From the IMG/VR virus record IMGVR_UViG_3300020178_000002, positions 186,001-250,000 of that record: 64,000 nt of DNA; one strand, given 5' to 3'. The notes under the pieces were generated by a model, which made no database searches, was not told where the DNA came from, and saw only the letters and a program-made list of their open reading frames with translations. Both the position numbers and the translations under genes were made by a program. Shown in pieces: positions 1 through 64,000 of the stretch (positions are counted from its first letter, which is position 1; each line of letters starts with the position of its first letter).

Positions 1-267
1 CAGGCACAGATAGCCCTGTCACATGATTCTTCTAGGACTACAAAACAATCTTACATAAACCCAGAAGTCATTCTTCACTTCTTAAGCACGGCAAACTTGA
101 AAGGGTCTTTAAAAGACACTATTCTAAAAGGAAAGACGAAACTACACTTTGATCCTCAAATGTTTTTAAGGCAGTCTCAAAGAGTAGCTTCGTCTTTTAA
201 ATTTTCTGGTGAAGTATCAGGGTTCACCCTACATAACATGGTAGAATTGTTAGAACACATTATTTAA
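1..267 (+). CDS. 5'-truncated CDS: C-terminus of a DNA topoisomerase IB / tyrosine-recombinase-superfamily protein
   Basis: Frame 1 is open from base 1 to TAA at 265-267 (not in the ORF track). It reads ...QIALSHDSSRTTKQSYINPEVILHFL..., like the TopIB catalytic segment (H/N...SYIHP), and also contains RVAS. Confidence 0.55.
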   Translation, partial: QAQIALSHDSSRTTKQSYINPEVILHFLSTANLKGSLKDTILKGKTKLHFDPQMFLRQSQRVASSFKFSGEVSGFTLHNMVELLEHII

Positions 268-277
268 GGGGTTTTTT

Positions 278-838
278 ATGAGTAATGACTTTGGTGGGGG
301 TAATGAAAGATCTCTCTATATTCCAATGAGTGAAATAGAGATGGAGTTTATCCATAGACTTGTAGAGGCAAAAGAAATCTATGTAGAGATACATGGCTGG
401 GGTCACATCAACCAACCAACTATTACCTTTGGAGATAAGAATCTTCATGTTGGTTTTAAGATGTTCTTTGACAGACCAAACTTTCCAATGCCTGTTTACT
501 TCTTTGATATGGAACTTAAGACTAGATCAAACATTACTCTTTTTAGGGAGAAGATGTCTGCCATGTATGGGGGAGAGCCTTTGAGTGTAATGGAGGGCTT
601 AGAGCTTGATATGGTCTGGGATATATCTATCAAATACATAGACCCTAAACTAATAAAAGCCTTGATGCCAAACACTTTAGGTTTAACAACAAGGCTTCAA
701 GATACTGCCACTCATGATATTACAGTGACAGGTAATATGTCTCTGAATCGAGACTTAAAAGAAAAGGCTTACCATTTAGATCAAATGGAAAAACTAATAA
801 AGGCCGATAACATGCGAAAGATAAAGACTAACTCTTAA
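278..838 (+). CDS. hypothetical protein (186 aa)
   Basis: ORF follows the upstream CDS with an AAGGGG RBS; no recognisable motif. Confidence 0.7.
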   Translation: MSNDFGGGNERSLYIPMSEIEMEFIHRLVEAKEIYVEIHGWGHINQPTITFGDKNLHVGFKMFFDRPNFPMPVYFFDMELKTRSNITLFREKMSAMYGGEPLSVMEGLELDMVWDISIKYIDPKLIKALMPNTLGLTTRLQDTATHDITVTGNMSLNRDLKEKAYHLDQMEKLIKADNMRKIKTNS

Positions 839-3017
839 AGAGACTTGGATAGTACAGTACTAACTGTCTCCCATACTTTCTTAGGGTAGACCAAACATAC
901 TTTTGAAGATCCACATCGTTTTCAAGTAGTCCACTAATACGAATATGTCTCATATTGTGAGAGTCTGGCTTATTGAAACCAACATTATCTTTCAAGGAAG
1001 CACCATCGCAACGCTCTAGCATTAGATTTAATGCGTCAAAAATATCTTGAGCTTGCTGAGAGTCTGGTGTAGGCAATAGCTTCGAATCGCCAAGAGATTT
1101 CTTAATAGATTTAACTTTCAATGAAGCTTGAGCTTTCATGAGCTTATCAGAAGCTCTTTTAATTGCTTTTTCTCGAGCTTTCATTCTAGCTTCTCTATCT
1201 AAAACACTCTCTTCTTTGATTTGAGAACTAAGGCCATTCTGGTTGCTATTTGGTGTATATTCAATAGAGCCTTCTGCATCAATTGCAGCGTGGATCATTT
1301 TAGCCTTACTATCTAAGATGTTGTATAAGTGAACATCAAGAGAGCAGTTGCTTACTAATCTGATATATTGAAGATTAGAAGCAGTCTGACCGATACGACA
1401 AATTCGATCTTCAGCTTGTAGATTAAGAGCAGGATTCCACTCTAGGTCTACAAAAATCATCTTACTTGCATTTGTAAGAGTAAGACCAACACCACCAGCT
1501 TTGATTGTTAAGGCAATGCCTTTTAGAAATCCATCTTGAAATTTATGAACAAGGTTATTTCTTTCTACAAGACTAGTATCAGATGTAATCACACCCCATC
1601 CATCTCTGACAGAAAGAGCTTCTACAGGTGCTTTATGTGCAGAGAAAACAACTAGAGGTTCATCAGCTTCTTCAAAACTCTCAACAAGATTTAACAAAGC
1701 TGGGATCTTATCTTTAGCAAGCTTTGCCCTTGCTTCTGAGAACTCTTGGAAGTCTGGCAAGCTATCTTGGACTCGAACATCTTTAATCTTCTCATATGCA
1801 ATCTCTAGCATCTGGAAAAGACTTTGATCTTTCACTTCTACAAGCATATCTTGATATTGCTTAGGTGGCAAGTCAGTTAAAACATCAGACTTGAGTCTGC
1901 GTTTCATAACTTTCTTTAACAATAAAGGAACTTCATTAGTAGGTGTTCCAAATTTCCAGCCATACATTCCTTTAGAAGCATTCATGCTAGAGGTGAAGTG
2001 ATTCCAGCTTGTAAAGACCTCTCTTTCCATATCGAAAGAGCTTAGAATACCCCATAGATCCATACCCTTTGATAAGATTGGAGTACCTGTCATTGCCCAA
2101 ACTTTACCACATAGCTTTGATAGCACTTTTGTTCTTTGGCTTTTCTTTGCCTTTGGGTTTTTACAAACATGTGCTTCATCAGCAATGAGGATTGTTTCTT
2201 TCAAGAGAGGCTTCCATGCCTCTGGGCAATTACTTGAATTACCATACTTATCAAGAGGGTCAAATACTTGTGGTAAGATGTCGTAGTTGAGGATAACAAC
2301 CTCACCTTTATCAGGTGGGAAGAATGAGTTCTTCCCATTACAAGTGACAGAAACTAAATCTGGTCGCCATTGTCTTACTTCCTTAGCTACATTAGCTTTA
2401 AGGGTAGCAGGGCAAAGGAATATTGCTCTAGCATCCTTTGGTAGAGCTAAAATAGACTGCATTGTCTTACCCAAGCCCATATCATCTCCAAGAAGTGCCT
2501 TTTTCTTTCCAGCAAGAAACTCAATACCCTCAAGTTGGTAAGGGTAAGCACCTACTGATTGTGCATTATCAATAGTGTCTTGGTAGTCTGGGCTTACGCT
2601 AACTTGATCAAAGCCCTCTGGCATCTTCAAGTTTAGCTTCTTGCAAGACTCTACTACAATCTTTCGATCTTCAGGCTCAATAGAAACAGACCAGATTTTA
2701 GTATCTGGATTAAACTTAGCACCTGGAATTGTTCTAATTACAGGGATTGCATCCCAATCCACAGGGTTGATTAAGATATTACCCTCTGGAGTAATCTCTC
2801 TTTTTGGCTCTAAAAACTCTCTAAGCCCTTCAACCATGTCTACACAAATACTGCTGCTACATACAGCTTTATAACCTTCGTTGAAGTACTTGTATGCAAA
2901 TCCTTGGCCTTCGGCAAGTGGTGTCTTACATTTCGCACAAAAAGAGTTGTACTTATTCAGAAAAGCCTTTTCTAATTTTCCATTCTGAGAAACATTTTGT
3001 GATCCCCATTTAAACAT
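828..3017 (-). CDS. SNF2/SWI2-family (SF2) helicase, HARP/SMARCAL1-like
   Basis: Motifs LGDDMGLGKT, IADEAH, AMTGTP, GGVGLTLT and QAEDRICRIGQ. Confidence 0.9.
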   Translation of the reverse strand: MFKWGSQNVSQNGKLEKAFLNKYNSFCAKCKTPLAEGQGFAYKYFNEGYKAVCSSSICVDMVEGLREFLEPKREITPEGNILINPVDWDAIPVIRTIPGAKFNPDTKIWSVSIEPEDRKIVVESCKKLNLKMPEGFDQVSVSPDYQDTIDNAQSVGAYPYQLEGIEFLAGKKKALLGDDMGLGKTMQSILALPKDARAIFLCPATLKANVAKEVRQWRPDLVSVTCNGKNSFFPPDKGEVVILNYDILPQVFDPLDKYGNSSNCPEAWKPLLKETILIADEAHVCKNPKAKKSQRTKVLSKLCGKVWAMTGTPILSKGMDLWGILSSFDMEREVFTSWNHFTSSMNASKGMYGWKFGTPTNEVPLLLKKVMKRRLKSDVLTDLPPKQYQDMLVEVKDQSLFQMLEIAYEKIKDVRVQDSLPDFQEFSEARAKLAKDKIPALLNLVESFEEADEPLVVFSAHKAPVEALSVRDGWGVITSDTSLVERNNLVHKFQDGFLKGIALTIKAGGVGLTLTNASKMIFVDLEWNPALNLQAEDRICRIGQTASNLQYIRLVSNCSLDVHLYNILDSKAKMIHAAIDAEGSIEYTPNSNQNGLSSQIKEESVLDREARMKAREKAIKRASDKLMKAQASLKVKSIKKSLGDSKLLPTPDSQQAQDIFDALNLMLERCDGASLKDNVGFNKPDSHNMRHIRISGLLENDVDLQKYVWSTLRKYGRQLVLYYPSLFKS

Positions 3018-3087
3018 AACATACCTCTTTCTAATAACTCGTAATATATACTAGTATTATCGAAAGAAGCTAAGGGGGGGCATATAT

Positions 3088-4737
3088 TTATAGTCTTAAG
3101 AACCTTTTCCATCCACCCATTGCTTTTTCAGAACCGACAACAAGAAGGGAGATCAGCCAAGCAACCAGCATCGCTTGATACTGACCTGCTGTGAGGTAAT
3201 CTTTAAAAGTAAATAAAGCAAACAGAGAACCTAGTGTGCTGTGGTCAAAGAACATGAAAACTGTTTTAACCAAAAGCTTTGCTTTACTCGCACTTAGTTT
3301 TAATAGGCGAACCATTGTTTTTACAAATGTAGCTTCTGCTTTTTCATAATCTAAAGGGGTCTCTCCTATAATCCTTTGTAATCTCCCCCCATGAAAGAAC
3401 ATCCATTCATCAATAGTAAAGATCAAATCCTTGTAGTAGTTCTCTGGGCTTGTTTTAACTTCTTCCGCTTTAGCTTTCTTCTTTGCCCATGTCATCAAAC
3501 TATTCAAAGTATATTTTCTGCCGTTCTCATTTCGAATTGTAATATTTGATTTTAGTTTTTTACAGGCAGTGAATCTCACAAGCGTTAAGTTGTACCTTTC
3601 CAGATCTTTAGCTAGAGCTTCTTCTGCTTTGTCGAAAGCAATATCTTTCCAATAGTCAAGTTTAGTTTCTAATCCCTTTCTCATCTTTTCTTTATCTGCA
3701 GCAGGGATTTCTTTTTTCTCAAGCTTCTTAAGAAGTTCCATAAGGTAATCAGATTTATTAAAGAGAGCAGAGATTGTAGCATTGTTCAATAAAGATGCTT
3801 CTCTTACATTTGAAGGTATTGGCATTGGGTTGAACTTTGAAGCTAATTCAACCATCTCCCTATCTTCATGGACTAACCTTTGCCTATACCAATCACCACC
3901 CATAGTAATGAGAGCATAATTGGTTCTATCAAGATTTCTTTCTAACTTAGCTAAGTTCTTTGGCAGGGCTTGTAAGTTATCACCGATGTGCTTATAGACT
4001 TCTTCCCTCAAAGGAGATTTCTCTAGTGAGCTAAGAAGCTGGTTGACAGTTAATCTGATAATGTGTGCTTCAACCCTAGCTTGAGAGACACCACTTGATA
4101 AGATTGACCAGCTAGCTTGGCTTGAACCAACTCTCTTAAGTCTTTGTAAATCACTTTGGGCAGACTCCCAGAAAAGGTTCGGAGCTTCCATTGTCTTGAA
4201 AAAAAGAAAAAAGAATCCAGACCCGAAGATCTTTAAGCCAATCTTTAATAGGAGAGCACCTACTTTCCCATACCTCTTAAGCTTGTTTTTCACATATCGA
4301 ATCTCTGACCCTTTCTGTGGGTATTTAGGTTCTTCACCTAAGAGAGACTGCAAAAAGCTACCATGCTTAATCATCCATGCGTCAAAAATATCATAGAGAT
4401 CCTCAGCCCACTCTTTTGCATCTTCATCATTTCCAGGTGCAGAGAAGTTAGTTTCATGTCTATATAAGAATGTTTGTATTGAAAATACTTCACCAGTTAA
4501 GAAGGGAAAGTCACTCTGATCCGCATAGGGTACAAAGAAAGGCTTTTTTAGCCTTAGCTTTATATTCCAGAGCAAGCTCTTTTTCAGATCAAAACTAACT
4601 AAATCTATACCTAAGGGCTTTAACGCTTTCTTCAAATCTTCCTTAGCAATTTGGATTTCAGAAGCTTTCAACTTCTTCATTTCTTCTAGTATCTTCTTTG
4701 CTTTCTCGATTTCAGTGTTCATAATAACTCCTACCAC
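3088..4737 (-). CDS. hypothetical protein with C-terminal hydrophobic helices (549 aa), probable virion protein
   Basis: Long ORF with hydrophobic segments near the C-terminus and an internal REAS motif. Confidence 0.7.
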   Translation of the reverse strand: MVGVIMNTEIEKAKKILEEMKKLKASEIQIAKEDLKKALKPLGIDLVSFDLKKSLLWNIKLRLKKPFFVPYADQSDFPFLTGEVFSIQTFLYRHETNFSAPGNDEDAKEWAEDLYDIFDAWMIKHGSFLQSLLGEEPKYPQKGSEIRYVKNKLKRYGKVGALLLKIGLKIFGSGFFFLFFKTMEAPNLFWESAQSDLQRLKRVGSSQASWSILSSGVSQARVEAHIIRLTVNQLLSSLEKSPLREEVYKHIGDNLQALPKNLAKLERNLDRTNYALITMGGDWYRQRLVHEDREMVELASKFNPMPIPSNVREASLLNNATISALFNKSDYLMELLKKLEKKEIPAADKEKMRKGLETKLDYWKDIAFDKAEEALAKDLERYNLTLVRFTACKKLKSNITIRNENGRKYTLNSLMTWAKKKAKAEEVKTSPENYYKDLIFTIDEWMFFHGGRLQRIIGETPLDYEKAEATFVKTMVRLLKLSASKAKLLVKTVFMFFDHSTLGSLFALFTFKDYLTAGQYQAMLVAWLISLLVVGSEKAMGGWKRFLRL

Positions 4738-5465
4738 TTAATCTTGAACTTGATTTTTATTTGAGTGTCTTCACTGACGACACTTTCGGGAGGTCGAGTA
4801 TCGAAGTTATAGTTCAGCTCATTTACTACTGAAAATACCTTATTGATCTTGAACTCAATAGACCCTGTAGTCAGTATTCTGTAGTCTGAAAAGTTGTTAA
4901 ACAAAGGCTGATAATAGGTGATAATCTGACCTTTGATGTGATCATCCCAACTTTTTCCAATCTTCAAATAAGAAGTCCCTCTCGGGTTTAAAGATTTTTT
5001 ATTTGAACCTTTAATCTTCTCATAATCAGACATTCCCCCTATGCCCACAGCTATTAATTCTTTCAAGAAAGTAAATCTTAAACCACAACCTGTGAGCTGT
5101 CTCAAAGTAAGGAGTTTAAAATCATCTTTCTGGAATTGAGTGAATACCTCTGTTCCTAAATTACTCCACCACATTGCTGTCCATCTTAAGTGAGAATAAG
5201 ACTCGTTTTGAAAGGTACTCTCTTGGTTTTCACCATGAGAAGTAGAGCCTATAATCAAACCATGATGGATATCTCCTACAAAGTCTAACCTAAGACCTGC
5301 TTGGTATTGAAAGACACTTACGTTCCCTCTTTGAAGGAAGAGACTAGATTCCACAGACCCATGAGATCCTTTAGGTTTAGAACCTCGATCACTTTCAATA
5401 TTAACGACCTGCCCATAAGAATATAAAGGCAGAGAAAGTAAGATAGACAGCAACAAGTTTCTCAT
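4731..5465 (-). CDS. outer-membrane beta-barrel protein, DUF481/YdiY-like
   Basis: Signal peptide MRNLLLSILLSLPLYSYG-Q, alternating beta-strand pattern, C-terminal beta-signal ending IKIKFKIKW. Confidence 0.7.
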   Translation of the reverse strand: MRNLLLSILLSLPLYSYGQVVNIESDRGSKPKGSHGSVESSLFLQRGNVSVFQYQAGLRLDFVGDIHHGLIIGSTSHGENQESTFQNESYSHLRWTAMWWSNLGTEVFTQFQKDDFKLLTLRQLTGCGLRFTFLKELIAVGIGGMSDYEKIKGSNKKSLNPRGTSYLKIGKSWDDHIKGQIITYYQPLFNNFSDYRILTTGSIEFKINKVFSVVNELNYNFDTRPPESVVSEDTQIKIKFKIKW

Positions 5466-5953
5466 AGCAAATCTACTTCAACTACAGGAGGGTGGTTTTC
5501 TAAAAGTAGCTTTGCAAAAGGACATCTTTTTCTTTTAGCATAGGCTTTCAAAAAAGGAAGATGTTCTCTATCTCTTGTGTGTAAAGAGTGTGCAATCTCT
5601 CCAGCATATAAAATGAGGTCTGAAATTGACTTGTGACAAGCTTTTACACAAGAAGGTTTATATCCCATAGGTCCTTTCAAAACCCTAACAGGGGCTTTAT
5701 TTATGAGACATTGACCAGAGAGTGCTTTTGCAGCAGGACATCTACTAACATTCCCTCTCATGGCAAGATAAGAACCAGATTCTTGGTGCTTATTCTCTAG
5801 AGACCTAGACATAGACTCAGTTTTCTTCTGCAACTTGCGTATTGCAGATTCGACATCTCTTTGCACAGCTTTACTAAAACCAAACATTCCAGAGGCTGCT
5901 TGCTTTTCCATGTGTAGAGAGGCAACTCTTTGAATACGATTCATTATAGCCAC
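5462..5953 (-). CDS. hypothetical protein with RVASL...EKQAA leader
   Basis: 163 aa ORF coupled to both neighbours; Cys-containing internal repeat (RCPAAKAL / RCPFAKLL). Confidence 0.7.
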   Translation of the reverse strand: MAIMNRIQRVASLHMEKQAASGMFGFSKAVQRDVESAIRKLQKKTESMSRSLENKHQESGSYLAMRGNVSRCPAAKALSGQCLINKAPVRVLKGPMGYKPSCVKACHKSISDLILYAGEIAHSLHTRDREHLPFLKAYAKRKRCPFAKLLLENHPPVVEVDLL

Positions 5954-6897
5954 CTTGCTTTCTTTTTTTTAACAAAGCGACCTTTGGCCATACCATCTTG
6001 AAGATTATGCTCCTGGATGTTCTGATTTAATCTGGCTGGGTTGAGTTTGCCTTTATTATATGCACCCTCATAGTAAGCCATTTCAGGATGTTTCTCTAAG
6101 TGATCTTCCCATTCTTTTTTAGTCCACTTACGACCAGCCATTCTTTCCTCTTCTTCTGAAAAGAGGTCGAATGCAGACTTGTGCTTTTCTTTAACATCTT
6201 TATACTTTTCAGTATTGGCATCAAAGATTTCTGCGTCTTCTGGATTTTCCTCTTTCCACTTTAACCACTCTTTTCTTCCTTTAGGACCTTCATGGAAGCG
6301 ATTGGTCTTGTAGAACTCAGAAAAGTGTTCATCAGCAAAGCGATGTGACCCTTCATGGAAACCATCTTCGTGGTGATGATGGTGATCATGATGGTGGTCG
6401 TGATGGTCATCATGATGGTGTGTTTTATGAGTATCTCTATACCCAAAGTATCTCGCAACATCAGTAAGAGCAGCGTGTGCGTGAGAGATTTTGTCTTCTA
6501 CCCAATCATCTAAGTGGGGAGAATCTTCCATCATCTCCATCAACATATCAAGTTGGTCATGCATCTCCCTAAGATTTTGCCTACTCATGTAAGAGTGGTC
6601 ATGCTCATCATGTCCAGCATATTTCGAAAGATCACTATCTTCTGCCCAGAAGTGATCTTCGCCATCATATAAAAGGTAAGATGCATTTTTCTTGTTAATG
6701 CCCTCAACTAAACAAGAGCTGTCACCATAGCTAACAACATCTCCTTCAGAAAAAGCCATTCTTGAGGGGAGTGTGCTGTCCTCATAGTCTTCTTCTAAGT
6801 AATCATCTTCAATCAGCTCATCCTCAGCGAGGAAGTCAGCAGCTCTTTTATCGTGAAAGTATTCTCTTTCAATTTGGTCAAAAATATCATCTCTCAT
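5944..6897 (-). CDS. acidic, His-rich putative virion polyprotein
   Basis: AAGGAG RBS; poly-His/Asp tract HHHDDHHDHHHDHHHHH; six [KR]-x-A sites (KRA, RMA, KYA, RFA, KSA, RMA). Confidence 0.75.
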   Translation of the reverse strand: MRDDIFDQIEREYFHDKRAADFLAEDELIEDDYLEEDYEDSTLPSRMAFSEGDVVSYGDSSCLVEGINKKNASYLLYDGEDHFWAEDSDLSKYAGHDEHDHSYMSRQNLREMHDQLDMLMEMMEDSPHLDDWVEDKISHAHAALTDVARYFGYRDTHKTHHHDDHHDHHHDHHHHHEDGFHEGSHRFADEHFSEFYKTNRFHEGPKGRKEWLKWKEENPEDAEIFDANTEKYKDVKEKHKSAFDLFSEEEERMAGRKWTKKEWEDHLEKHPEMAYYEGAYNKGKLNPARLNQNIQEHNLQDGMAKGRFVKKKKARWL

Positions 6898-6932
6898 AAT
6901 TCACTCCTTAATATTAAGTGACTATGTAGAGA

Positions 6933-6947
6933 TATAAACAAACTATA
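6933..6947 (-). promoter_or_regulatory. putative phage late promoter motif (TATAGTTTGTTTATA)
   Basis: Matches the recurring T(A/T)(A/G)TA(G/A/C)-N5-TTATA motif; lies 36 nt upstream of the 6897 start. Confidence 0.55.
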
Positions 6948-6948
6948 A

Positions 6949-7227
6949 TCAGAGAATTAAAGATCTAGGTTTCTGTTCTTTGACCAGATTTAAGATTTCT
7001 TCTAGGGATTCGGATTCTATTACAGAAGAACCATCAGACCTTAAGATATAGGTTTTGGTTTTCGGAGAGTAAGAAATACAAAGATCTATCTCTTTCTCTG
7101 TTTCGGTTATCTTTTGAAACATGAATAGGAATTCACCAAAGAAAGCTTCACCAGAAGAGACTACCTTATATTTTGCAGTGTTCTCGGACAAGAACTTTCT
7201 AATTTTGAAATCTATCTCTGGAAACAT
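6949..7227 (-). CDS. hypothetical protein (92 aa)
   Basis: ORF in the minus-strand gene run. Confidence 0.6.
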   Translation of the reverse strand: MFPEIDFKIRKFLSENTAKYKVVSSGEAFFGEFLFMFQKITETEKEIDLCISYSPKTKTYILRSDGSSVIESESLEEILNLVKEQKPRSLIL

Positions 7228-7300
7228 AACTAAAGACCATATGTTAAAACCTATTTCTTTAACATATGACCTAAAGGAAAGGGTCTGTCAAATATTTTTA

Positions 7301-7519
7301 TTAAAGACCCATCTCTACTTCCATGATCATACATTCTATTCTTCTGATCTCTTCATCTATCAAGCCTAATTTAAGGGTTTCCATGATATGCTGTTTGTTT
7401 GGTCTCTTATTCGAACCAATCATCTCATAGTATTCCTTATACAGGTTAAAAAGTTTAACTGCTTTAGATTGGGCATTGATGTATCTTGAACATACTTTCT
7501 TAGCTAGTTTATTTACCAT
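7301..7519 (-). CDS. hypothetical protein with KLAKKVCSRY leader
   Basis: Track ORF 7301..7552; the ATG at 7519 follows an AAGGAA RBS and is the likelier start. Confidence 0.6.
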   Translation of the reverse strand: MVNKLAKKVCSRYINAQSKAVKLFNLYKEYYEMIGSNKRPNKQHIMETLKLGLIDEEIRRIECMIMEVEMGL

Positions 7520-7520
7520 T

Positions 7521-7937
7521 TTAAAATTCCTTATCAAAAATAGGTCGGACATTAGGTCTGGGGTATTTTAGTTTGATCTCTGCCTTCACAGGAAGGTAGT
7601 CTCCTACAGAGAGTTTATCGAAAAGAAGGTATGCCCTGTTATATTCTTCGTAAAACCATTTTTGGATTTTCTTTTTCCCTCTGACTTCACTTACAACAAC
7701 AGACACAAGTGTTTCATCATCATGTATAAAATAAACGAATCCCCCAGCCTCTCCTCTTTTGACACCATTTATAAGAGGCTCTATTAAACCCACTGTTTTG
7801 AAATCAAGCATAAGACCATCCCAATTTTTAGATTGGGGTTTTTTTGCCAAAGCTCTCGCCTTGTCTTTAGCCCTACTATTTGATTGTCTCTCAAGACTAG
7901 CAACTCTAATTTCGAGATTCTTTAATATTTCTCTCAT
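7521..7937 (-). CDS. hypothetical protein with LEIRVASLERQS leader
   Basis: 138 aa; start coupled to the upstream gene's stop. Confidence 0.7.
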   Translation of the reverse strand: MREILKNLEIRVASLERQSNSRAKDKARALAKKPQSKNWDGLMLDFKTVGLIEPLINGVKRGEAGGFVYFIHDDETLVSVVVSEVRGKKKIQKWFYEEYNRAYLLFDKLSVGDYLPVKAEIKLKYPRPNVRPIFDKEF

Positions 7938-8278
7938 AATGTACCATCAAAGTCTTCATCTGGCTCTGGTTGACCTAAAGGTTTGGTTGGACTTTTAGGT
8001 GCAGGTGGTTTACCTCCACTGTTTTGCTCAAGAGCTGTTGTTGCTACATGAGTGTATTTGTCTAATGCTGCTTGACCTAATATATAGCCAATCTGTATGA
8101 AGCCACTTGTGACTATCATGGTAACTAGAACCATAAAGGCATAATGGTCAATTTGGGTTTTATATTCCCAGACAACATAAAACATGAGGATCTTCCAACC
8201 GATGTCTGCAATCAGATAGGCTAGGAACTTCTTGCTTTTAAGGGGGAGCTTCATTACATCTTCAACTTCTTTATTCAT
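7934..8278 (-). CDS. two-TM membrane protein (holin-like topology)
   Basis: Two hydrophobic helices and a Pro-rich charged tail. Confidence 0.6.
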   Translation of the reverse strand: MNKEVEDVMKLPLKSKKFLAYLIADIGWKILMFYVVWEYKTQIDHYAFMVLVTMIVTSGFIQIGYILGQAALDKYTHVATTALEQNSGGKPPAPKSPTKPLGQPEPDEDFDGTL

Positions 8279-8628
8279 AATCTCACCTTCAACTTAGATT
8301 TAGGGTTGCTTTGGTTTGCTTGCTGGTTAATTAAGTTTCGATTAGGGTTTCGAATTGCCAGCTTGTTCATAGATTTTTGGAAGTCATCTTCAACAGCTTG
8401 GTCATACTTTTGAGGTGCTCTGCTGAATGCATATATTTCATTCAGCCTTTCCTGCTCAAGTTCAGTCATTGAGGGCAAGAGAGCTAAGAAATCATCTCTT
8501 GCTTTCTGGTTACCATCAGAAAGAAATTCCATGATGAGGTATGCAGGCAATATAGGAGGGTTATCAGGGTCTCCCTCTATACCCTTAAGGGTATTAACCC
8601 CTGTTTTTCTTATCCAATAATTCATCAC
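8275..8628 (-). CDS. hypothetical protein (117 aa)
   Basis: ORF coupled to its neighbours. Confidence 0.65.
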   Translation of the reverse strand: MMNYWIRKTGVNTLKGIEGDPDNPPILPAYLIMEFLSDGNQKARDDFLALLPSMTELEQERLNEIYAFSRAPQKYDQAVEDDFQKSMNKLAIRNPNRNLINQQANQSNPKSKLKVRL

Positions 8629-9088
8629 CAGACTCTTTTTCTTTCTTAGATTTTGGAATCCACTCTGCTACTACACCTTTAAGTTCCACATCTTCCTCTG
8701 TCTTTGTCTTAATAACCCCACCATAGTTGACAAAGACAGAGAGCTTCTCAATAACAGCAGTCTGGAGTTCAAAGATTTGTTCCCGAAGCATTTGCATTTG
8801 GATCTGGGCATCTCTTAACCTTCCAATAAGTGCTTCTCTATCTGCATTTGCTTTTGCCAGCTTATCCTTCAAATCTTCAACTTCAGAAGGATCACGACCA
8901 GATGCAATAGCCATCATTGATGAAATAGAGCCTGTGATAACACCCAAGATACCAACAAGGACATCTCTATTTTGATCAACAATCTGCACATAGCTTAGGA
9001 AAACTATAAGCATAACTACTATAACTAAAAAGAATACAGAGAACCACCATCCTCTTTTGACTTTCAAATCTTCTTTATTGTCATTCAT
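8594..9088 (-). CDS. two-TM protein with coiled-coil tail
   Basis: WWFSVFFLVIVVMLIVFL and VLVGILGVITGSISSMMAIA helices, then a heptad-rich segment. Confidence 0.7.
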   Translation of the reverse strand: MNDNKEDLKVKRGWWFSVFFLVIVVMLIVFLSYVQIVDQNRDVLVGILGVITGSISSMMAIASGRDPSEVEDLKDKLAKANADREALIGRLRDAQIQMQMLREQIFELQTAVIEKLSVFVNYGGVIKTKTEEDVELKGVVAEWIPKSKKEKESGDELLDKKNRG

Positions 9089-9103
9089 GCCTAAACTCTT
9101 TTC

Positions 9104-9958
9104 TCAAGACGCTATTGTCTTGCTGAAAGCTTCTTTAATCATCTCAATAAAAAAAGAGATATAGTCCACCCACCAAAAATAATGGTCTACTCCCCATAGT
9201 TTTCGAGCACTTGGGTTGCTTAGGAATGGATACACCAATGCAATCATATATATAAGGTTTATGACAGCAAGTCTCTGCATAACCCACCACAGGTGTTCTT
9301 TTAACTTCCTATCTCTCATCCTGCTTTTAATTTTTCTTGGGCCACCTATCCTCTTTACTTTTTCAGAAGATGGGGGAGGCTGTAAAGACTCAATAGTTTT
9401 TCCCACAGCGTATACCTCTTGTGGTTCTCTTACACCCTTAAACCTATACAAGCCAACACAAACATACCTTGTTCCTTTAGGAAGAATTCCATTGATACGC
9501 TTTCTTAAATTAATAACGGCTTCTTTTGTTAAAAGAATCTGCTTTGCTTGACATAAGCTCATAGTACGAGCAGCTATGTTTTTTGATAAGCCTTCCAACT
9601 CCACTCTTTTAGCACCAGCACCTACAAACAGGTCATCTTGTTTAACTTCAACAATCTTTCCCCAGTGGATACCTATTCTACTGTTAAGATTCAATTTGGC
9701 AGGTATCATATCTTGATATGCCAGAGCGAAATTTACAGCATCTATAGTCCTCTCAAAAGAAAGTAGAAAGCCATCAGACCTATCAATCTCTCTTCCTTGA
9801 TACTTATAAACTAGAGATCTTGTCATTCGGTCATGTACTTGAAACCATTGAGCAGCGACATGAGCACCATTTTTTTGAACAAAAGCAGTAGACCCTATTA
9901 TATCTAACAAGACTATAGCTAAATATCTTTCTTTCATGTCTACTGTAATAGGTCTCAT
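9104..9958 (-). CDS. class III nucleotide (adenylate/guanylate-type) cyclase with C-terminal TM helix
   Basis: LLDIIGST (first metal Asp), RSDGFLLSF (second Asp), RIGIHWG, GLSKNIAAR (Asn/Arg), YRFKGV. Confidence 0.85.
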   Translation of the reverse strand: MRPITVDMKERYLAIVLLDIIGSTAFVQKNGAHVAAQWFQVHDRMTRSLVYKYQGREIDRSDGFLLSFERTIDAVNFALAYQDMIPAKLNLNSRIGIHWGKIVEVKQDDLFVGAGAKRVELEGLSKNIAARTMSLCQAKQILLTKEAVINLRKRINGILPKGTRYVCVGLYRFKGVREPQEVYAVGKTIESLQPPPSSEKVKRIGGPRKIKSRMRDRKLKEHLWWVMQRLAVINLIYMIALVYPFLSNPSARKLWGVDHYFWWVDYISFFIEMIKEAFSKTIAS

Positions 9959-9962
9959 CAGT

Positions 9963-10166
9963 CTACTCCCACATATCTCTTATTTCATCACAGGGAGTAT
10001 TTAAAACTTCGTTGGCATTCTTAATGGTGCATTTAATCAAACGAGGTCTAAAGCCTAAGCAACTTTCAATATGATCTAAAGCTTGGTCGCAAGGGCTTCT
10101 ATAAGAATCTGTATTTAAACTTCCTTCACAGGACAACAATAATAGGGATATAAGTATCTTTCGCAT
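9963..10166 (-). CDS. small Cys-rich lipoprotein
   Basis: GAGGAG RBS before ATG 10166; MRKILISLLLLS-C lipobox-like signal and four further Cys. Confidence 0.65.
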   Translation of the reverse strand: MRKILISLLLLSCEGSLNTDSYRSPCDQALDHIESCLGFRPRLIKCTIKNANEVLNTPCDEIRDMWE

Positions 10167-10176
10167 CCTAAGCTCC

Positions 10177-10497
10177 TCACACTGATATGAAAGCAAATTC
10201 TTGCTCTTTGACGATCTCTAAAGGAGAAGTTGGGTCTCTTTGAATAACCCATCTTATTCGATAACTGCCAGGTATGAAGCCTGCTGAAAGTCTTTCTGAA
10301 ACATAATAGATGCCAGCTTGATCTTGAAAAGGTATTCTATTTCCCAGACCTACTCTCCACTCTCCCCTGATAGGGTCTTTCCCATAGAACTCGTAATAAA
10401 TAAGATGAGGTTCAAAAGGATTACCTAATTGGTCAAATAGGATAATGGTTAGGTCATTTGGGCCTAGTTGCTGGCCTTGTGTGAAGACAACAGACAT
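10177..10497 (-). CDS. hypothetical beta-rich protein, probable virion component
   Basis: 106 aa ORF in an operon. Confidence 0.65.
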   Translation of the reverse strand: MSVVFTQGQQLGPNDLTIILFDQLGNPFEPHLIYYEFYGKDPIRGEWRVGLGNRIPFQDQAGIYYVSERLSAGFIPGSYRIRWVIQRDPTSPLEIVKEQEFAFISV

Positions 10498-10498
10498 A

Positions 10499-10852
10499 TC
10501 AAATCACCGATATGATATTATTTGAGGGTAAGGTTTGAGCTGGTGGTCTTACTGATATTGTCTGCTCGGCAAAAACCTCACTATCGTCTGCAACCAACAG
10601 AGCCTTATATTCAACAAAGAGTGTCTTCCCAGAGCTATCACTTGGAATCTCTAGTTTAGTGACATACCTATGTGTCTGGTCTGTCTGTTGCATTAAGACA
10701 GGACCGCTTAAAATGGTTCTTACAACCCCATTGTAAAGAAAGAGGGTCGCAGTCACATCTTTAACAGCTAAGGGCTTCGAGTCAGAGTTTAGCCATGAAA
10801 CTTGACAAGGGTGCGATTCACTTGCGGTTGCATTTGAGAAGTAAGTTATCAT
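10499..10852 (-). CDS. hypothetical beta-rich protein, probable virion component
   Basis: AGGAGG RBS; preceded by a promoter-like motif. Confidence 0.7.
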   Translation of the reverse strand: MITYFSNATASESHPCQVSWLNSDSKPLAVKDVTATLFLYNGVVRTILSGPVLMQQTDQTHRYVTKLEIPSDSSGKTLFVEYKALLVADDSEVFAEQTISVRPPAQTLPSNNIISVI

Positions 10853-10879
10853 TAGACCTCCTTTTTAGAAGTCTAATGA

Positions 10880-10893
10880 TATAATAACTATTA
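10880..10893 (-). promoter_or_regulatory. putative late promoter motif (TAATAGTTATTATA, short variant)
   Basis: Same bipartite motif with the spacer shortened by 2 nt. Confidence 0.4.
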
Positions 10894-10898
10894 ACCGA

Positions 10899-11150
10899 CT
10901 ATTCTTCCTTAGCCATATAAGTCAAAGACTTCATGGACCTTATCTCATCAACAAAAGTGAGAGCAGGAACTCTTGAGGTTCTGTTAAAGTACTCTCTCTT
11001 TAGGTCTTTGAAAGATTCTTTTTTCTCAAAGACAAAGATGACCTTGCGACCTTCCTTTTCAGTCTTCAACAAAACCATACCCACAGTTTTTAAATAAGCT
11101 GCAAAGTAAAGGTCTGAAGTCTTGTAGATAGGCTCTGGTGCAAAGTCCAT
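10899..11150 (-). CDS. DUF5659-like small protein
   Basis: YKTSDLYFAAYL...KVIFVF...F...I..MK pattern, recognised from memory. Confidence 0.6.
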   Translation of the reverse strand: MDFAPEPIYKTSDLYFAAYLKTVGMVLLKTEKEGRKVIFVFEKKESFKDLKREYFNRTSRVPALTFVDEIRSMKSLTYMAKEE

Positions 11151-11153
11151 AGT

Positions 11154-11369
11154 TTAACTTCCAGGGAGAAGGGATTGAACTCGTTTAGCCCCTTTGTCGT
11201 CAGAAGGTATCTTTACCAACTTTCCTTTTTTATCCCACTTAGCGACAAGTTTCCCACCGCCCCAAGAGGCTCTGAGTTCTTGCCCATCTGTAGTGAGGAC
11301 TCTACCCTCAAAGGGTTTTTTGTCAAGGAAAGCTCCAATAGTCTTCTTATCTAAAAGAGTGATTTTCAA
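11154..11369 (-). CDS. hypothetical protein (71 aa)
   Basis: AGGAAG RBS; in operon. Confidence 0.6.
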   Translation of the reverse strand: MKITLLDKKTIGAFLDKKPFEGRVLTTDGQELRASWGGGKLVAKWDKKGKLVKIPSDDKGAKRVQSLLPGS

Positions 11370-11399
11370 TTTCTCTTCTTCCTAGTTTAATGGTTATGG

Positions 11400-12071
11400 T
11401 TAAAGTACGTTACCTTCACCATCATATACTACCACATAAGGGTCAAGGTTGACACCATTAACTGTGCGAGTACTCTTCATAAGAAGAAGATCACCTTGAG
11501 CTACAGAAATCCAAAAGCTTGAGTCTTCTTCTAGGACTGGTGACATGATGCTATAGTCAAAGAAGCTTGTAGTCAAAGGCTGGAATGCACCCCCAACTTC
11601 AACTACATGACCTGCTGGAACAGTGTATCTTGCACCTGCAACGATTTGAAGAACATCTTCAACAGTTGCAGTAGAAGTAGCTACTCCAATACCTGCTGTA
11701 GCTACTTCAGCAGCAATCAAAGCATTGATCTGTGCAAGCGTGAGTGAGTTACCTGCAACCATTCTAGCAATGATAGCATCAGCAATATCTTTTGCATTTG
11801 CAGGGGTAATTGCAGCACCTACTGCTGGGTCAGCAGAACCATCATCAAGGTTCACTAAAAGATAACCAGCTAAACCACTAACTTCTTGAGTCACGACACC
11901 ACCAACTACTACAGGAAGAGTCGCAGTCTCAACTACTCGTAAGTAGCGAGGACCTTGAGCAACAGGGTCTAAAACAGGGTTAGCTTGTGATCTATTAGGC
12001 CAAAGGTCTTTAACCATAAGCTGACCATTACTGATTGAAGCATCACGAATACAAATTGCTGGACTTGCCAT
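11400..12071 (-). CDS. virion-like structural protein, paralog 3 of a tandem triplet
   Basis: Ala/Val/Gly-rich; shares DL.P..SQ.N...GP.Y, IADAIIAR...SLTLA.IN and VYDG motifs with the next two genes. Confidence 0.75.
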   Translation of the reverse strand: MASPAICIRDASISNGQLMVKDLWPNRSQANPVLDPVAQGPRYLRVVETATLPVVVGGVVTQEVSGLAGYLLVNLDDGSADPAVGAAITPANAKDIADAIIARMVAGNSLTLAQINALIAAEVATAGIGVATSTATVEDVLQIVAGARYTVPAGHVVEVGGAFQPLTTSFFDYSIMSPVLEEDSSFWISVAQGDLLLMKSTRTVNGVNLDPYVVVYDGEGNVL

Positions 12072-12089
12072 AATTTATTCTCCTTTATA

Positions 12090-12797
12090 TTAAATGTAGA
12101 GTGAACCGTCGTCACCATAGATGACGACTAAAGGTGCTGCAGTGCCAGCAACTGTTCTTTCTTGGGCTTTTCTAAGCTGACCTCTTTTAGCAGAGATCCA
12201 GAAAGAAGGGTTGTTGTCAAAGTCAGTCCAAAGGCTAGAAGCGTCAGCAGGGTCTGAGAAGAAGCCTGCTTGAGCTGGAGCACCTAAAGCTACAAAAACA
12301 CCACCATTTTGGATGTCTTGCCCTGCTGGGACAGTAAATACTTTATATCCAGATACAATTTGAAGAACTTCTTCAACTGTGCCTGTTGAGTTTCCTAAAG
12401 TACCATCAAGATCATTACCAGCACCGATTTCATCTACAATAGCAGAATTGATATCAGCTAATGTTAAAGATTGAGCTGATTCCATTCTAGCAATGATAGC
12501 GTCAGCTATTGCTTGTGCCTCAGGAGCAGTAAGAGCTACAGTTGCAGCATCTGTATTCTCGACAGTAGTCAAGATATATACTGCTAAACCTGAGAAATTA
12601 GCTGTGGTGGCAAAGTTACCATCGAGAGCAACATCTTCAGTTATATCACGACTATGTGCATAAAGGTATGCAGGACCTTTAAAGTTAGGTGTGATTGTAG
12701 CATTAGATTGAGTTTTGTGAGGGTGTAGGTCTGTAATCTGAACAGAAACACGACCATCTGTAGAGTTAAGAACTCTAGGTGTACACATGAAAGGCAT
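12090..12797 (-). CDS. virion-like structural protein, paralog 2 of a tandem triplet
   Basis: Same shared motifs; AGGAG RBS. Confidence 0.75.
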   Translation of the reverse strand: MPFMCTPRVLNSTDGRVSVQITDLHPHKTQSNATITPNFKGPAYLYAHSRDITEDVALDGNFATTANFSGLAVYILTTVENTDAATVALTAPEAQAIADAIIARMESAQSLTLADINSAIVDEIGAGNDLDGTLGNSTGTVEEVLQIVSGYKVFTVPAGQDIQNGGVFVALGAPAQAGFFSDPADASSLWTDFDNNPSFWISAKRGQLRKAQERTVAGTAAPLVVIYGDDGSLYI

Positions 12798-12808
12798 ATT
12801 AATTCTCC

Positions 12809-13522
12809 TTAGCTGTAGATTGAGCCATCGTTATTGTAAACAGTGAGAAGTGGAGAGGTTGAGCGAACCCCAGCGAACAGATCGCCATTTACAGCATCTC
12901 TAACTGTGGTCAAGCCTCTTAAAGAACCCTCTGAGAAAGAGATTTTCCAAGAAGCATCATTTGGAACAAGGTTACGCATGGTTGAGCCTAAAGTACCTGG
13001 AGAGATAACAGCAGAGAATGTGCCATTAGCAGCTTGAACAGGAATACCACCTGCAACAGTGTACTCCTCACCAGCAAGAATTGAAAGAATGTCAGTAAGA
13101 ACAGCAGTTGAGTTGCCCTCACCGATACCTGAACCTGCACTCACACCATTACATACACCATTAACAGCAGCAACAGTAAGACTTTGACCAGCACGAACTC
13201 TTGCAAGTAGGCCATCAGCGATCTCTTCAGCTTCAGCTATTGTCAAAGCATCTGCAGCACCATTAGGAACTGCTTCAATGTTTGCAACTAAGTAAGCTAC
13301 AAGACCCTTCGCTTCACGAAGAAACTCTGTTGATGTATCAGCGTTTACTTTAATAATAGGTCTTGAAGCACCTGTAGAGCCTATGTTAGCTACACGAACA
13401 TAGAAAGGACCTTGACCTTTAGGGTCATTCACAAGGTTTCTTTGTGAGTCATTTGGAAAAAGATCTGTAACTTGAACAGACCCATTTTGAATTTCACTTC
13501 TTCGAGCAATTATGAAAGGCAT
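12809..13522 (-). CDS. virion-like structural protein, paralog 1 of a tandem triplet
   Basis: Same shared motifs; AAGGAG RBS; promoter-like motif upstream. Confidence 0.75.
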   Translation of the reverse strand: MPFIIARRSEIQNGSVQVTDLFPNDSQRNLVNDPKGQGPFYVRVANIGSTGASRPIIKVNADTSTEFLREAKGLVAYLVANIEAVPNGAADALTIAEAEEIADGLLARVRAGQSLTVAAVNGVCNGVSAGSGIGEGNSTAVLTDILSILAGEEYTVAGGIPVQAANGTFSAVISPGTLGSTMRNLVPNDASWKISFSEGSLRGLTTVRDAVNGDLFAGVRSTSPLLTVYNNDGSIYS

Positions 13523-13562
13523 AATAGTTCTCCTTATATCTAGTTTTCTATTTAAGGCTAGA

Positions 13563-13578
13563 TATAAAACAACTATTA
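13563..13578 (-). promoter_or_regulatory. putative late promoter motif (TAATAGTTGTTTTATA)
   Basis: Full 16-bp match upstream of the paralog triplet. Confidence 0.6.
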
Positions 13579-13580
13579 GA

Positions 13581-14300
13581 CTACTTTTGATTTACCACTG
13601 AGCATCTTATTGTAAATTGTGGGGTAGAGTCTTTTCCTGCAAAGAAGAACTCACCTACAGCACTTGAGTTGAGAGAAAAGTCAGCACCTGGCTTAACTAC
13701 AGTAGGTGGCATTCCAACAGCACAAGAAACATAGAGATCTTCACCAGCAACTTCTGAAAGGTTTACAACTTCAACAGATTGACTAAAGCTAGGAAGATGT
13801 AAATTAACTGCATTATTTGTGAGGGTGTCTGGTAAATCAGCACCAATATCAGGTGCAGTGCCTATCATTGTGAATATTGGGGAAGTCACACTAAAGAAGT
13901 CATAAGGGACAACAACAACAATAGGACCTAAGTTTGTAAACTCCCCTGTACCCTTAATCCGACCTCTAATTCTTAGATAGCAAGTCTCATCATCTGTAGG
14001 GACTCGAGTCGTATTTGCTTTAGGTGTCGTTGCATATTCATCTAGGTTAAAAACAAATCTAGTCAGATCTCTACTATTTTGTTCAAAGTTAACCCCAGAC
14101 TTACGAATAAAAGGACTTTCGAAAGTAAAGTCATACCTAACTTCAAAAATCTTAATGGGATCTGTTTTAGCGTCATCAAAGTTTGAAGCTACTAAGACCT
14201 CAATAAGATCTAAACCTCTAAGGTTTTTGTTCGGCAGGCTCATATCAATCAAGCCTTTACTTCTGTAATTTAAACTTGGTATTAAACGACCTCTACTCAT
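13581..14300 (-). CDS. hypothetical protein (239 aa)
   Basis: Long ORF, beta-rich C-terminal part. Confidence 0.7.
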   Translation of the reverse strand: MSRGRLIPSLNYRSKGLIDMSLPNKNLRGLDLIEVLVASNFDDAKTDPIKIFEVRYDFTFESPFIRKSGVNFEQNSRDLTRFVFNLDEYATTPKANTTRVPTDDETCYLRIRGRIKGTGEFTNLGPIVVVVPYDFFSVTSPIFTMIGTAPDIGADLPDTLTNNAVNLHLPSFSQSVEVVNLSEVAGEDLYVSCAVGMPPTVVKPGADFSLNSSAVGEFFFAGKDSTPQFTIRCSVVNQK

Positions 14301-14683
14301 TTCTTACTCTCTTTCTCTTTTGCAATAAGTGGCTCATAGGATTCTGTGCTCTTACCCTTAGACTTAGCTAGTTTTTGAGCATCTGACCAAGAGTCTACAC
14401 GCTCACCATCTACATTTGGTGCTAGGGTAACACTCGGAGCATCTTTCTTCATTTCATTCTGTCTAACATCAAGCTTTTCATTCTTTTTACGCATTTGCTT
14501 TTTAATGCGTTCATTTTTAGTACTCCAACCATCTCCTTTGAAGACATGGTTTATACATGGTTTAAAAAGCTTCATGTTTTCAGTAGAGCATTCTGGACAA
14601 GGTTGTGGTGTCTTATGTTCAGACATAGAGATATAGCAAACATAGTCATGGCTGCAATTTGAACATTGGTAATAGTATTTCAT
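14297..14683 (-). CDS. FmdB-family zinc-ribbon protein
   Basis: YYYQCSNC...CPEC...FKGDGW. Confidence 0.8.
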   Translation of the reverse strand: MKYYYQCSNCSHDYVCYISMSEHKTPQPCPECSTENMKLFKPCINHVFKGDGWSTKNERIKKQMRKKNEKLDVRQNEMKKDAPSVTLAPNVDGERVDSWSDAQKLAKSKGKSTESYEPLIAKEKESKK

Positions 14684-15081
14684 AGGTTAGCTCCAAAGTA
14701 GTCTCTCAGAACCACATAAACATGCTTACACACCTTATGTGTCCCATCAGGATCTTTTTTATCTGGCTTAGTTGCCGTACCCTTTGTTTTACCATGCAAA
14801 TACTCATTATTGATAGCATGGTACTCAGAGCCTTGATACTTCCAATAGTTGCAAGTACAGGAGAGATATAAGTCTGGAAACTCTTTATCCCCTTTGGCCT
14901 CTACTATAACTTCGTATTCTCCAACCTTAAACACTATGGGCTTCTTAAATACATTTTTCTCGAATTGAGTAGTCACAGCTTTAATAGAGCTTGCGTTATC
15001 TACTACCTTTTTATCTAAGTTTTCTAGTATTTTCGATAGTGTAGCTGAAGTCTTTCTCATATATCCTCCATTATATTTCAA
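14680..15081 (-). CDS. SWIM-type zinc-finger protein
   Basis: LSCTC ... CKH motif. Confidence 0.65.
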   Translation of the reverse strand: MKYNGGYMRKTSATLSKILENLDKKVVDNASSIKAVTTQFEKNVFKKPIVFKVGEYEVIVEAKGDKEFPDLYLSCTCNYWKYQGSEYHAINNEYLHGKTKGTATKPDKKDPDGTHKVCKHVYVVLRDYFGANL

Positions 15082-15090
15082 TGGTGCATA

Positions 15091-15106
15091 TATAAAGGAC
15101 TTATTA
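15091..15106 (-). promoter_or_regulatory. putative late promoter motif (TAATAAGTCCTTTATA)
   Basis: 16-bp match upstream of the 14680..15081 gene. Confidence 0.55.
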
Positions 15107-15943
15107 AACTTTAGAGAGCCTTTCTACCAGTGTCATAATAAACTTGCGATACTCACCCTCGCCTAGAGCTCTGTACTTAGGGCTTGAAGAATAGACAACA
15201 TCTCCAAATACATCCCCACCCCAGAAAGAAGCAGCTACTTCCCTACAAGAAAAGCCTTCTATGTGCCTATCGGAGGATACGGATATGATTCTTCTTTTAA
15301 CATCATAAACACACATAACACGATTATCTCTATACAGACCGCTAACATCTTCGCCTTTTGTCTTTCTACAGATAAGACCACAAGGGTATTCTTTATAGAA
15401 AGACTCCTCGTCTAGCTTTTCTTGTAAGTAAATATAGGCAGATCCCATACGAGTAGCTACATGACCATCTAGTAATGCTTCTTTAATAAAGCTAAAAGCT
15501 TCTTCACAGAAGTCTCCTATCTCAACATAAGAGAACCCCTCTGCTTCAGAGAGTGGGTCGTTCTCTATCACCCATGCTTTAATCCCATTATAGATAGTCC
15601 AATATTTGCTTTCTGGGTCTTTTTTATCGCTTGCGATATATTTCCAGAAGTCCATGTCAATCATGCTAAGACCCTTAGCCCTCATCAGGCCACCTAGCGT
15701 ATCTAGGTTTAGGTTTTTAACCAGCACAACTTCTTCTTCTTGAAGGACAGGGATTTTATCATCAAGACAAGGAGTAGGTAAATTGTAAAATTTAGTGTTC
15801 TTTGGGGAGTCGTTAATACTTGTGTGTTTTACACCCTCACATATATAAGCCCCATACCTTGTGTTTATTGTTAAGCTAGGTGGGTGTTTTAATGAGTGAG
15901 AAGTAGAAGCACCTTGTGCTGTTAGTGAAGCTATCACTATCAT
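15104..15943 (-). CDS. hypothetical protein, possibly a degenerate DHH-like phosphoesterase
   Basis: VLVKNLNLDTLGG resembles the H-x-D-x-D-T-L-G-G motif with the metal ligands lost; weak. Confidence 0.45.
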   Translation of the reverse strand: MIVIASLTAQGASTSHSLKHPPSLTINTRYGAYICEGVKHTSINDSPKNTKFYNLPTPCLDDKIPVLQEEEVVLVKNLNLDTLGGLMRAKGLSMIDMDFWKYIASDKKDPESKYWTIYNGIKAWVIENDPLSEAEGFSYVEIGDFCEEAFSFIKEALLDGHVATRMGSAYIYLQEKLDEESFYKEYPCGLICRKTKGEDVSGLYRDNRVMCVYDVKRRIISVSSDRHIEGFSCREVAASFWGGDVFGDVVYSSSPKYRALGEGEYRKFIMTLVERLSKV

Positions 15944-15997
15944 TTTTATTCCTTTAATAATAATATATCCCCTAAAGATAATATTTTCGGAGATGCC

Positions 15998-18900
15998 ATG
16001 AAAAATCTAAGTCTGAGACCTGAGATCGAGTTATTTAAATTCTACCTAGCCATATATGGTTTTAAAAGAAAAGGGGGTTCTGAAAGAACTTTAAAAGCTG
16101 GAGCTGATTTATTGAAGAGAAGAACTGACATCAGAAACAATATTATAAAGTCTATTGTTTCGCCTCTTACAGAAGATGTACAGGTTTTTAAAACACTCCC
16201 TAACGTATTAAGAAATAGATTAAGAGGTTCGGCTGGGTCAGAGGAACAAGCTGTTGGCTTAGGTGAAATATTTTATAGTATCTGTTTATACTACTCAAGC
16301 AGAACAACCAAGGTAAAAGAAACCCTCACAGACTCAAAAGAGAGGGGCTATTTTCTGTCTGCTCTCCAAGCCTGTTCTAAAGAAGGTGTTTCACTAAATA
16401 TCTTAATGGGAGACAACCTAAAGGACAAGAGACTTAAGAAATGGGTTGAGAAAGCAAGTGTTGAAGTTAAAGAGTCTACACTTACAGAAGTAAAGGTAAA
16501 TCAACTTAAAGAAATTGAGACTATCTCTAAAGCAATTAAACTTATAGAGAGCAGAATAAAGTCTCCTGATACAACAGACATTGAAAGAATTTCTTTACTT
16601 AAGGAAAAAGAAAAGAGGATGCAATCGCTAGAATCTGCAACTGAAAAAATGGGAGAGGATTCTCCAGCAGCTCTTGCGGTTGTGACTTCTATCTTGAGTA
16701 AGAAATCTGACCACTTAACAGATACAGGTAAAAAGCAAGGTCTGAGCACCGAACAAGAAGACGTTCTTGTTTCAAAGGGAGAGCTAGAAGTTTCTGCTGG
16801 TGCAGGCTCGGGTAAAACTAAAGTGATTGCTAGTAAGGTAGCTTACACAATCCAAGAATTAAATGTCCCATCTGATAAAATGATTGTAGTGTCTTCAACA
16901 AAAGAAAGTTCAGATAACCTAAGAGAAAAGGTTATAAGCTACAGTGGTGCTAATTCAACAGGAAGATTTGTTGGGGTCACCCCAGAGTCCGTTGCATTCA
17001 GTATTCTTGATGAATCTGGTTATTTAAGAGACAAGAACCTTATTTTAGAAGAAGACTTGAGCGAGTGGGTGGATGCATCCATTGAGCAAGTAAGACAGGG
17101 CGAAGGCTCTGAAGCACCTGTAAAGCAAGCAATGTTAAGGAAAGCTTCTATTGGAGAAGATCCAAGACTAAAACCTCTCCTTATTAAAGTTGCAAGAGTC
17201 ATTGCTGAAAAGGCATATCTAACAGAAGCCCCTAATCTCCTGTCCTTAGTTTCTCCTGCTGTTAAAGAAATTTCAGATGGTGAGATTAAGCTTGCTGATG
17301 GCTCAGACTCTATATGGGATGATTTGAACTTTAGGTCTTCTATAAATGATTATATCTCTACCTCTCAAGGAAAAGAAATTCTCAAGTCTGCAAAACCATA
17401 CTCTCAGTTTAGTAGGTTTGCATCTATAGGTTCTAAACCACCTAAGTTAGCTTCTGGTAGGAATGAATGGTTTAACTTAGGTTTTGACCCTATGAGCAAT
17501 GTTTCTAAACCCAATACAAATGAGATGAAAAAGTATATCCTCCAGAAGCAAAAGCAAATGGTATCTGCTTCTGACCTCTGGGCTAAGAGAGATAAAAACC
17601 CACCTCTATCTATCAATCAACTCGAAAAGAGAATTGAAGAAGATATGAAGATAGCGACTTATGGTGCTTTTGAATATCTTAAGAAAGAACAAGGGTCTGT
17701 GGATAGGAGAGATTATGCATTACTTGCAAGTCAAGCTTTGATTGACAATCCTAAGATCTTGGAAAAGATGAATGAAAAGTATTCTCATATCTTTATAGAC
17801 GAAGCTCAGGATTTAAGTAAATCTGAAAAGACTATGTTTGACTTAATCGCAGGCTCTTTAGACCCTAAGACCTTAACTCCCAAAACAGCTTCTGCTGAAA
17901 GCTATTTGTTAATAGGTGACTCTAACCAAAAGAATACTAAAACTGCAAGTGAAGCCAAAAAAGCTGTTCTTACTACTAACTATAGGTCAAGACTGAATAT
18001 AGTAGAAGCAGCTAATAATATCATATCTCCAAGTCTCTTGAGTTGTGAAGCTAGTCCTTACAAAGATGGTGGAGAGATCTACTACAAGATATGTGAGGAA
18101 GGTCTTAGTCCAGGTAAAGAAGAAATAACTCAAGAGATCAAGCAAAAAGTTGAGTTTGAGGGTTGGGTTCACGACAATGAAAACCACAAGTTTGGAATTG
18201 TATGTAGATCCGAAAAAGAAGTAGTAGGGTATGCTTTAGAACTGATGATCAACAAAGTATCTTGTAGTACCAAACATGATATTTTAGATACAGGTTCTGT
18301 TAATGCTCTCACACATATTCTTGGCATAAAGTCTAACAACCCTCTTACTCAATATAAGTCTGTTTGTAATATACACAAATACTTAGACTTTAACCTGCCT
18401 GAAGACTTCAACGACTACCTTAACCCAGAGGGCGAAAGTGTATTAGATGCCCTCTTAAATGAAAGCTTTGCTTTCTCTAAGAGTAAAGAAGTGAAAAGCT
18501 ATGTAGATTACTTAATGAAAGTAATTGAGTATGAAGGAGATTTAGAAAGTCTTTTAGAGTATCTGGCTTTTGAAATCAAAGATGCAGATGACGAAGAGCT
18601 TTTCAAAAAGAATCTTTTAACAAAAGAGGAAAAGCTCTTTTTAGAGAAAGAAGCAATGGGAGAAAAAGTTAGCTCTTATGAGAAGCTTGAATACTTAAAG
18701 TCTGGTTTAGGATTAGTTGCTAGAATCTTCTCAGAGAAAGATTGGATGATTGAAGAAGGTCTTGATTATATGGAGAGCATGAAGAAAGTTTCTAAAATGT
18801 CTTCAAAAGAAAGAGACTTAAATAGAGTCTTAATCAGAACTTGTGAGCAGTGGAAAGGCTTAGAGTGTAGAGATATTTATGTTTCTATGACTCCCACAAG

Positions 18901-19123
18901 ATTCCCTAGAATAGGCTTAGATCTTCAAGGTGAAGAAAAGCTGGGTTATTTAGCTATCACAAGAGGGCAGGACAAAGTTAAAGTCCTTTGTGGAGGAGAC
19001 ACACCTTACTTAGTAGAGAAAGCCTGTTTACTCTCAGAAGAAGAATTCTTAAATAAAACCTCTCAACCAAAGAGTGCAAGCTTTGTTGATGCTATGACTC
19101 TTTGGTTAGAGGAGAATCAGTGA
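15998..19123 (+). CDS. divergent UvrD/PcrA-like SF1 helicase with N-terminal extension
   Basis: AGAGSGKT, DEAQD, LIGDSNQ, TNYRS, KGLE and YLAITRG motifs. Confidence 0.8.
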   Translation: MKNLSLRPEIELFKFYLAIYGFKRKGGSERTLKAGADLLKRRTDIRNNIIKSIVSPLTEDVQVFKTLPNVLRNRLRGSAGSEEQAVGLGEIFYSICLYYSSRTTKVKETLTDSKERGYFLSALQACSKEGVSLNILMGDNLKDKRLKKWVEKASVEVKESTLTEVKVNQLKEIETISKAIKLIESRIKSPDTTDIERISLLKEKEKRMQSLESATEKMGEDSPAALAVVTSILSKKSDHLTDTGKKQGLSTEQEDVLVSKGELEVSAGAGSGKTKVIASKVAYTIQELNVPSDKMIVVSSTKESSDNLREKVISYSGANSTGRFVGVTPESVAFSILDESGYLRDKNLILEEDLSEWVDASIEQVRQGEGSEAPVKQAMLRKASIGEDPRLKPLLIKVARVIAEKAYLTEAPNLLSLVSPAVKEISDGEIKLADGSDSIWDDLNFRSSINDYISTSQGKEILKSAKPYSQFSRFASIGSKPPKLASGRNEWFNLGFDPMSNVSKPNTNEMKKYILQKQKQMVSASDLWAKRDKNPPLSINQLEKRIEEDMKIATYGAFEYLKKEQGSVDRRDYALLASQALIDNPKILEKMNEKYSHIFIDEAQDLSKSEKTMFDLIAGSLDPKTLTPKTASAESYLLIGDSNQKNTKTASEAKKAVLTTNYRSRLNIVEAANNIISPSLLSCEASPYKDGGEIYYKICEEGLSPGKEEITQEIKQKVEFEGWVHDNENHKFGIVCRSEKEVVGYALELMINKVSCSTKHDILDTGSVNALTHILGIKSNNPLTQYKSVCNIHKYLDFNLPEDFNDYLNPEGESVLDALLNESFAFSKSKEVKSYVDYLMKVIEYEGDLESLLEYLAFEIKDADDEELFKKNLLTKEEKLFLEKEAMGEKVSSYEKLEYLKSGLGLVARIFSEKDWMIEEGLDYMESMKKVSKMSSKERDLNRVLIRTCEQWKGLECRDIYVSMTPTRFPRIGLDLQGEEKLGYLAITRGQDKVKVLCGGDTPYLVEKACLLSEEEFLNKTSQPKSASFVDAMTLWLEENQ

Positions 19124-20232
19124 TCGAGTCCTCTTTCACAAAGAGGGCAAATCTCACCCATAGAAGAAAGAAGACCCTCAAGATCTGCTACAATAGTAGC
19201 AAGGTTATCTTCTAGGGTAGAGATACTAGAGGCAAGAGCCTTTCTCTCTTTTGTGATATCTAAAGAGTCATCTGCTTTAATATCAGGAAGCTCTAAAGAT
19301 AAAACAGGTTCAATCTCTGAAATAGCCCCTAGAAGATCTTTTCTTTTAGACTGAACACTTTCTAAGGAAGAAGTGTCTGGGATTGATTCAGGGAGATCTG
19401 GGAAGCTTTCTAAGCCTACTCCTATAGACATTGTAGTCATGAAGTGTTTGTTTCTTTCAATATTTAATGCAGTCAGCTCTTTAAGAGATTCTTGCAAAGA
19501 AAGATCCACATTAGGGAGTTCTACATCACCAAGATCCTCTAGAATTTGAATGCTCCTTAGATACTGATTTCTCGCATCCCTAACTCTTGAAAGAGAGTCG
19601 GCTTGAGAAAGAAAGGTTTCTGCTTCTTCCTCAAGTAGGTTCTTTTCTTCTAAGATAGACTCTAAATCAGAAATACCTTCAAAGTTAGCTTCCTTTTCTT
19701 TTTCAAGAAGAAGATCTTCATTCTTAACTTTGAGTCTGGTCTTAGCTTTTCGAGTATCAGAGTTAGCTAGGTCAGAAGCCTTTTCAAGAGCCTGTATCTT
19801 TTCTACATCTGAAAGAGCAGAAGATAAGACACTTGGGGGCATATCTAAAAGAAAGATTTGCTCAAACTGTTTAGCAACTTGAGGCCAAACCTCTTTCCCA
19901 GAAACATCAACAGAGACTACACCAGATGCTTTTACCTCATCTGGAACAGAAGAACCTACCTTGTCTATGAGTTCTCCATCTACAAGGTAGTTGTTTACAC
20001 CCTTGCCTTTTCTCCATTCGATAGTCTTAGAGTCTCCAAAGTCAACAAGGACAGAAGAAAACTTCTCACCTATGCGAACATGAGAGTGCCCTCTAGTGTT
20101 AGAAAAGACTCCAGTTAAAGCTCTAGCACAGGCTGACTTACCTGTGTTATTAGCACCTGAGATAACAGTAAGTCCTTTTACCTCAAATTCTGCTTCTTTG
20201 ATGGACTGATAGTTTTCTATTTTCACTTTCAT
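19117..20232 (-). CDS. SbcC/Rad50/gp46-like ATPase, N-terminal half ending at the zinc hook
   Basis: IENYQSI...GANNTGKS Walker A, coiled coil, terminal CPLC; no signature or Walker B motif. Confidence 0.8.
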   Translation of the reverse strand: MKVKIENYQSIKEAEFEVKGLTVISGANNTGKSACARALTGVFSNTRGHSHVRIGEKFSSVLVDFGDSKTIEWRKGKGVNNYLVDGELIDKVGSSVPDEVKASGVVSVDVSGKEVWPQVAKQFEQIFLLDMPPSVLSSALSDVEKIQALEKASDLANSDTRKAKTRLKVKNEDLLLEKEKEANFEGISDLESILEEKNLLEEEAETFLSQADSLSRVRDARNQYLRSIQILEDLGDVELPNVDLSLQESLKELTALNIERNKHFMTTMSIGVGLESFPDLPESIPDTSSLESVQSKRKDLLGAISEIEPVLSLELPDIKADDSLDITKERKALASSISTLEDNLATIVADLEGLLSSMGEICPLCERGLDH

Positions 20233-20268
20233 ATGACACCTCTAAACTATCATACCTAGAAGATAGGG

Positions 20269-21480
20269 TTAGCTTCCAAAAATCTCATTGATTTCATCTA
20301 GAGCGTCACAAGCGTCACCTTCAAGAGCATTTGCATCAGAGGCATCTTCCACATCTTTGGTCTTAGAAGTGAGGTATGGCTTTACTTGTGCAAACATAGT
20401 AGACAACCAATCCTCTGGGAGAAGATTTCGGAAGTTATCAAGACCTTGACCTTTATACTCTTGACCACTCTTAGGGTCTGACCATGTATACCATGCACCA
20501 CCTTTTTTAATCAAGCCCACAGTGATTGCAAGCTCAAGGACAGTACGCTCATTGTCTACACCAATACCATTTACAAGGTAGAAGTCTGCTTCATGCTTAT
20601 AGGCATCTGAAACCTTACACTTATCCAGAACAGCACGAACAAGATTACCTTTTACAGTATCAATCATCTTATTTTGAAGACCATCCCACTCTTTACCTCT
20701 ATCCTTACCTACAACTTTAAGCATCATCTTTAGTGTAGAGTAGTAAGTCCAAGCTTGACCACCTTGTGGCTTGCGAGTAGGTCCGCCACCAAAGCCACCC
20801 ATACCACCAATCGCTTCACGCAACTGAGATATACCAATGACAGCAGTGCCTGTTTTAGAAATCACACGCTTGAATAAAGGTAAGAACTGAGACCATTGAC
20901 GAGCAAGCAAACCAACGGCTGCTTGGTCTCCAGCTTCTTTTTGAGCCATCTTCTCGGGCACACCTGCACCCACAGAGTCAACAACAATAAGATCAACCCC
21001 AGCTTGTGCAAACTTAACCATGAGCTTAAATCCTTGCTCAAGGGTTTCAGGCTGAAGAAGCATGAACTTGCTTTTGTCTGTGACAGGAACACCGAGTTTA
21101 GAAGCATAACGAGGTTCTACTTCATTTTCCCAGTCGATATACACACATGTACCACCTTCAGAACAAGCAGTTGCTGCTGTCTGTAAAGCGATAGTGGTTT
21201 TACCTGCACCAGCCAAACCATAAATGTTTGTAATGCGACCTCTTGGAATACCTGGACAAGGGCGAACACCTTGTGAGTTTTCTTTACCACCAATGAGGTA
21301 GTCAAGGGCAACAGAACCTGTGCTGATATGTGCCATAGAGCTTGACAGTGAGTCAATGTCGAGTTCAACAAGAGAGCTTTCGCTTTGTCCTTTTTCTGCT
21401 TCTTTTAGCACAGCAGAGAGGTCAATCCCTTTTTTTGTTTTAGCACTTGTACTTTTTTTGCTTGTGGCTTTCTTTGCCAT
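20269..21480 (-). CDS. recA: RecA recombinase
   Basis: GIPRGRIT.IYGLAGAGKTT, VVDSVGA, SQLREAIG, GG.A..YYST, NGIG, GAWY. Confidence 0.95.
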   Translation of the reverse strand: MAKKATSKKSTSAKTKKGIDLSAVLKEAEKGQSESSLVELDIDSLSSSMAHISTGSVALDYLIGGKENSQGVRPCPGIPRGRITNIYGLAGAGKTTIALQTAATACSEGGTCVYIDWENEVEPRYASKLGVPVTDKSKFMLLQPETLEQGFKLMVKFAQAGVDLIVVDSVGAGVPEKMAQKEAGDQAAVGLLARQWSQFLPLFKRVISKTGTAVIGISQLREAIGGMGGFGGGPTRKPQGGQAWTYYSTLKMMLKVVGKDRGKEWDGLQNKMIDTVKGNLVRAVLDKCKVSDAYKHEADFYLVNGIGVDNERTVLELAITVGLIKKGGAWYTWSDPKSGQEYKGQGLDNFRNLLPEDWLSTMFAQVKPYLTSKTKDVEDASDANALEGDACDALDEINEIFGS

Positions 21481-21604
21481 GTTTTAATCTCCTTATTAAA
21501 TACAGTAATACTCACCTTATAAAATTAAGGTAAGACCTCAATAGTTTTTGTGTTCTTTTTAGGTGGGTGTTGCTTAACCTATAGAAATGTAAAGGACTTT
21601 CAAG

Positions 21605-21823
21605 ATGAAAAACGAAGACACCGATGAAATCATAGATTCCATACTCAACATACCTGATGTGGAAGGATTGCGTGAATGGAAGACTACACCGACACCTAGC
21701 AAGGTTGTTAAAGAAGTGAACATCATAGATTTGAAAGGCAAGAGATTTAAGTTTCCAGGTCATTTTTTAATGACAGAGGAAAATGGGTCTATTACCTTTC
21801 AAGCAAAGAAATTAAAAGAATAG
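21605..21823 (+). CDS. hypothetical protein (72 aa)
   Basis: AAGGA RBS; fills the gap between two minus-strand genes. Confidence 0.55.
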   Translation: MKNEDTDEIIDSILNIPDVEGLREWKTTPTPSKVVKEVNIIDLKGKRFKFPGHFLMTEENGSITFQAKKLKE

Positions 21824-21826
21824 TCT

Positions 21827-22306
21827 CTAGCGATTGTCCCCAGAACCACCAATAACACCCCTAGCTTTCCTATCTAACAGCTTGTCCATATTCTCCTCTG
21901 CAATCTGAGAGAGATTCAGACCAAGTTCATCAGCAAGACGAGCAGCATACCAAAGTACATCTCCGATTTCAGAGGACATAGCTTGTACCCATTCTTCTCT
22001 GGTCATTTTGCTATCTCCATCTCGAATCCATTTCTTCATCTTACCTGCAACCTCACCTGCTTCAGAAGCAATGCCTAGTGAAAGGTAGACCATAGCAAAT
22101 TCTTGTGGGTACTTTGCAGTCTGAGCTGTGGCTTTCTGATAGCCACTAAAAGTCTCGTTAGAGAAGGGAACAAGATTGTTCTCTTTGATATATGCTTCCA
22201 CACTCTCTACACTGCCAGCAGATTCAATAATATCTTTGAGAGTTAGAATTGTTTCAGATTTGTTTACAAATTTCATTTTTAGATCCTTGTATCTCTTAAA
22301 ACTCAA
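21827..22306 (-). CDS. MazG-like nucleoside triphosphate pyrophosphohydrolase
   Basis: LGIASEAGEV..K.KK, EIGDVLWY, EN..KL..R..RGVI.GSGDNR. Confidence 0.9.
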   Translation of the reverse strand: MSFKRYKDLKMKFVNKSETILTLKDIIESAGSVESVEAYIKENNLVPFSNETFSGYQKATAQTAKYPQEFAMVYLSLGIASEAGEVAGKMKKWIRDGDSKMTREEWVQAMSSEIGDVLWYAARLADELGLNLSQIAEENMDKLLDRKARGVIGGSGDNR

Positions 22307-22313
22307 ACAAGTC

Positions 22314-22781
22314 TTACAGGATTGGAGTTTGCTCAGAGTCAGAGGCTTCTTCTTCCTCTTCTTCAGGGTTCAAGTTAACATCAACTCTCCAATTACCATT
22401 ACGCTCAATCTCTTGAGAGAAGTAGAAGACATCTGGGGTTTGGATAAAGTATTTCATTTCTCCAGTCTTTTCATCTTCGACACCACCAATAAAGCAAAGA
22501 AGATGATCAAGCAAAGCTCTGCGGTGCTCATCATTCAACAATGCCCAACAGTCATTAGCGAGGGTGATTACAAACTTGTATTCACGTTCTCCAAGAACTG
22601 AAAGAATTGCAGGTGCTTTTGCAGTAGTACCCATGATTGGAGTCTCTCCCTTACGACTTGCTTTATCTTTGAAGATAATAGCAATGTCATCCATCACATC
22701 AACAAGGTGAGGATGGCAGTTTCCAACCAGATCGTGAAGAAGTTCATTTGTTAGGCTTGATGCTTTCCATTTTTCGGACAT
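22314..22781 (-). CDS. putative phage metallopeptidase-like protein (HExxH degenerate)
   Basis: FVITLA..CW..L....R.ALLDHLLCFI pattern; the expected HExxH reads HLLCF. Confidence 0.55.
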   Translation of the reverse strand: MSEKWKASSLTNELLHDLVGNCHPHLVDVMDDIAIIFKDKASRKGETPIMGTTAKAPAILSVLGEREYKFVITLANDCWALLNDEHRRALLDHLLCFIGGVEDEKTGEMKYFIQTPDVFYFSQEIERNGNWRVDVNLNPEEEEEEASDSEQTPIL

Positions 22782-22828
22782 AAATATTTCCTTTTTTAAG
22801 AGTTAAAGATGTTTCTTGTTATATGATT

Positions 22829-23074
22829 TCAATCTTCATCCTTGAAAAACTTGGACAAAGACTCTCTGACCTTTATATCTACCATTGTGAGTATACTTTC
22901 AATGTATAAAAATATGAGCATCATAAAACTAGGGTCTACACAAAGATATATTCTAGTAAACAGTTTCATCTGTTCAACACTTGCTTCATTGTCTTCACTG
23001 AAAATAAAAGTAGTGTCTCCATCTTTGTGTACTACTATTATAATATCTTCTTTGCTGATGTTTTCATCTTCCAT
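22829..23074 (-). CDS. hypothetical protein (81 aa)
   Basis: ORF in operon. Confidence 0.55.
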   Translation of the reverse strand: MEDENISKEDIIIVVHKDGDTTFIFSEDNEASVEQMKLFTRIYLCVDPSFMMLIFLYIESILTMVDIKVRESLSKFFKDED

Positions 23075-23404
23075 TCAAATACCACTTTCTAAGTAACTCT
23101 CTCGAATAAGATGGAGTACCTTATTTCCCACTTCATGGTATTTTGTTTTACCATTGTAAACCACACCCCACATCTTATCTTTACAAATAATGTTGTGATA
23201 CCATGATCTCTCATTTTGTAGAGTAACAATAACCCTCATTTGATTGCACTCTCTATGAACGAATTCAAATAGCTTATCTGGGGGGTTTAAGTAAACAAGC
23301 TCATACCCTGCTTCCTCTAAAAGAACAATAAGATAAGTAGGGTAAGAAAAATCCCCTATATATTCCAGACACACACGCTTTCCATTTTTGATTTCAGATA
23401 ACAC
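23075..23404 (-). CDS. hypothetical protein (109 aa)
   Basis: AGGAGG RBS. Confidence 0.6.
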   Translation of the reverse strand: MLSEIKNGKRVCLEYIGDFSYPTYLIVLLEEAGYELVYLNPPDKLFEFVHRECNQMRVIVTLQNERSWYHNIICKDKMWGVVYNGKTKYHEVGNKVLHLIRESYLESGI

Positions 23405-23456
23405 AACATCTTGCCTCCTGTTTCTTTGACTACAGGAGGAGAGTATCTAACCTATA

Positions 23457-23723
23457 TTAATCTGAATCTGTGACTAGGAAGCCCATCTTTCTTAGTCTTA
23501 GAGATAAGTCTGCTAGCTTTAAAGGGTCATTTGAAGTAACTATCAATCTGTTTTCATTAACAATTTGAACAGACCAGCCTTCATAGATTAAAGACCTAAC
23601 AAATTTCTCTGGGAATGGGGAGTCTTTTGCATGCACAGTAATATCATATTGATGTTGCATCACACTCTCTATCCACTTTTTGACAATATTCTTGGGCAGA
23701 ACAGCTTTTTCTTCTTTATTCAT
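23457..23723 (-). CDS. hypothetical protein (88 aa)
   Basis: ATGA coupling to the upstream gene. Confidence 0.6.
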   Translation of the reverse strand: MNKEEKAVLPKNIVKKWIESVMQHQYDITVHAKDSPFPEKFVRSLIYEGWSVQIVNENRLIVTSNDPLKLADLSLRLRKMGFLVTDSD

Positions 23724-24289
23724 ATGATAACCTTCTTTTGAACAAAAGAATCAGGGTCTGTTCTGAGTAATGTAAGATTGTCCCCAACTATCTTCATAGA
23801 CAGATAAACATCTTCTAAGTTTGGGGCTTGAGATAAGCTTTGCATACATTTTAGAAACCTGTACCTGACTTTCCCTTGAGTGTCTCCAAGCATTCGAGCA
23901 ACATGGCTCTGACTAGAGTACAGGTATAAATAAACAAGAACATCTATGTCTTTTTGGTCAGTGAAGAATCCCCTAAGACGCTTCCTAAGCTCTTCTTCTG
24001 TGTATAGGGAAATTTGAAGATAGATTTTGAGTCTTTCTATACCTCTATTGATACGATAATGAACATTAGGCTGGGTATATCCAAAGATTTTACCTAAGAG
24101 AGCTTGGCTAACACCTTTCAACAAATGAAGCTCTACCATATCTGCTTCTACTGGAGATATTAAACTCATGTGACCTAGTATCTCTTGAACTTGGTAATCC
24201 GTTTCTGGTGCTACATATGTGCTATATGAGGGAAGGCTATTAAGACCTTGATCCGAAGAGAAGATTTCTTCCATTAGTTTAGCATCCAT
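23720..24289 (-). CDS. tandem HTH protein, sigma-70 region-4-like
   Basis: Two HTH-like units: GVSQALLGKIFGYTQPNVHYRINR and SSQSHVARMLGDTQGKVRYRF. Confidence 0.65.
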   Translation of the reverse strand: MDAKLMEEIFSSDQGLNSLPSYSTYVAPETDYQVQEILGHMSLISPVEADMVELHLLKGVSQALLGKIFGYTQPNVHYRINRGIERLKIYLQISLYTEEELRKRLRGFFTDQKDIDVLVYLYLYSSQSHVARMLGDTQGKVRYRFLKCMQSLSQAPNLEDVYLSMKIVGDNLTLLRTDPDSFVQKKVII

Positions 24290-24815
24290 AATCTACAGCC
24301 TCCACAGATAAGCAATTTGCACTTGTTATGATTTCCACACTTCTCATCTTTATGAGTAGCGTATACATTCTTAGGTTTTCTTTTTTAAAGAGAGAGACAA
24401 CTTCAGCTTCAAAGCCCATAAACTCTCCCTCTACAATCTTAACCCTATCCCCAACATCAAACTTAGCACCTAACTCATCTGCTTTTTTTAACATATGGTT
24501 AAGGTCTTTACTCTCAATAACACCTACACTAATAAGACCTGTTCTACTATCTACCTGACTTACTATATTCGAGACTAGATAAGTTCTTTTCAAGTCATAG
24601 TAGTCAGAAGTACTATATCCAGACTTAATGAAGATATATCCTTCCATCATCCAAATGGAACGACTCCCATGTTTAACTATAGGGATAAATATATCTGATT
24701 CTTTAAAAGGAGAGTTCTCAAGCAACAGATCTTTTAAAAGACCATTTGTTGCTGCTTCCTCTCCTTTTGAGGTTATCTCTAGAATAACCCAAGAGGAAAC
24801 TTCCTTCTTTGGCAT
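24279..24815 (-). CDS. NusG/RfaH-family transcription elongation factor
   Basis: N-terminal NGN-like domain (W.IL.....E, EGYIFI) and KOW motif FDVGDRVKIVEGEFMGFEAEV. Confidence 0.8.
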   Translation of the reverse strand: MPKKEVSSWVILEITSKGEEAATNGLLKDLLLENSPFKESDIFIPIVKHGSRSIWMMEGYIFIKSGYSTSDYYDLKRTYLVSNIVSQVDSRTGLISVGVIESKDLNHMLKKADELGAKFDVGDRVKIVEGEFMGFEAEVVSLFKKENLRMYTLLIKMRSVEIITSANCLSVEAVDYGC

Positions 24816-24849
24816 AGACGATACTCGCTAGTTTGTAAGTTTTATTTTT

Positions 24850-26046
24850 TTATTTCTCTAACTTACTTTTTACCAACGAAGCGAACATTGACAAGGACAT
24901 TGATTGATTTTCTTTAACATTTCCCTCTTTTGGTGTCTCTACGGGCAAATCTTTTTTCACAAATACGCTCTCTTGCCTTTGTGGTATTTGACCCCCATAC
25001 ATACTCCATTTCAAGAAATCCACTTTAAACATTGCACCCGTTGGTCTTAAAGGGGCAGTCGCTAATGCGTCAGCTAACACTAATAAATTAGTCTGATGCA
25101 TATCCCATGCTTTCTCTAAAATGTCTTTTTTCCAAAAAGGTGGTGGGTTGCCAGCATTTAAGCCAATAGTAATTGCCCATGATGTTGCAGTAAGCAATCT
25201 GTCATACAAAACACCCACAGGAGAACTGCCCAAGAGATCATCAATAATGCCTAAAGCATTAGGAGTGTCTTCAATAAGAAGCTGGGAGATTTGGTCATTC
25301 CTATCAACATGAAGATATGCCCTTACTCCATCAAGACCTACATTACCATCATTTGAACTAGCTACACCCTCAATTGCTTTTAGGGCATCTCTAATATGCC
25401 CCTCTGTGAAGTCTGCAATTAATAAAAGAGCCTCTCTTTCATATGTAAAGCTTTCTTCCTCACAAACCTTAGCAAGTCGGTCTGCAATCTCATCGGACTT
25501 AACATGTTTGATTATAAAAGCAGGGGCACACCTTGAGAGAACAGTCTGTCTCATTTTCTCTGGTTCAGTAGTAGCAAAGATACAAACAAGCTTTTTGTTA
25601 AAGCTACCTTTGTCATTCTCTTCCATCGGTTTCAAAAGAGCATCTAGGGCATCTTTTGAAAGCTGATGAGCTTCGTCAAAAAGATATAGCTTCTTAGATC
25701 CTGAAAATGATGTATATGCGAGATCTTCCAATAGCTTTTTCACATCTGCTTTACCACTATTTGTGGCAGCATCTACTTCAATAAAGCTATCATGTGAGCC
25801 ATCTAACATAGATTTACATGAAACACATTCATCACAAGGTTCACCATCCACAGTAGAAGAACATAACAATGCTCTTGCCATAATCCTACCTAAGGTTGTT
25901 TTACCAGAACCATAAGGTCCTGCAAAAAGGTAAGACTGTCTCCACCCTGCATCTGACTTAATAAACCCTTTAAGGGTCTTAATTGTTTCTTTCTGACCTA
26001 GAACATCACTGTACTTGTAAGGTCTGTACTTTGTATCTAAAGACAT
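24850..26046 (-). CDS. dnaX: DNA polymerase III gamma/tau clamp-loader subunit
   Basis: KYRP...DVLGQ, GPYGSGKTT, Zn module CDECVSC, EVDAA, DEAH.LS, LLK..EE, ATTEP, SRC. Confidence 0.92.
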   Translation of the reverse strand: MSLDTKYRPYKYSDVLGQKETIKTLKGFIKSDAGWRQSYLFAGPYGSGKTTLGRIMARALLCSSTVDGEPCDECVSCKSMLDGSHDSFIEVDAATNSGKADVKKLLEDLAYTSFSGSKKLYLFDEAHQLSKDALDALLKPMEENDKGSFNKKLVCIFATTEPEKMRQTVLSRCAPAFIIKHVKSDEIADRLAKVCEEESFTYEREALLLIADFTEGHIRDALKAIEGVASSNDGNVGLDGVRAYLHVDRNDQISQLLIEDTPNALGIIDDLLGSSPVGVLYDRLLTATSWAITIGLNAGNPPPFWKKDILEKAWDMHQTNLLVLADALATAPLRPTGAMFKVDFLKWSMYGGQIPQRQESVFVKKDLPVETPKEGNVKENQSMSLSMFASLVKSKLEK

Positions 26047-26109
26047 TCAATTCTCCAATCCTATATTTATATACTTACCTTTATAGGATTAGAGCGACAG
26101 ATCGAATAT

Positions 26110-26463
26110 CTATTTCTTCTTCTTTTTCCTGTCTGGGTTTCTTTTTTCATAGTCAGCCCTTGCTTTCCTCAATCTACACCTATCAGAACAATACTTCTTC
26201 CTTGAAGATGCAATTTTCTCGGAACAGCCATAGTGGTTGCAAATGTCCTTAGCTTCTGGTTTAACAGGTTCTGAAATGTCAACTAGCTTTCCTATTCTTC
26301 CAGGACATGATCCAAGCCAGCAATGGGTTTTATCCATTTTAAAACCATAAGAGGATAGTTGGTTTCTACAAGCCCACCTCTCAAAGCCTTGCTTGTCCTG
26401 AAACCACAATACATTGCATTTAGGTTTCCTGATTACTGTAGGGACTTCTTCTTCATCAATCAT
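26110..26463 (-). CDS. Cys-rich zinc-binding hypothetical protein
   Basis: CNHYGC...KKYCSDRC motif. Confidence 0.6.
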   Translation of the reverse strand: MIDEEEVPTVIRKPKCNVLWFQDKQGFERWACRNQLSSYGFKMDKTHCWLGSCPGRIGKLVDISEPVKPEAKDICNHYGCSEKIASSRKKYCSDRCRLRKARADYEKRNPDRKKKKK

Positions 26464-26547
26464 TTTTTCAAGCCTTAAACTTTTTTCTGCTTTTCATTAG
26501 CCACTAGGTAATATTACCACATTGGTGGTTATTCAAAGGATTAAACT

Positions 26548-27300
26548 ATGTCAACAGATTTTCAAAACAACAGAGTCAACATTTATAATGATAACATCGG
26601 GGGTGTCTCTCTTATCCAAAGTATGGGAGATGATCTTACCATCGTAAACGCTGCAAGGGCTTCTTTAGATAAAGTAAGTACAGAATGGTCAGACAGAGAA
26701 GAAAGATTATCCAGCTTCCTCATCAGAGAAGGCCATACCTCTACCACAGAACACAATGTTTTAACATTCTGGATTAAAGTTCCTATGTTTGTTGCTCGTC
26801 AACAAATGAGACACAGAACATTCTCTTACAATGAAATATCTCGCAGATACACTTCAGATAAGATCGAGTTTTATTACCCACAAGAAATGAGAATGCAGGA
26901 CACTAAGAACAGACAAGCGAGTCTCGATGAGACTTTCAACCCTGTGATTGAGTTCGATCCTTACGACCACCCACAGTTCTTAAAGCTGGACAGTGTATCT
27001 GCTATCAAGAACCATGTAAAAGAGTCTGTGAAGCTCTATGACAAGATGATTGATAAAGGGATTGCTAGAGAGCAGGCTAGAATGATCTTGCCACAAAACC
27101 TATATACAACCTATTGGGCTACAGGTTCATTGCACAACTGGGTGAATAGCTTTGTTGCTAAAAGAGACCACCCAGATGCTCAATGGGAGATTAAACTACT
27201 AGCTAGAGAAATCAGTAGACAGATTCAAGCTCTCTGGCCTAAGGCACATGAGAACTTTGTTAAGCATGGAAAGATTCCAGACCTTAACTCCCCTATTTAG
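26548..27300 (+). CDS. thyX: FAD-dependent thymidylate synthase
   Basis: IVNAARAS, GHTS..EH, RQ.MRHRTFSYNEISRRY, EQAR..LP, HAQ-type DAQWEI. Confidence 0.93.
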   Translation: MSTDFQNNRVNIYNDNIGGVSLIQSMGDDLTIVNAARASLDKVSTEWSDREERLSSFLIREGHTSTTEHNVLTFWIKVPMFVARQQMRHRTFSYNEISRRYTSDKIEFYYPQEMRMQDTKNRQASLDETFNPVIEFDPYDHPQFLKLDSVSAIKNHVKESVKLYDKMIDKGIAREQARMILPQNLYTTYWATGSLHNWVNSFVAKRDHPDAQWEIKLLAREISRQIQALWPKAHENFVKHGKIPDLNSPI

Positions 27301-27961
27301 AGTAAATAAACTCACCATCCTCCATTGCATTAGGAAGAGTGTCTACAAGAATTTCAATCACTTTTTGTTTAAATCCTGTACTCATTCTTGATGGAAGGTC
27401 TGGGTCTTTTCTTTTTCTCAGGTTAAATGTCCAAACCCTAAGAAGCTCTTCAGCGTACCACTTTTTCTGGTCTAAAGAAGTAATAGGTTTTCTTCTTAAT
27501 ATTCTATCAAGGCTTTCAAGACCTCCCTTGTCAAGAATCAATTGAGCAACTTCTTGAGGGGTCTTCTTAACTACAGGTACTTTAGGAGCTTTTCGTATCC
27601 TACCCTTAGTTATCTTAACTTTGCCTGATTTCTTGAAATACGTTAAAGTTGCCTTGAAAGTTGGCTTGAAGACGGTTTTGCTGAAAACAAAAACAACCTT
27701 TACCTGAGTTGGCTTGTTAAGTGCTTCTAAGATATCATAATGACTGACATTCAACATATTTGCGTATGTGTGGAGAAGCGTTCCCTCTATATCTTCAACA
27801 ACATCTAAATAAACTGTGTCTACGACACCTGGCTGATCAACAATCCATTGTGCAATGTCCTCGAGAGTAGCTTTCTCCATAGGAAGCTGAAACCCTGATT
27901 TCTTCTCAAGGCTAGATGTTCTGGTTTCTAATTCTGCTATTTTTTCTTGTATTGTTTTCAT
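27293..27961 (-). CDS. hypothetical protein with KIAELETRTSSLEKKS leader
   Basis: AAGGAG RBS; promoter-like motif upstream. Confidence 0.7.
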   Translation of the reverse strand: MKTIQEKIAELETRTSSLEKKSGFQLPMEKATLEDIAQWIVDQPGVVDTVYLDVVEDIEGTLLHTYANMLNVSHYDILEALNKPTQVKVVFVFSKTVFKPTFKATLTYFKKSGKVKITKGRIRKAPKVPVVKKTPQEVAQLILDKGGLESLDRILRRKPITSLDQKKWYAEELLRVWTFNLRKRKDPDLPSRMSTGFKQKVIEILVDTLPNAMEDGEFIYSK

Positions 27962-27985
27962 ATCTATATCTCCTTAGTTTTATAA

Positions 27986-28153
27986 CTATAGAAAACTTAT
28001 TATCATGGTCGCTATCCCAAAGAGGGTATAGAAAGCCACTTCTGAGTTTGTTTCTTCTTCTGTCAGGTTTTCAGAACCATAGTTAGTGAGCCTATAGGCA
28101 TAGTAGTAGCAGGCAAAACTAACAAGTGCTGAGAATAAGCTGGCATTGTCCAT
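27986..28153 (-). CDS. small two-TM protein (55 aa, not in ORF track)
   Basis: ATG 28153 to TAG 27986 reads MDNASLFSALVSFACYYYAY...AFYTLFGIATMIISFL. Confidence 0.5.
   Translation of the reverse strand: MDNASLFSALVSFACYYYAYRLTNYGSENLTEEETNSEVAFYTLFGIATMIISFL
27987..28002 (-). promoter_or_regulatory. putative late promoter motif (TAATAAGTTTTCTATA)
   Basis: Match upstream of the 27293..27961 gene. Confidence 0.5.
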
Positions 28154-28183
28154 GTATTATCCATTTCTAAGTGTCTAAAAACG

Positions 28184-28224
28184 AAAAAAGCCACATACTC
28201 GTAATGTGAATATGTGGCTTTTTT
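28184..28224. terminator. intrinsic terminator, potentially bidirectional
   Basis: AAAAAAGCCACATA...TATGTGGCTTTTTT inverted repeat downstream of the 28252 gene. Confidence 0.8.
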
Positions 28225-28251
28225 AAAAGAACCAAAGAACCAATTTAGATT

Positions 28252-29667
28252 TTATGCTTGAGTGGTTAGTCGGAATAGACCCTCAGCGGTGTCTTGGACA
28301 TCTCCAGAGTTTCTATATACAAAGCTATAAAATAGACCTAGACGATTGAGTTTAGCTCCAGAATTCTGTCTAAGGAATCTATCTAAGTTACCCTTAGTTA
28401 AGTGGAGTTGGTCTTTGAAAAGTTTTCGAGGAATCAATACAGCAGCAACGACCTCTCCATTTTTCATAGCAAGTTTGATTTTTGCTTTAGTAAATGTTTC
28501 CCCTACAACACTCCCATCCTTTTGTAGCTTAACTTTGTTAAGACGTTCAACTTGAGCTACTTTGAGAAGCCTCTCTGTAGACTTCTTTACATTTAAGGCT
28601 TTCTTTGCTTCATCATGAACGAAATTGATAATTTGCGTAAGCATGCGAGCAAAAAGTTTTGGATCAGACTCCATCTCAGACTCATCGTACTTTTTATACA
28701 GAGCCTTATAAACTTCTTCCAAAGCAATGCTTTGATTATCCTCAATAGTGTAAATAAAGTTGTTTCTAGGACTTAGCTCTACATAAATATTAAGGTATGC
28801 AGAACGAATAGTACTCGTACTAAAAGTTTCTGAGCCATCTGTGTATGTTTCAGGAATATCATAATCAATGTCAATGCCATTAATTTTTAATGAGGCATAG
28901 ATGGATTCCAATACTGAATCTAACTTATCATTCATCTCTTTTTTGGCCAATTCATGTTTAACATTCTTGTATGCTTTAATTGCATCTCTAATTTTAGATC
29001 TAAAATCACGATTTGAAATTAAACCCTCTTCCATATATCGTAAAGAGCCACTTGTGAAAGTCACATCAAAAGATTCACCTACAACATAGAATGTGATTGA
29101 TCCCTCTTGACCTTCCACAGAGAAGTCAATCTCATATTTTACGCTGAAATTAAGACCCCAATCAGTTTTAATAGCGTGAGTCTCTGAGTCATCAGAAACT
29201 TCAACATCTACACTGACAACCTCAGCCATATTTCTGACCCATTTAATATGGTTATCTTCCAATAACTTAAGAAGATCGTCTTTTGCTTTGTTAAGTTTAT
29301 CAGCTTTACCATCTTCTATTTCTTTAGCTGTGTTCTTGATTCCAGAAACAGCCTCTGCCACAGAGTTATATTCAAGATTCTTCCCCCAAGAGTTGAAAGA
29401 CCCCTTCAAAATAGTATCTTTCTTATCTTCAAGTTCAAAAGTTACTTCGATAGTCTCTGGGTCAATAGATTCAACTGCAACTTCAATCCTATAATCCAGA
29501 GGATTGTCTCCATCTCTATGATGGAGTTTTAGCTCTACAGCCCAATCATCATCTGCAATGCCCTCTTCAAGAGAAACAGCGAGTGAGTTATAGATGTTGA
29601 GACTTCGATCTTCTTCGATCTTGTTGCCAATGGCCTTTAGTGCTTCATAAGCTTCATTTTTAGTCAT
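28252..29667 (-). CDS. hypothetical protein (471 aa)
   Basis: Long acidic ORF with no recognised motif. Confidence 0.75.
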   Translation of the reverse strand: MTKNEAYEALKAIGNKIEEDRSLNIYNSLAVSLEEGIADDDWAVELKLHHRDGDNPLDYRIEVAVESIDPETIEVTFELEDKKDTILKGSFNSWGKNLEYNSVAEAVSGIKNTAKEIEDGKADKLNKAKDDLLKLLEDNHIKWVRNMAEVVSVDVEVSDDSETHAIKTDWGLNFSVKYEIDFSVEGQEGSITFYVVGESFDVTFTSGSLRYMEEGLISNRDFRSKIRDAIKAYKNVKHELAKKEMNDKLDSVLESIYASLKINGIDIDYDIPETYTDGSETFSTSTIRSAYLNIYVELSPRNNFIYTIEDNQSIALEEVYKALYKKYDESEMESDPKLFARMLTQIINFVHDEAKKALNVKKSTERLLKVAQVERLNKVKLQKDGSVVGETFTKAKIKLAMKNGEVVAAVLIPRKLFKDQLHLTKGNLDRFLRQNSGAKLNRLGLFYSFVYRNSGDVQDTAEGLFRLTTQA

Positions 29668-29789
29668 GATATTTCATCTCTTTCTTTGATTAAGTGTTTA
29701 CCTTATTATCAATAACGTGCGAGGGGGCATGTAATTTTTTAGCTGGGCTAAAGTATTATTTTATAAAGAAACTAAAAAAGGATTTGAAC

Positions 29790-30761
29790 ATGATAAAGCT
29801 AATCTGGAGAACAGATGTACACATGGCAGATAAGACACCAAGAAGAAGGACAGGTTCTTGGACTGATGATGTCTGCAATAAACTTAAATGGATTGGGAAT
29901 CTCTCAAATGAGATAAAGGCAGACTTTGTTCTGGATGGGGGTGACTTCTTTGACGTTAAGTCTCCAACCAAGAACTCACATAGTCTTGTTAAGAACACCT
30001 TTGATGCACATGAGAATTACAACTGTCCTATATACTGCTTAGTAGGAAACCATGATGTTAAATATGGTAAATACGAATACTTGCCAGAACAGCCCTTAGG
30101 GGTTCTTTTCTCATCAGGTCTGTTCAAAGAGTTAGGTGATGAAAAAGAACTCGTTATAGAGCAATCTGGAGTTAAACTGAGGGTAGTAGGTATTCCTTAT
30201 CATGGAACAGTCTATGACTTTGACCGACTCTCTAACATTAAGAAGAAAGATGAAGACATTCTCTTAGTTGCTTGCCACCTCTTAGCTAGGAAAGGCAAGA
30301 CAGGTTCTATGTTTGAATCTGAAGATATAGTAGGCTATGACTTCTTAAATACCATTCCAGATGTAGATGGTTGGTTCTTTGGGCATTGGCATAAGGATCA
30401 AGGGATCACACAACTCCCTAATGGTTCAACAGTTGTTAATGTCGGTTCTTTAACAAGAGGTTCTTTGCACCTAGATGATATGGATAGAGAGCCTTGTGTT
30501 GTAGAAGTTCAAGTCCAGAAAAATAAAGTAGACTTCATTCGACACAATCTCCCTGTGAAACCTGCTTCTGTTGCTTTCAAAGTAGAAGAAGCAATCAGAG
30601 AAAAGGGAGAGGAACAAAGAATGAGTGAGATTGTAGATAAAATGAAAAAGGTCGCTACTTCTGGTTGGTCTGAGTTGACCCTTAAAGAAAGAGTTATGGA
30701 AGTAGATGCATCAAATGAGGCTAGAGAGTTAGCCATTAATTATTTAGAAAAGGTAGAATAA
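29790..30761 (+). CDS. SbcD/Mre11-like metallophosphoesterase nuclease
   Basis: DVH, GGDFFD, GNHD, H and GHWH motifs plus NVGSL; the likely start is ATG 29790 (AAGGA RBS). Confidence 0.88.
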   Translation: MIKLIWRTDVHMADKTPRRRTGSWTDDVCNKLKWIGNLSNEIKADFVLDGGDFFDVKSPTKNSHSLVKNTFDAHENYNCPIYCLVGNHDVKYGKYEYLPEQPLGVLFSSGLFKELGDEKELVIEQSGVKLRVVGIPYHGTVYDFDRLSNIKKKDEDILLVACHLLARKGKTGSMFESEDIVGYDFLNTIPDVDGWFFGHWHKDQGITQLPNGSTVVNVGSLTRGSLHLDDMDREPCVVEVQVQKNKVDFIRHNLPVKPASVAFKVEEAIREKGEEQRMSEIVDKMKKVATSGWSELTLKERVMEVDASNEARELAINYLEKVE

Positions 30762-31277
30762 ATGAGTTTTAATATCCCTAATGAAAACAAAGATCTCGTA
30801 CTCAAGAAGCTCTCTGAGTATATGAGTGAATACACAAACCTAAGTCAAATGTTTAGCTTCTCTGGAACAAAAGAAGACAGAAGCAATTTGAATGAGTATG
30901 CAGCAACTATTTTAGACCAACTCTTTAATGCTTCTTTTGAGGGGGCAGAGAATGATTGGAACTGGCAGGCTTTCCAAGAGGTGAAAAGTAATTGGCAAGG
31001 CCAGAACCATACAAATACGAAAGAAGAGATTATAGAGTATGTTGTATACAATGTTGGGAACTATGATTCTTCAATGCACACAGGAGAAAAGTGGGAATAC
31101 TTAAGAGAAGAAGACAACTGTCTAATCTTCGAGCCTATGAGAGATCACTTCTCTCTTTCAATGAAAGAGGCTCTTGAGTTAAAAGAGCAATTTAGCAACA
31201 TTAAAGATATAGAGTTAAAGACTGTTGGCTTAAACAGCCAAGTGAGGCTCTATATTAGCTTGTATGTCCTTAACTAA
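30762..31277 (+). CDS. hypothetical protein (171 aa)
   Basis: Directly coupled to the SbcD-like gene. Confidence 0.65.
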   Translation: MSFNIPNENKDLVLKKLSEYMSEYTNLSQMFSFSGTKEDRSNLNEYAATILDQLFNASFEGAENDWNWQAFQEVKSNWQGQNHTNTKEEIIEYVVYNVGNYDSSMHTGEKWEYLREEDNCLIFEPMRDHFSLSMKEALELKEQFSNIKDIELKTVGLNSQVRLYISLYVLN

Positions 31278-32756
31278 ACTAGGTCTGGACTTTATGATCT
31301 CAAGAATTTGAGGGTTCACTTTTTCCTCACCTTTTAGAATATTAAAGAAGACAGAACTAAATTCACCGCCCTTCAAAGAAGATTCTAATTTCTCTGTCAT
31401 CTTCATTGTCATATCTTTTTCGATGTATCTAAAGAGGAAAGAGCTTTCTTCATTAGAAGTCTTAAGACCCTTAACATACTCTACACCTTTACCCATCCAT
31501 TTAGGGAGAAGGTCTTGCCAGCTTTGGTCATCTAAGCCCTTTATGTTTGCAAGGCTTTTTTCAATAGCAGGTCTAACATTATCTTGAAAATCCTTATGGA
31601 CATCTACCATCTTCTTCTTCATCTCGTCATAGGTAAGACTATCATCATCCATAATGGCATCGAGCTTTTTGTTGTATTCTTTTTCTAGTTTTTCTGGTGT
31701 TGCAATACCTATAAAAATCTGCTCCGCAATTTCTTCGTACTCATTCTCTAAAGGCAAAACTATATCGACAACCTTCCAGATTGCTAGAACAATAACGTAA
31801 GCTACTGCATAGCTAATTGCAAAAGAGAGAGCAAAGCCAGTAAGCCCAACAAGTTTCAAGCCTAGTACTTTCACAGCATATTTCGTAATAAAACCATTTA
31901 AGGTACTAGCATGCCCTCCAAAGAACATTGATACTAAACCCAGCACAAGAGGAAGTGCCTGTCTAAGGATAAAATCTGTGAACAACTTAATCATAGGTCG
32001 CATGATTTCCAAGCCAAGCCTTCGAAACGACTGGTTAATGCTCTTGCCGATAGTTTGAAATAAAACTATCGTTGTAGTAACCAGCTTTTCACCAACACTT
32101 CTGCTTTTATCAGTGTTAAAAATTTTGAGGGTGTCAAATCCATCTTTAATACCCTCAATCAAAGGGTCTCCTACTACTGCAACCGAGTGAATCATTTGTA
32201 GAGGTAGCTTTTTTGCAACAGCCTCATACTTTTGTTGTGTCCATGTTCTTTGATAGCCTTCTGTTTTGAAAGACTTACGAATACCCTCTGAAACCTGAAT
32301 AATGTCAGCTTCATAAATCTCTCTTTCAAATCTAACAGGTTTGATCTTATTGTCCTCATAAAAGAGGATTTCCAACTCATGGAAGTCTTTATCTTCTTGG
32401 GCTTGTACAGTTTCTTTTGTTCTCTCCCCTGTCCTTATTTCCATGAGCCACTTTTGAAACATTATTGAAGCATAAGAGTACTTCTGTTGTAGACAATAGT
32501 TACTCTCCCTTCTCAGCTCTGAGATTTCGTGCCACCCATGAAGAACCCAATAACCAATCATTTTACCTTTTTCATAAGGGTGTGGTCCTCTCCAAACTTG
32601 ATTGATATCTTCAAACTCTTTCCAATCTTGGTCAGACATATCTTTGAGGACAGTAATATTTGAGTCTCTGAGATTAACCCTTTTCTTTAGAGGGTTAATC
32701 TCCTGAATCTGTTTTTTAACATCTTCATATAAACCACTTGTTTTCTCAGACTTCAT
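31230..32756 (-). CDS. large protein with internal hydrophobic hairpin (508 aa)
   Basis: Long apolar stretch ALPLVLGLVSMFF...YVIVLAIWKVV; no signal peptide. Confidence 0.75.
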   Translation of the reverse strand: MKSEKTSGLYEDVKKQIQEINPLKKRVNLRDSNITVLKDMSDQDWKEFEDINQVWRGPHPYEKGKMIGYWVLHGWHEISELRRESNYCLQQKYSYASIMFQKWLMEIRTGERTKETVQAQEDKDFHELEILFYEDNKIKPVRFEREIYEADIIQVSEGIRKSFKTEGYQRTWTQQKYEAVAKKLPLQMIHSVAVVGDPLIEGIKDGFDTLKIFNTDKSRSVGEKLVTTTIVLFQTIGKSINQSFRRLGLEIMRPMIKLFTDFILRQALPLVLGLVSMFFGGHASTLNGFITKYAVKVLGLKLVGLTGFALSFAISYAVAYVIVLAIWKVVDIVLPLENEYEEIAEQIFIGIATPEKLEKEYNKKLDAIMDDDSLTYDEMKKKMVDVHKDFQDNVRPAIEKSLANIKGLDDQSWQDLLPKWMGKGVEYVKGLKTSNEESSFLFRYIEKDMTMKMTEKLESSLKGGEFSSVFFNILKGEEKVNPQILEIIKSRPSLVKDIQANIEPHLAV

Positions 32757-32797
32757 ATCCAGACCGCCTTTTAGCTTGAGTTTACTTTTAAAGATAG

Positions 32798-32813
32798 TAT
32801 AAAGAGACTATTA
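32798..32813 (-). promoter_or_regulatory. putative late promoter motif (TAATAGTCTCTTTATA)
   Basis: Full match upstream of the 31230..32756 gene. Confidence 0.6.
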
Positions 32814-32828
32814 GTATAAGGAGAAGCA

Positions 32829-33254
32829 ATGGACTTTGATAATGTTCTGACATCAAATGCGATGTTTATAAAAGAGTACTTGGCTCATAAGGAAATACCG
32901 ATTGAAGAAGCAGAGCCTATGGTGACTTACTTTAGGATTTATGAGAAAGAAGGCAAACTTCTTGCACATCATAGTATTCCTCCATTAGAGCTTGGCGATG
33001 AAGATCCAGAGATGTGGTCTACTTTAATCAACCATAAGCTACACAATCAAGATCTACCCAACTTTATGTTCTTCGGTATCTGTGAGATTGAAGAAGAAGA
33101 CTTACTGTTTGTAGTCTGCTATTTTGGAGGCGAGGGTAAAATTGAAAGCCGATTATTTGACTTAGAGCTTAAGGACATGTCTGAGTTTGATGTTAAAGAT
33201 GCTTTCCCTAACTTTGACATCATTGACTTTAGTAAAGCCGATATCGCCCACTGA
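32829..33254 (+). CDS. hypothetical acidic protein (141 aa)
   Basis: AAGGAG RBS. Confidence 0.7.
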   Translation: MDFDNVLTSNAMFIKEYLAHKEIPIEEAEPMVTYFRIYEKEGKLLAHHSIPPLELGDEDPEMWSTLINHKLHNQDLPNFMFFGICEIEEEDLLFVVCYFGGEGKIESRLFDLELKDMSEFDVKDAFPNFDIIDFSKADIAH

Positions 33255-34242
33255 AAACCATTCTTAGGTATCTTGAAGCAACTCTGGAAGCAGTCTTTCC
33301 TTTTTCTTCTTTTTCCTTAGAGCCTTTGTTTATAACCTCAACATACTTTTTAGCTCTGTCTTTTACTTCATTCAGAGCTTTCTCCATCTCTTTTTCATAG
33401 GCTTCTTGATCAAAGACCCCATCCTTAATAAAAGAGGATAGGGCTTTTACTTCATCTTTTGATGGAACACTATAGATTCCTTTGTAAAGTTGATCGAGAA
33501 GATCTTGGCTGGTGACTTCCTTTGCAGATTTCTTTTTATACTGCTTGGCTTCAGCTTCATTTCTACTTTTAACATATTTCTCATGCTTATCTATTTTATT
33601 TAGATCTAAGAGATTCACTCCCGCTTCAAAAAGGAAAGGAATTGCATAAATACCACCTGCAATAGCCTTACCAGAAACAGACAAAGCTGCCCCAGCTAAT
33701 CCTGTCATTGCAGAAATGCCGTACCTGCCAACCTCTTTGCCGATTTCTTTAGAAGCTTCTGAAAGATGTTCCATAGCAGTAGTCTTACTTTTCATAAGGC
33801 TATCTGTCATCTTTTCTTCTTCACCTTCTTTAAGGTCTTTCTTAAAGACTTTCTTGAAGAATTGACCCATCTCTTTTTTGATCTTCTCTTGGCTTTTAGG
33901 GTCAGGGTTTGCAAAAAGGTTGAAGCCTTTTTCAAAAGCAGTTGAGGGATTGTCTATTTTAGCTGAAAGGCTTCTAGGGATTCTTTTAAGTACCTTGACC
34001 GCACCTCCAGCCATAGTGGAGTTCCAATCTTTGAGTGCCCTTGCAGCAGACTCGTCATAATTCTCCATAATCCTATCGGTGAAGAACTCTTTCTTATTAT
34101 AGTACTTTTCTTTTTTCTTCTTATAGCTCTCCAAGAACTTTTTAGCATCTTCATGCTGGGCACTATCAGGGTCAGAGGCATAAGACTCAACAGTATCTAA
34201 GTAGATTTTCTTCTTTTTATAATAGACTACCTTTTTAGCCAT
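33229..34242 (-). CDS. hypothetical protein with hydrophobic segment and KTASRVASRYLR tail
   Basis: 337 aa; Gly/Ala-rich apolar segment. Confidence 0.75.
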   Translation of the reverse strand: MAKKVVYYKKKKIYLDTVESYASDPDSAQHEDAKKFLESYKKKKEKYYNKKEFFTDRIMENYDESAARALKDWNSTMAGGAVKVLKRIPRSLSAKIDNPSTAFEKGFNLFANPDPKSQEKIKKEMGQFFKKVFKKDLKEGEEEKMTDSLMKSKTTAMEHLSEASKEIGKEVGRYGISAMTGLAGAALSVSGKAIAGGIYAIPFLFEAGVNLLDLNKIDKHEKYVKSRNEAEAKQYKKKSAKEVTSQDLLDQLYKGIYSVPSKDEVKALSSFIKDGVFDQEAYEKEMEKALNEVKDRAKKYVEVINKGSKEKEEKGKTASRVASRYLRMVFSGRYRLY

Positions 34243-34247
34243 CTTAT

Positions 34248-35831
34248 TTACCTTCTCTCAAGCTCAATAATTTGTTTTGTGTTGTAGATACTTGCAGGGT
34301 AGGGGCTTAGAGAGATGTTGAAGAAGAGATAATGAGAACCATACTCTGACTCCTTCTTTAAGTCACCTGCCTCAATAGTGTAAGTGCCCTCTGAAAGAGA
34401 CCTACTTTGCATGGAGTTGTATCTTTGGATGGCACTTTGAAAAAACTTTAAGATAGTCTCCATCTTCCTTTCTTGACTGCTAGTAAAAGGAGTGCTTGAT
34501 TCTACTTCAAATCTAAATTGAACAGGGGAATCTGGGAGTGTTTTAGGTGTTTCAGATACAACATGGTTTGCGAAAGAGCTTCTTGTCTGCGTTTCCATTT
34601 TTTTAATAAGTTGTAATGGGATGGTCTTTTTAATAGAGGCTTGTTTCTCGGGACTCCTTTTCTTATGCTTAATCTTCCTAGAGCTACCTTTAGCAACATC
34701 TCTTTCTCTGTTCTGGTGTACACCTTTTCCAGAGCTGCCTACTCCATCTTCAAACATACCAGAGGTGTTAGGGTCTCTGAACTTAGGCATCTTGTTAGAA
34801 GGTTTACGCTTCTTTTTCTTTTTTTTCCCTGCAAGCCTAGACATGTTGTCTAGGTCTCTGAGGGCGAGGTCTATCATACTAAACCTACCTGTAATCGCAT
34901 GACCATCAAGTAAGTTAGCAAGCATTATAGCTTTCTCTCTCCTTGAGATGCCCTCAGGTAAAGACTCAAGAGCTAATCTAGCTTCTTCATCACCTACTGT
35001 AGTTTGAGATTGAATGCAGGGTAATACAGAAGCCATTCTTGAAGTTTGCTTAGGTAGGTGTCTGATAATCTCTGGAAATCTTGAGATTTCTTTAATGGTT
35101 CTTACAACTCTCCTACCCTCAATAAGCCTTACAGAGGGGATAGGGCTTCTTTCAAATTCGAGAGTGTAGTCTTCAATGCCAGGCACAGAGATTTTGTAAG
35201 TAGGGTTTTCATCAGTAGTTGACCATTGGTTTTCTACAATCAAGAAACCGAGGTGTCTTATGTTAGAAACTATTTCTCTAACTGCTTGAGGGAATGTTGT
35301 CCCTAAGCTAGCCATGATTTGTCTGCCATCAGGAGTAACTTCTCTGTCTATCATAAGAGCAGGTCTTCTAACTAAAAAGTTAGGCCATTTCTCAAACCAC
35401 TTGTTGTAGAAGTCATCTTCCCCAACAACTCTTACAGTTTTATCTGGGTTAGGGATATTGGGGTCTGCAACATGTACTTCATAACTTCCCTTTTCACCTG
35501 TCACATCATAAATCAGAGATGCGTGACTCCAATCACGACCCTCAGGATTCCATGCAATGAGAACAGGTCTACCTGAATCTGTCCATTCTTTAACTTGAGT
35601 GAGGGTAGCTGGTGTGGTGAGGGTAGCTCTACAACCGAAGTATTGGCAGCAGGCAAGTACTTCTTCCCACCTTGATCCTCTTAGTGCTTGAGCACCAATG
35701 ATCTCATTAACAGTTTCCTCATCACACTTTACACCTAGTGCTTGTAAAGCCATGCATGTAGAGGTTGCAACACAAGTGAACTGTGTTCTTTGTCTAATTG
35801 GCTTAACATCAGCTTTTGCTTTTCTTCTCAT
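34248..35831 (-). CDS. C39-like (papain-fold) cysteine peptidase fused to additional modules
   Basis: Q..Q.TC (catalytic Cys), PV.I.W...WSHA.L (His), V.VADP (Asp), followed by about 350 aa of unrelated segments. Confidence 0.8.
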   Translation of the reverse strand: MRRKAKADVKPIRQRTQFTCVATSTCMALQALGVKCDEETVNEIIGAQALRGSRWEEVLACCQYFGCRATLTTPATLTQVKEWTDSGRPVLIAWNPEGRDWSHASLIYDVTGEKGSYEVHVADPNIPNPDKTVRVVGEDDFYNKWFEKWPNFLVRRPALMIDREVTPDGRQIMASLGTTFPQAVREIVSNIRHLGFLIVENQWSTTDENPTYKISVPGIEDYTLEFERSPIPSVRLIEGRRVVRTIKEISRFPEIIRHLPKQTSRMASVLPCIQSQTTVGDEEARLALESLPEGISRREKAIMLANLLDGHAITGRFSMIDLALRDLDNMSRLAGKKKKKKRKPSNKMPKFRDPNTSGMFEDGVGSSGKGVHQNRERDVAKGSSRKIKHKKRSPEKQASIKKTIPLQLIKKMETQTRSSFANHVVSETPKTLPDSPVQFRFEVESSTPFTSSQERKMETILKFFQSAIQRYNSMQSRSLSEGTYTIEAGDLKKESEYGSHYLFFNISLSPYPASIYNTKQIIELERR

Positions 35832-35858
35832 AGGTCTACTCCTTTTTTTCCAGCTAAC

Positions 35859-35874
35859 TATAAAAGGAGTATAA
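35859..35874 (-). promoter_or_regulatory. putative late promoter motif (TTATACTCCTTTTATA)
   Basis: Variant match upstream of the C39 gene. Confidence 0.45.
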
Positions 35875-35882
35875 ATAGAAAG

Positions 35883-37139
35883 CTATCTCAGATACCTGGA
35901 CACAACTCTTTGTATAGAAGACTTTCTTCTTCTAAAGAGCCTATCCAATAAGCTACCCTCTTCTTTTTTCAACTCTTCGATTTTTGTTTTAGCAAATTCT
36001 TTAATTTCATCCACCTTAGCTGTAAGGCTTGGGTTTCTAGATTCTGAATTTTTTGACATACTATCAAGATCTATTAAGAGGTCTTTGACCTGCCTTATAG
36101 ACCTTGAACTTTTAATCTCATCTTCTCTTTTTAGAACATTGCTTGCGAACTCTACAGTTTGCTTAAAGGCTTCGACCTCTAAGAAGAAAGCTGATTCTTT
36201 TCTGATATCCTTCCCAAGTACTTTCTTCATTTCAACAATCCAAGAGTTAACAATTCTTAGAGACTCTTTTAGTTTTGAGTTAGAGATCATAGAGGGGTCT
36301 TTTTTTACTCGAAGTATAATCTTAGCAACTTTTCCTTTAATCTCAGTAACTCTGTTTCCTTTTTGCTTTTTTGCAATCTCCCTCATCTCATCAGTCATGC
36401 CCTTAACATCTCTCATTTGAAAGATTCTGTAGGGGTCTATTCCTTTAAGACCATTTACATTTCGACCTGATAAAGAAAAGGATCTAGGGAAATATGTATT
36501 TTTAAACTCAAAGCCATTAAGATTATAGTTTTTAATGTGGGCACAGAATGTACCTCCCTCAAAATAAAAACTGCCCTCTGATTGAATTCTAAGCTGGTCA
36601 CAATTAACATCACCCATTTTTGTATCTTTAAAAGTACAGTTCTTGAAGATGAGTGTGAAGCTTGAGCCTAATGTCCCGAACCTACAGCTTTTAAAGTGAC
36701 AGTTCACAAACTCAAAAGAACCACCTCTCTCCTTTAACCTCTCAGCTCTCTGGAAAGAATTTTCAAGACCCAAAGAGTGTGAAAAATAGGTATCTTCAAA
36801 TATTTCTCCACTAACTTCACCACTGTCTCTCTTTCTTTCTTTTCTCTCACTCGCATTGTCGAAATCATAGAAAATTGCTTCAAAGACAGTTGAGTTTTTT
36901 ACTTGGTCAACCCATTCCTGAGAAGACTCTTCTTCTTTGTTGTAGAAATCTTCATTGAGGTCTTCAAAATGGGTAGAAGCATCATCATAGCTGTCGAATT
37001 CAAATTTCTCTACTTCTCTAGACAGCTCTACCTTACTCCCCTTTATAATTTGATAGGTTATGACAGGTACATAATACACTATAGATTTATCATGTGAGGG
37101 ATTGCTGAAATTGAAATGCTTATGTGAATTTTTTCTCAT
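35883..37139 (-). CDS. pentapeptide-repeat-like protein with IQRVVSRYLR tail
   Basis: FVNCHFKSCRF...FKNCTFKDTKM beta-helix-like pentads; 418 aa. Confidence 0.65.
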   Translation of the reverse strand: MRKNSHKHFNFSNPSHDKSIVYYVPVITYQIIKGSKVELSREVEKFEFDSYDDASTHFEDLNEDFYNKEEESSQEWVDQVKNSTVFEAIFYDFDNASERKERKRDSGEVSGEIFEDTYFSHSLGLENSFQRAERLKERGGSFEFVNCHFKSCRFGTLGSSFTLIFKNCTFKDTKMGDVNCDQLRIQSEGSFYFEGGTFCAHIKNYNLNGFEFKNTYFPRSFSLSGRNVNGLKGIDPYRIFQMRDVKGMTDEMREIAKKQKGNRVTEIKGKVAKIILRVKKDPSMISNSKLKESLRIVNSWIVEMKKVLGKDIRKESAFFLEVEAFKQTVEFASNVLKREDEIKSSRSIRQVKDLLIDLDSMSKNSESRNPSLTAKVDEIKEFAKTKIEELKKEEGSLLDRLFRRRKSSIQRVVSRYLR

Positions 37140-37169
37140 AGTCCGATACTCCTTTTTTTTTGAGGGTTT

Positions 37170-37185
37170 TATAAATAAGGTATTA
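37170..37185 (-). promoter_or_regulatory. putative late promoter motif (TAATACCTTATTTATA)
   Basis: Match upstream of the 35883..37139 gene. Confidence 0.55.
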
Positions 37186-37214
37186 GCTTTTTATAGACTA
37201 TATATAAAATCACC

Positions 37215-37235
37215 TATATGGTCATTGACCATATA
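37215..37235. promoter_or_regulatory. perfect 10-1-10 inverted repeat (operator-like) overlapping a TATAAT box
   Basis: TATATGGTCA-T-TGACCATATA, with TATAAT at 37232-37237. Confidence 0.55.
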
Positions 37236-37258
37236 ATCCCCACAAAGAAAGGAATTGT

Positions 37259-38074
37259 ATGTTAGATACATTCGGATACCACCACACTTTATTAAAAGCT
37301 CGAGAGTTCTTCCTATCAAAAGGACTTATCGAAGTACCTGTTCAATCAAGACTTTCTATTCTCGCTGCTTGCGAAGATCCAAAAACAGTCAGAACTTTTG
37401 AATATGATAACATTATTTGGCCTCTTCCCCAGACTGGTCAAATGTGGCTTGAGCATGAATTGTTAAAAAACCCGACACAAGTTGGGTTTTTTTGTGTCTC
37501 CACATCATACAGAAATGAGCCAAACCCTATACCAGGTCGTCATGAAAAGATCTTCCCAATGCTTGAGTTTGAAATGAAGGGTAATCAGGAAGACCTTATT
37601 CAGTTTGAAATCGACTTTGTTGAGTTTTTACTTGGTGAGAAGTCTATTGAAGTAGACTATGAGGACATGAGTGCAAAGTATGGTGTTTCTATTTTAGAGA
37701 ATGAGCATGAGGAGCAAATCTGCAAAGACCATTCTGCTTCTACTATCCTAAAAGATTTCCCTAGAAGAACCAGCCCTTTCTGGAATATGAGAAGACATGA
37801 TGGGACAAAAGAACACTACAAGAAAGTAGATGTTCTTATTGATGGTATTGAAACCATAGGTTCAGCAGAGAGAGCAGTAAGTGTTGAAGAAATGAAAGAG
37901 GACTTCTACACAATTTCTGATGGTGAATATGCAGAGCTTCTATTTGAGAAGTTTGGCAAAGAGCGTGTAGAAGCAGAACTTAATGAGTATCTATCAAACG
38001 ATTTCTTTGAGCGTTTTGGTGGTGGTATTGGCATGACCAGATTAGCTCAAGCATATAACAGAAGATTCCTCTAA
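37259..38074 (+). CDS. class II aminoacyl-tRNA synthetase catalytic-core-only protein (Asn/Asp/Lys type; AsnA- or EpmA-like)
   Basis: Motif 1 (FF...G.IEV), motif 2 (SYRNE...GRH..IF.MLEFE), ETIGSAER, motif 3 (GGGIG.TRL); no OB-fold anticodon domain; 271 aa. Confidence 0.85.
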   Translation: MLDTFGYHHTLLKAREFFLSKGLIEVPVQSRLSILAACEDPKTVRTFEYDNIIWPLPQTGQMWLEHELLKNPTQVGFFCVSTSYRNEPNPIPGRHEKIFPMLEFEMKGNQEDLIQFEIDFVEFLLGEKSIEVDYEDMSAKYGVSILENEHEEQICKDHSASTILKDFPRRTSPFWNMRRHDGTKEHYKKVDVLIDGIETIGSAERAVSVEEMKEDFYTISDGEYAELLFEKFGKERVEAELNEYLSNDFFERFGGGIGMTRLAQAYNRRFL

Positions 38075-38146
38075 TACTTTATTTGTCCTTTTCTACTCTC
38101 TGAATCATATAAGAAATGATATATACAGAGACAAAGGATAAACTAA

Positions 38147-38899
38147 ATGGAACAGAAAATTGCTTGTGAAGCCATTGTAGAGGCAATTAAGAAAGACAAT
38201 GCTCGTAAAGGGTCGAAGAGGAAAAAAGTAGACCATTGGAAAAAGGCTGCTTGTGCTTCTTTAGAAATCAAGAAGATGGGCAATGCAAGATGGACAGCGA
38301 TCTTGGAGTATGGCTATAAGAACCAATACTTCAAAAAAGATATGTATGGAGATAAAGAGATTCTCTCTCTTGCTGATAAAGCTCCTATTCTGGACTTCTT
38401 ATCTTCTGAGAAGCCTATTGTAGAAGAACCTAAACCACCTGCTAATGAGAAAAGAGATTCTAAGGGATATAAGCCCTCAGATTATCTTTCAGGGAATATT
38501 CTCAAGACTTCTGCCACTAGACCTAAATCTATCAAAGAAAACAGCCACAGAGCAGATTACGCACCCAGAGAGGGTGATCTTATGTGGGCTATCTATCCAG
38601 ATGGAAAATTAGTCCATGTTGAAATCCAAGAGGTCAGCTTTGGGCTTCATGTAGTACCTATGAACAAAAAAGATGGTCATTGGAGCTACCTTACCTCAAA
38701 TGATGTATTTGAAGATAAAGACTCTGCAAAGAATGCCCAGAGCGAGAGAGTTATATCCAGAGACAAAAAAGGTATCTATTGGTCAAAAGACGCAATGGGT
38801 CAGGAAGAATATGCCTTGTTCAAAGAGTATGAGGAACACAGGGAAGAGTTTAAAAGATTTTTAGAAAGTAAGAGCAATGAATCTAACGAAAATAGTTAA
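38147..38899 (+). CDS. hypothetical protein (250 aa)
   Basis: AAGGA RBS. Confidence 0.7.
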   Translation: MEQKIACEAIVEAIKKDNARKGSKRKKVDHWKKAACASLEIKKMGNARWTAILEYGYKNQYFKKDMYGDKEILSLADKAPILDFLSSEKPIVEEPKPPANEKRDSKGYKPSDYLSGNILKTSATRPKSIKENSHRADYAPREGDLMWAIYPDGKLVHVEIQEVSFGLHVVPMNKKDGHWSYLTSNDVFEDKDSAKNAQSERVISRDKKGIYWSKDAMGQEEYALFKEYEEHREEFKRFLESKSNESNENS

Positions 38900-39329
38900 T
38901 GGTAAAAGGTCTATAAAGAAACTACCTCATTGGTATTGTCTTCAAAAAAGCACTCCAGAAAGCTGGTTTGAAAGGTGGATTACTTTCACCTGCCATTTAA
39001 TGGTAGAGCTTGGGTTTAAAGTTCAAAAAGATACAGGAACTGTAAAGTTAAAAGGTATTGGATATAGTCAATACGTTATTTTTGAACACAAAGATATAGG
39101 AGAACTCTCTTTCTATTTTGAAAGGAAAAGAGTTCAAGAAGGTGGGATTATCACCATTAAAGACGTTATTAATGCAGGAGATGATTTTACCATTGAGGTA
39201 GAAATTAACACAGTCGCTAATTGTAAACTAAACCCTAATTCTTCCCCATACATGAGCAGGATAGATGTGGGAAGTTCAATGATTGAGACAATCAGAAAAT
39301 TTTGGATAGAAAAGTCAAAAAAGCAATGA
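38877..39329 (+). CDS. hypothetical protein, tandem paralog A
   Basis: MNLTKIVNGKRSIKKLPHWY...; homologous to the next gene. Confidence 0.75.
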   Translation: MNLTKIVNGKRSIKKLPHWYCLQKSTPESWFERWITFTCHLMVELGFKVQKDTGTVKLKGIGYSQYVIFEHKDIGELSFYFERKRVQEGGIITIKDVINAGDDFTIEVEINTVANCKLNPNSSPYMSRIDVGSSMIETIRKFWIEKSKKQ

Positions 39330-39769
39330 ATATAACGGAAATAGTTAATGGTAAAAGGTCTATAAAGAAACTGCCTCGTTGGTACTCCTGTAATAAAAGT
39401 ACCCCAGAAAGATGGTTTGAAAGGTGGGCTAAATTCACTGATGATTTAATGATAGAGCTTGGATTTGAATCCTTACAAGATTCAGACATTATGAAGTTTG
39501 GTAAAGGCAAGGCATGGAGCAGAGTTCTTAATTTTGAACATAAAGAAATAGGCTCAATTGAAATCACTCTTGAAAGAAAGAGGTCTCAAGATGGAGGATT
39601 GATCATCGTTAGGAACACAGCCATACCAACAGATGGTGCTGTTGAGGTAGATATTAACACAGTCCTCAAGAATCCATCTATTAACCACAACAATCCCTAT
39701 ATGAGTAGGGTAGATGTTGGAAATGCAATAATCAGCTCTATTAGACTCATCTGGCGAAAAAACCAATAA
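39326..39769 (+). CDS. hypothetical protein, tandem paralog B
   Basis: MNITEIVNGKRSIKKLPRWY...; ATGA overlap at 39326-39329. Confidence 0.75.
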   Translation: MNITEIVNGKRSIKKLPRWYSCNKSTPERWFERWAKFTDDLMIELGFESLQDSDIMKFGKGKAWSRVLNFEHKEIGSIEITLERKRSQDGGLIIVRNTAIPTDGAVEVDINTVLKNPSINHNNPYMSRVDVGNAIISSIRLIWRKNQ

Positions 39770-39807
39770 GACTATTTTAGGTGGAGTATAAATAGACTAC
39801 AAAGACC

Positions 39808-40434
39808 TTAGATCTTTGTAAGAAGAAGCCTCTCAAAGTGGAGTCTGTCTCCTCTGTTTAGTTTCTGCTCAAGCAGGTTCTTTATCTGCTTCTCAGTCAG
39901 AGCTTCTTGATTCTCTATCTTTCTTAAATTCTTTGCTTTAGAGAAGTCGCAGTTGTCGAATCGACCAGAGATAAGCCTAACACCTGTGAAGTCTGTCATC
40001 CAGAATGTAGTGTTCCTGAAAACACAACTTGCAAAGATACTGTTCTTTAGAGAGCCTTTAGAGTAATGAACACCTATGAACTGACATTGGAGAAAGTCAC
40101 AGTTAATGAAATAGTTGTCTTTAAAACGCTGGCTTATGAACTTTACTTTTTCAAAGCTCTTGCCATCAATTTTCAGTCCTATATTTTCTTCTGCTTCATA
40201 TTCTTTATTTGAGAATGAATCAGTAAGAGCTATTTCTTGTTTCTTTTCTAATTTAGACAAGGCTGCATCGAATTCTTCTTTAGTAATCTTACCTCCCATG
40301 TAGATTTTATTTAGAAATTTATACTCTCTATAAAAAACCTTATCCATTTCTTTTTCCAATTGGTTGAATGGGATTGAAGATGCTTTTTCAAGTCTGGCGA
40401 TTCTGATCTCAAGGGATTGTATTTTATCTTTCAT
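39808..40434 (-). CDS. pentapeptide-repeat protein with LEIRIARLEK leader
   Basis: Pentads FINCD FLQCQ FIGVH...FASCV FRNTT; C-terminus nearly identical to the next gene's. Confidence 0.8.
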   Translation of the reverse strand: MKDKIQSLEIRIARLEKASSIPFNQLEKEMDKVFYREYKFLNKIYMGGKITKEEFDAALSKLEKKQEIALTDSFSNKEYEAEENIGLKIDGKSFEKVKFISQRFKDNYFINCDFLQCQFIGVHYSKGSLKNSIFASCVFRNTTFWMTDFTGVRLISGRFDNCDFSKAKNLRKIENQEALTEKQIKNLLEQKLNRGDRLHFERLLLTKI

Positions 40435-40476
40435 CTTGTTTCTTTCTAAGTTTAGAATACAAAAAAATATAGGGTC

Positions 40477-41127
40477 TTAGATCTTTGTAAGAAGAAGCTT
40501 CTCAAAGTGGAGTCTGTCTCCTCTACTAAGTTCCTGGTCAAGCAAATTACTTATCTGTTTATTAGATAATACGTCTTTATTTAATAGTTTTAAATTCCTT
40601 GCTTTTCTAAGGTCGCATCTCTCAAATCTGACTGATTGAAGTCTAGCACCCTTAAAGTCTGTCATGTAAGCTGTGTAGTCTTTAAAAACACAAGCTAAAA
40701 TAAAAGAATCTACGAAAGACCCTTTAGAATCGGATGTTTGATAAAAATTACATTCAGACAAAATACAGTTTAAGAAATGAGTATTCTTAAGTCGCATTCT
40801 TCTAAATGTGACCTTTTCAAGATCTGATCCCTCAAACAGATTATTTGTAAACTTGCCACCTTCAAATTCATAATTTTTGATGTCATGCTTCCCTGTCACA
40901 CCACCGATAGAGTCATCCATATTCTCAAGATAGTCATGAGAATAATATTTCGTAGAATCCAAATAGTAATCATCTTCCCTAGTCAAATCATAGAAGGTCT
41001 GCTCCTTTGGGATCTTCTTATTGTACTGTTTCCTGATTATCTTTCTTAGTTCCATTTCGTCCTTTGATGGCTTCCTGTATTTATATTCATTGAGATTATA
41101 TGGGAGTGGATATTTATTTTTTGACAT
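40477..41127 (-). CDS. pentapeptide-repeat protein (paralog)
   Basis: FEGSD LEKVT FRRMR LKNTH FLNCI LSECN; the likely start is ATG 41127. Confidence 0.8.
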   Translation of the reverse strand: MSKNKYPLPYNLNEYKYRKPSKDEMELRKIIRKQYNKKIPKEQTFYDLTREDDYYLDSTKYYSHDYLENMDDSIGGVTGKHDIKNYEFEGGKFTNNLFEGSDLEKVTFRRMRLKNTHFLNCILSECNFYQTSDSKGSFVDSFILACVFKDYTAYMTDFKGARLQSVRFERCDLRKARNLKLLNKDVLSNKQISNLLDQELSRGDRLHFEKLLLTKI

Positions 41128-41184
41128 TTCTATCTCTTTCTTTAAGTTGGTTTTGTCTACATAGAGTGTGTGTATATAAATAAT

Positions 41185-41225
41185 AAAAAAAAGGGCTGAC
41201 CCCAAACAAATGGAAGCCAGCCCTT
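41185..41225 (-). terminator. intrinsic terminator
   Basis: AAGGGCTG...CAGCCCTT stem followed by a U-tract on the minus strand, after the 41271 gene. Confidence 0.65.
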
Positions 41226-41270
41226 AGAGCGTAGGCGAAACACCTACTTGACGAAACCAGAGTTTATAGC

Positions 41271-42026
41271 TTAGAGCATATCCTCTAGGATGTCATCTGC
41301 ATCAAAAGATGCTTGGAAACCACTGTTATTAGTAGCTGGGCTACCAACAGAGCTGTTATTTGAAGAGAACTTCTCAACAAGCTCCTCATAAGTGTAAACA
41401 TTTACAGAGTCTTGGATAGTGCTATGCACAAACTGTGCTCGTTTTACAATGCTGTTAAAGAGTTCTGGCTTCTTCTCTGAAAGAGTTTTCAACAAGCTCT
41501 CTTTACGAGGTGTAAAAGTCATTTGGTGCATATCATTAGTAACAGAAATACTTAGATCATGCTGTGAGAAAGGATAATCTCGAACAAGTGCACCAAGTTG
41601 TGCAAATTTAGTCTTAGTAAAGCCGTAAGACTTTACTTCAAACTCGCCATTCTGAACTCGGTTCATATCAACTTGACCCTTATGGTCTAAAGGCCAAAGG
41701 ACAAGAGTTGTATACGCTTTTGTACTTGCCTTTGCAGGAGAGCCATCTCGATTTGCAGGGATCCCAGGAATCTTAGCGAATCGTGGTTCACTTACAAGGA
41801 ACTTACCAACACCTTTACCACCCCACATTGAAGTAATAGGGATAAGCTCTGGGTTAGTCTCATTACCATCAGCATCTACAAATTGTAGATTACCTTCTTT
41901 TAGACCTGGCAATGCCACAAAAGAAACTCGATAGTTGTCACCCTTCTTGGGCTTAAGTTCAGTACCTTCAGTTGAAAGCTCAGAGGGAGTAGACCCTCCT
42001 AGTGTGAATGATGAAAATGACATCAT
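41271..42026 (-). CDS. putative single-stranded DNA-binding / recombination protein (gp32-like layout)
   Basis: 251 aa, low-complexity linker and acidic tail FDADDILEDML; inferred from architecture only. Confidence 0.45.
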   Translation of the reverse strand: MMSFSSFTLGGSTPSELSTEGTELKPKKGDNYRVSFVALPGLKEGNLQFVDADGNETNPELIPITSMWGGKGVGKFLVSEPRFAKIPGIPANRDGSPAKASTKAYTTLVLWPLDHKGQVDMNRVQNGEFEVKSYGFTKTKFAQLGALVRDYPFSQHDLSISVTNDMHQMTFTPRKESLLKTLSEKKPELFNSIVKRAQFVHSTIQDSVNVYTYEELVEKFSSNNSSVGSPATNNSGFQASFDADDILEDML

Positions 42027-42143
42027 TGTCTCCTTACGTTATATGTTTAAAAAAAGAGCTTTGGGTTTTCAGAACTATCTGCTTTCCCTTTGCTCATAGG
42101 TCTTATACAATATATGAATAAGGAGTGAAATTATTTTTCACCT

Positions 42144-42611
42144 CTAAGAGAAATAATCAAATACCTTGAGGATGAGTTGCTTTAATTTCAAGAAGCCACC
42201 AAAGATAGACTTAAAAATAGTCTGCAAGAAAATAACTACAACAGCTAAAGTAGCAATAGCTAACATAGTAATCTCAGGCAAGTAGTATCCTATTGCAACT
42301 AAGTCAAAGTCAGAGAGTGGAGCTGCTACTTTGGTTTTATGGCTATCTAAAATATATTCAATCTGATTTACAGGGTTTGAACCAGCTTTGGCTTTAACCA
42401 TTTTAAGATACTTTTTAAAACCAGAAGATCGAGTGACTGATGGGAAGTGCTTAAGGATATTCTTCTTTCCTGCACTATGAAATACATCTGAGACTCTTTC
42501 TTTAATCCTCACAAACTTTTTAAAGTGTTTTGAAGTGATTAAATCTATCTCAAGCATTGCCACCTTGTCCTCAAGGATAGCGATTTTCTCTGATGCTGTT
42601 AAGATCTTCAT
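42144..42611 (-). CDS. membrane-anchored protein with LTASEKIAILE leader (paralog B)
   Basis: Start MKILTASEK at 42611; C-terminal TM helix. Confidence 0.7.
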   Translation of the reverse strand: MKILTASEKIAILEDKVAMLEIDLITSKHFKKFVRIKERVSDVFHSAGKKNILKHFPSVTRSSGFKKYLKMVKAKAGSNPVNQIEYILDSHKTKVAAPLSDFDLVAIGYYLPEITMLAIATLAVVVIFLQTIFKSIFGGFLKLKQLILKVFDYFS

Positions 42612-42612
42612 G

Positions 42613-43167
42613 TTAGCTTCCAGACTTGCCCATGAACCAGCCAACAATAAATGTCACTAAACTCATCCAGAAAGCAGTTCCAATTGAGACATCAAAGAAA
42701 GCTTCTTTGTTTTGAGAACCTAGCTTCTTAATACCTGTCACATTAAGCACCCATACAACAATAGAACCTACAAGAAGGCAAGCAACAATAAGAATCTCTG
42801 GGTTTAAAATAAACTCCATCAAGTCAAAGCTTACACGATTCATTGAAGCCATTCTTCTCTGAGCGTTATTTCTCTCTTCAAGAATAAACTTAACTTGCTT
42901 TACAGGATTAGAACCTACTTCCTTACGAAGTGCAGCTAAAGCTTTTTTAAACTCAGGTGTCTTTGAAACACGACCATACTCTTTTGCAACTCTTTTTGGA
43001 CCGCCTGCTTTCTTGAAAACTTGACCTACTTTACTTTGAACACCTTTGAAAGCTTGAAGGCCTTCTGAAACCTGTTGTCTCATTTCATCAAGAATGGCTT
43101 GCTTTTCAAGTTGAGCAACTCTGTTCTCAAGAATTGCAATTTTCTCTGATGCCGTTAAATGTCTCAT
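42613..43167 (-). CDS. membrane-anchored protein with LTASEKIAILE leader (paralog A)
   Basis: MRHLTASEKIAILENRVAQLEKQA; shares the GSNPV.Q..(F/Y)IL core with paralog B; two C-terminal TM helices. Confidence 0.75.
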   Translation of the reverse strand: MRHLTASEKIAILENRVAQLEKQAILDEMRQQVSEGLQAFKGVQSKVGQVFKKAGGPKRVAKEYGRVSKTPEFKKALAALRKEVGSNPVKQVKFILEERNNAQRRMASMNRVSFDLMEFILNPEILIVACLLVGSIVVWVLNVTGIKKLGSQNKEAFFDVSIGTAFWMSLVTFIVGWFMGKSGS

Positions 43168-43208
43168 TGCTTTTTCCTTTTGTTAAAGATTATAAAGGAC
43201 AGCGTAGG

Positions 43209-43224
43209 TATAAATAGACTATAA
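43209..43224 (-). promoter_or_regulatory. putative late promoter motif (TTATAGTCTATTTATA)
   Basis: Match upstream of the 42613..43167 gene. Confidence 0.6.
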
Positions 43225-43252
43225 ACGTAATATATTTTAAACAGGAGGCTGC

Positions 43253-43825
43253 ATGAGAGTTATTGTAGAGGGGTTGATTGGAGTAGGCAAAAGCACATTC
43301 ACAACGGAGTTTGCAAGAATACATAAGCTAAACCCAATGTATGAGTCTGTTGATGATAATCCTTTTCTCTCAAAGTTCTATTCAGACCCAGAGAGATGGG
43401 CTTACACTCTTCAAATGCATTTCCTCTACGACAGATACTCAAAGCACCTTCCAGAGAACATCATCTTAGACAGGTCTATCTGGGGTGACCTTTGCTTTGC
43501 AAACATACTAAGAGAAGATGGTACTCTGACAGAAGAAGAGTATGAGTCTTATTTGAGCCATTCAAAAGTTTTAACAAACCATGTCCCTAAAGTAGACTTG
43601 TGTATACACCTTGATGTACCTGTCTATAAAGCAATGGACAGGATTAGTAAAAGGGGGAGAGGTTTTGAGACTTCTATTTCAGAAGATTACTTGGTTAGGC
43701 TCAAGAAAGAAATAGACTCACTCCCCTCTTTCTTACCCTCTGACATTAAGTATGTTAAAATTGATTGGGAAGACATGAGCCTAGATGAAATATCTAGATA
43801 TATTTCAAATATAGATTTAAAATAA
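43253..43825 (+). CDS. deoxynucleoside kinase
   Basis: IVEGLIGVGKST P-loop, E.V..NPFL..FY.DP.RWA...Q, DRS, RI..RGR. Confidence 0.9.
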   Translation: MRVIVEGLIGVGKSTFTTEFARIHKLNPMYESVDDNPFLSKFYSDPERWAYTLQMHFLYDRYSKHLPENIILDRSIWGDLCFANILREDGTLTEEEYESYLSHSKVLTNHVPKVDLCIHLDVPVYKAMDRISKRGRGFETSISEDYLVRLKKEIDSLPSFLPSDIKYVKIDWEDMSLDEISRYISNIDLK

Positions 43826-45355
43826 GGATACTTGACCTTTCTCATCTAGCTTTAGTCTTTCTTCTTTATATATTTCGCAGCTATTTTCGTTTACTTGTTC
43901 CCTTAAGTTTGAAGGTGCTGATCTGCCTTTCCTCGTTGTATTCGCTTGTCTTCTTAGTGCTTCATCAGACCTTAAAGGTAAGGAATCCATAGTGTTAGGG
44001 GTTGCCCATATAGATTCCTCTATATCTACACCCCTCTCCTCAGCTTCAACTTGAACCTGTAGAGTAGGTGCGAAGGTCTCTTTGCCCTGCTCTAAGCGAC
44101 TCTTCATTCTTGAGATATAATGACGTAGGTTCTCACCCCTCTGTGAAGCTGGAGGAGTTGACCAATTCTCTCCATAAATCAACGAAGGCTCTTCTTGCAG
44201 TATCTGGAACAACTCCATTTCCAAGCATTCTGAGCTCATCCGTTCTATTATCAAAGGACTCGTACAGCTTGGTTGCACCCACCCTATTGGAAGCCCCATC
44301 AAGGTCTCTACCCACCTCGGGTTCAACTTCATTGCAGCGTCCTTGCCCATGCTCACACGATCTGCGAAGTTCAGAGAGTGTGACTCCCCCACCCCTTTCG
44401 CTTTCCTTCGACCCGTCATTGTCAGAGTTATCTCTTTGTGGTGTATTTCCTGCGTTGTTGGAGTTGGCCACCCATATAAAGGGATGCTCGCTTCCTTCTC
44501 TTGAGTCTCCTTCAGGAGATCCTGATATATCTCTATTGCGTGAGGGTTCACCTGCTCCCGTAGATTGCCTGGATGGGAGCGTCTTTTCCTCCCCCCTGCT
44601 CTTGCTAGTCTTCTCAATGCCTCGTCGCTCCTCTGGTCTAGATGATCGAGAGTATTGGGAGTCCCCCAGAGTGACTCTTGGAGGCTCCCATGAGTATTGG
44701 TCTCTTCCTCTTGAGGATGGGTATATAGAGCCACTTGTGTCTCGGTTTCGGTCAAGGAGTCCATTGACCCATTCCAAGCTTTCTCTTTCGGTACCTCTTT
44801 TAATACCAAGAATGAAGACTCGCTTCCTTCTATGTGGAGCACCGACTTCTCTCGCTGAGAATATACCTGCCGTTGCTTCGTAACCCACCCTCTCCAATTC
44901 TCTAAGAACATGGAGCAAAACCGATGTTCCTTTTGGATCTGACCAATCATCTGATTTGAGTTCTGCTGAGAGGATTCCTTCGACATTCTCAAGGAAAATA
45001 ACGGAAGGTTGAGATACTTTAACTCCTCTGATGATATGTGGGAAGAGGTGTCTTGGGTCTGAGTCTGCTTTTCTTTTTCCTGCTGAACTAAAGGGCTGAC
45101 AAGGGAAGCCTCCTGACAAGATATCCACTTTTCCACGAAAGATTTCCCAGTCGAGGGTTTTAAGATTCGACCAGATAGGTGCTGGCTCAATAAACCCTTT
45201 TTCCATCTTTGCAACCAAGTTGCAGATTGGGAAGCTTTCGATCTCCACATAAGTGATTGTTCTGACATCTCCGAGAGCTTTTTTAAGTCCGATGTCGATT
45301 CCCCCATAACCTGCACAGAGTGATAGGTGTTTAAGTTCTTTGGTACTATCCACAT
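43817..45355 (-). CDS. alternative-frame C5-methyltransferase beta subunit (motif IX plus TRD-like repeats)
   Basis: 512 aa open frame fully overlapping the MTase gene; contains LNPRWVETLMGLPIGW (motif IX-like) and four W-x-T-P modules; ATG 6 nt after AGGAG. Confidence 0.7.
   Translation of the reverse strand: MWIVPKNLNTYHSVQVMGESTSDLKKLSEMSEQSLMWRSKASQSATWLQRWKKGLLSQHLSGRILKPSTGKSFVEKWISCQEASLVSPLVQQEKEKQTQTQDTSSHISSEELKYLNLPLFSLRMSKESSQQNSNQMIGQIQKEHRFCSMFLENWRGWVTKQRQVYSQREKSVLHIEGSESSFLVLKEVPKEKAWNGSMDSLTETETQVALYTHPQEEETNTHGSLQESLWGTPNTLDHLDQRSDEALRRLARAGGRKRRSHPGNLREQVNPHAIEIYQDLLKETQEKEASIPLYGWPTPTTQEIHHKEITLTMTGRRKAKGVGESHSLNFADRVSMGKDAAMKLNPRWVETLMGLPIGWVQPSCTSPLIIERMSSECLEMELFQILQEEPSLIYGENWSTPPASQRGENLRHYISRMKSRLEQGKETFAPTLQVQVEAEERGVDIEESIWATPNTMDSLPLRSDEALRRQANTTRKGRSAPSNLREQVNENSCEIYKEERLKLDEKGQVSLF
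44133..45353 (-). CDS. DNA cytosine-5 methyltransferase, alpha subunit
   Basis: CAGYGG (I), GGFPCQPFS (IV), LENV (VI), PHRRKRVF (VIII), LGNGVVP (X); GTG start 8 nt after AGGAG. Confidence 0.9.
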   Translation of the reverse strand: MDSTKELKHLSLCAGYGGIDIGLKKALGDVRTITYVEIESFPICNLVAKMEKGFIEPAPIWSNLKTLDWEIFRGKVDILSGGFPCQPFSSAGKRKADSDPRHLFPHIIRGVKVSQPSVIFLENVEGILSAELKSDDWSDPKGTSVLLHVLRELERVGYEATAGIFSAREVGAPHRRKRVFILGIKRGTERESLEWVNGLLDRNRDTSGSIYPSSRGRDQYSWEPPRVTLGDSQYSRSSRPEERRGIEKTSKSRGEEKTLPSRQSTGAGEPSRNRDISGSPEGDSREGSEHPFIWVANSNNAGNTPQRDNSDNDGSKESERGGGVTLSELRRSCEHGQGRCNEVEPEVGRDLDGASNRVGATKLYESFDNRTDELRMLGNGVVPDTARRAFVDLWRELVNSSSFTEG

Positions 45356-45411
45356 TAATTTCTCCTATAATAACATGCTACACTTATATATTATACCTAA
45401 ACCCCCCAGAC

Positions 45412-45450
45412 AAAAAAGCCCCACTTCCCAGTTAAGGGAAGCAGGGCTTA
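45412..45450 (-). terminator. intrinsic terminator
   Basis: AAGCCC.ACTTCCC / GGGAAG.AGGGCTT stem with a U-tract on the minus strand. Confidence 0.7.
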
Positions 45451-45476
45451 AAAAGATACCAACATAGAACTTTTAA

Positions 45477-45773
45477 TTAGTTTGTTGGAGGACTTGTTCT
45501 CTTACACTTTTTATGGAAGTCAATGCTGTGGTATGACTCTCCATTAGATAGTGTCCATCTCTTCTTTGAAGTGTTTTTTGCTGTCTGGACTCCATCAATG
45601 CCTTCACAAATGTATGTTTTGTGCTCTTGCATCTCTGATACAGAAGCAACACACAAGTACATCATGAAGAAGCCAATGAGGAGTCTAATATCATCTCTTA
45701 AAAGACCATACATAAAGGTCGCAAGAGACATTAGGAAGAACACACAAAAAATAATTGTCTGACCATCTTTCAT
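45477..45773 (-). CDS. small membrane protein (98 aa)
   Basis: Two N-terminal hydrophobic helices. Confidence 0.6.
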   Translation of the reverse strand: MKDGQTIIFCVFFLMSLATFMYGLLRDDIRLLIGFFMMYLCVASVSEMQEHKTYICEGIDGVQTAKNTSKKRWTLSNGESYHSIDFHKKCKRTSPPTN

Positions 45774-45907
45774 TTTAAAAACCTTTCTTAATAATTTAAT
45801 CTACTTAAAGTTATCTGTCCAGAGAGGGGGGGTGAAAAAACTTAACCTCCGCTTGCTGGTAATAAGGCTATTATCTAAAAAATGAAGAAATTGTTAAAAA
45901 TCTTATG

Positions 45908-46282
45908 CTAGCCATTCCATTCAAAATTAAAGAATGGGCTATGGAACATCCCTTTAACTTTCCATTCCAGAAGCCAGCTTTCGTCAAGCCTATCTGAATA
46001 TATTTTTATAGGCTCTTTGTTTTTAATAGCTCTAGCAAACTCATTTTTCTTGACATAGAGCTTCTCATTCTTAGTGACCCTAGTAGGTACACCCGTGCCT
46101 CCTAATGGTCTTAGAAGCAAGTTTGTTGTATTTGGGAAATAAACCCCATCCCCCATATTTTTTCTAAGGAATGTTCTAATGTGCTTGTACCTGAAGTACG
46201 CTTTGTTTTTATTCCCACCAAAGAAAAAAGCTTGCTTCTCTAATCTGGCAATACGACTTTCAAGGTTTGCGATGCTGTCCAT
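45908..46282 (-). CDS. hypothetical protein with LESRIARLEKQA leader
   Basis: GAGGAG RBS before ATG 46282. Confidence 0.7.
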   Translation of the reverse strand: MDSIANLESRIARLEKQAFFFGGNKNKAYFRYKHIRTFLRKNMGDGVYFPNTTNLLLRPLGGTGVPTRVTKNEKLYVKKNEFARAIKNKEPIKIYSDRLDESWLLEWKVKGMFHSPFFNFEWNG

Positions 46283-46330
46283 GATCTCTCCTCTTCTTTT
46301 ATTCAATAAGGAGATGCCATAAAGAGGTTA

Positions 46331-47047
46331 TTAACTAGAAGCCCAGCCAAAGAAAACAAAGCCTTTGGTCTTGTTGCTTAACTTACTTTGAACCAATTTA
46401 CCTCTTACAGTGTAGGTAGCAAGTTTAGAGGAATCTTGATAAGACATACCTCCTTGGTCTTGAACCTTTAAAATACGAATAACTTCGTCTGGGTCTATTC
46501 TGTTTGTAACTTGCATAAGCTCTTTCAAACGAGCAACAGCTTCTTTCTTTGTAGAAAACTTCTCAGAGGTGTTACTAGACCTCACAAAGTAAACATCACC
46601 TGTTGGTTTATGTGTTACAATCTTCCTTTTCCCTGCTGGTGTTGTCAGAACAACACCATCCCTCCAAGAAATCTCAACCTCAAGGATAGCTCCTGCTCTT
46701 TTTCTTTTGAGTTTCATCTTCTCTTCGACAATCCTTCGTGCTTCATTCCCATCTTTAGCTTTAACTTTCACTTCAAAGTCCTTTTCAACAAGCACTTTTT
46801 TTTCAGCGAAAGCTACACAACTAGCGGGATCCCACTTTGTAATTTTAAAATTATTATCCTCAGCATACTGATGAGCTTGTTCTTCAGTCATAACTTGACT
46901 AGTAGCCATGACAAAACTGTCTTTTTCAGCAATAGTTCCAGTATAGCCTCTGCTTCCATACTCATACCTTGCATCCTCCACAAGGGAATTAAATACTTTT
47001 CGAGCATCTGACCCATAGCCAACTTCGATAAATGATTGTGCACCCAT
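46331..47047 (-). CDS. hypothetical phage protein (238 aa)
   Basis: AGGAG RBS; GYTGTIAEK...KW...FFGWASS pattern. Confidence 0.75.
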   Translation of the reverse strand: MGAQSFIEVGYGSDARKVFNSLVEDARYEYGSRGYTGTIAEKDSFVMATSQVMTEEQAHQYAEDNNFKITKWDPASCVAFAEKKVLVEKDFEVKVKAKDGNEARRIVEEKMKLKRKRAGAILEVEISWRDGVVLTTPAGKRKIVTHKPTGDVYFVRSSNTSEKFSTKKEAVARLKELMQVTNRIDPDEVIRILKVQDQGGMSYQDSSKLATYTVRGKLVQSKLSNKTKGFVFFGWASS

Positions 47048-47089
47048 AATAGTTTCTCCTATTCTATTGTTTCTTATATACTATTTTTA

Positions 47090-47105
47090 TATAAATAGAC
47101 TACAA
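47090..47105 (-). promoter_or_regulatory. putative late promoter motif (TTGTAGTCTATTTATA)
   Basis: Match upstream of the 46331..47047 gene; the 18-mer is identical to that at 39787. Confidence 0.55.
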
Positions 47106-47117
47106 AGTAGGAAAAAT

Positions 47118-47260
47118 AAATGCCCACTATGCCGAGATATTTGACCAATCCCAAGGTTGCACTGAGTCATGCAATCAAAGAACTGAGCGATTAATGGGGA
47201 ATCTTCTGTAAGAACTTACATTTAAGATTGAATAAACAATCTACCACTTACGAATACCGA
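47118..47260 (-). pseudogene. degenerate duplicate of the nrdB 3' end
   Basis: Encodes ...WDWSNISA* versus nrdB ...WDWDKITA*; shares AAATGCCCACTATGC (15 nt), CCAATCCCA in register, and ACCACTTACGA. Confidence 0.65.
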
Positions 47261-47329
47261 AACACTTGACACTAACTTGTTGAGTACTTAGATTTGAAAT
47301 ATGTAAAACTTTCCTCAAAGGAATCAGAC

Positions 47330-47575
47330 ATGAAGAAAACTATTCTTATCGCAACTCTTTTTATGTTCATCTCGTCAGTTGCTGTCGCCCAAAGCCCTAT
47401 GGCTCGTTGGAACGGACTCGCAGGAAGTGGTCATCAGGGTGGAAGCTCAAAGAGCAGTGGAAGCTCAAAGAGCAGTGGTGGCTCAAAGAGCAGTGGAAGC
47501 TCTAAGAGTGGTGGCTCAAAGGGTGGTGGAAGCTCTAAGAGTGGTGGCTCAAAGGGTGGGAAGAAAGGGAAATAA
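47330..47575 (+). CDS. small secreted Gly/Ser/Lys-repeat protein
   Basis: AAGGA RBS; signal peptide MKKTILIATLFMFISSVAVA-Q; SSKSSG/GSKGGG repeats. Confidence 0.6.
   Translation: MKKTILIATLFMFISSVAVAQSPMARWNGLAGSGHQGGSSKSSGSSKSSGGSKSSGSSKSGGSKGGGSSKSGGSKGGKKGK
47438..47570 (+). repeat. coding minisatellite (GGAAGCTC[A/T]AAGAG / GGTGGCTCAAAG units)
   Basis: About seven imperfect 15-18 nt tandem units. Confidence 0.85.
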
Positions 47576-47583
47576 GAATTTTC

Positions 47584-48663
47584 TTATAGGGACTTGGTAC
47601 TCACAGCTTCATAACCTCGCTTGCTGCCAAGCTCCCAATCTCCCCTCTTCAGCAACAAACTCTTAGCCTTACCCTTGCCTAAGATGCAAGTCTGCTTGAG
47701 AGTGTGGTTTCTCACCTGTAAGTTCGCACTCTTAAAGGTATAGCCCTCCTCTAACTTGTCCAAGTAAACCTCACGAGGCACAAGCTCTACCTCACCCTCT
47801 AAGTTAATCAACTTCACAGGCTTCAAAGACCAATTCCCCATCTGACCCTTAGACTTGGCCTCCCGAACACCCTCTAACTTAGAGATCACATCATAGTTGA
47901 CCCTCTCTAAGTCATAGTGAGTTCCAAACTTGAACCCATGCTCCAAAACAAGATGCTTCACCACATCATGCTGACCACAACTATATATCCCAATGTCCAT
48001 ATGGTGAATGTTCACAACACCCTTAGAGCAAAGCGACCAACCCAGCCTAAAGTACTCCGCTAACTGCTCTCTTGGTATCTCGATCTCAACTCCGTCTTTC
48101 TCTACCTTGATCGGTTTCATATTTCCGTCCCTACATTTACCTTTCCACTCGATATTGTCATACATAACATCTCTTTGCTTCTTCTTAAACGAGGGGTCCT
48201 TTATAGTCTTAGTATAAGACTCATGCCACCTCTGTCGTGCTTCTCCCTCTCTTGAAGCAAGAACCTTCTCACGATAGCCCTCATCCTCCCATAAGGATTT
48301 CGTCCTCTCACTCATCTCCATCCTAACGATAGAGTCCGAGCAATAATGCTTCAAAGCGTTAGATGAAGAACCCATACCCCCACTGTTCATGTTCAAACAA
48401 AGTGGGTCGTGGTCATCACCACCGATATACTTCTCGCCCACAATATCTGCCTCATAAGCGTAAGCTTCACTCTCCTCATCAAACTCCTTTAAGATTTCTT
48501 TCTCAAACTCATTAGGGTGAGCTTTCATCTTACGCAAAAGCAAGATGCCAGAGCCTTGATACTTACTTCCATCTGGATCTCGATCAGAGTAAGTACCCTT
48601 GCCGATGTAATACTCGCCTGTCCTCTTGTTAAACTGACGATAAACATAATAACCTTTAGCCAT
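47584..48663 (-). mobile_element. free-standing GIY-YIG homing endonuclease
   Basis: YYVY...YYIG...Y.GSG N-terminal nuclease motif; immediately downstream of nrdB. Confidence 0.85.
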
Positions 48664-48737
48664 CTCAAATGCCCTTTCAAAGTATTTATTGAAAAGTGTA
48701 CTTGAGTGCTAAGATTTAGTCAATCCTAAAATGCCCA

Positions 48738-49712
48738 CTATGCTGTGATTTTATCCCAATCCCACTCGCCCGAAAGACCATTATTTGAATAATCTGAGAC
48801 AACCCCCTCAAAGAAGTTCTTAAAGCTATCACCACTTACGACCCAATCGAGCCATTTTAGGGGATTATTTTTCTGACCGAAGACAGGTTTGAGTCCGAGT
48901 TGTAGGAGTCTTCTATCTGCAAGGTATCGAACATAAGTCTTAACCTCTTGAGAGGTGAGACCTTGAAGTTCTACACCTTGGAAAACAAGATCTACAAGAG
49001 CATCCTCAAGCTCAACGGCTTTTTCATAGTTTGTGTAGATGTAGCTCTTGAGCTTATCTGTCACAACTCTGGGGTGTTCCTTGCAGTATTCCTGAAAGAG
49101 CTTAGTCATACCTTCTACATGAGTGCTTTCATCTCTAATGCTCCATTCAACAATCTCACACATGCCTTTCATCTTCCCAAAGCGTTGGAAGTTGAGCAGC
49201 ATAACAAAAGCAGAGAAGAGACTCATGCCCTCATTGCAGACAGAACGTGCAAGTTCAAATGCAAGGTGAGTGGCCTTCCCCAGACCCTCAGGAGCTTCTG
49301 TCATGAATTCAATCTTCTCACGCATCTCATCAAACTTGAGAAATGCGGAGTATTCTTTTTCTGCAAGACCCAGAGTATCATTAAGTAAAGCATATGCTCT
49401 CTGGTGAGTACCCTCTCTATTTGCGAAAGAGAGAAGCATATTCCTAATCTCATTGTTCTTAAACTCTTTAATAAAAACATCACAGTAGTTGCCACCGACT
49501 GCAACATCACTCTGGGTGAAGATTCTTAGGATTTGAGTAATGAAATCTCTTTCTTGGTCTGTAAGACCTTGACCTTTCCATTGGTTTACATCATCTTGAA
49601 GCTTTGCTTCCCAAGTACCCCAATGGATTTTTTCATGTTCTTCACTGATCTGCATAGCCCAAGGGTATTGGAATGGTTTAAATGCTTTACTGAAACTTGT
49701 TAATCCTGACAT
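48738..49712 (-). CDS. nrdB: ribonucleotide reductase class Ia beta subunit
   Basis: FTQSDV.V, REGTH..AY, EG..LFS.F, RDES.H di-iron motifs; the likely start is ATG 49712. Confidence 0.95.
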   Translation of the reverse strand: MSGLTSFSKAFKPFQYPWAMQISEEHEKIHWGTWEAKLQDDVNQWKGQGLTDQERDFITQILRIFTQSDVAVGGNYCDVFIKEFKNNEIRNMLLSFANREGTHQRAYALLNDTLGLAEKEYSAFLKFDEMREKIEFMTEAPEGLGKATHLAFELARSVCNEGMSLFSAFVMLLNFQRFGKMKGMCEIVEWSIRDESTHVEGMTKLFQEYCKEHPRVVTDKLKSYIYTNYEKAVELEDALVDLVFQGVELQGLTSQEVKTYVRYLADRRLLQLGLKPVFGQKNNPLKWLDWVVSGDSFKNFFEGVVSDYSNNGLSGEWDWDKITA

Positions 49713-49956
49713 ATATCTTTTCCTTTTGATGAACACAGCTCAAAACAAAGCTGCTTAATACTGCCTTTAAAGGCATCTTACCTGTGTGCTAATAACTCTA
49801 AATCTTTGAAACAATATTCTTGCACTTTAGAGTTGGTAACAATACTAGCAAAATCAATATAAGGTCTAGCAGAAGCTAGATCATTATCCTTACATTATTC
49901 CTCAATGAAATTAAATCCCTAAAGCCAGATTTAAATTTTGAGTTTTTTTTAGACAT

Positions 49957-49994
49957 AAAAAAAGGCAGAGGGCTGTGAAGCCTCTCTACCTTTT
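49957..49994 (-). terminator. intrinsic terminator
   Basis: AAAAGGCAGAGGGCT / GCCTCTCTACCTTTT hairpin after the 50058 gene. Confidence 0.65.
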
Positions 49995-50057
49995 CTAACT
50001 CTTCCTACTACAACAAGAAGTAATCTACACTCATTATAGGGTGATGGCAAGCATAAA

Positions 50058-50810
50058 TTATGTCCATTCATCAAATAATTCATCTAGGTTTACATCATCA
50101 ACATTTGTGTTGACCTTATCTAATGAAATCTTTTCAATCACAGCAATAGATGCGGTGTTATTTGTAGGTAGTTCTTTTCTCTTGGTAGAAGATAGAAGAT
50201 TGACAATCTCCTCTCCAGAGGTATTTTCTTCTTTTTCAACTCCCTGAGAAACAAAGTTATCTATAATATCATTTAAGCCAGTGCTTGATTCTCGGTTAAT
50301 ATTAAACGACTTAGACCCCCATCGTTGACCTAAAGCAATTTGCTCTTGGCAAAGCTTAAGCTGATCTCTGAGTCGGCCTTGAATGTCTTTTAAGTCTGAC
50401 CTTTTTGCTTTGATAACAACAAGCAGGTCTTCAAGGTCGTGTACAGAGAGACTAAAGTCATTAATCTTACTTTGAATATGTACTAGTCGAGTAGCTGCTA
50501 GAGCTTCACGTTCTTTTTGACTTCTACCAGACCTAACATGAGGGTCATTTGCAATAAGCTGAGTCTGCTCGAGAGTATATTCAGTTTGCTTTACAAGCAG
50601 AGATCTCTTTAGCTTTTGCTGGTTATGACTTACTTCCATAAAGATCTTCTCTGTGGCAGAGAGAAATCCTCTAACTTCACTAACTTTATAGTTTAGTCTA
50701 CTTGGACCAAACTCAATAGGGTCAGCATCTAGCTGTACATCCATTTCAGATAGTTTTGTATATATGCGATCAATGTACTCTTGTGTAATCATAGCTCTCT
50801 CCATCATCAT
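50058..50810 (-). CDS. coiled-coil hypothetical protein (possibly a UvsY-like recombination mediator)
   Basis: Helical 250 aa protein with an acidic tail; the functional call is weak. Confidence 0.5.
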   Translation of the reverse strand: MMMERAMITQEYIDRIYTKLSEMDVQLDADPIEFGPSRLNYKVSEVRGFLSATEKIFMEVSHNQQKLKRSLLVKQTEYTLEQTQLIANDPHVRSGRSQKEREALAATRLVHIQSKINDFSLSVHDLEDLLVVIKAKRSDLKDIQGRLRDQLKLCQEQIALGQRWGSKSFNINRESSTGLNDIIDNFVSQGVEKEENTSGEEIVNLLSSTKRKELPTNNTASIAVIEKISLDKVNTNVDDVNLDELFDEWT

Positions 50811-51136
50811 TACTTTTCTCCTGCAAGCAAGAGTTGTTTGTAGTTGGCTTTAGTTCCTGCAACCGCTTCGTTCATTTCATTAACAGAAATAATACCTGAT
50901 GCACAGGCTTGTCTAAAAGCTAGCACATTAACTTCTAAAGACAACAGGTTTGAAGCAATCCTTGCTTCATCTGTTGAGAGACCCTCGTCATAGTTTGACA
51001 CCATAGATAAGAAAACATCACCACCATTACGGGGTACTTTCACTATACGACTTGCAGTGATCTGCGTAATCTTACCTTTTTCTCGAATCGTTTCAATTTT
51101 TGTTTTTAAGTTATCCAAATCAATATCCTTTCTCAT
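50810..51136 (-). CDS. hypothetical protein (108 aa)
   Basis: TAATG coupling to the downstream gene. Confidence 0.7.
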   Translation of the reverse strand: MRKDIDLDNLKTKIETIREKGKITQITASRIVKVPRNGGDVFLSMVSNYDEGLSTDEARIASNLLSLEVNVLAFRQACASGIISVNEMNEAVAGTKANYKQLLLAGEK

Positions 51137-51178
51137 TATTCTATGTGTATTATAGGATTGACTTGGACTCCTCTTAAT

Positions 51179-51313
51179 TTAATCTTCTTCTCTGCTGTAA
51201 TATTTGCCGTTTATATACTTGTGATGCTGGTGTAAAACCATGAAGCAAAAAACAACAGCACTTGTTACCAATAAGATTAAGATAACAAGCAATACAAGAA
51301 TCGCATATGTCAT
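51179..51313 (-). CDS. small single-TM protein (44 aa, not in ORF track)
   Basis: MTYAILVLLVILILLVTSAVVFCFMV...EED*. Confidence 0.5.
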   Translation of the reverse strand: MTYAILVLLVILILLVTSAVVFCFMVLHQHHKYINGKYYSREED

Positions 51314-51318
51314 AAAAT

Positions 51319-52638
51319 TCACTTAAGCCTCTTTACAGTCAAAACAGGGTCTGACCCCTCTACTTTAATCGCTATTCTAAATCGTTCCTTATAAACCAAA
51401 TCCCCATATTTGTTTCTTCTGCCTTTTGCTGAATCATGATCTAAGACTTGGCAATCAGGAATTTCATGGGTATCTAAGTACTCTTTAAGTACCCACACTC
51501 TCCTATAGTGTGAAGAATAATATCTGGGGTCTACTTCTTTTCTATTTCTCTTAACAGAAGAAGCCCATTCTGGCTCACCTCCAGAGATATATGTGATCTT
51601 ATAGTATTCACCATTTGATTTCTTCACTTTTCCATAGAAAGGTGTTTGAGCGTTTTTCTTTCTTGAGGCCACTCTAGTTTTCTTAGTAGTGACTTCTTTT
51701 GATCTTGCATACAGAAGAGTCTTAATCCCTATATCCATAGCTTCTCCCATTCTGGAGAGTTCCAGATTGAAGCTATCAGAAGTCTCTGCTTTGAAAGAGT
51801 AGTTTCTATCAACACTAATATCAAACTCGAAACCAAGACTCTCTCCGAGTCCGAGTTGAATAAACTCTATCTTCTCTTTCAGATCTGACATATCTTTTGC
51901 ATACAGTCTAGCAAGAGAAAAGGTACTTTCATGATTTGGTTCAGATACTAGATGAACAGCAATAGGATTTCTAGTTCCTAAATACCTTTCAAAGTGATCT
52001 TTTGAAACTTCCCATTCCTGACCATTCATCTTTTCAAAGTTAACAATCAGGACACCACCTACTTTTGATTCGTTCGCAGAAAACTTGTATCCACTTTTGG
52101 TTTGAAAAGACTCATTACTATCAGAGAAAGCAATTGCAGATTTAACATACAGAGAAGAGTTGCTTGTACTCACCCAACTAATAGCAGGTAGATCAACCAG
52201 ATCTTCATAAGGAGTTTTATCTACAGGGATAGCTTTCAGTGATTCTATTAACTCATCTTTGATAGAATACTCATCAGCACCTTTAACGTAGTAGTTTAGC
52301 AAGTAGTTTATTTCTTGAGGAATCATCAACAGGTAGTTGAGAGCTAACTCAACAACATCTGTTTCTATTTCTCCTACATAAACTTTTACATCTTGCCATG
52401 CAGTATCTTTATTTTCTTCCAGATCTATTTCATCTTTTTGATGAGCAATCAAACCATATGCTCTATCATTCAGAGATTGAGTAACTACTTGAATCAATCT
52501 CTCATGTAAGTCTTTCCTATACACAGGAAGACTTACTTTTCTTAATTCATTCTTAAGGGAGTTAAAGAAATCTTTAGTCATAGAATCAGATTCTATACGT
52601 TTTAGAAGACTATCTTTAGGAATAGTTGTTGTTATCAT
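51319..52638 (-). CDS. hypothetical protein (439 aa)
   Basis: Long ORF with a basic C-terminal region. Confidence 0.75.
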   Translation of the reverse strand: MITTTIPKDSLLKRIESDSMTKDFFNSLKNELRKVSLPVYRKDLHERLIQVVTQSLNDRAYGLIAHQKDEIDLEENKDTAWQDVKVYVGEIETDVVELALNYLLMIPQEINYLLNYYVKGADEYSIKDELIESLKAIPVDKTPYEDLVDLPAISWVSTSNSSLYVKSAIAFSDSNESFQTKSGYKFSANESKVGGVLIVNFEKMNGQEWEVSKDHFERYLGTRNPIAVHLVSEPNHESTFSLARLYAKDMSDLKEKIEFIQLGLGESLGFEFDISVDRNYSFKAETSDSFNLELSRMGEAMDIGIKTLLYARSKEVTTKKTRVASRKKNAQTPFYGKVKKSNGEYYKITYISGGEPEWASSVKRNRKEVDPRYYSSHYRRVWVLKEYLDTHEIPDCQVLDHDSAKGRRNKYGDLVYKERFRIAIKVEGSDPVLTVKRLK

Positions 52639-52639
52639 A

Positions 52640-53110
52640 TTTGTAAAACCATTTGTTGTATGAGTTGTATTAGAACTACTACTATTAGCTGAAGCTATAT
52701 TAGTATTGGTATGTGTTATATGATTAGTTGTAGAAGAAGAACTAGATTATGTTTTCTTTTTTTTCGTAAACCTTAGACGATACAAGTATCTTACTAACCT
52801 TTACTCAAACTATTAGAGTCTTACATCCTCTAATAGATATATACTTAAGTAATGTTATCTTTGTAGATACTAGAAGAGACTAGTTAGAGATAGTTGCCTA
52901 TCAGATATCTCAACGGAGTAATGAGACTAACCTTCTCCCAGAAAGCATATCCTCTAAAGTTTATTTTTAGAGGATACCTATAAGCCTTCATAGCGTATGA
53001 ACAGTTATTTGATAGCTAGGTGCGTACTAACAAGTAGCTTATCCCACCTAGTAGGTATTACCTACCTCTCTACCTGTAAGAGTTGAGAGGGCTGGTTCTC
53101 TTTATACAAT
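52640..53110. other. long non-coding, hairpin-rich divergent intergenic region (candidate origin or structured RNA)
   Basis: No ORF of 60 aa or more; inverted repeats at 52779-52790, 52810-52836, 52948-52976, 52987-53001, 53016-53051, 53051-53065 and 53065-53090. Confidence 0.55.
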
Positions 53111-53178
53111 AATTCATGCTGAGTGCAAGAAAATTTATAAGAGGGGTTGAACAAAGAAAAATAAAAGGAGAGAGATTG

Positions 53179-53769
53179 ATGATTGTTATACATCATGGGA
53201 GTGGAGTAGAAACAGCTTTAGGAGAGCTGCTAGAAGATAAGAATCTTGTTAAGCCACCTTATAAGGATTTAAAAGCAGATGCTGTGAGAGATCTTGTAGC
53301 TACTTATTCACAAGTATGGCCTATTAGGAATCCTGTAATAGTTGCTGGTCCTCTTGATGAAGCTAATCCCTCAACTTTAGATATTCTGTTGAAAAGAATA
53401 GAAGAACCTCTTGAGGGTTCTCCAGAGTTAATTCTGTGGGCTAGAGATTATGGTTCTGTTCCTCCAACTATTAGATCACGCTGTGGTGAACAGTTTCATT
53501 ATCAGTTTGTAGGTCAACATGAACTATATCAGTTAGCAGAAACGCTCTTAAAAGGACTTTTAGAGAAAAACCTAGTGGTTGTATCGGATTCACTAAGAAA
53601 AGTCGATACAGGTCAATACAGAGCTTTTCTTGAAGCTTATGTGGAAGTTGTTTTAGATAAGAAAGAAGTAGATTTGTATACAGAAGATCTGAAGATGGTT
53701 TTAAGAAGACCTAGAGTAAGTCAAATAGCCTTGTATGGATTCTTTTTAGGGGGTCTGAAATGTCAGTAA
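53179..53769 (+). CDS. clamp-loader delta-prime-like subunit (HolB-like)
   Basis: LLKRIEEP...LIL......VPPTIRSRC; the likely start is ATG 53179. Confidence 0.7.
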   Translation: MIVIHHGSGVETALGELLEDKNLVKPPYKDLKADAVRDLVATYSQVWPIRNPVIVAGPLDEANPSTLDILLKRIEEPLEGSPELILWARDYGSVPPTIRSRCGEQFHYQFVGQHELYQLAETLLKGLLEKNLVVVSDSLRKVDTGQYRAFLEAYVEVVLDKKEVDLYTEDLKMVLRRPRVSQIALYGFFLGGLKCQ

Positions 53770-54677
53770 TGGTTTTACATGGGAACTCAAAGAGTTATAT
53801 CCAGATTAGATCTCAAGAGATTCTTGAAGAATACAGAGCGAATGGTTATGAAGTCAGAGATCTTTCCCCAAAGAGTGAACTCTCTCTGGAAGAGTGTTTC
53901 AGCTCTGGTTTGTTTGACACAAGCCCTATTTTAGTTTTTGTTAAGAACCCTATGAAAGTTAAAGGTCTTAGTGCTTACTTGAAAGATACAAGGGGTTGTG
54001 AGGTTCTTGTATGTTATGACAAGGATAAATTGCCGAAGATGTTAACAGGCTATATGTCTCAATGTTTTACAGAGCCTAAATACGACAATCAGAAATTAGA
54101 TTGGTGTGCTAAGTTTGTATCAGACTATGTAGAAAGGCACGGGAAGAAGATTTCGAAAGATCTTTCAAAGGCTGTTGTTTCAAAAGTAGGTACAGATCTT
54201 GGTGTCCTTCGATTTGAGGTCTTGAAATATGTCATGTCAAGCGAGGGGGAAGATATTACTCCACGAACCATTGCAGGGAACTTGGGGGATTTGACAGGGC
54301 CAGAGTCTTCTGATTTGATTGACTCTATCATAAGCAGAGACTCGAGAAGATTTCTTAAGGTATGTGCCAAGATAGAAAAGAGTAGTTCAACAGATCAAAC
54401 GATGGCTGTTTGTAATGGTCTTTTGTTCTACACTTTAAGACAGTTATTTGACGTAGGTGTTTTGCTTGCAGAAAAATATACACCCGATCAGATTGCAAAT
54501 GATTTAGGAAAGAACCCTTGGTTGGTACAAAATATATTAAAGCCTCAAGTTGAGTCATTGGGTCTTGAAAGAATTATTCTTTTAATAGAGTCTCTATATA
54601 ACTCAGAGAATTCTGTTCTGAAAGGTTCACGAAACCCTTGGAGCAAATTCAAGTCAGAAATCTTAAGAAACATTTAA
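53760..54677 (+). CDS. clamp-loader delta-like subunit (HolA-like)
   Basis: VG.DLG.L..E..K lid motif, PWLV...., E..LKG; 305 aa. Confidence 0.7.
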   Translation: MSVMVLHGNSKSYIQIRSQEILEEYRANGYEVRDLSPKSELSLEECFSSGLFDTSPILVFVKNPMKVKGLSAYLKDTRGCEVLVCYDKDKLPKMLTGYMSQCFTEPKYDNQKLDWCAKFVSDYVERHGKKISKDLSKAVVSKVGTDLGVLRFEVLKYVMSSEGEDITPRTIAGNLGDLTGPESSDLIDSIISRDSRRFLKVCAKIEKSSSTDQTMAVCNGLLFYTLRQLFDVGVLLAEKYTPDQIANDLGKNPWLVQNILKPQVESLGLERIILLIESLYNSENSVLKGSRNPWSKFKSEILRNI

Positions 54678-54715
54678 ATGAAGCCCACAAGGTTATAGTG
54701 GGCGAAGGATATGAA

Positions 54716-57391
54716 ATGAAGGTTCAATTCTCAGACCACGCAAATTCTTTGTTGAAATCTTATTACATGAAAGATAGTGATGCTTCTGTTGAAGATGCTT
54801 TTAAAAGAGCCTCTTTTGCATACACACCGAACAAGGAGTTGGCTCAAAGAATATATGAGTATGCTTGTAAGGGCTGGTTTATGTTTAGCTCTCCAATTCT
54901 ATCTAATGCTGAAAGTTCAGGTATGCCTATTTCTTGCTTTCTCTCGTATGTAGAAGACACAGTAGAAGGGTTGATTGAACACACGGAAGAATTAAGATGG
55001 ATGTCTGTGATGGGTGGTGGAGTAGGAGGCCATTGGGATCATGTTCGTTCAGTGAGCAAGAAATCTCCTGGTCCTATTCCTTTCTTAAAGACTGTTGATT
55101 CAGATATGGTTGCATACAGACAAGGATTAACTCGAAAGGGTTCTTATGCAGCATATATGGATGTGAGTCACCCAGACATTATTGAGTTCTTGAACTTGAG
55201 ATTGCCAACAGGTGGAGACCCAGCTAGGAAATGTTTTAATCTTAACAATGCAGTAAATCTGACTGATGAGTTCATGAGTGCAGTTATGGCTGGTGATAAG
55301 TGGGATCTTGTAGACCCTAAGGACAAGACTGTTCGTAATACAGTAGATGCTCGTGAGCTTTGGCAAAGAATCCTTGAGGTTCGCTTTAGGACAGGAGAAC
55401 CTTATCTTAACTTCATTGACGAGGCGAACCGACACCTACCTCAACCTCTCAAAGATAAGGGCTTGAAGATTCATGGTTCAAACCTTTGTGTTCGAGGTGA
55501 CACACAAGTACTTACTCGTGATGGTTATTTCCAGATCTCATCTTTGGATAATCAAGATGTTGAGGTTTGGAACGGAAAAGAATGGTCTATGACCACCGTT
55601 GTCCAAACAGGAGAAGATCAAGAGATCCTTGAGGTTGTTCTTGACAATGGGACTACTCTTTACACAACACCTTATCACAAGTTTTATGACCATAAGGGTC
55701 ATGTGGCAGAGGCCAAAGATTTAACCACTTCCACAAAGCTCTTGAAGTTTGAGATGCCTGTGGTTGAGGGTAGGGGCGATTGGGAGAACGCTTATTCTTG
55801 TGGGTTCTTCACAGGAGACGGGACATACAACCACCTCCATCAACCAATATCTTATCTTTACGGTAAGAAGAAGGCATTACTTGACAGGGTCGCCACACCT
55901 CTTTGTCGAGTCCACACAGGTTCTAAATCGGATCGGTTTTCAGTTCTCCATGACAAGTCCGAAATCAAAGCAAAGTACGAAGTGCCTCTTGGTATGTCCT
56001 TAAGCACTCGCTTAAAGTGGCTCTCGGGACTCTTAGATGCAGATGGTTGCGTGGCTAGGAATGGGCTAAATCAAAGCTTACAGCTTGCGTCTACAAATCG
56101 AGACTTTCTCACCGATCTGTGTCTCATGTTAAATACACTTGGAGTTCAGCCCAGAGTGTCAGACTTCATGCCTGAGAGAACGGTAAACTTTGGCTCGGAG
56201 AGGGGTGGTGAGTATCGTTGTAAGGAAGCATGGAGGATCTTAATCAACTCTAACGATACTCAAAAGCTACTTGGATTGGGCTTGGAAACTCATCGTCTAG
56301 TCTTGAAGGAGCACAAGCCACAAAGGTCAGCTTCAAGGTTTGTTCGTGTCCTTAGTGTCTCTAAGTCACAGGATGCAGACACTTATTGTTTCAACGAACC
56401 GAAGAGACACATGGGGGTGTTTAATGGTGTTCTTACAGGCAACTGTAATGAAATTCATCTCCCAACAGGTAAAGGTAGGTCTGCTGTTTGTTGCCTTTCA
56501 AGCCTTAATGTGGAGATGTTTGATGAGTGGAAAGACACAACTATTGTTGAAGACTTGATTGAGTTTCTTGATGATGTTTTACAGTACTTCATTGAGAATG
56601 CTCCCCCTCAGTTAGGGAAAGCTATCTACAGTGCCAAGAGAGAAAGGTCTTTGGGTCTGGGTACTATGGGTTTCCATGCTTACCTCCAAAAGAAGGGTCT
56701 TCCCTTTGAGTCTGTCTTTGCTGTTTCAGCTAATCGTAAGATTTACTCAACCATTAAGGAAAGGGCAGTTGCTTCTTCAAAGCGTCTAGCAGAAATCAAA
56801 GGTGAGTATCTTGATGGTATTGGATCTGGCATGAGAAATAGCCACCTGCTTGCTATTGCTCCAAATGCTAACTCAGCTATTATTCTTGATACAAGCCCAA
56901 GCATTGAACCTTGGAAGTCAAATGCTTTCACACATAGAACCAGAGCAGGTTCTTTTCTTCAGTTTAATAAGCATCTAATGGCTGTGCTTGAAAAGCATAG
57001 TCCAGAAGAAGATAAGCAAGAGTGGATTGACTCACAGGTTCAGTCTATTATTTTAGCTCAAGGTTCTGTGCAACATTTAGAGTATTTAAGTGACTTTGAG
57101 AAAAATACTTTTAAGACAGCATTTGAGATTGACCAGATGTGGATAGTGGAACACGCTTCTGTAAGACAGGAGTGGGTCTGTCAGGGTCAATCTGTAAACT
57201 TGTTCTTCCCTGCTGGTTCAGACAAGAACTATGTGAACGCTGTTCACCTTTCAGCATGGAAGAAGAAGCTCAAGGGTCTGTATTATCTCCGAACCAATGC
57301 AGGTGTAGTTGCTGACAAGGTTAGTGAGAAGATTGAGCGTAAGGCATTGAAGGATTATGACATTGATGAATGTATGAGCTGTCAGGGTTAG
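54716..57391 (+). CDS. nrdA: ribonucleotide reductase class Ia alpha subunit (intein-containing, no ATP cone)
   Basis: SSPIL, ISCF, GGGVG, R.G..A.Y...HPD, SNL|C NEI, LA.APNA, CQGQS.NL, LYYLR, C-terminal ECMSCQG. Confidence 0.95.
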   Translation: MKVQFSDHANSLLKSYYMKDSDASVEDAFKRASFAYTPNKELAQRIYEYACKGWFMFSSPILSNAESSGMPISCFLSYVEDTVEGLIEHTEELRWMSVMGGGVGGHWDHVRSVSKKSPGPIPFLKTVDSDMVAYRQGLTRKGSYAAYMDVSHPDIIEFLNLRLPTGGDPARKCFNLNNAVNLTDEFMSAVMAGDKWDLVDPKDKTVRNTVDARELWQRILEVRFRTGEPYLNFIDEANRHLPQPLKDKGLKIHGSNLCVRGDTQVLTRDGYFQISSLDNQDVEVWNGKEWSMTTVVQTGEDQEILEVVLDNGTTLYTTPYHKFYDHKGHVAEAKDLTTSTKLLKFEMPVVEGRGDWENAYSCGFFTGDGTYNHLHQPISYLYGKKKALLDRVATPLCRVHTGSKSDRFSVLHDKSEIKAKYEVPLGMSLSTRLKWLSGLLDADGCVARNGLNQSLQLASTNRDFLTDLCLMLNTLGVQPRVSDFMPERTVNFGSERGGEYRCKEAWRILINSNDTQKLLGLGLETHRLVLKEHKPQRSASRFVRVLSVSKSQDADTYCFNEPKRHMGVFNGVLTGNCNEIHLPTGKGRSAVCCLSSLNVEMFDEWKDTTIVEDLIEFLDDVLQYFIENAPPQLGKAIYSAKRERSLGLGTMGFHAYLQKKGLPFESVFAVSANRKIYSTIKERAVASSKRLAEIKGEYLDGIGSGMRNSHLLAIAPNANSAIILDTSPSIEPWKSNAFTHRTRAGSFLQFNKHLMAVLEKHSPEEDKQEWIDSQVQSIILAQGSVQHLEYLSDFEKNTFKTAFEIDQMWIVEHASVRQEWVCQGQSVNLFFPAGSDKNYVNAVHLSAWKKKLKGLYYLRTNAGVVADKVSEKIERKALKDYDIDECMSCQG
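55487..56443 (+). mobile_element. intein with LAGLIDADG homing endonuclease (319 aa)
   Basis: Begins C-V-R-G-D-T; block B TTPYHKF; CGFFTGDG and LSGLLDADG; ends GVLTGN before the +1 Cys. Confidence 0.93.
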
Positions 57392-57452
57392 TATTTTATT
57401 AGTTTCTTTATCTAAAATTCTATAACACATAGAAAAGATAAAGGACTGAAAA

Positions 57453-57863
57453 ATGATAGAAGTAGAATACCAACATGACCAATATGCTAGCATTCCTCAA
57501 CCACCTAGCAAGTCTAAAAAGATGAGTAAGGCTCAACTTATTAAGTTGATCAATGAATACTCAAATAGAGCAGATGAGCTAGCAGAACAGCTTGAATCAA
57601 AAGACCCTCTTTATGAGAGGAGAGATTCAGCTAACTACTCAAACTTCAAAGTAGCTAAAGTACTACATAAGATGAACTTTGAGGATAAACCTAATGCAGC
57701 ATACCCCCCAAGAATCTGGGTAGACATCTATGTTTATTCACTAGAAAATGGTGGTGAAACCTTTTTCCGAAGTTCGATAATCATAAATGCAAAGGATTTC
57801 TTGTTCCACACAGGAGCAAGAACCTTAAGCAACAAGATCAGAGCACTTAAGGGCTTACTTTAG
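57453..57863 (+). CDS. hypothetical protein (136 aa)
   Basis: AAGGA RBS. Confidence 0.65.
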   Translation: MIEVEYQHDQYASIPQPPSKSKKMSKAQLIKLINEYSNRADELAEQLESKDPLYERRDSANYSNFKVAKVLHKMNFEDKPNAAYPPRIWVDIYVYSLENGGETFFRSSIIINAKDFLFHTGARTLSNKIRALKGLL

Positions 57864-59527
57864 AACCTGCCACCCTCTTCAGCAGGCTTGCTGTATTTGA
57901 GAGATAGATTCTTAGCTATTGTTTCAATAACTTCAGTGTTCTCAGCAAGCATACGACCAGCTTCACCATAGATACCTCTAAGTACCTCGTTAAACTGAGA
58001 ATCGTTAAGAGTCCACATGTCTCTTTCCAACTTAGCTTTGGTAGAGATGGGGTCTACATTAAGAAGCTCTAAGATAACATCAATGTCCAAAGAACCTTTT
58101 TGGTAAAGGTTGAACAGAGCATCAAATGTATCTTGGTTGTCTCGAAGCCCAAGGCGAGTAAAGCTAAGGGTTGGGTGTAGAACTATCTCTTCCCCATCTT
58201 CATCTTCTTCGATGAAGCCCATACGCTTACACATAGGCTTTAGGATATTTTCCTCTACCATTTCTTGGAGGACTTCTCTCATAAGCATATAACGTGTATT
58301 GATGACTTCAAGATTGATTCTATCTCCAGAATAGCTTGACTCTCCAGATAGAAGAGACTCTGTGACACCAAGACCAGCATACATTTGTCGGTCTGTCATA
58401 TCATACTCACCAGAGAGTTCAAGCAGACGAGAATCAGCACCCATCTCTTCCCAAGAAACTTGGAAGTTGGCAATGATTGAGTAGTCTGGGTCTTGGAGAG
58501 CAATGTCTACTTGTTCTCTCAATGCTTCAACATCAGCAGCATCCATATCCTCTGCATAGACAAGTCGAATAGGTGTCATGTGTCTTGAAGCGATAGAGGT
58601 TTGTGCCTGTCTGAGTTTGTCTCTGTAAACCAAGATCCTTAAACAACGCTCAAGCATTGAGTGTCCTCTGGGTTCATATTGAGATTTCTTACGAGCCATG
58701 TAGTAAACAAAAGACCCTTGATCTGGATCTGTGTTTAGTCTGATGTTTCTACCTTCTCTAATTGCTTCTACAACATCTTCAGGCATTGACTCTACAACCC
58801 TTAATGCAGAGGGGTCTTGTAAAGTTGCTCTTTCTACAATGTCTTTAGTCTTACTGTCAGGTATAAGCTCTATAATTTTTTCACTTGTGAAAGGAAAGCT
58901 TTCCATATGAACTTGCTCTGGAGGTAGGACTCTTAGACCTGTCCAGCCTTTGTAGTTCTTCTTGAGCCATCTGTAAGCTCTAACATTTGAATCCGAGTAT
59001 TCTTCCCACTCTGTTGCAGCACTGCCATCTTCCCTAAGTACATTTCGTTCTTTATGTGTAACAGACTTAGGCATATCAGGGTTATTATCTTCACAGAACA
59101 CAAAAACTTCACCTAAGAGATTGTATTCATGGAGGATTTCTATGAGTCTGTGCAAGAGACCTGTTCTTTTAGCCCACTTCTCACAGAATCTGAGTGCTTC
59201 ATTGGCCATTTCATGGTTTCTAGCTTTTGGTAATCCAAGTCTGATTTTACTAAGAGGCAATTCAGTGTGCAGGTCAACAGCTTGACCAACAAAGGGGTCT
59301 GTTCTATAGAAGAATCTAAAATAGTTTCTTTGCTCATCTTGGCTTTGGGGTAGTTCTAAAAAGTCGGTAGACAATTCAGGACTGTAGAAGTTTCCCCCAG
59401 AGCCCATCATAGTTCCATTTGTAGTCATAGCAACTTTGACTCTGGACTTCATATCTTTGAGATCAAACTTTCTAGTGGTTGCTTTTGATCTTGATTGAAC
59501 TTTCCCAATAATATCTTCCTCACTCAT
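57860..59527 (-). CDS. probable phage portal protein
   Basis: 555 aa helical protein with DPFV..AVDLH.ELP, L.P..V, ..RG.S.L..C and PIRL segments reminiscent of large-phage portals. Confidence 0.55.
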   Translation of the reverse strand: MSEEDIIGKVQSRSKATTRKFDLKDMKSRVKVAMTTNGTMMGSGGNFYSPELSTDFLELPQSQDEQRNYFRFFYRTDPFVGQAVDLHTELPLSKIRLGLPKARNHEMANEALRFCEKWAKRTGLLHRLIEILHEYNLLGEVFVFCEDNNPDMPKSVTHKERNVLREDGSAATEWEEYSDSNVRAYRWLKKNYKGWTGLRVLPPEQVHMESFPFTSEKIIELIPDSKTKDIVERATLQDPSALRVVESMPEDVVEAIREGRNIRLNTDPDQGSFVYYMARKKSQYEPRGHSMLERCLRILVYRDKLRQAQTSIASRHMTPIRLVYAEDMDAADVEALREQVDIALQDPDYSIIANFQVSWEEMGADSRLLELSGEYDMTDRQMYAGLGVTESLLSGESSYSGDRINLEVINTRYMLMREVLQEMVEENILKPMCKRMGFIEEDEDGEEIVLHPTLSFTRLGLRDNQDTFDALFNLYQKGSLDIDVILELLNVDPISTKAKLERDMWTLNDSQFNEVLRGIYGEAGRMLAENTEVIETIAKNLSLKYSKPAEEGGRF

Positions 59528-59769
59528 TTGCTCTTCCTTTTCTTAATTGCTTTCAGATAGCTCTTAATTATTTTTTTAAGTAAAACAATATGATCTGGGT
59601 TTCCTTCAAAAAAGGCAGCCCAAGACCCACCTTTTTTTTGATATACCAGAGATACCTTCTCCAGAACATCTTGTGAAGGCTTAGAAAAGCCATAGATAGT
59701 GAAGATCTTTTTTATAATCCTAAGATCTGCTCTTTCTTGCTCTCTGAATTCATATCTTTTTTTAGTCAT
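59524..59769 (-). CDS. hypothetical protein (81 aa)
   Basis: GGAGGAG RBS; coupled to the portal-like gene. Confidence 0.65.
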   Translation of the reverse strand: MTKKRYEFREQERADLRIIKKIFTIYGFSKPSQDVLEKVSLVYQKKGGSWAAFFEGNPDHIVLLKKIIKSYLKAIKKRKSK

Positions 59770-59808
59770 ATCTCCTCCTTTATTATACTAGAGGAGATAA
59801 AAACTATA

Positions 59809-60321
59809 TCAAGACTCTACAACTTTTAAGTACAATTTTTTCCACTGACCCATTTTTGGTTCGGGGTGAGAGGAAAGCATATTAAAAGCTTCCCAGAGCT
59901 TAAGGGAATCTTCTAAAGGTATATCTTTCATTTTATAACTGATGGTCATTTCAGTTCTTTTCTTCAATATATCAATGTCAGAAACTGCATCTTGGCTTGT
60001 TTCTTCAAAGATGTCTTCTTTCTTTTTATATACCCAAGGAGTCAAGTTGTACTTGGACTCTAATAGATAACAGGCTTTATTAAACTCAACTCCCTCTATC
60101 TCCATAACAGTAGATATAGAGTCTCTCGTTTTACCACAGGCAAAGCAATACCATGAGTTAGACTCTGGGTATGCTCTGGCACTAGGTGCGTTGTCTGAAC
60201 CATCACCATGCAAGTCACAACGGAACTGTTGTTCTTTCTCAACGTTGATAACATCATAACCATATCCACTAAGCACAGACATGATTGATATTTTTTCTTT
60301 TATACGCTCAGATCTTTTCAA
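59809..60321 (-). CDS. stand-alone CHC2 zinc finger (DnaG primase Zn-binding domain)
   Basis: FRCDLH...PS......WYCFACG...D.I......EG..F..A. Confidence 0.8.
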   Translation of the reverse strand: MKRSERIKEKISIMSVLSGYGYDVINVEKEQQFRCDLHGDGSDNAPSARAYPESNSWYCFACGKTRDSISTVMEIEGVEFNKACYLLESKYNLTPWVYKKKEDIFEETSQDAVSDIDILKKRTEMTISYKMKDIPLEDSLKLWEAFNMLSSHPEPKMGQWKKLYLKVVES

Positions 60322-60454
60322 TACTGAATGCCTTTCTTAGGTTTCTGGAAAAAAGGATAGCTTCCAAGTAAGATTGGAAGGTAAGGCTCTTGTTTTCAAA
60401 TTTAACTATGTACATCTTAAAAATCACTTTCAGCTATGGTGGGCTTAAAGATCT

Positions 60455-60470
60455 TTATAGAAAGTTTATA
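60455..60470 (+). promoter_or_regulatory. putative late promoter motif (TTATAGAAAGTTTATA)
   Basis: Plus-strand match upstream of the 60517 operon. Confidence 0.55.
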
Positions 60471-60516
60471 AGAAGTTCTACTTCAAATATGATTATTTTT
60501 AAGGTGGTTATAAGTT

Positions 60517-60927
60517 ATGAGTAAGAATGTTCCTGTAGACAAAAAGCTCTGGTCTGAAATTCAATCCCTAGCAAAAGGTGAGAGAAAGACACCTGTTTCT
60601 AGGGGCAAAGAAACTGTGAACCCTGTCAACAATGGTTCAGGGTTTAAAGTATTCCCATCTGCTTATGCCAATGGCTGGGCTTTGGCTCAGTACAAAAGAC
60701 TAGGTGGCAAGTGGAAGAAAGAAAGCTCAGAGTTCAAAGAGCCTCGCAAGTGGGACAAAGAACACTGTGAATCTAAGACCTGTGATGAGATGGGCTTTTC
60801 AGAAAAGGCATCTTGTAGACCTTATAAGAACTGCTACAAGAAATCGAGTACTGAAGAATCTCTATTGTATAATGTTGTAAACAGATACATGGAGAAAATA
60901 TATGACAGTCGAAGAGATCGTTTTTAA
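60517..60927 (+). CDS. DUF5872-like phage protein
   Basis: LW......AK...FKVFPSAYANGW....YKRLGGKWK, recognised from memory. Confidence 0.6.
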   Translation: MSKNVPVDKKLWSEIQSLAKGERKTPVSRGKETVNPVNNGSGFKVFPSAYANGWALAQYKRLGGKWKKESSEFKEPRKWDKEHCESKTCDEMGFSEKASCRPYKNCYKKSSTEESLLYNVVNRYMEKIYDSRRDRF

Positions 60928-61915
60928 GATCAAAAGTTTAGAATGGGATATTCAAAATCTTAGCTTGGATAATTCCAGAGTCCAAAAGATTACAATGGCT
61001 CTTTCTTCTTTGAATAACTTAGTCCAGAATAAAGTTTCGGAAGCGGACACAGATTCAGGGGACTTAGAGAAAGACGATAGACAGAGGTCTAGCACATTCA
61101 ATGGTATGTCTGCTAAAGAGTGGGTTCTCAATAGCAGGAATGTCTGGTCTGATGTCTTTCAACCACCAAGAACAAAAGAAGAAGCAGAACATGGAGCAAC
61201 TTACCCTAAAAGCCTAACTGATAGGCTTATCTCCATGTATTCAAAAGAAGGCGATTTAGTTTTCGATCCTTTTTTGGGTACAGGTACTTCCTTAATGTCT
61301 GCCATATTTAAGAACAGAGATGCTGTTGGTATTGAACTTAACCCAGAGTTCTTTGAGTTTGCTCAAAAGAGAGTTAACTCAGAGTATTCAATGTTCAGCA
61401 CATGTGATGTAAAGCTATATAACGATAACTGTATGAACTTGGACAACTACTTAAAAGATGAGTCTGTTCAACTTACAGTGACTTCCCCACCTTACGCTGA
61501 CTTTATCCAGAAGTCTTTAGAGGACAGGGCTAAGGTACACAAGGACTCTATTATAAAGAACAAGAATAACTCATCGGTTCGTCAGTATTCTACATCGAAA
61601 GAAGACTTTGGGAACTTACCTTATGATGAGTTCTTAAAAGAGGCACAGGGTCTCCTAAGTCTTATCCTCAAGAAGACAAAGAGTGGAGGTTATGGTGCTT
61701 GGGTTGTTAAAGATTATAGAGACACGAAGAATGGCATTCCTTATGTAGACTTCCATTCTGACTTAGCTAAGGTTGGAGAGGCAGCAGGTTTTAAATACCA
61801 TGACCTTATTGTTTGGGATCAGAGTAATCAGAGAAGTCTTTTTCTACAGGGATACCCTAGTAAGTTTTACACAAACCAAAACTCTAGCTTCATCGTTGTC
61901 TTTAGGAAAGACTAG
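60902..61915 (+). CDS. amino (N4C/N6A) DNA methyltransferase, motif I before SPPY
   Basis: HGATYP..L..RLI..YS..GD.V.DPFLGTGT, followed by TSPPY. Confidence 0.88.
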   Translation: MTVEEIVFKIKSLEWDIQNLSLDNSRVQKITMALSSLNNLVQNKVSEADTDSGDLEKDDRQRSSTFNGMSAKEWVLNSRNVWSDVFQPPRTKEEAEHGATYPKSLTDRLISMYSKEGDLVFDPFLGTGTSLMSAIFKNRDAVGIELNPEFFEFAQKRVNSEYSMFSTCDVKLYNDNCMNLDNYLKDESVQLTVTSPPYADFIQKSLEDRAKVHKDSIIKNKNNSSVRQYSTSKEDFGNLPYDEFLKEAQGLLSLILKKTKSGGYGAWVVKDYRDTKNGIPYVDFHSDLAKVGEAAGFKYHDLIVWDQSNQRSLFLQGYPSKFYTNQNSSFIVVFRKD

Positions 61916-61966
61916 TTTCTGTTTTGTAGTTTTTTAATGGTCTGCCTTAAAACACAGGAGGTAGTT

Positions 61967-64000
61967 ATGTCCAAAAAAGCTGTCAAAAGAGATGACCCTA
62001 AAAAAAAGAACACAGGTGAAGGTGGTCTTGATACATGGTTTGCAGGGCATGGTGGTGGTAAACCTGATGAAAGAGCAACATGGGGTGATTGGGTTTCTAT
62101 AACTCCTGTTAAGAAAACAATAACTAAAGAAGATGGATCTAAGAAGACATATGAACCAGGTGACATTGTTGGCCCATGTGGGATATCTAGTGACCCAGAG
62201 TGGTCATCCATTACAGAGAATGGAAAAAAGCCCCTCAAATGTATGCCAAGAGAAAAAGCTCATGATATGGCAAAAAAAGACAGAGCAGAACTCGCTAAGA
62301 ACAAGAAAAAACAAGAGAGTGGTGGAAAGAAGCCTACTAACACTCCTACCTTTTCTGAGGAAGCTAAAGAAGTTTTAGACAAGAAGTCTGCTCTAGGGAT
62401 TACTAGAAACTCTAGGGCTGTATCGAAGCTGAAAAAAGCTATCTTACACCTTTTAGCTTTCTATGCAGAAGATCAAGACAAGAAGATTACAGAGTTCTTG
62501 AGCCTTGTTTTGGATAAAGTCGAGTCTAGGCTTCAAAATCAGTTCAATATCAGAAGGTTTTCTTTAGAATCTGCTTCAATAAATAGGTATGACCCTTCTG
62601 CAACTAACATTTCCCTTTACTATGCGATAAATGGGGGGAGTTATAGGGTAGACCTGAACATAGGGTATTCAAACCAATACTCTAGATTTAATAGCAATGT
62701 TCCTTTGAGAAAGAGAATGGGTGTAGCTCTGTACTCCATAAAAAAGGTGGCAAGTAGTTCTATCTTAATCCCACCCCCACCCTCTGAAGAAGAACACCTC
62801 CGAGAGCTTTCTGAAGTATCGTATCAGTATGAAAATAGATATAATGCTCCAGAGTTGCAGGACGCTTTAGATTCAAGTTCAGAACATCTTTTTTCAAATC
62901 TCTTACTAGAACATGGTCATGTTGAGTCACCTGTTAACATCAAATCTATGATGGATGGGATTCTGGGAAGTATAGTTATTCATAAAAGCTTCTTCAATGT
63001 CTCAAGGCCTAATGTTCTAGCTAGCAAACATGGTATTCCATTTAAGTATGACTACTTAGAGTCTGCACAGACACCTAGCTACCCTAGTGGACACACAGCT
63101 CAGGCTTACTATGCTGCTCTCTTACTTGCTGATAAATACCCTCTCCTGAGAGAGGGTTTATTAAATATAGCCAGGATGGTTGAACAATCGAGAGTAGATA
63201 GAGGTGTCCATTACCCTTCAGACAACAAGGCAGGTAAACTACTCGCTACTGTTCTTTATGAGAATAAGAAGCTAGGAAAGAAAGCAGACTTCTTTAGAGA
63301 AGTATCTCCACCAGATTCTTTAACAAGTTTAAATCAAGGAAGTCATGGTAAGGATGAGAACCCCGATGGTGTAAATGACCACAGTTCTTTGCCTAATGGG
63401 GATTCAGCAAGGAATATAGGCAGACCTTCTCCAGATTCTCCTAATCTGAAGTATAAAGATCTTCACAATCAACCTAGACCTACAAATGTTATAGACAGAG
63501 GGTATGTGAATAACAGTGGTAGTGGTTCAGCGAGGGTCATACCTCAGTCTTTAAAACAAGCTGGTTCTCAACCTGCACAAGATTTAGCTGGTGTGAAGAC
63601 ATGGGTGACTAAGACCAGACAAGATCAAATAAATAATGACACTAACCCCGAAAAGACAAGAGCAGATTATGAAGACGGTAAGCCTCAGAGAGACAGAGTT
63701 CTACCTTTACCTAGTGGACACCCAGAGGGGAGAACGGAAGACAGGGCAGCACCGAAAGGATTTAATACTGTGCCCGATTCTAGTGGTCAGGGTGGACAGA
63801 ATAGACCACCGAAAGATCCAAGTGCATTAAAAGACCAACCAGAGGGTAAAGCACTACACGAAAGACCTCGATCTAGTGCTGTTCCAGGAGAGAACTATGG
63901 ACATCCTTATATAGATCAGTCTACTTCTACGGGTCTTAAACGCAGAATTGTGGGAAATACTGAATTCTGGGATGTTGAAGATGGTGAGGTTGTGGCTGGT
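61967..64000 (+). CDS. 3'-truncated multidomain protein: DUF5872-like N-terminus, PAP2 acid-phosphatase domain, low-complexity tail
   Basis: Open from ATG 61967 (AGGAGG RBS) to the window end, 678 codons, absent from the track. PAP2 motifs K-x6-RP (KSFFNVSRP), PSGH and SR-x5-H-x3-D (SRVDRGVHYPSD) at about 62984-63223. Confidence 0.85.
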   Translation, partial: MSKKAVKRDDPKKKNTGEGGLDTWFAGHGGGKPDERATWGDWVSITPVKKTITKEDGSKKTYEPGDIVGPCGISSDPEWSSITENGKKPLKCMPREKAHDMAKKDRAELAKNKKKQESGGKKPTNTPTFSEEAKEVLDKKSALGITRNSRAVSKLKKAILHLLAFYAEDQDKKITEFLSLVLDKVESRLQNQFNIRRFSLESASINRYDPSATNISLYYAINGGSYRVDLNIGYSNQYSRFNSNVPLRKRMGVALYSIKKVASSSILIPPPPSEEEHLRELSEVSYQYENRYNAPELQDALDSSSEHLFSNLLLEHGHVESPVNIKSMMDGILGSIVIHKSFFNVSRPNVLASKHGIPFKYDYLESAQTPSYPSGHTAQAYYAALLLADKYPLLREGLLNIARMVEQSRVDRGVHYPSDNKAGKLLATVLYENKKLGKKADFFREVSPPDSLTSLNQGSHGKDENPDGVNDHSSLPNGDSARNIGRPSPDSPNLKYKDLHNQPRPTNVIDRGYVNNSGSGSARVIPQSLKQAGSQPAQDLAGVKTWVTKTRQDQINNDTNPEKTRADYEDGKPQRDRVLPLPSGHPEGRTEDRAAPKGFNTVPDSSGQGGQNRPPKDPSALKDQPEGKALHERPRSSAVPGENYGHPYIDQSTSTGLKRRIVGNTEFWDVEDGEVVAG

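What the first reader, a model, noticed from the sequence alone, without database searches (positions are those of the whole stretch)
47118..48743. GIY-YIG element flanked by a duplicated nrdB 3' end
The functional nrdB end (WDWDKITA*) and a decayed copy 1.6 kb downstream (WDWSNISA*) share 15 nt across the stop codon plus further patches. A 16-nt near-repeat (TTGAGT[A/G]CT[T/A]AGATTT at 47280 and 48702) brackets the endonuclease and the small secreted gene. This fits a homing element that cut within nrdB and supplied a new, cleavage-resistant 3' end, displacing the old one, as described for some organellar HEGs; its use here is inference.
Basis: partly seen in the sequence, partly recalled or inferred. 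Interest (0 to 1): 0.65.

Follow-up and report, generated by a model that had tools for sequence, protein, structure and literature searches.

The report
Homing endonuclease cassette displacing nrdB's end
A selfish endonuclease gene in a 312-kb uncultured phage sits inside the last stretch of the ribonucleotide reductase small-subunit gene, brings its own copy of that gene's end so the enzyme stays whole, and leaves the displaced end as a 36-base relic; this layout is known from fungal mitochondria, and I found no phage example in the open literature I could search.

Summary
The last nine nrdB codons (eight residues and the stop) plus 9 nt downstream (48729-48764) recur 1611 nt away (47118-47153), 30/36 identical and unique in the genome. 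A 359-aa GIY-YIG-type endonuclease ORF lies between the copies.

- Never-invaded relatives have the nrdB stop abutting a phage promoter-like motif and the p238 gene. That is exactly the context of the window's relic.
- This endonuclease family always sits 75-100 nt after nrdB, whatever genes follow it.
- 5 of 8 distinct endonuclease-bearing loci carry a second nrdB end after the endonuclease gene, against 1 of 90 loci without it.
- The two longest relics (55 and 49 nt) start within 3 nt of the same Tyr-Ser codon.
- Other relatives show footprints where the endonuclease gene was deleted.

The most likely origin is double-strand-break repair at the nrdB 3' end, at least once one-sided. The insert also holds a separately mobile secreted-protein module and a 39-nt piece of a gene that this genome lacks.

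Not supported: the 16-nt "bracket". Untested, with mixed evidence: that the new end resists cleavage.

It is a new phage member of the "endonuclease ORF plus C-terminal duplication" kind known from fungal mitochondria.

The parts
48738..49736 (-). nrdB, the class I ribonucleotide reductase small subunit: intact, 332 aa, ends ...GEWDWDKITA*
   Evidence: Pfam PF00268 E=4e-68 over residues 19-292. phrog_86 E=1.4e-80. dN/dS against relatives is 0.03-0.09.
48729..48764 (-). Left repeat copy: the functional last nine nrdB codons (eight residues W D W D K I T A and the stop) plus 9 nt after the stop (TGGGCATTT)
   Evidence: The 26 nt TGGGATTGGGATAAAATCACAGCATA are identical in L081, whose nrdB is otherwise only 78% identical in nucleotides to the window's.
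48664..48737 (-). Spacer between the nrdB stop and the endonuclease start. It holds a sigma-70-like TTGACT-17-TACACT (48723->48695) and GAAAGGG ahead of the ATG
   Evidence: The spacer is conserved in all relatives that carry the endonuclease gene, and also in relatives where that gene was deleted (L093, L005, L100).
47584..48663 (-). Free-standing GIY-YIG-type homing endonuclease gene, 359 aa, intact, single copy in the genome
   Evidence: phrog_314 E=2.5e-17. Motifs Y6-V7-Y8, Y19-I20-G21, R28, E71 and N91 are conserved. The top fold matches are all GIY-YIG proteins, with the I-TevI catalytic domain at probability 0.90-0.97. dN/dS is 0.13-0.30. Single copy. Contigs from RNA libraries, 100% identical, cover 47497-48477.
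47207..47583 (+). Secreted-protein ('sec') module: an 81-aa ORF at 47330-47575 (signal peptide, then Ser/Gly/Lys repeats) and its promoter-like TTGACA-17-TAGATT at 47266-47294. It is convergent with the endonuclease gene
   Evidence: About 94% nucleotide identity to L171 4084-4454, although the neighbouring endonucleases are only 68% identical in protein. Promoter scan. No Pfam or PHROG family.
47168..47206 (-). 39-nt internal fragment of a 460-aa gene that follows the sec module in L171; this genome has no homologue of that gene
   Evidence: 92% identity to L171 5247-5285, which lies inside ORF 4476-5858. About 790 nt of L171 are missing at the junction ...TTACA|GAAGA.... No homologue in the complete 312-kb genome.
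47154..47167 (-). 14 nt of filler of unknown origin between the gene fragment and the relic
   Evidence: no match in any locus.
47118..47153 (-). Right repeat copy: the displaced, untranslated relic of an nrdB 3' end (W D W S N I S A * plus TGGGCATTT)
   Evidence: 30/36 identical to the window's own nrdB end. 34/36 identical to the functional ends of L005/L006 and 35/37 to that of L004. In this frame a TGA lies 16 codons upstream and there is no ATG. No difference inside the relic in run X11.
47090..47106 (-). Phage promoter-like motif TTTGTAGTCTATTTATA in front of p238
   Evidence: 8 matches in the window against 0.54 expected, and none of 100 shuffles reaches 8. The same motif follows the nrdB stop directly in never-invaded relatives L102, L105, L097 and L103.
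46331..47047 (-). p238, a 238-aa protein of unknown function: the ancestral downstream neighbour of nrdB
   Evidence: Its homologues (62-64% identity) start about 80 nt after the nrdB stop in L102 and L105. In L007/L095 the order is nrdB, endonuclease gene, relic, p238.

Best explanation
The 1575 nt between the two copies (47154-48728) are a free-standing GIY-YIG homing endonuclease cassette lodged in the 3' end of nrdB.

The cassette carries its own copy of the last nrdB codons and stop, followed by a short spacer with a promoter-like site and ribosome-binding site, and then the endonuclease ORF. NrdB therefore stays full length. The displaced nrdB end survives downstream as a 36-nt untranslated relic, joined to the ancestral promoter motif and p238.

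Likely mechanism: the enzyme cuts nrdB alleles that lack the cassette near the 3' end. The two longest relics in relatives begin within 3 nt of the same Tyr-Ser codon, 14 (L174) and 17 (L170) codons from the end of the gene counting the stop, which is the same place in the protein. The broken left end invades a donor's nrdB and copies its 3' end, the spacer and the endonuclease gene. On the right there is either only the short nrdB-end homology or none, so the join is made at the recipient's own nrdB end or illegitimately, and that end is kept as the relic.

In the window's lineage the copied tract also brought a secreted-protein module and part of a gene that this genome lacks.

Shown here: the anatomy, the association of relic and endonuclease gene across lineages, empty sites, deletion footprints, purifying selection on the endonuclease, and horizontal mosaicism.

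Inferred: cleavage in nrdB, the position of the cut, the repair pathway, and any resistance of the new end.
For: - Repeat: 36 nt, 30/36, score 42 against 18 +/- 2.2 in shuffles, unique in the genome.
- Empty sites: in L102, L105, L097 and L103 the nrdB stop is followed at once by TTTGTAGTTTcTTTATAG, and p238 begins about 80 nt later in L102 and L105. This is the same context as the relic.
- The endonuclease family lies 75-100 nt after nrdB in every contig fetched, although the genes that follow differ: p238, a UvrD-type helicase, Thy1, a RecD-like helicase, convergent ORFs.
- Second nrdB ends after the endonuclease gene: L170 55 nt, 50/55, score 85, with the endonuclease stop codon lying inside the old nrdB codons Ser-Ala-Asn; L176 score 56; L174/L175 score 52; the window 42; L095 39, where the endonuclease ORF ends ...DLDWSEIA* inside the relic.
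- Counts: 5 of 8 distinct endonuclease-bearing loci score 39 or more, against 1 of 90 loci without the gene. By hand, a hypergeometric test gives about 5e-6, but the lineages are not independent.
- Loss footprints: L093/L094 keep the spacer plus ATG GTG AGT GCG AAG TCC CTC TGA, that is, the endonuclease start fused to its last codons; L100 keeps the spacer only.
- The endonuclease gene is under purifying selection (dN/dS 0.13-0.30). It is less diverged at synonymous sites than the adjacent nrdB: window against L081, dS 0.46 against 2.0. Parts of it are 91-97% identical in nucleotides where nrdB is 70-84%.
- A 39-nt piece of a gene that the complete genome lacks lies between the sec module and the relic.
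- One-sided homing with illegitimate repair at microhomologies is documented for T4 introns (PMC2988022, citing Parker et al. 1999).
- The same three-part layout (inserted C-terminus, endonuclease ORF, native C-terminus) is documented in fungal mitochondria (PMC3630166, PMC6279837).
Against: - No cleavage data exist, so the target and the cut site are inferred only from where the relics begin.
- Three endonuclease-bearing lineages (L086/L004, L171, L172/L173) have no relic, so the relic is dispensable.
- L176 and L086 have a naive-type functional end beside the endonuclease gene, so immunity to self-cleavage is unexplained.
- The window's relic is 35/37 identical to alleles of a clade whose nrdB body is only 74-79% identical to the window's. 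It may therefore have arrived with the element rather than being this lineage's own old end.
- Relics in several lineages share the same endonuclease-tail junction (L170, L176, L081). This fits a single old event followed by decay as well as it fits repeated events.
- The Pfam GIY-YIG match is below threshold (E=1.9), and the fold-search E-values are weak (0.03-0.2).
Confidence: 0.72

Rival explanations
1. There was one ancient insertion, inherited vertically since. The cassette entered the nrdB 3' end once in an ancestor of these phages, the duplication arose then, and today's differences are only decay, deletion and gene conversion between the two copies. On this view the endonuclease is no longer homing.
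For: L170, L176 and L081 share the same junction between the endonuclease tail and the old nrdB codons (...AAGTCTCTCA(G/A)(C/G)TAA...), which suggests common descent of that junction. Endonuclease divergence roughly tracks nrdB divergence in protein identity.
Against: Synonymous divergence of the endonuclease gene is 3-4 times lower than that of the adjacent nrdB for several pairs. Parts of it are 91-97% identical in nucleotides between genomes whose nrdB is 70-84% identical. The gene is under purifying selection. It is always next to nrdB but in front of unrelated genes. The 26-nt DKITA patch is identical in two otherwise 78%-identical nrdB genes.
Confidence: 0.15
2. The duplication is unrelated to the endonuclease. 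A local duplication or slippage of the nrdB end happened by ordinary illegitimate recombination, and the endonuclease and secreted-protein genes merely landed in a permissive intergenic region.
For: One locus without the endonuclease gene (L028) has a second copy of the very end of nrdB, made by a tandem duplication of the downstream gene. So such duplications do occur without this gene.
Against: The second copy is strongly tied to the endonuclease gene: 5 of 8 loci with it against 1 of 90 without. The relic always lies after the endonuclease gene. In L170 and L095 the endonuclease ORF ends inside the relic.
Confidence: 0.05
3. The region is a splicing element. The 1.6 kb would be an intron (or would be bypassed), and the true NrdB C-terminus would be encoded by the downstream copy.
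For: nrdB genes of T-even phages do carry group I introns with endonuclease genes (PMC2988022, PMC3653736).
Against: No Rfam family matches on either strand of 46200-49900, even at E<=1. The nrdB ORF is complete without splicing and ends like its relatives. Relics are truncated to different lengths or absent in relatives. Contigs from RNA libraries show no joint between nrdB and the relic and do not cover the relic (weak evidence, since these are contigs and not reads).
Confidence: 0.02
4. The relic is kept because it does something. It could be part of the regulation of p238, or a short peptide that mimics the NrdB tail which binds the large subunit.
For: In L174/L175 the relic sits in a mini-ORF, MSMMDTPYSTNGMTGEWEW*, with an ATG. 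The relic has no differences in an independent population sample. From established knowledge of class I reductases, C-terminal peptides of the small subunit compete for the large subunit.
Against: In the window the relic has no ATG or ribosome-binding site in frame. Relics differ in length, are absent in three lineages, and no RNA-library contig covers the window's relic.
Confidence: 0.04

Closest known systems
Mobile endonuclease ORFs (mORFs) that form gene hybrids with a C-terminal duplication in fungal mitochondria: Allomyces macrogynus atp6; Glomus sp. atp6, atp9, cox2, nad3; Endoconidiophora atp6 and cob (PMC3630166, PMC6279837)
   Same: The three-part layout is the same: an inserted copy of the host gene's C-terminal coding end in phase with the gene, then an endonuclease ORF (GIY-YIG in atp9 and near atp6), then the displaced native C-terminal end. 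The displaced copy is closer to the alleles of relatives without the endonuclease than to the inserted copy.
   Different: This case is in a phage, not an organelle. The duplicated piece is short: 27 coding nt survive in the window and up to 51 in relatives. The endonuclease gene is a separate gene with its own promoter-like site and start, not fused in frame. The window's insert has picked up further cargo. Which copy is 'native' is ambiguous in the window.
Free-standing GIY-YIG Seg endonucleases of T4 and intronless homing (SegF, SegG and others; PMC2988022)
   Same: A free-standing GIY-YIG endonuclease gene sits between conserved genes, is present or absent among relatives, and has a presumed cut in the neighbouring conserved gene at a distance from its own insertion point. 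Flanking sequence is mosaic.
   Different: No duplication of the target gene's end is described in that review (the word 'duplicat' does not occur in its text). There is no detectable sequence relation beyond the catalytic motif; the only match among cultured phages is 30% identity over 137 aa. Cleavage is not shown here.
T4 mobE (HNH endonuclease between nrdA and nrdB, cuts nrdB; PMC2790892) and Aeromonas phage Aeh1 mobE, which splits nrdA into two genes (cited in PMC3653736)
   Same: Phage ribonucleotide reductase genes are targets and landing sites of free-standing endonuclease genes. In Aeh1 the insertion lies inside the coding region and the enzyme still works.
   Different: The nuclease family is different (HNH). 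mobE lies upstream of nrdB. In Aeh1 the gene is split, whereas here the gene stays whole because the cassette supplies the missing end.
[quoted passage not shown]
   Same: Homology on one side only, junctions at microhomology, and a route into new contexts. This fits the foreign gene fragment and the 'CA' microhomology junction in the window.
   Different: That was an experimental system with the td intron. Here the pathway is inferred from footprints only. I could not read the original paper.
I-TevI catalytic domain (PDB 1LN0, 1MK0)
   Same: The N-terminal ~90 residues of the model superpose on it (TM-score by target 0.50-0.52, probability 0.90-0.97). The GIY / YIG / Arg / Glu / Asn pattern is present.
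   Different: 21-24% identity. The linker and C-terminal part (residues 100-359) match no known DNA-binding domain. It is not encoded in an intron.

Membership tests
GIY-YIG nuclease superfamily | 'GIY' and 'YIG' motifs about 10-11 residues apart at the start of the domain | tested here: met
   Y6-V7-Y8 and Y19-I20-G21 (V7, Y8, Y19 and G21 invariant, Y6 nearly so, I20 replaced by Leu in two of the 12 family members).
GIY-YIG nuclease superfamily | Conserved Arg after YIG, a catalytic Glu and a metal-binding Asn (R27, E75 and N90 in I-TevI) | tested here: met
   R28 (Lys in one member), E71 invariant, N91 invariant. The correspondence to the I-TevI residues is by position and by the fold match, not by experiment.
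GIY-YIG nuclease superfamily | Significant match to the curated family profile (Pfam PF01541) | tested here: not met
   E=1.9, 9.3 bits against a cut-off of 22.6, although over the right residues (5-76 on profile positions 2-70). phrog_314 'homing endonuclease' does match, at E=2.5e-17.
GIY-YIG nuclease superfamily | GIY-YIG alpha/beta fold | tested here: inconclusive
   AlphaFold2 model with mean pLDDT 63.7; most of residues 1-70 score 73-85. The seven best Foldseek matches are all GIY-YIG proteins (PD-T4-3, the I-TevI catalytic domain); UvrC and UPF0213 follow lower down. But E-values are 0.03-0.26 and none is at or below 0.001.
Free-standing homing endonuclease gene (intronless homing) | Present or absent at the same locus among close relatives | tested here: met
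   Occupied: the window, L170, L081, L086/L004, L176, L095, L008/L104, L171, L172, L174. Empty: L102, L105, L097, L103. Deleted: L093/L094, L005/L006, L100.
Free-standing homing endonuclease gene (intronless homing) | Not inside an intron or intein; has its own expression signals | tested here: met
   No Rfam match. A separate ORF, 75 nt after the nrdB stop, with a conserved TTGACT-17-TACACT and GAAAGG before the ATG.
Free-standing homing endonuclease gene (intronless homing) | The enzyme cleaves the allele that lacks it, at or near the insertion site | not testable with these tools
   There is only indirect evidence: the relics start at the same nrdB codon in L170 and L174.
Free-standing homing endonuclease gene (intronless homing) | Horizontal spread with co-conversion of flanking sequence | tested here: inconclusive
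   dS of the endonuclease gene is lower than that of nrdB (0.46 against 2.0 for window-L081). Blocks of the gene are 91-97% identical in nucleotides. A 26-nt terminal nrdB patch is shared by the window and L081. No formal test of phylogenetic incongruence was run.
mORF-type gene hybrid with C-terminal duplication (fungal mitochondria) | An inserted copy of the host gene's 3' end in phase, so the host protein stays full length | tested here: met
   NrdB is 332 aa and its C-terminus aligns to the end with relatives.
mORF-type gene hybrid with C-terminal duplication (fungal mitochondria) | An endonuclease ORF lies between the inserted and the displaced 3' ends | tested here: met
   Order on the minus strand: 48764-48729 (left copy), 48663-47584 (endonuclease gene), 47153-47118 (relic).
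mORF-type gene hybrid with C-terminal duplication (fungal mitochondria) | The displaced copy resembles the alleles of relatives without the endonuclease more than it resembles the inserted copy | tested here: met
   Relic against L005/L006 34/36 and against L004 35/37; against the window's own functional end 30/36. Caveat: those relatives belong to a different nrdB clade.
mORF-type gene hybrid with C-terminal duplication (fungal mitochondria) | The hybrid end is expressed and the displaced end is not part of the mRNA | tested here: inconclusive
   Contigs from RNA libraries cover parts of nrdB and the endonuclease gene but nothing in 47003-47469. These are contigs, DNA carry-over is possible, and a gap proves nothing.

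The most novel reading that the evidence does not exclude
The duplicated nrdB end is not just debris. It may be the cassette's right-hand homology arm. With both arms inside nrdB (the gene body on the left, the last ~50 nt on the right), the element would be a self-contained unit that can home into any phage carrying a compatible nrdB, whatever genes follow, while never inactivating the essential gene. It would be a DNA-level equivalent of what introns and inteins achieve by splicing. This would explain why the family is always glued to nrdB in front of unrelated neighbours, and why relics match the local allele in L170, L176 and L095.
Probability: 0.3. Interest if true: 0.65.

Novelty: new member of a known kind. 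Interest (0 to 1): 0.5.

Why it matters
It shows, in uncultured aquatic jumbo phages, a way for a selfish endonuclease gene to occupy the coding end of an essential gene without an intron or intein: it brings a spare copy of that end. The related loci show empty sites, occupied sites and deletion footprints, in line with the proposed cycle of gain, decay and loss (Goddard and Burt, as cited in PMC6279837).

The relics give a concrete, testable prediction of where the enzyme cuts: around the Tyr-Ser codon 16-17 codons before the nrdB stop. The last residues of NrdB contact the large subunit (established knowledge of class I reductases), so swapping them between phages may also matter for enzyme compatibility.

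For annotation, short 'orphan' gene ends next to endonuclease genes are markers of past break repair, and of cargo such as the secreted-protein module being dragged between phages.

Tried and rejected
- Extending the repeat: gapped local alignments of 47060-47345 against the nrdB 3' regions of the window and of L004, L005, L007 and L081 give nothing beyond 36-38 nt. The 'further patches' are not homology.
- The 16-nt near-repeat as an element boundary: rejected.
- Intron: no Rfam match.
- Close cultured relatives: the DNA search of 50,697 phage records finds only distant nrdB matches. The protein search with the endonuclease finds one 30% match over 137 aa.
- PDB sequence search with the endonuclease: nothing meaningful.
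- A consistent 'immunising' difference between left copies and naive alleles: Leu codon CTT in most endonuclease-bearing genomes against TTA/TTG in most naive ones, a clustered CTTTCT/TTAGTT difference in L170, and the DKIT patch in the window and L081. But L172 and L176 (with the gene, TTA/TTG) and L091 (without it, CTT) break the pattern, so no claim is made.
- Assigning donor and recipient for the window: not resolvable (see the notebook, 'unexplained').
- Reading Parker et al. 1999 for duplications in one-sided homing products: the paper is not held.
- P0006 context: no DNA available.
- Literature search for a phage case of an endonuclease gene with a duplicated host-gene end: none found in five searches of the open-access library. 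This is not proof of absence.
Full report
WHAT IS THERE

The window is bases 186001-250000 of a complete 312,136-bp virus record with direct terminal repeats, so this is a jumbo phage. It is known from salt-marsh and marine metagenomes.

On the minus strand the region reads, in gene order:
- nrdB, 49736->48738, 332 aa, Pfam PF00268 E=4e-68.
- A 74-nt spacer.
- A 359-aa ORF, 48663->47584.
- A convergent 81-aa ORF with a signal peptide and Ser/Gly/Lys repeats, on the plus strand at 47330-47575.
- About 175 nt without an ORF.
- A 36-nt copy of the nrdB end, 47153->47118.
- The motif TTTGTAGTCTATTTATA, 47106->47090.
- A 238-aa gene, here called p238, 47047->46331.

THE REPEAT IS REAL

The ungapped match is 36 nt at 30/36 identity with 1611 nt spacing. 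Its local-alignment score is 42, against 18.0 +/- 2.2 (maximum 29) in shuffles, and there is no third copy in the genome.

The repeat covers the last nine nrdB codons (eight residues and the stop) plus 9 nt after the stop. It does not extend further.

THE ORF BETWEEN THE COPIES IS A GIY-YIG-TYPE ENDONUCLEASE

- It matches phrog_314 'homing endonuclease' at E=2.5e-17.
- Across its family the pattern YVY ... YIG ... R28 ... E71 ... N91 is conserved.
- In a fold search with an AlphaFold2 model, the seven best hits are all GIY-YIG proteins, including the I-TevI catalytic domain (probability 0.90-0.97), though with weak E-values.
- The Pfam GIY-YIG profile is not reached (E=1.9). I therefore call it GIY-YIG-type with that reservation.
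- It is single copy in the genome and under purifying selection (dN/dS 0.13-0.30).
- No intron model matches the region.

COMPARATIVE EVIDENCE

I fetched about 170 loci around nrdB relatives and around members of the endonuclease family. They fall into four states.

1. Never-invaded sites (L102, L105, L097, L103). The nrdB stop is followed directly by TTTGTAGTTTcTTTATAG-like sequence. In L102 and L105 the p238 homologue (62-64% identity) follows about 80 nt later. That motif occurs 8 times in the window against 0.54 expected, so it is probably a phage promoter. The window's relic + motif + p238 is therefore the ancestral right flank of nrdB.

2. Occupied sites with a second nrdB end after the endonuclease gene:
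   - L170, the closest relative (NrdB 96%, endonuclease 86%): 55 nt, 50/55, score 85. The endonuclease stop codon lies inside the old Ser-Ala-Asn codons of nrdB.
   - L176: score 56.
   - L174/L175, distant (endonuclease 59%): 49 nt, score 52.
   - The window: score 42.
   - L095 (= L007): score 39. The endonuclease ORF ends ...DLDWSEIA* inside the relic.
   - L081: the relic lies beside a fragment of the endonuclease tail, behind a tandem duplication.

3. Occupied sites without a relic: L086/L004, L171, L172/L173.

4. Deletion footprints. L093/L094 keep the spacer and an 8-codon ORF (seven residues and the stop) made of the endonuclease start fused to its last codons; L005/L006 are a more decayed version. 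L100 keeps only the spacer.

Counting distinct loci, 5 of 8 with the endonuclease gene have a second nrdB end scoring 39 or more, against 1 of 90 without it. That one case (L028) is a tandem duplication of the downstream gene.

THE ENDONUCLEASE GENE IS TIED TO nrdB AND SHOWS SIGNS OF HORIZONTAL MOVEMENT

In every contig fetched it sits 75-100 nt after the nrdB stop, while the genes that follow differ: p238, a UvrD-type helicase, Thy1, a RecD-like helicase, convergent ORFs.

Its synonymous divergence is well below that of the adjacent nrdB. For window against L081, dS is 0.46 against 2.0; for window against L176, 0.61 against 1.77. Blocks of it are 91-97% identical in nucleotides where nrdB is 70-84%, with two alternative linker types.

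L081 and L004 have 93% identical nrdB genes but differ at 6 of 13 nt in the terminal patch. There, L081 is identical over 26 nt to the window, whose nrdB is otherwise 78% identical. The last ~30 nt of nrdB are thus exchanged independently of the gene body.

WHERE THE BREAK PROBABLY IS

The two longest relics, in lineages whose endonucleases are only 59% identical, begin within 3 nt of the same Tyr-Ser codon, 14 (L174) and 17 (L170) codons from the end of nrdB counting the stop, which is the same place in the protein. The shorter relics (L176/L081, L095, the window) look like the same structure after internal deletions.

I infer a cut, or at least the end of resection, near that codon. This is inference, because no cleavage was tested.

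THE WINDOW'S INSERT HAS EXTRA CARGO

- Positions 47207-47583, holding the secreted-protein gene and its TTGACA-17-TAGATT promoter-like site, are about 94% identical to L171, although the neighbouring endonucleases are only 68% identical.
- The next 39 nt (47206->47168) are an internal piece of a 460-aa gene that follows this module in L171. About 790 nt are missing at a 'CA' microhomology junction.
- The complete genome has no homologue of that gene.

Foreign DNA from a donor with a different gene order therefore lies between the endonuclease gene and the relic. This is the signature expected of break repair that had homology on the nrdB side only. Such one-sided homing with illegitimate joins is described for T4 (PMC2988022).

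It is not an element boundary.

INDEPENDENT DATA

Contigs of a marine metagenome from another study (X11) carry the same arrangement, with no difference inside the relic itself. A minor variant skips the endonuclease linker region.

Contigs from two metatranscriptome libraries, 100% identical, cover parts of nrdB, the endonuclease gene and p238. They do not cover the relic or the spacer, and no joint links nrdB to the relic. These are contigs and DNA carry-over is possible, so this is weak evidence for expression and against splicing.

WHAT REMAINS OPEN

- Resistance of the new end to cleavage is untested. L176 and L086 keep a naive-type end beside the endonuclease gene.
- The window's relic (SNISA type) is 35/37 identical to alleles of a different nrdB clade. 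It may have travelled with the element rather than being this lineage's own old end.
- One old event followed by decay and conversion cannot be cleanly separated from repeated events.

COMPARISON WITH WHAT IS KNOWN

The layout is that of the mitochondrial 'mORF' gene hybrids: an inserted C-terminus, an endonuclease ORF, and the native C-terminus. Examples are Allomyces atp6 and Glomus atp6, atp9, cox2 and nad3 (PMC3630166), and Endoconidiophora atp6 and cob (PMC6279837).

Mechanistically it belongs with the free-standing Seg and Mob endonucleases of T4 and intronless homing (PMC2988022). It also fits the known liking of such genes for phage ribonucleotide reductase genes: mobE cuts nrdB (PMC2790892), and Aeh1 mobE splits nrdA (PMC3653736).

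I found no phage case of the duplicated-end layout in five searches of the open-access library. A review of phage reductase genes states that no duplicated RNR genes were identified in phage genomes (PMC3653736).

VERDICT

This is a real and well-supported feature: a new phage member of a known kind of selfish element. It is of moderate interest and comes with a clear experimental prediction.

Noticed in passing
window 47207-47583: The small secreted-protein module (81 aa: signal peptide, then Ser/Gly/Lys repeats, with its own sigma-70-like promoter) is about 94% identical in nucleotides to L171 4084-4454, while the adjacent endonucleases are only 68% identical in protein. It looks like a separately mobile 'moron' of unknown function.
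   Followed up: partly
window 47168-47206: A 39-nt internal fragment (92% identity) of a 460-aa gene that is found after the same module in L171 and after nrdB in L013. The complete 312-kb genome has no homologue, so this is a scrap of foreign DNA.
   Followed up: yes
window 47090-47106, 39787-39803, 43209-43225, 29762-29778 and four more: The motif TTTGTAGTyTATTTATA occurs 8 times in the window (0.54 expected), mostly on the minus strand. It is probably a phage-specific promoter and is conserved in front of p238 and its neighbours in relatives.
   Followed up: partly
L093 4966-5090 (also L094, L005, L006); L100 4990-5100: Footprints of endonuclease gene loss. In L093 the spacer is kept with an 8-codon ORF, ATG GTG AGT GCG AAG TCC CTC TGA, made of the gene's start fused to its last codons. 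In L100 the spacer is joined to the end of a convergent gene.
   Followed up: yes
window 48104-48376; alignment: The endonuclease gene is mosaic. The catalytic part and the last ~80 residues are nearly identical in nucleotides among diverged phages, while the linker exists in two unrelated types. A minor contig in run X11 skips exactly the linker region.
   Followed up: partly
L174 4191-4250 (same in L175): Here the nrdB relic sits in a mini-ORF with an ATG, MSMMDTPYSTNGMTGEWEW*, which would encode an NrdB-tail-like peptide. It may be chance.
   Followed up: no
L081 7140-7700: Behind the endonuclease gene there is a tandem duplication: two paralogous MRRSASE...RIARLE ORFs, each behind the promoter motif. 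The second unit carries a fragment of the endonuclease tail plus the nrdB relic.
   Followed up: partly
L028 5960-6760: A relative without the endonuclease gene has a tandem duplication of the gene after nrdB. The duplicated unit includes the intergenic region and the last ~10 nt of nrdB.
   Followed up: yes
window 43817-45355 (minus strand): A 512-aa ORF in another frame overlaps almost the whole C5 cytosine methyltransferase ORF (44133-45353, Pfam PF00145 E=6.6e-37). The 512-aa ORF has no Pfam match. That is unusually long for a chance open frame.
   Followed up: partly
L172 1-551: The nrdA gene upstream of this relative's nrdB carries a LAGLIDADG intein domain (precomputed Pfam PF14528). 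The reductase locus is a hot spot for several kinds of selfish elements.
   Followed up: no
window 47259 (run X11): An independent population variant has a 15-nt insertion, AAACACTTGACACTA, which duplicates the -35 region of the secreted-protein gene's promoter-like site.
   Followed up: no

What the first reader, a model, noticed from the sequence alone, without database searches (positions are those of the whole stretch)
61967..64000. Unlisted giant ORF: PAP2 phosphatase embedded in a tag-punctuated polyprotein
At least 678 codons with modules delimited by KSA|L, KVA|S, KKA|D and KQA|G. The KVAS-to-KKAD piece holds a complete PAP2/class-A acid phosphatase active site with no TM helices. A soluble phosphatase or haloperoxidase-fold enzyme released from a virion polyprotein could act on lipid carriers, nucleotides or immune signals at infection (inference).
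Basis: partly seen in the sequence, partly recalled or inferred. Interest (0 to 1): 0.68.

Follow-up and report, generated by a model that had tools for sequence, protein, structure and literature searches.

The report
Tag-punctuated phage cargo protein with phosphatase
This gene of an uncultured 312 kb marine jumbo phage encodes a 99 kDa chain of swappable modules, one of them a soluble acid-phosphatase-type enzyme, joined by remnants of a short peptide tag that the phage's head-assembly proteins also carry, so it is probably enzyme cargo loaded into the capsid, though that has not been shown.

Summary
The ORF is real but not giant. A strong ribosome-binding site puts the start at window 61967, and it ends 598 nt beyond the window, giving 876 aa (99.5 kDa). 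Residues 273-450 form a confident PAP2 domain (Pfam 41.7 bits; all three catalytic motifs invariant in 74 relatives; AF2 pLDDT 96.8). It is closest in fold to soluble class A acid phosphatases and has no TM helix or signal peptide.

The real signal is a longer tag, KK[AS]S[AS]xRVAxRYLx[SA]A, which separates modules in relatives and has decayed to KKxA here. Relatives shuffle the modules and replace PAP2 with Dps-like, SOD, NUDIX, CCA-transferase, 2H, GNAT or peptidase domains.

The tag core is enriched six-fold in this genome and biased to protein ends. It is conserved on the head protease, the scaffold-like protein and a large head-module protein.

Best reading (inference): a polyvalent, capsid-targeted cargo protein, possibly cut at the tags. 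Packaging, cleavage and substrate are untested.

The parts
61967..64000 (+). Window part of the 876-aa cargo gene. It continues to G000 250598 (L002:2968-5598), 598 nt past the window.
   Evidence: The start is set by the RBS and by where homologues start.
61956..61961 (+). Shine-Dalgarno AGGAGG, 5 nt upstream of ATG 61967
61967..62392 (+). Module A (aa 11-152), the hallmark of the family. 41 invariant columns in 28 sequences from different architectures. It ends in ...TPTFSEEAKEVLDKKSA|. Function unknown.
   Evidence: No Pfam match. DUF5872 is only a lead from the atlas. No PDB fold match.
62393..62440 (+). Degenerate tag or spacer (aa 153-168, LGITRNSRAVSKLKKA|), in the place where relatives have ...ASxSRVAxRYLxSA|
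62441..62752 (+). Module B (aa 169-272). Unknown function, found mainly in the closest relatives. It ends in IKKVA|S, a near-canonical RVA|S site.
62753..63286 (+). PAP2 phosphatase module (aa 273-450, 19.9 kDa, pI 6.2)
62984..63010 (+). PAP2 motif 1, K350-x6-R357-P358
   Evidence: invariant in 74 sequences
63083..63094 (+). PAP2 motif 2, P383-S-G-H386
63188..63223 (+). PAP2 motif 3, S418-R-x5-H425-x3-D429
63287..63562 (+). Module D (aa 451-542, DFFREVSPPDSL...GSGSARVIPQSLKQA|). Low complexity but 55-68% conserved. It is often the N-terminal module in relatives, always after [KR][KR]x[SA].
63563..64000 (+). Module E, first part (aa 543-688, |GSQPAQDLAGVKTWV...). E (to aa 760) and the basic tail F (761-886, 33% K+R) lie beyond the window. 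In relatives E-F is fused to a Dps-like domain.
60517..60927 (+). hyp136, 'module H' of the same system. In relatives it is fused directly upstream of module A through a tag. Here it is a separate gene ending in a degenerate tag (NVVNRYMEK...), and a DNA methylase gene (60902-61915) lies between it and the cargo gene.
33229..34242 (-). 337-aa protein with a canonical C-terminal tag (...KTASRVASRYLRMVF...)
   Evidence: 16.6 bits against a shuffled maximum of 6.2
34248..35831 (-). 527-aa protein with an N-terminal papain/C39-like cysteine peptidase domain. The domain is ~80% conserved in 4 of 5 relatives, and in two of them it carries its own C-terminal tag.
   Evidence: Peptidase_C39_2 22.7 bits, below the cut-off of 24
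35883..37139 (-). 418-aa protein ending exactly in a tag (...SSIQRVVSRYLR*)

Best explanation
The gene encodes a single-copy mosaic cargo protein, of the 'polyvalent protein' kind, in a marine jumbo phage distantly related to Bacillus phage G.

The protein is a chain of six modules:
- A: conserved, function unknown
- B: function unknown
- a soluble PAP2 phosphomonoesterase
- D and E: conserved low-complexity modules
- F: a strongly basic tail

Related phages permute the same modules and swap the enzyme for other effectors. Their modules are separated by a ~16-residue tag, KK[AS]S[AS]xRVAxRYLx[SA]A.

Shown here:
- the modular, shuffled architecture
- an intact PAP2 catalytic site and fold
- the existence of the tag, its enrichment and its bias to protein ends
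- conservation of the tag on the head protease, the scaffold-like protein and another head-module protein

Inferred:
- The tag works like the T4 capsid targeting sequence. [quoted passage not shown]
- The chain would then be packaged, trimmed into pieces including a ~20 kDa phosphatase starting near S273, and ejected with the DNA.
- The phosphatase would act early on a soluble phosphate ester, most likely a nucleotide or an RNA end.

In this particular protein the tags have decayed to KKxA remnants, with one near-canonical KVA|S. Its processing is therefore less certain than that of its relatives.
For: PAP2:
- Pfam match above its cut-off and PDB sequence hits to class A acid phosphatases.
- K350, R357, P358, P383-H386, R419, H425 and D429 are invariant in 74 sequences.
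- AF2 pLDDT 96.8. Top fold matches are PhoN, PhoC and the P. aeruginosa acid phosphatase, TM 0.64-0.69.

Modularity:
- 97 homologues share blocks q11-152, 273-450, 448-542, 543-758 and 765-886 in permuted order.
- Their other domains include Dps-like, SOD, NUDIX, CCA-transferase, 2H, GNAT, C39 peptidase and LPD1/ART-PolyVal, plus HExxH zincin modules in the PAP2 slot.

Tag:
- 56 tags in 93 family proteins. 39 are followed within 2-4 residues by the start of module A, E or D, and 6 are C-terminal.
- In this genome RVA[SA] occurs 17 times against 2.8 +/- 1.6 in shuffles.
- 9 of the 17 lie within 30 aa of a protein end (P 2.7e-3).
- 4 lie in the 3,915-aa head module against 0.11 expected (P 5.7e-6).
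- The tag is kept at matching positions in relatives: protease 5 of 6 genomes, scaffold-like protein 4 of 5 at 41-52% identity, and the large protein upstream of the protease at ~33% identity.
- K-x-A sites coincide with homology boundaries (P 3.3e-5).

Context:
- The order portal - primase - cargo modules - Dps-like - DUF6011 - terminase is conserved in relatives.
- A stand-alone E-module gene starts M-AQPAQDL, exactly where the tag ends in fused forms.

Parallel:
- 42 of 120 stand-alone PAP2 relatives carry a different terminal peptide, MKLLREYIRE, against 0.41 expected.
- Seven to nine clustered genes of another jumbo phage share that peptide.
- It resembles the T4 CTS MKTYQEFIAE, after which internal proteins are cut and retained (PMC8442874; PMC3012670).
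- Polyvalent, capsid-packaged, protease-processed effectors are an established concept (PMC5512222).
Against: - There is no proteomic or other experimental evidence of packaging or cleavage for this phage or any relative. No cultured phage encodes the protein or the PAP2 family.
- P0002 has no canonical tag, only remnants.
- Tags at the extreme C-terminus (for example ...RVVSRYLR*) cannot serve as cleavage sites of the proposed kind. A pure docking role therefore fits them better.
- Some stand-alone PAP2 relatives sit among replication-type genes and carry no tag, so this enzyme family is not always a virion protein.
- Docking the tag to the protease gave no verdict.
- The strict tag is absent from phage G and Tunturi_5, so nothing can be carried over from characterised virions.
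- The neighbourhood is mixed: replication genes sit beside portal and terminase.
Confidence: 0.5

Rival explanations
1. Targeting only, no cleavage. The tag is a docking peptide, comparable to an encapsulin cargo-loading peptide or a scaffold-binding helix. It anchors proteins inside the prohead, and the 99.5 kDa chain is packaged and ejected whole with the phosphatase active inside it.
For: - Tags occur at true C-termini with 0-10 residues after them, where cutting would achieve nothing.
- Tag position is free: N-terminal, internal or C-terminal.
- P0002's own junctions are degenerate.
Against: - 39 of 56 tags sit exactly at module starts and end in a small-small pair (SA, AA, AG).
- The protease and the scaffold-like protein, the classic substrates of head proteases, carry the tag.
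- A stand-alone E-module gene begins exactly at the tag's end.
- Relatives carry peptidase modules.
Confidence: 0.2
2. Not a virion protein. It is a cytoplasmic multi-domain effector made during infection. The tag is a short linear motif that binds some other hub (a chaperone, a replication compartment or a host factor), and head-assembly proteins happen to use it too.
For: - The neighbourhood mixes replication genes (clamp loader, RNR, primase, methylase) with portal and terminase.
- Untagged stand-alone PAP2 relatives lie among helicase and nuclease genes.
- There are no packaging data.
Against: - The tag is enriched about 36-fold in the head module and conserved there across genomes.
- The basic tail and the fused Dps-like DNA-binding domain suit a protein packed with DNA.
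- Distant relatives share LPD1/ART-PolyVal domains with proteins predicted to be injected.
Confidence: 0.2
3. The chain is processed, but by a dedicated peptidase rather than the head protease. Candidates are the C39-like cysteine peptidase (window 34248-35831) and the zincin modules seen in relatives. This is the autoprocessing scheme proposed for polyvalent proteins.
For: - The C39-like gene lies between two genes with canonical C-terminal tags.
- C39 and HExxH modules occur inside relatives' chains.
- Tags end in a small-small pair, which is reminiscent of double-glycine leaders (resemblance from general knowledge, not tested).
Against: - The C39 match is below Pfam's cut-off.
- In two relatives the peptidase itself carries a C-terminal tag, which makes it look like cargo.
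- It is absent from one of five related genomes that still have module A.
- The tag on the head protease and scaffold points to the head protease.
Confidence: 0.07
4. There is no functional tag. The junction motifs are chance matches or scars of DNA recombination, with no role at protein level.
For: - K-x-A is at chance frequency.
- Hybrid junctions such as SARVIPQSLKQA|G suggest recombination inside tag-like sequence.
Against: - RVA[SA] occurs at six times the shuffled expectation, with a bias to protein ends.
- It is conserved at the amino-acid level at matching sites in proteins only ~33-50% identical.
- It occurs on unrelated proteins at their termini.
Confidence: 0.03

Closest known systems
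Bacterial class A non-specific acid phosphatases (PhoN of Salmonella, PhoC, the Escherichia blattae and P. aeruginosa enzymes), PAP2 superfamily PF01569
   Same: - The all-helical fold matches (TM 0.64-0.69).
- The KX6RP / PSGH / SRX5HX3D active site is identical.
- It is soluble, with no membrane helices.
   Different: - Only 19-24% identical, and far below the NCBIfam equivalog cut-off (29 bits against 430).
- About 35 residues shorter.
- No signal peptide. It is embedded in a 99.5 kDa phage chain, or tagged when stand-alone, so it is not exported by the Sec route those periplasmic enzymes use.
Polyvalent proteins of phages and conjugative elements (Iyer et al. 2017, PMC5512222)
   Same: - One polypeptide holds many unrelated effector modules.
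- It is phage-encoded, in a phage with a portal-terminase packaging system.
- Relatives carry LPD1, ART-PolyVal, zincin peptidase, GNAT and 2H domains.
- The predicted logic is the same: package, process, inject.
   Different: - PAP2, Dps-like and SOD modules and modules A, D, E and H are not named in that paper (PAP2: 0 occurrences).
- Modules here are separated by a conserved peptide tag that head-assembly proteins share, a feature that paper does not describe.
- P0002 itself has no peptidase module.
Phage T4 internal proteins with the capsid targeting sequence (CTS, MKTYQEFIAE)
   Same: - A short peptide shared by otherwise unrelated proteins.
- In T4 it directs them into the scaffolding core and is cut off by the prohead protease, and the diverse cargo is injected as counter-defence.
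- The MKLLREYIRE peptide on stand-alone PAP2 relatives matches the T4 CTS at 5 of 10 positions plus the aromatic residue.
   Different: - The tag of this clade (RVAxRYL) has a different sequence and occurs at N-termini, C-termini and internally, not only at the N-terminus.
- No T4-type protease family was detected (though the control was uninformative). The head protease here matches phrog_18299.
- Nothing has been tested experimentally.
Prohead-protease substrates of giant phages (SPN3US gp245, phiKZ, 201phi2-1; PMC10052503)
   Same: In those phages the protease cuts itself, the portal and abundant ejection proteins at a short conserved motif (A-x-E). Several cuts can fall within one propeptide.
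   Different: - The motif and the phage lineage differ.
- Those substrates lose propeptides. They are not described as chains of shuffled enzyme modules.
Encapsulin cargo-loading peptides (PMC8346489)
   Same: Short terminal peptides load enzymes, including ferritin-like proteins, into an HK97-fold shell. Here a compact 292-aa HK97-type capsid protein and Dps/ferritin-like cargo are involved.
   Different: This is an analogy only. No binding of the tag to the capsid protein was tested, and the sequences are unrelated.

Membership tests
PAP2 superfamily (PF01569) | Match to the family HMM above the curated cut-off | tested here: met
   41.7 bits against 27.2, E 1.2e-10, aa 347-439
PAP2 superfamily (PF01569) | Three catalytic motifs: KX6RP, PSGH, SRX5HX3D | tested here: met
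   aa 350-358, 383-386 and 418-429. All catalytic residues are invariant in 74 aligned sequences.
PAP2 superfamily (PF01569) | All-helical PAP2 fold | tested here: met
   AF2 pLDDT 96.8, pTM 0.92. 27 PDB matches at E <= 1e-3, all listed ones PAP2 enzymes.
PAP2 superfamily (PF01569) | Phosphatase activity | not testable with these tools
   Needs an enzyme assay of aa 273-450
Class A non-specific acid phosphatase (PhoN/PhoC) | Equivalog-level sequence match | tested here: not met
   NCBIfam PhoC 29.3 bits against a cut-off of 430
Class A non-specific acid phosphatase (PhoN/PhoC) | Secreted or periplasmic, with an N-terminal signal peptide | tested here: not met
   The domain is internal to the chain. 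There is no hydrophobic N-terminal segment (maximum hydropathy 1.09). Only 1 of 120 stand-alone relatives has a TM-like segment.
Class A non-specific acid phosphatase (PhoN/PhoC) | Closest solved fold | tested here: met
   Ranks 1-17 in Foldseek, TMq 0.63-0.69
Vanadium-dependent haloperoxidase | Large two-bundle architecture (>400 aa) and closest fold | tested here: not met
   The module is 178 aa. Haloperoxidases rank 39 or lower, E 0.025-0.47, TMt 0.25-0.30. Stand-alone relatives have only faint VCPO_2nd hits.
Membrane PAP2 lipid phosphatases (PgpB, LpxE, UppP-type) | Transmembrane helices around the active site | tested here: not met
   No TM segment. Equivalog scores of 22-24 bits against cut-offs of 229-250.
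Polyvalent proteins (Iyer et al. 2017) | Two or more unrelated effector domains in one phage or plasmid polypeptide | tested here: met
   Six independently shuffled modules. Only one of them (PAP2) has a known activity.
Polyvalent proteins (Iyer et al. 2017) | Shares signature domains (LPD, ART-PolyVal, MPTase) with catalogued members | tested here: inconclusive
   Absent from P0002. Present in relatives that share module A: P0083 has LPD1 at 27.7 bits and a weak ART-PolyVal match, and there are HExxH modules.
Polyvalent proteins (Iyer et al. 2017) | Packaged in the capsid and delivered with the DNA | not testable with these tools
   Needs virion proteomics
T4-type CTS-bearing internal proteins | Short N-terminal targeting peptide shared by unrelated proteins | tested here: inconclusive
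   A shared peptide exists, but with a different sequence and at any position. P0002's own N-terminus (MSKKAV) keeps only a KKA remnant.
T4-type CTS-bearing internal proteins | T4 gp21-type prohead protease (Peptidase_S77) in the genome | tested here: inconclusive
   No PF03420 match, but the control genomes did not ring either. A different head protease (phrog_18299, E 1.6e-16) is present.
Protease-processed viral polyprotein | Conserved motif at every junction, plus a protease gene | tested here: inconclusive
   Met at family level. In P0002 the junction motifs are degenerate.
Protease-processed viral polyprotein | Demonstrated cleavage products | not testable with these tools
   Needs N-terminomics or in vitro cleavage
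DUF5872 (PF19197), for module A | Match to the family HMM | tested here: not met
   No Pfam match at E <= 10. The only support is a language-model lead, score 0.88.

The most novel reading that the evidence does not exclude
A short, position-independent peptide (RVAxRYL in this clade, MKLLREYIRE in another) is a general address-and-cut label for loading enzyme cargo into jumbo-phage capsids, a counterpart of the T4 CTS. It would let these phages swap effectors as cassettes. The PAP2 module would be a recurrent injected effector. One possibility is a phosphatase that heals RNA or nucleotide ends alongside the CCA-transferase, 2H, NUDIX and HD modules it is fused to or clustered with (P0055, P0070, L091). 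No PAP2 enzyme is known to me to have that role.
Probability: 0.3. Interest if true: 0.8.

Novelty: new variant of a known kind. Interest (0 to 1): 0.62.

Why it matters
If the tag is a capsid-loading and cleavage signal, it gives a sequence-readable list of what an uncultured jumbo-phage lineage packs into its head and injects: phosphatase, superoxide dismutase, Dps-like protein, NUDIX, tRNA-repair-type enzymes and peptidases. It would also show that such cargo evolves by shuffling tagged cassettes. Both points would extend the T4 internal-protein paradigm and the polyvalent-protein concept to a widespread marine and salt-marsh phage group. A compact tag could also be used to load foreign proteins into large capsids. 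Separately, a large family of soluble PAP2 phosphatases with no signal peptide exists in phages: 340 stand-alone relatives in metagenomes and none in cultured phages. Its substrate is unknown, so this is an open biochemical question.

Tried and rejected
- Complex prediction of the head-protease core (L004:6866-7645) with a canonical tag peptide (aa 298-337 of the window 33229-34242 protein) gave no verdict: score 0.21 against a mark of 0.34. It is evidence neither way.
- Module A: no Pfam family, no PDB fold match by Foldseek or VIA-align (best Z 2.2). The AF2 model is only moderate (pLDDT 60, core ~78).
- Modules B, D, E and F have no Pfam family at E <= 10.
- Pfam Peptidase_S78 and S77 were not found in the genome. 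The S77 control was uninformative.
- tblastn of the whole protein and of a stand-alone PAP2 against 50,697 cultured-phage records found no match.
- The strict tag pattern is absent from Bacillus phage G and Tunturi_5, so published virion data cannot be carried over.
- No module has a paralogue in this genome.
- A frameshift fusion of the cargo gene with the downstream Dps-like gene is rejected. The stop and start overlap (ATGA) and the Dps frame is closed immediately upstream.
- A second PSGH at aa 592-595 is not a PAP2 motif. It is part of a separate conserved motif, RVLPLP[SDN]GHP.
- Distant PAP2 loci in IMG/VR (31-47% identity) carry no MKLLREYIRE tag.
- RNA-library contigs match parts of the gene exactly. 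DNA carry-over is not excluded, so this is only weak evidence of transcription.
- The large representative-protein search and the third word search were not used. The family scans and two word searches had already resolved the protein.
Full report
**The ORF.** The window is positions 186001-250000 of a 312,136-bp virus record with direct terminal repeats. An open frame enters at window 61937 and runs off the end. In the whole genome it closes at L002:5598, giving 886 codons. The product is therefore 876 aa, 99.5 kDa, pI 9.9. That is large but not giant. I number residues from the ATG at window 61937, so the protein spans aa 11-886. The gene is single-copy. The identical sequence recurs in salt-marsh, marine and seawater metagenomes from many studies. 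Short contigs from three metatranscriptome libraries match parts of it exactly, which is only weak evidence of transcription.

**The phosphatase.**
- Residues 347-439 match Pfam PAP2 above the cut-off, and PDB sequence hits are class A acid phosphatases.
- The motifs KX6RP (350-358), PSGH (383-386) and SRX5HX3D (418-429) are complete. Every catalytic residue is invariant across 74 aligned relatives.
- The 178-aa module folds alone at pLDDT 96.8.
- Its nearest solved structures are the soluble enzymes from P. aeruginosa, Salmonella (PhoN), PhoC and E. blattae (TM 0.64-0.69). Membrane PAP2 enzymes and vanadium haloperoxidases rank well below.
- It is not an equivalog of any named bacterial enzyme. 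It has no TM helix or signal peptide.
- The same unit occurs as a stand-alone gene of ~170-270 aa in 340 metagenomic proteins at 40-54% identity. Of the 120 listed, 106 have all three motifs and only 1 has a TM-like segment. None is in a cultured phage.

**Modularity.** BLAST against 97 homologues splits the protein into six blocks:
- A, aa 11-152
- B, aa 169-272
- PAP2, aa 273-450
- D, aa 451-542
- E, aa 543-760
- F, a basic tail, aa 761-886

The order is permuted in relatives. P0007 is D-PAP2-A-E-F, P0034 is D-PAP2-A, and P0015 is A-PAP2-D. The enzyme slot also varies: Dps-like, Fe/Mn SOD, NUDIX, CCA-transferase/poly(A) polymerase, 2H, GNAT, C39 peptidase, LPD1 and ART-PolyVal, and an HExxH zincin module exactly where PAP2 sits here. 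Module A is the hallmark of the family, with 41 invariant columns in 28 sequences, but it matches no known family or fold. hyp136 (window 60517-60927) is a further module of the system. Relatives fuse it upstream of A, whereas here a DNA methylase gene lies in between. The downstream Dps-like gene overlaps the stop codon (ATGA) and is a separate gene; relatives fuse E-F to it. The order portal - primase - cargo modules - Dps-like - DUF6011 - terminase recurs in relatives.

**The tag.** Even so, 4 of the 7 sites lie within 3 residues of the four homology-defined boundaries (P 3.3e-5). The reason shows up in relatives, where junctions carry the longer element KK[AS]S[AS]xRVAxRYLx[SA]A. Of 56 such tags in 93 family proteins, 39 are followed within 2-4 residues by the start of module A, E or D, and 6 are C-terminal. 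In this protein the tags have decayed to KKSA|L plus SRAVSKLKKA|I, KKVA|S, KKA|D and SARVIPQSLKQA|G.

**The tag beyond this family.**
- In the 328-gene proteome RVA[SA] occurs 17 times against 2.8 +/- 1.6 in shuffles.
- 9 of the 17 lie within 30 residues of a protein end (P 2.7e-3).
- A tag HMM gives 16.6 bits, against a shuffled maximum of 6.2, for two proteins of the window that end in the tag: 33229-34242 and 35883-37139.
- Four RVA[SA] sites fall in the head module, where 0.11 are expected (P 5.7e-6). They lie on the head maturation protease (phrog_18299), the acidic scaffold-like 555-aa protein, a 207-aa protein and a 455-aa protein. A looser copy (SARVANNYL) lies on the 942-aa protein just upstream of the protease.
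- In five related genomes the site is kept in the protease (WDKVRVASG, 5 of 6 genomes), in the scaffold-like protein (4 of 5, at 41-52% identity) and in the large upstream protein (~33% identity). The capsid protein is 97-99% identical among the four closest relatives and 75% in the fifth, and it has no tag.
- Across relatives' loci the tag occurs internally (29), at C-termini (8) and near N-termini (5).

**A parallel tag.** 42 of 120 stand-alone PAP2 relatives carry a different terminal peptide, consensus M-[NK]-L-L-R-E-Y-I-[RK]-E: 40 at the N-terminus and 2 at the C-terminus, against 0.41 expected. On a 299-kb contig of another jumbo phage, seven to nine clustered genes, including the PAP2 and an HD_4 protein, start with it. 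It matches the T4 capsid targeting sequence MKTYQEFIAE at five positions plus the aromatic residue, and it ends in I-x-E. In T4 the internal proteins are cut once next to that peptide and stay in the head (PMC8442874; PMC3012670). So this PAP2 family repeatedly carries short address peptides.

**Interpretation.** The shuffled architecture, the intact enzyme and the tag statistics are shown. Function is inferred from three things: the tag's presence on the proteins that head proteases classically process, the precedent of T4 and of giant-phage prohead proteases (PMC10052503), and the polyvalent-protein concept (PMC5512222; PAP2 is not mentioned there). The inference is that the tag brings proteins into the prohead and marks a cut after its final small residue, releasing modules that are ejected with the DNA. 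Three things weaken it. C-terminal tags fit docking better than cutting. P0002's own tags are degenerate. Untagged PAP2 relatives sit among replication genes. Another candidate for the processing enzyme is the C39-like peptidase (window 34248-35831), but it carries its own tag in two relatives and so looks like cargo. The single docking test gave no verdict. The substrate is open. Fusions with CCA-transferase (P0055) and NUDIX (P0070), and clustering with an HD_4 protein, point to nucleotide or RNA-end phosphates. Lipid carriers and halide oxidation are less likely.

**Relatives and novelty.** The nearest cultured phages by portal identity are Tunturi_5 (37%) and Bacillus phage G (27%). Neither has the protein or the strict tag. 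No paper in the library names this family or this tag. I rate it a new variant of a known kind: a polyvalent, CTS-like cargo system with a new tag and a new enzyme module.

Noticed in passing
L091:600-14850 (ENA 299-kb contig of another jumbo phage): Seven to nine of thirteen consecutive genes, including a stand-alone PAP2 and an HD_4-domain protein, begin with the same peptide, M-K/N-L-L-R-E/K-Y-I-R-E. It resembles the T4 capsid targeting sequence MKTYQEFIAE. 42 of 120 stand-alone PAP2 relatives carry it at one end.
   Followed up: partly
window 54638-57391 (+) and L002:7722-10844 (-): The ribonucleotide reductase large subunit and the terminase large subunit each carry an intein with a LAGLIDADG endonuclease domain.
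   Followed up: no
window 34248-35831 (-): A papain/C39-like cysteine peptidase with a long basic C-terminal region lies between two genes whose products end in canonical tags. The peptidase domain is ~80% conserved in relatives and is itself tagged in two of them.
   Followed up: partly
window 63695-63733, and L002:4966-4995 and 5290-5322: The apparently disordered modules E and F hold strictly conserved linear motifs: RVLPLP[SDN]GHP[EK]GR (aa 587-599) and two copies of [FI]WDV[ED]D.GE[LV][IV] (aa 677-686 and 785-795).
   Followed up: partly
relatives P0020, P0021, P0046, P0048, P0097: An HExxH (HELVHVYQ) zincin-type module occupies the slot where this protein has PAP2. It is preceded by the same V-x-P-P-P-P lead-in that precedes the PAP2 module.
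   Followed up: partly
G000:154632-155561 and 155740-156666 (outside the window): Tandem paralogues of ~310 aa with unknown function both end in TASQFPRVAS[VI]TRRLE, a C-terminal tag variant.
   Followed up: no
window 60902-61915 (+): An N6/N4 DNA methylase gene sits between module H (hyp136) and the cargo gene. Relatives have these two fused or adjacent, which suggests an insertion into the cargo locus.
   Followed up: no
window 53116-53769 and 53760-54677 (+): The clamp-loader (DNA polymerase III delta/delta'-like) function is split over two overlapping ORFs.
   Followed up: no
L106:1980-3212 (Bacillus phage G gp2): Phage G has an annotated zinc-dependent peptidase between terminase and portal. 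That is the same general position as the cargo locus here and recalls the zincin modules of the family.
   Followed up: no
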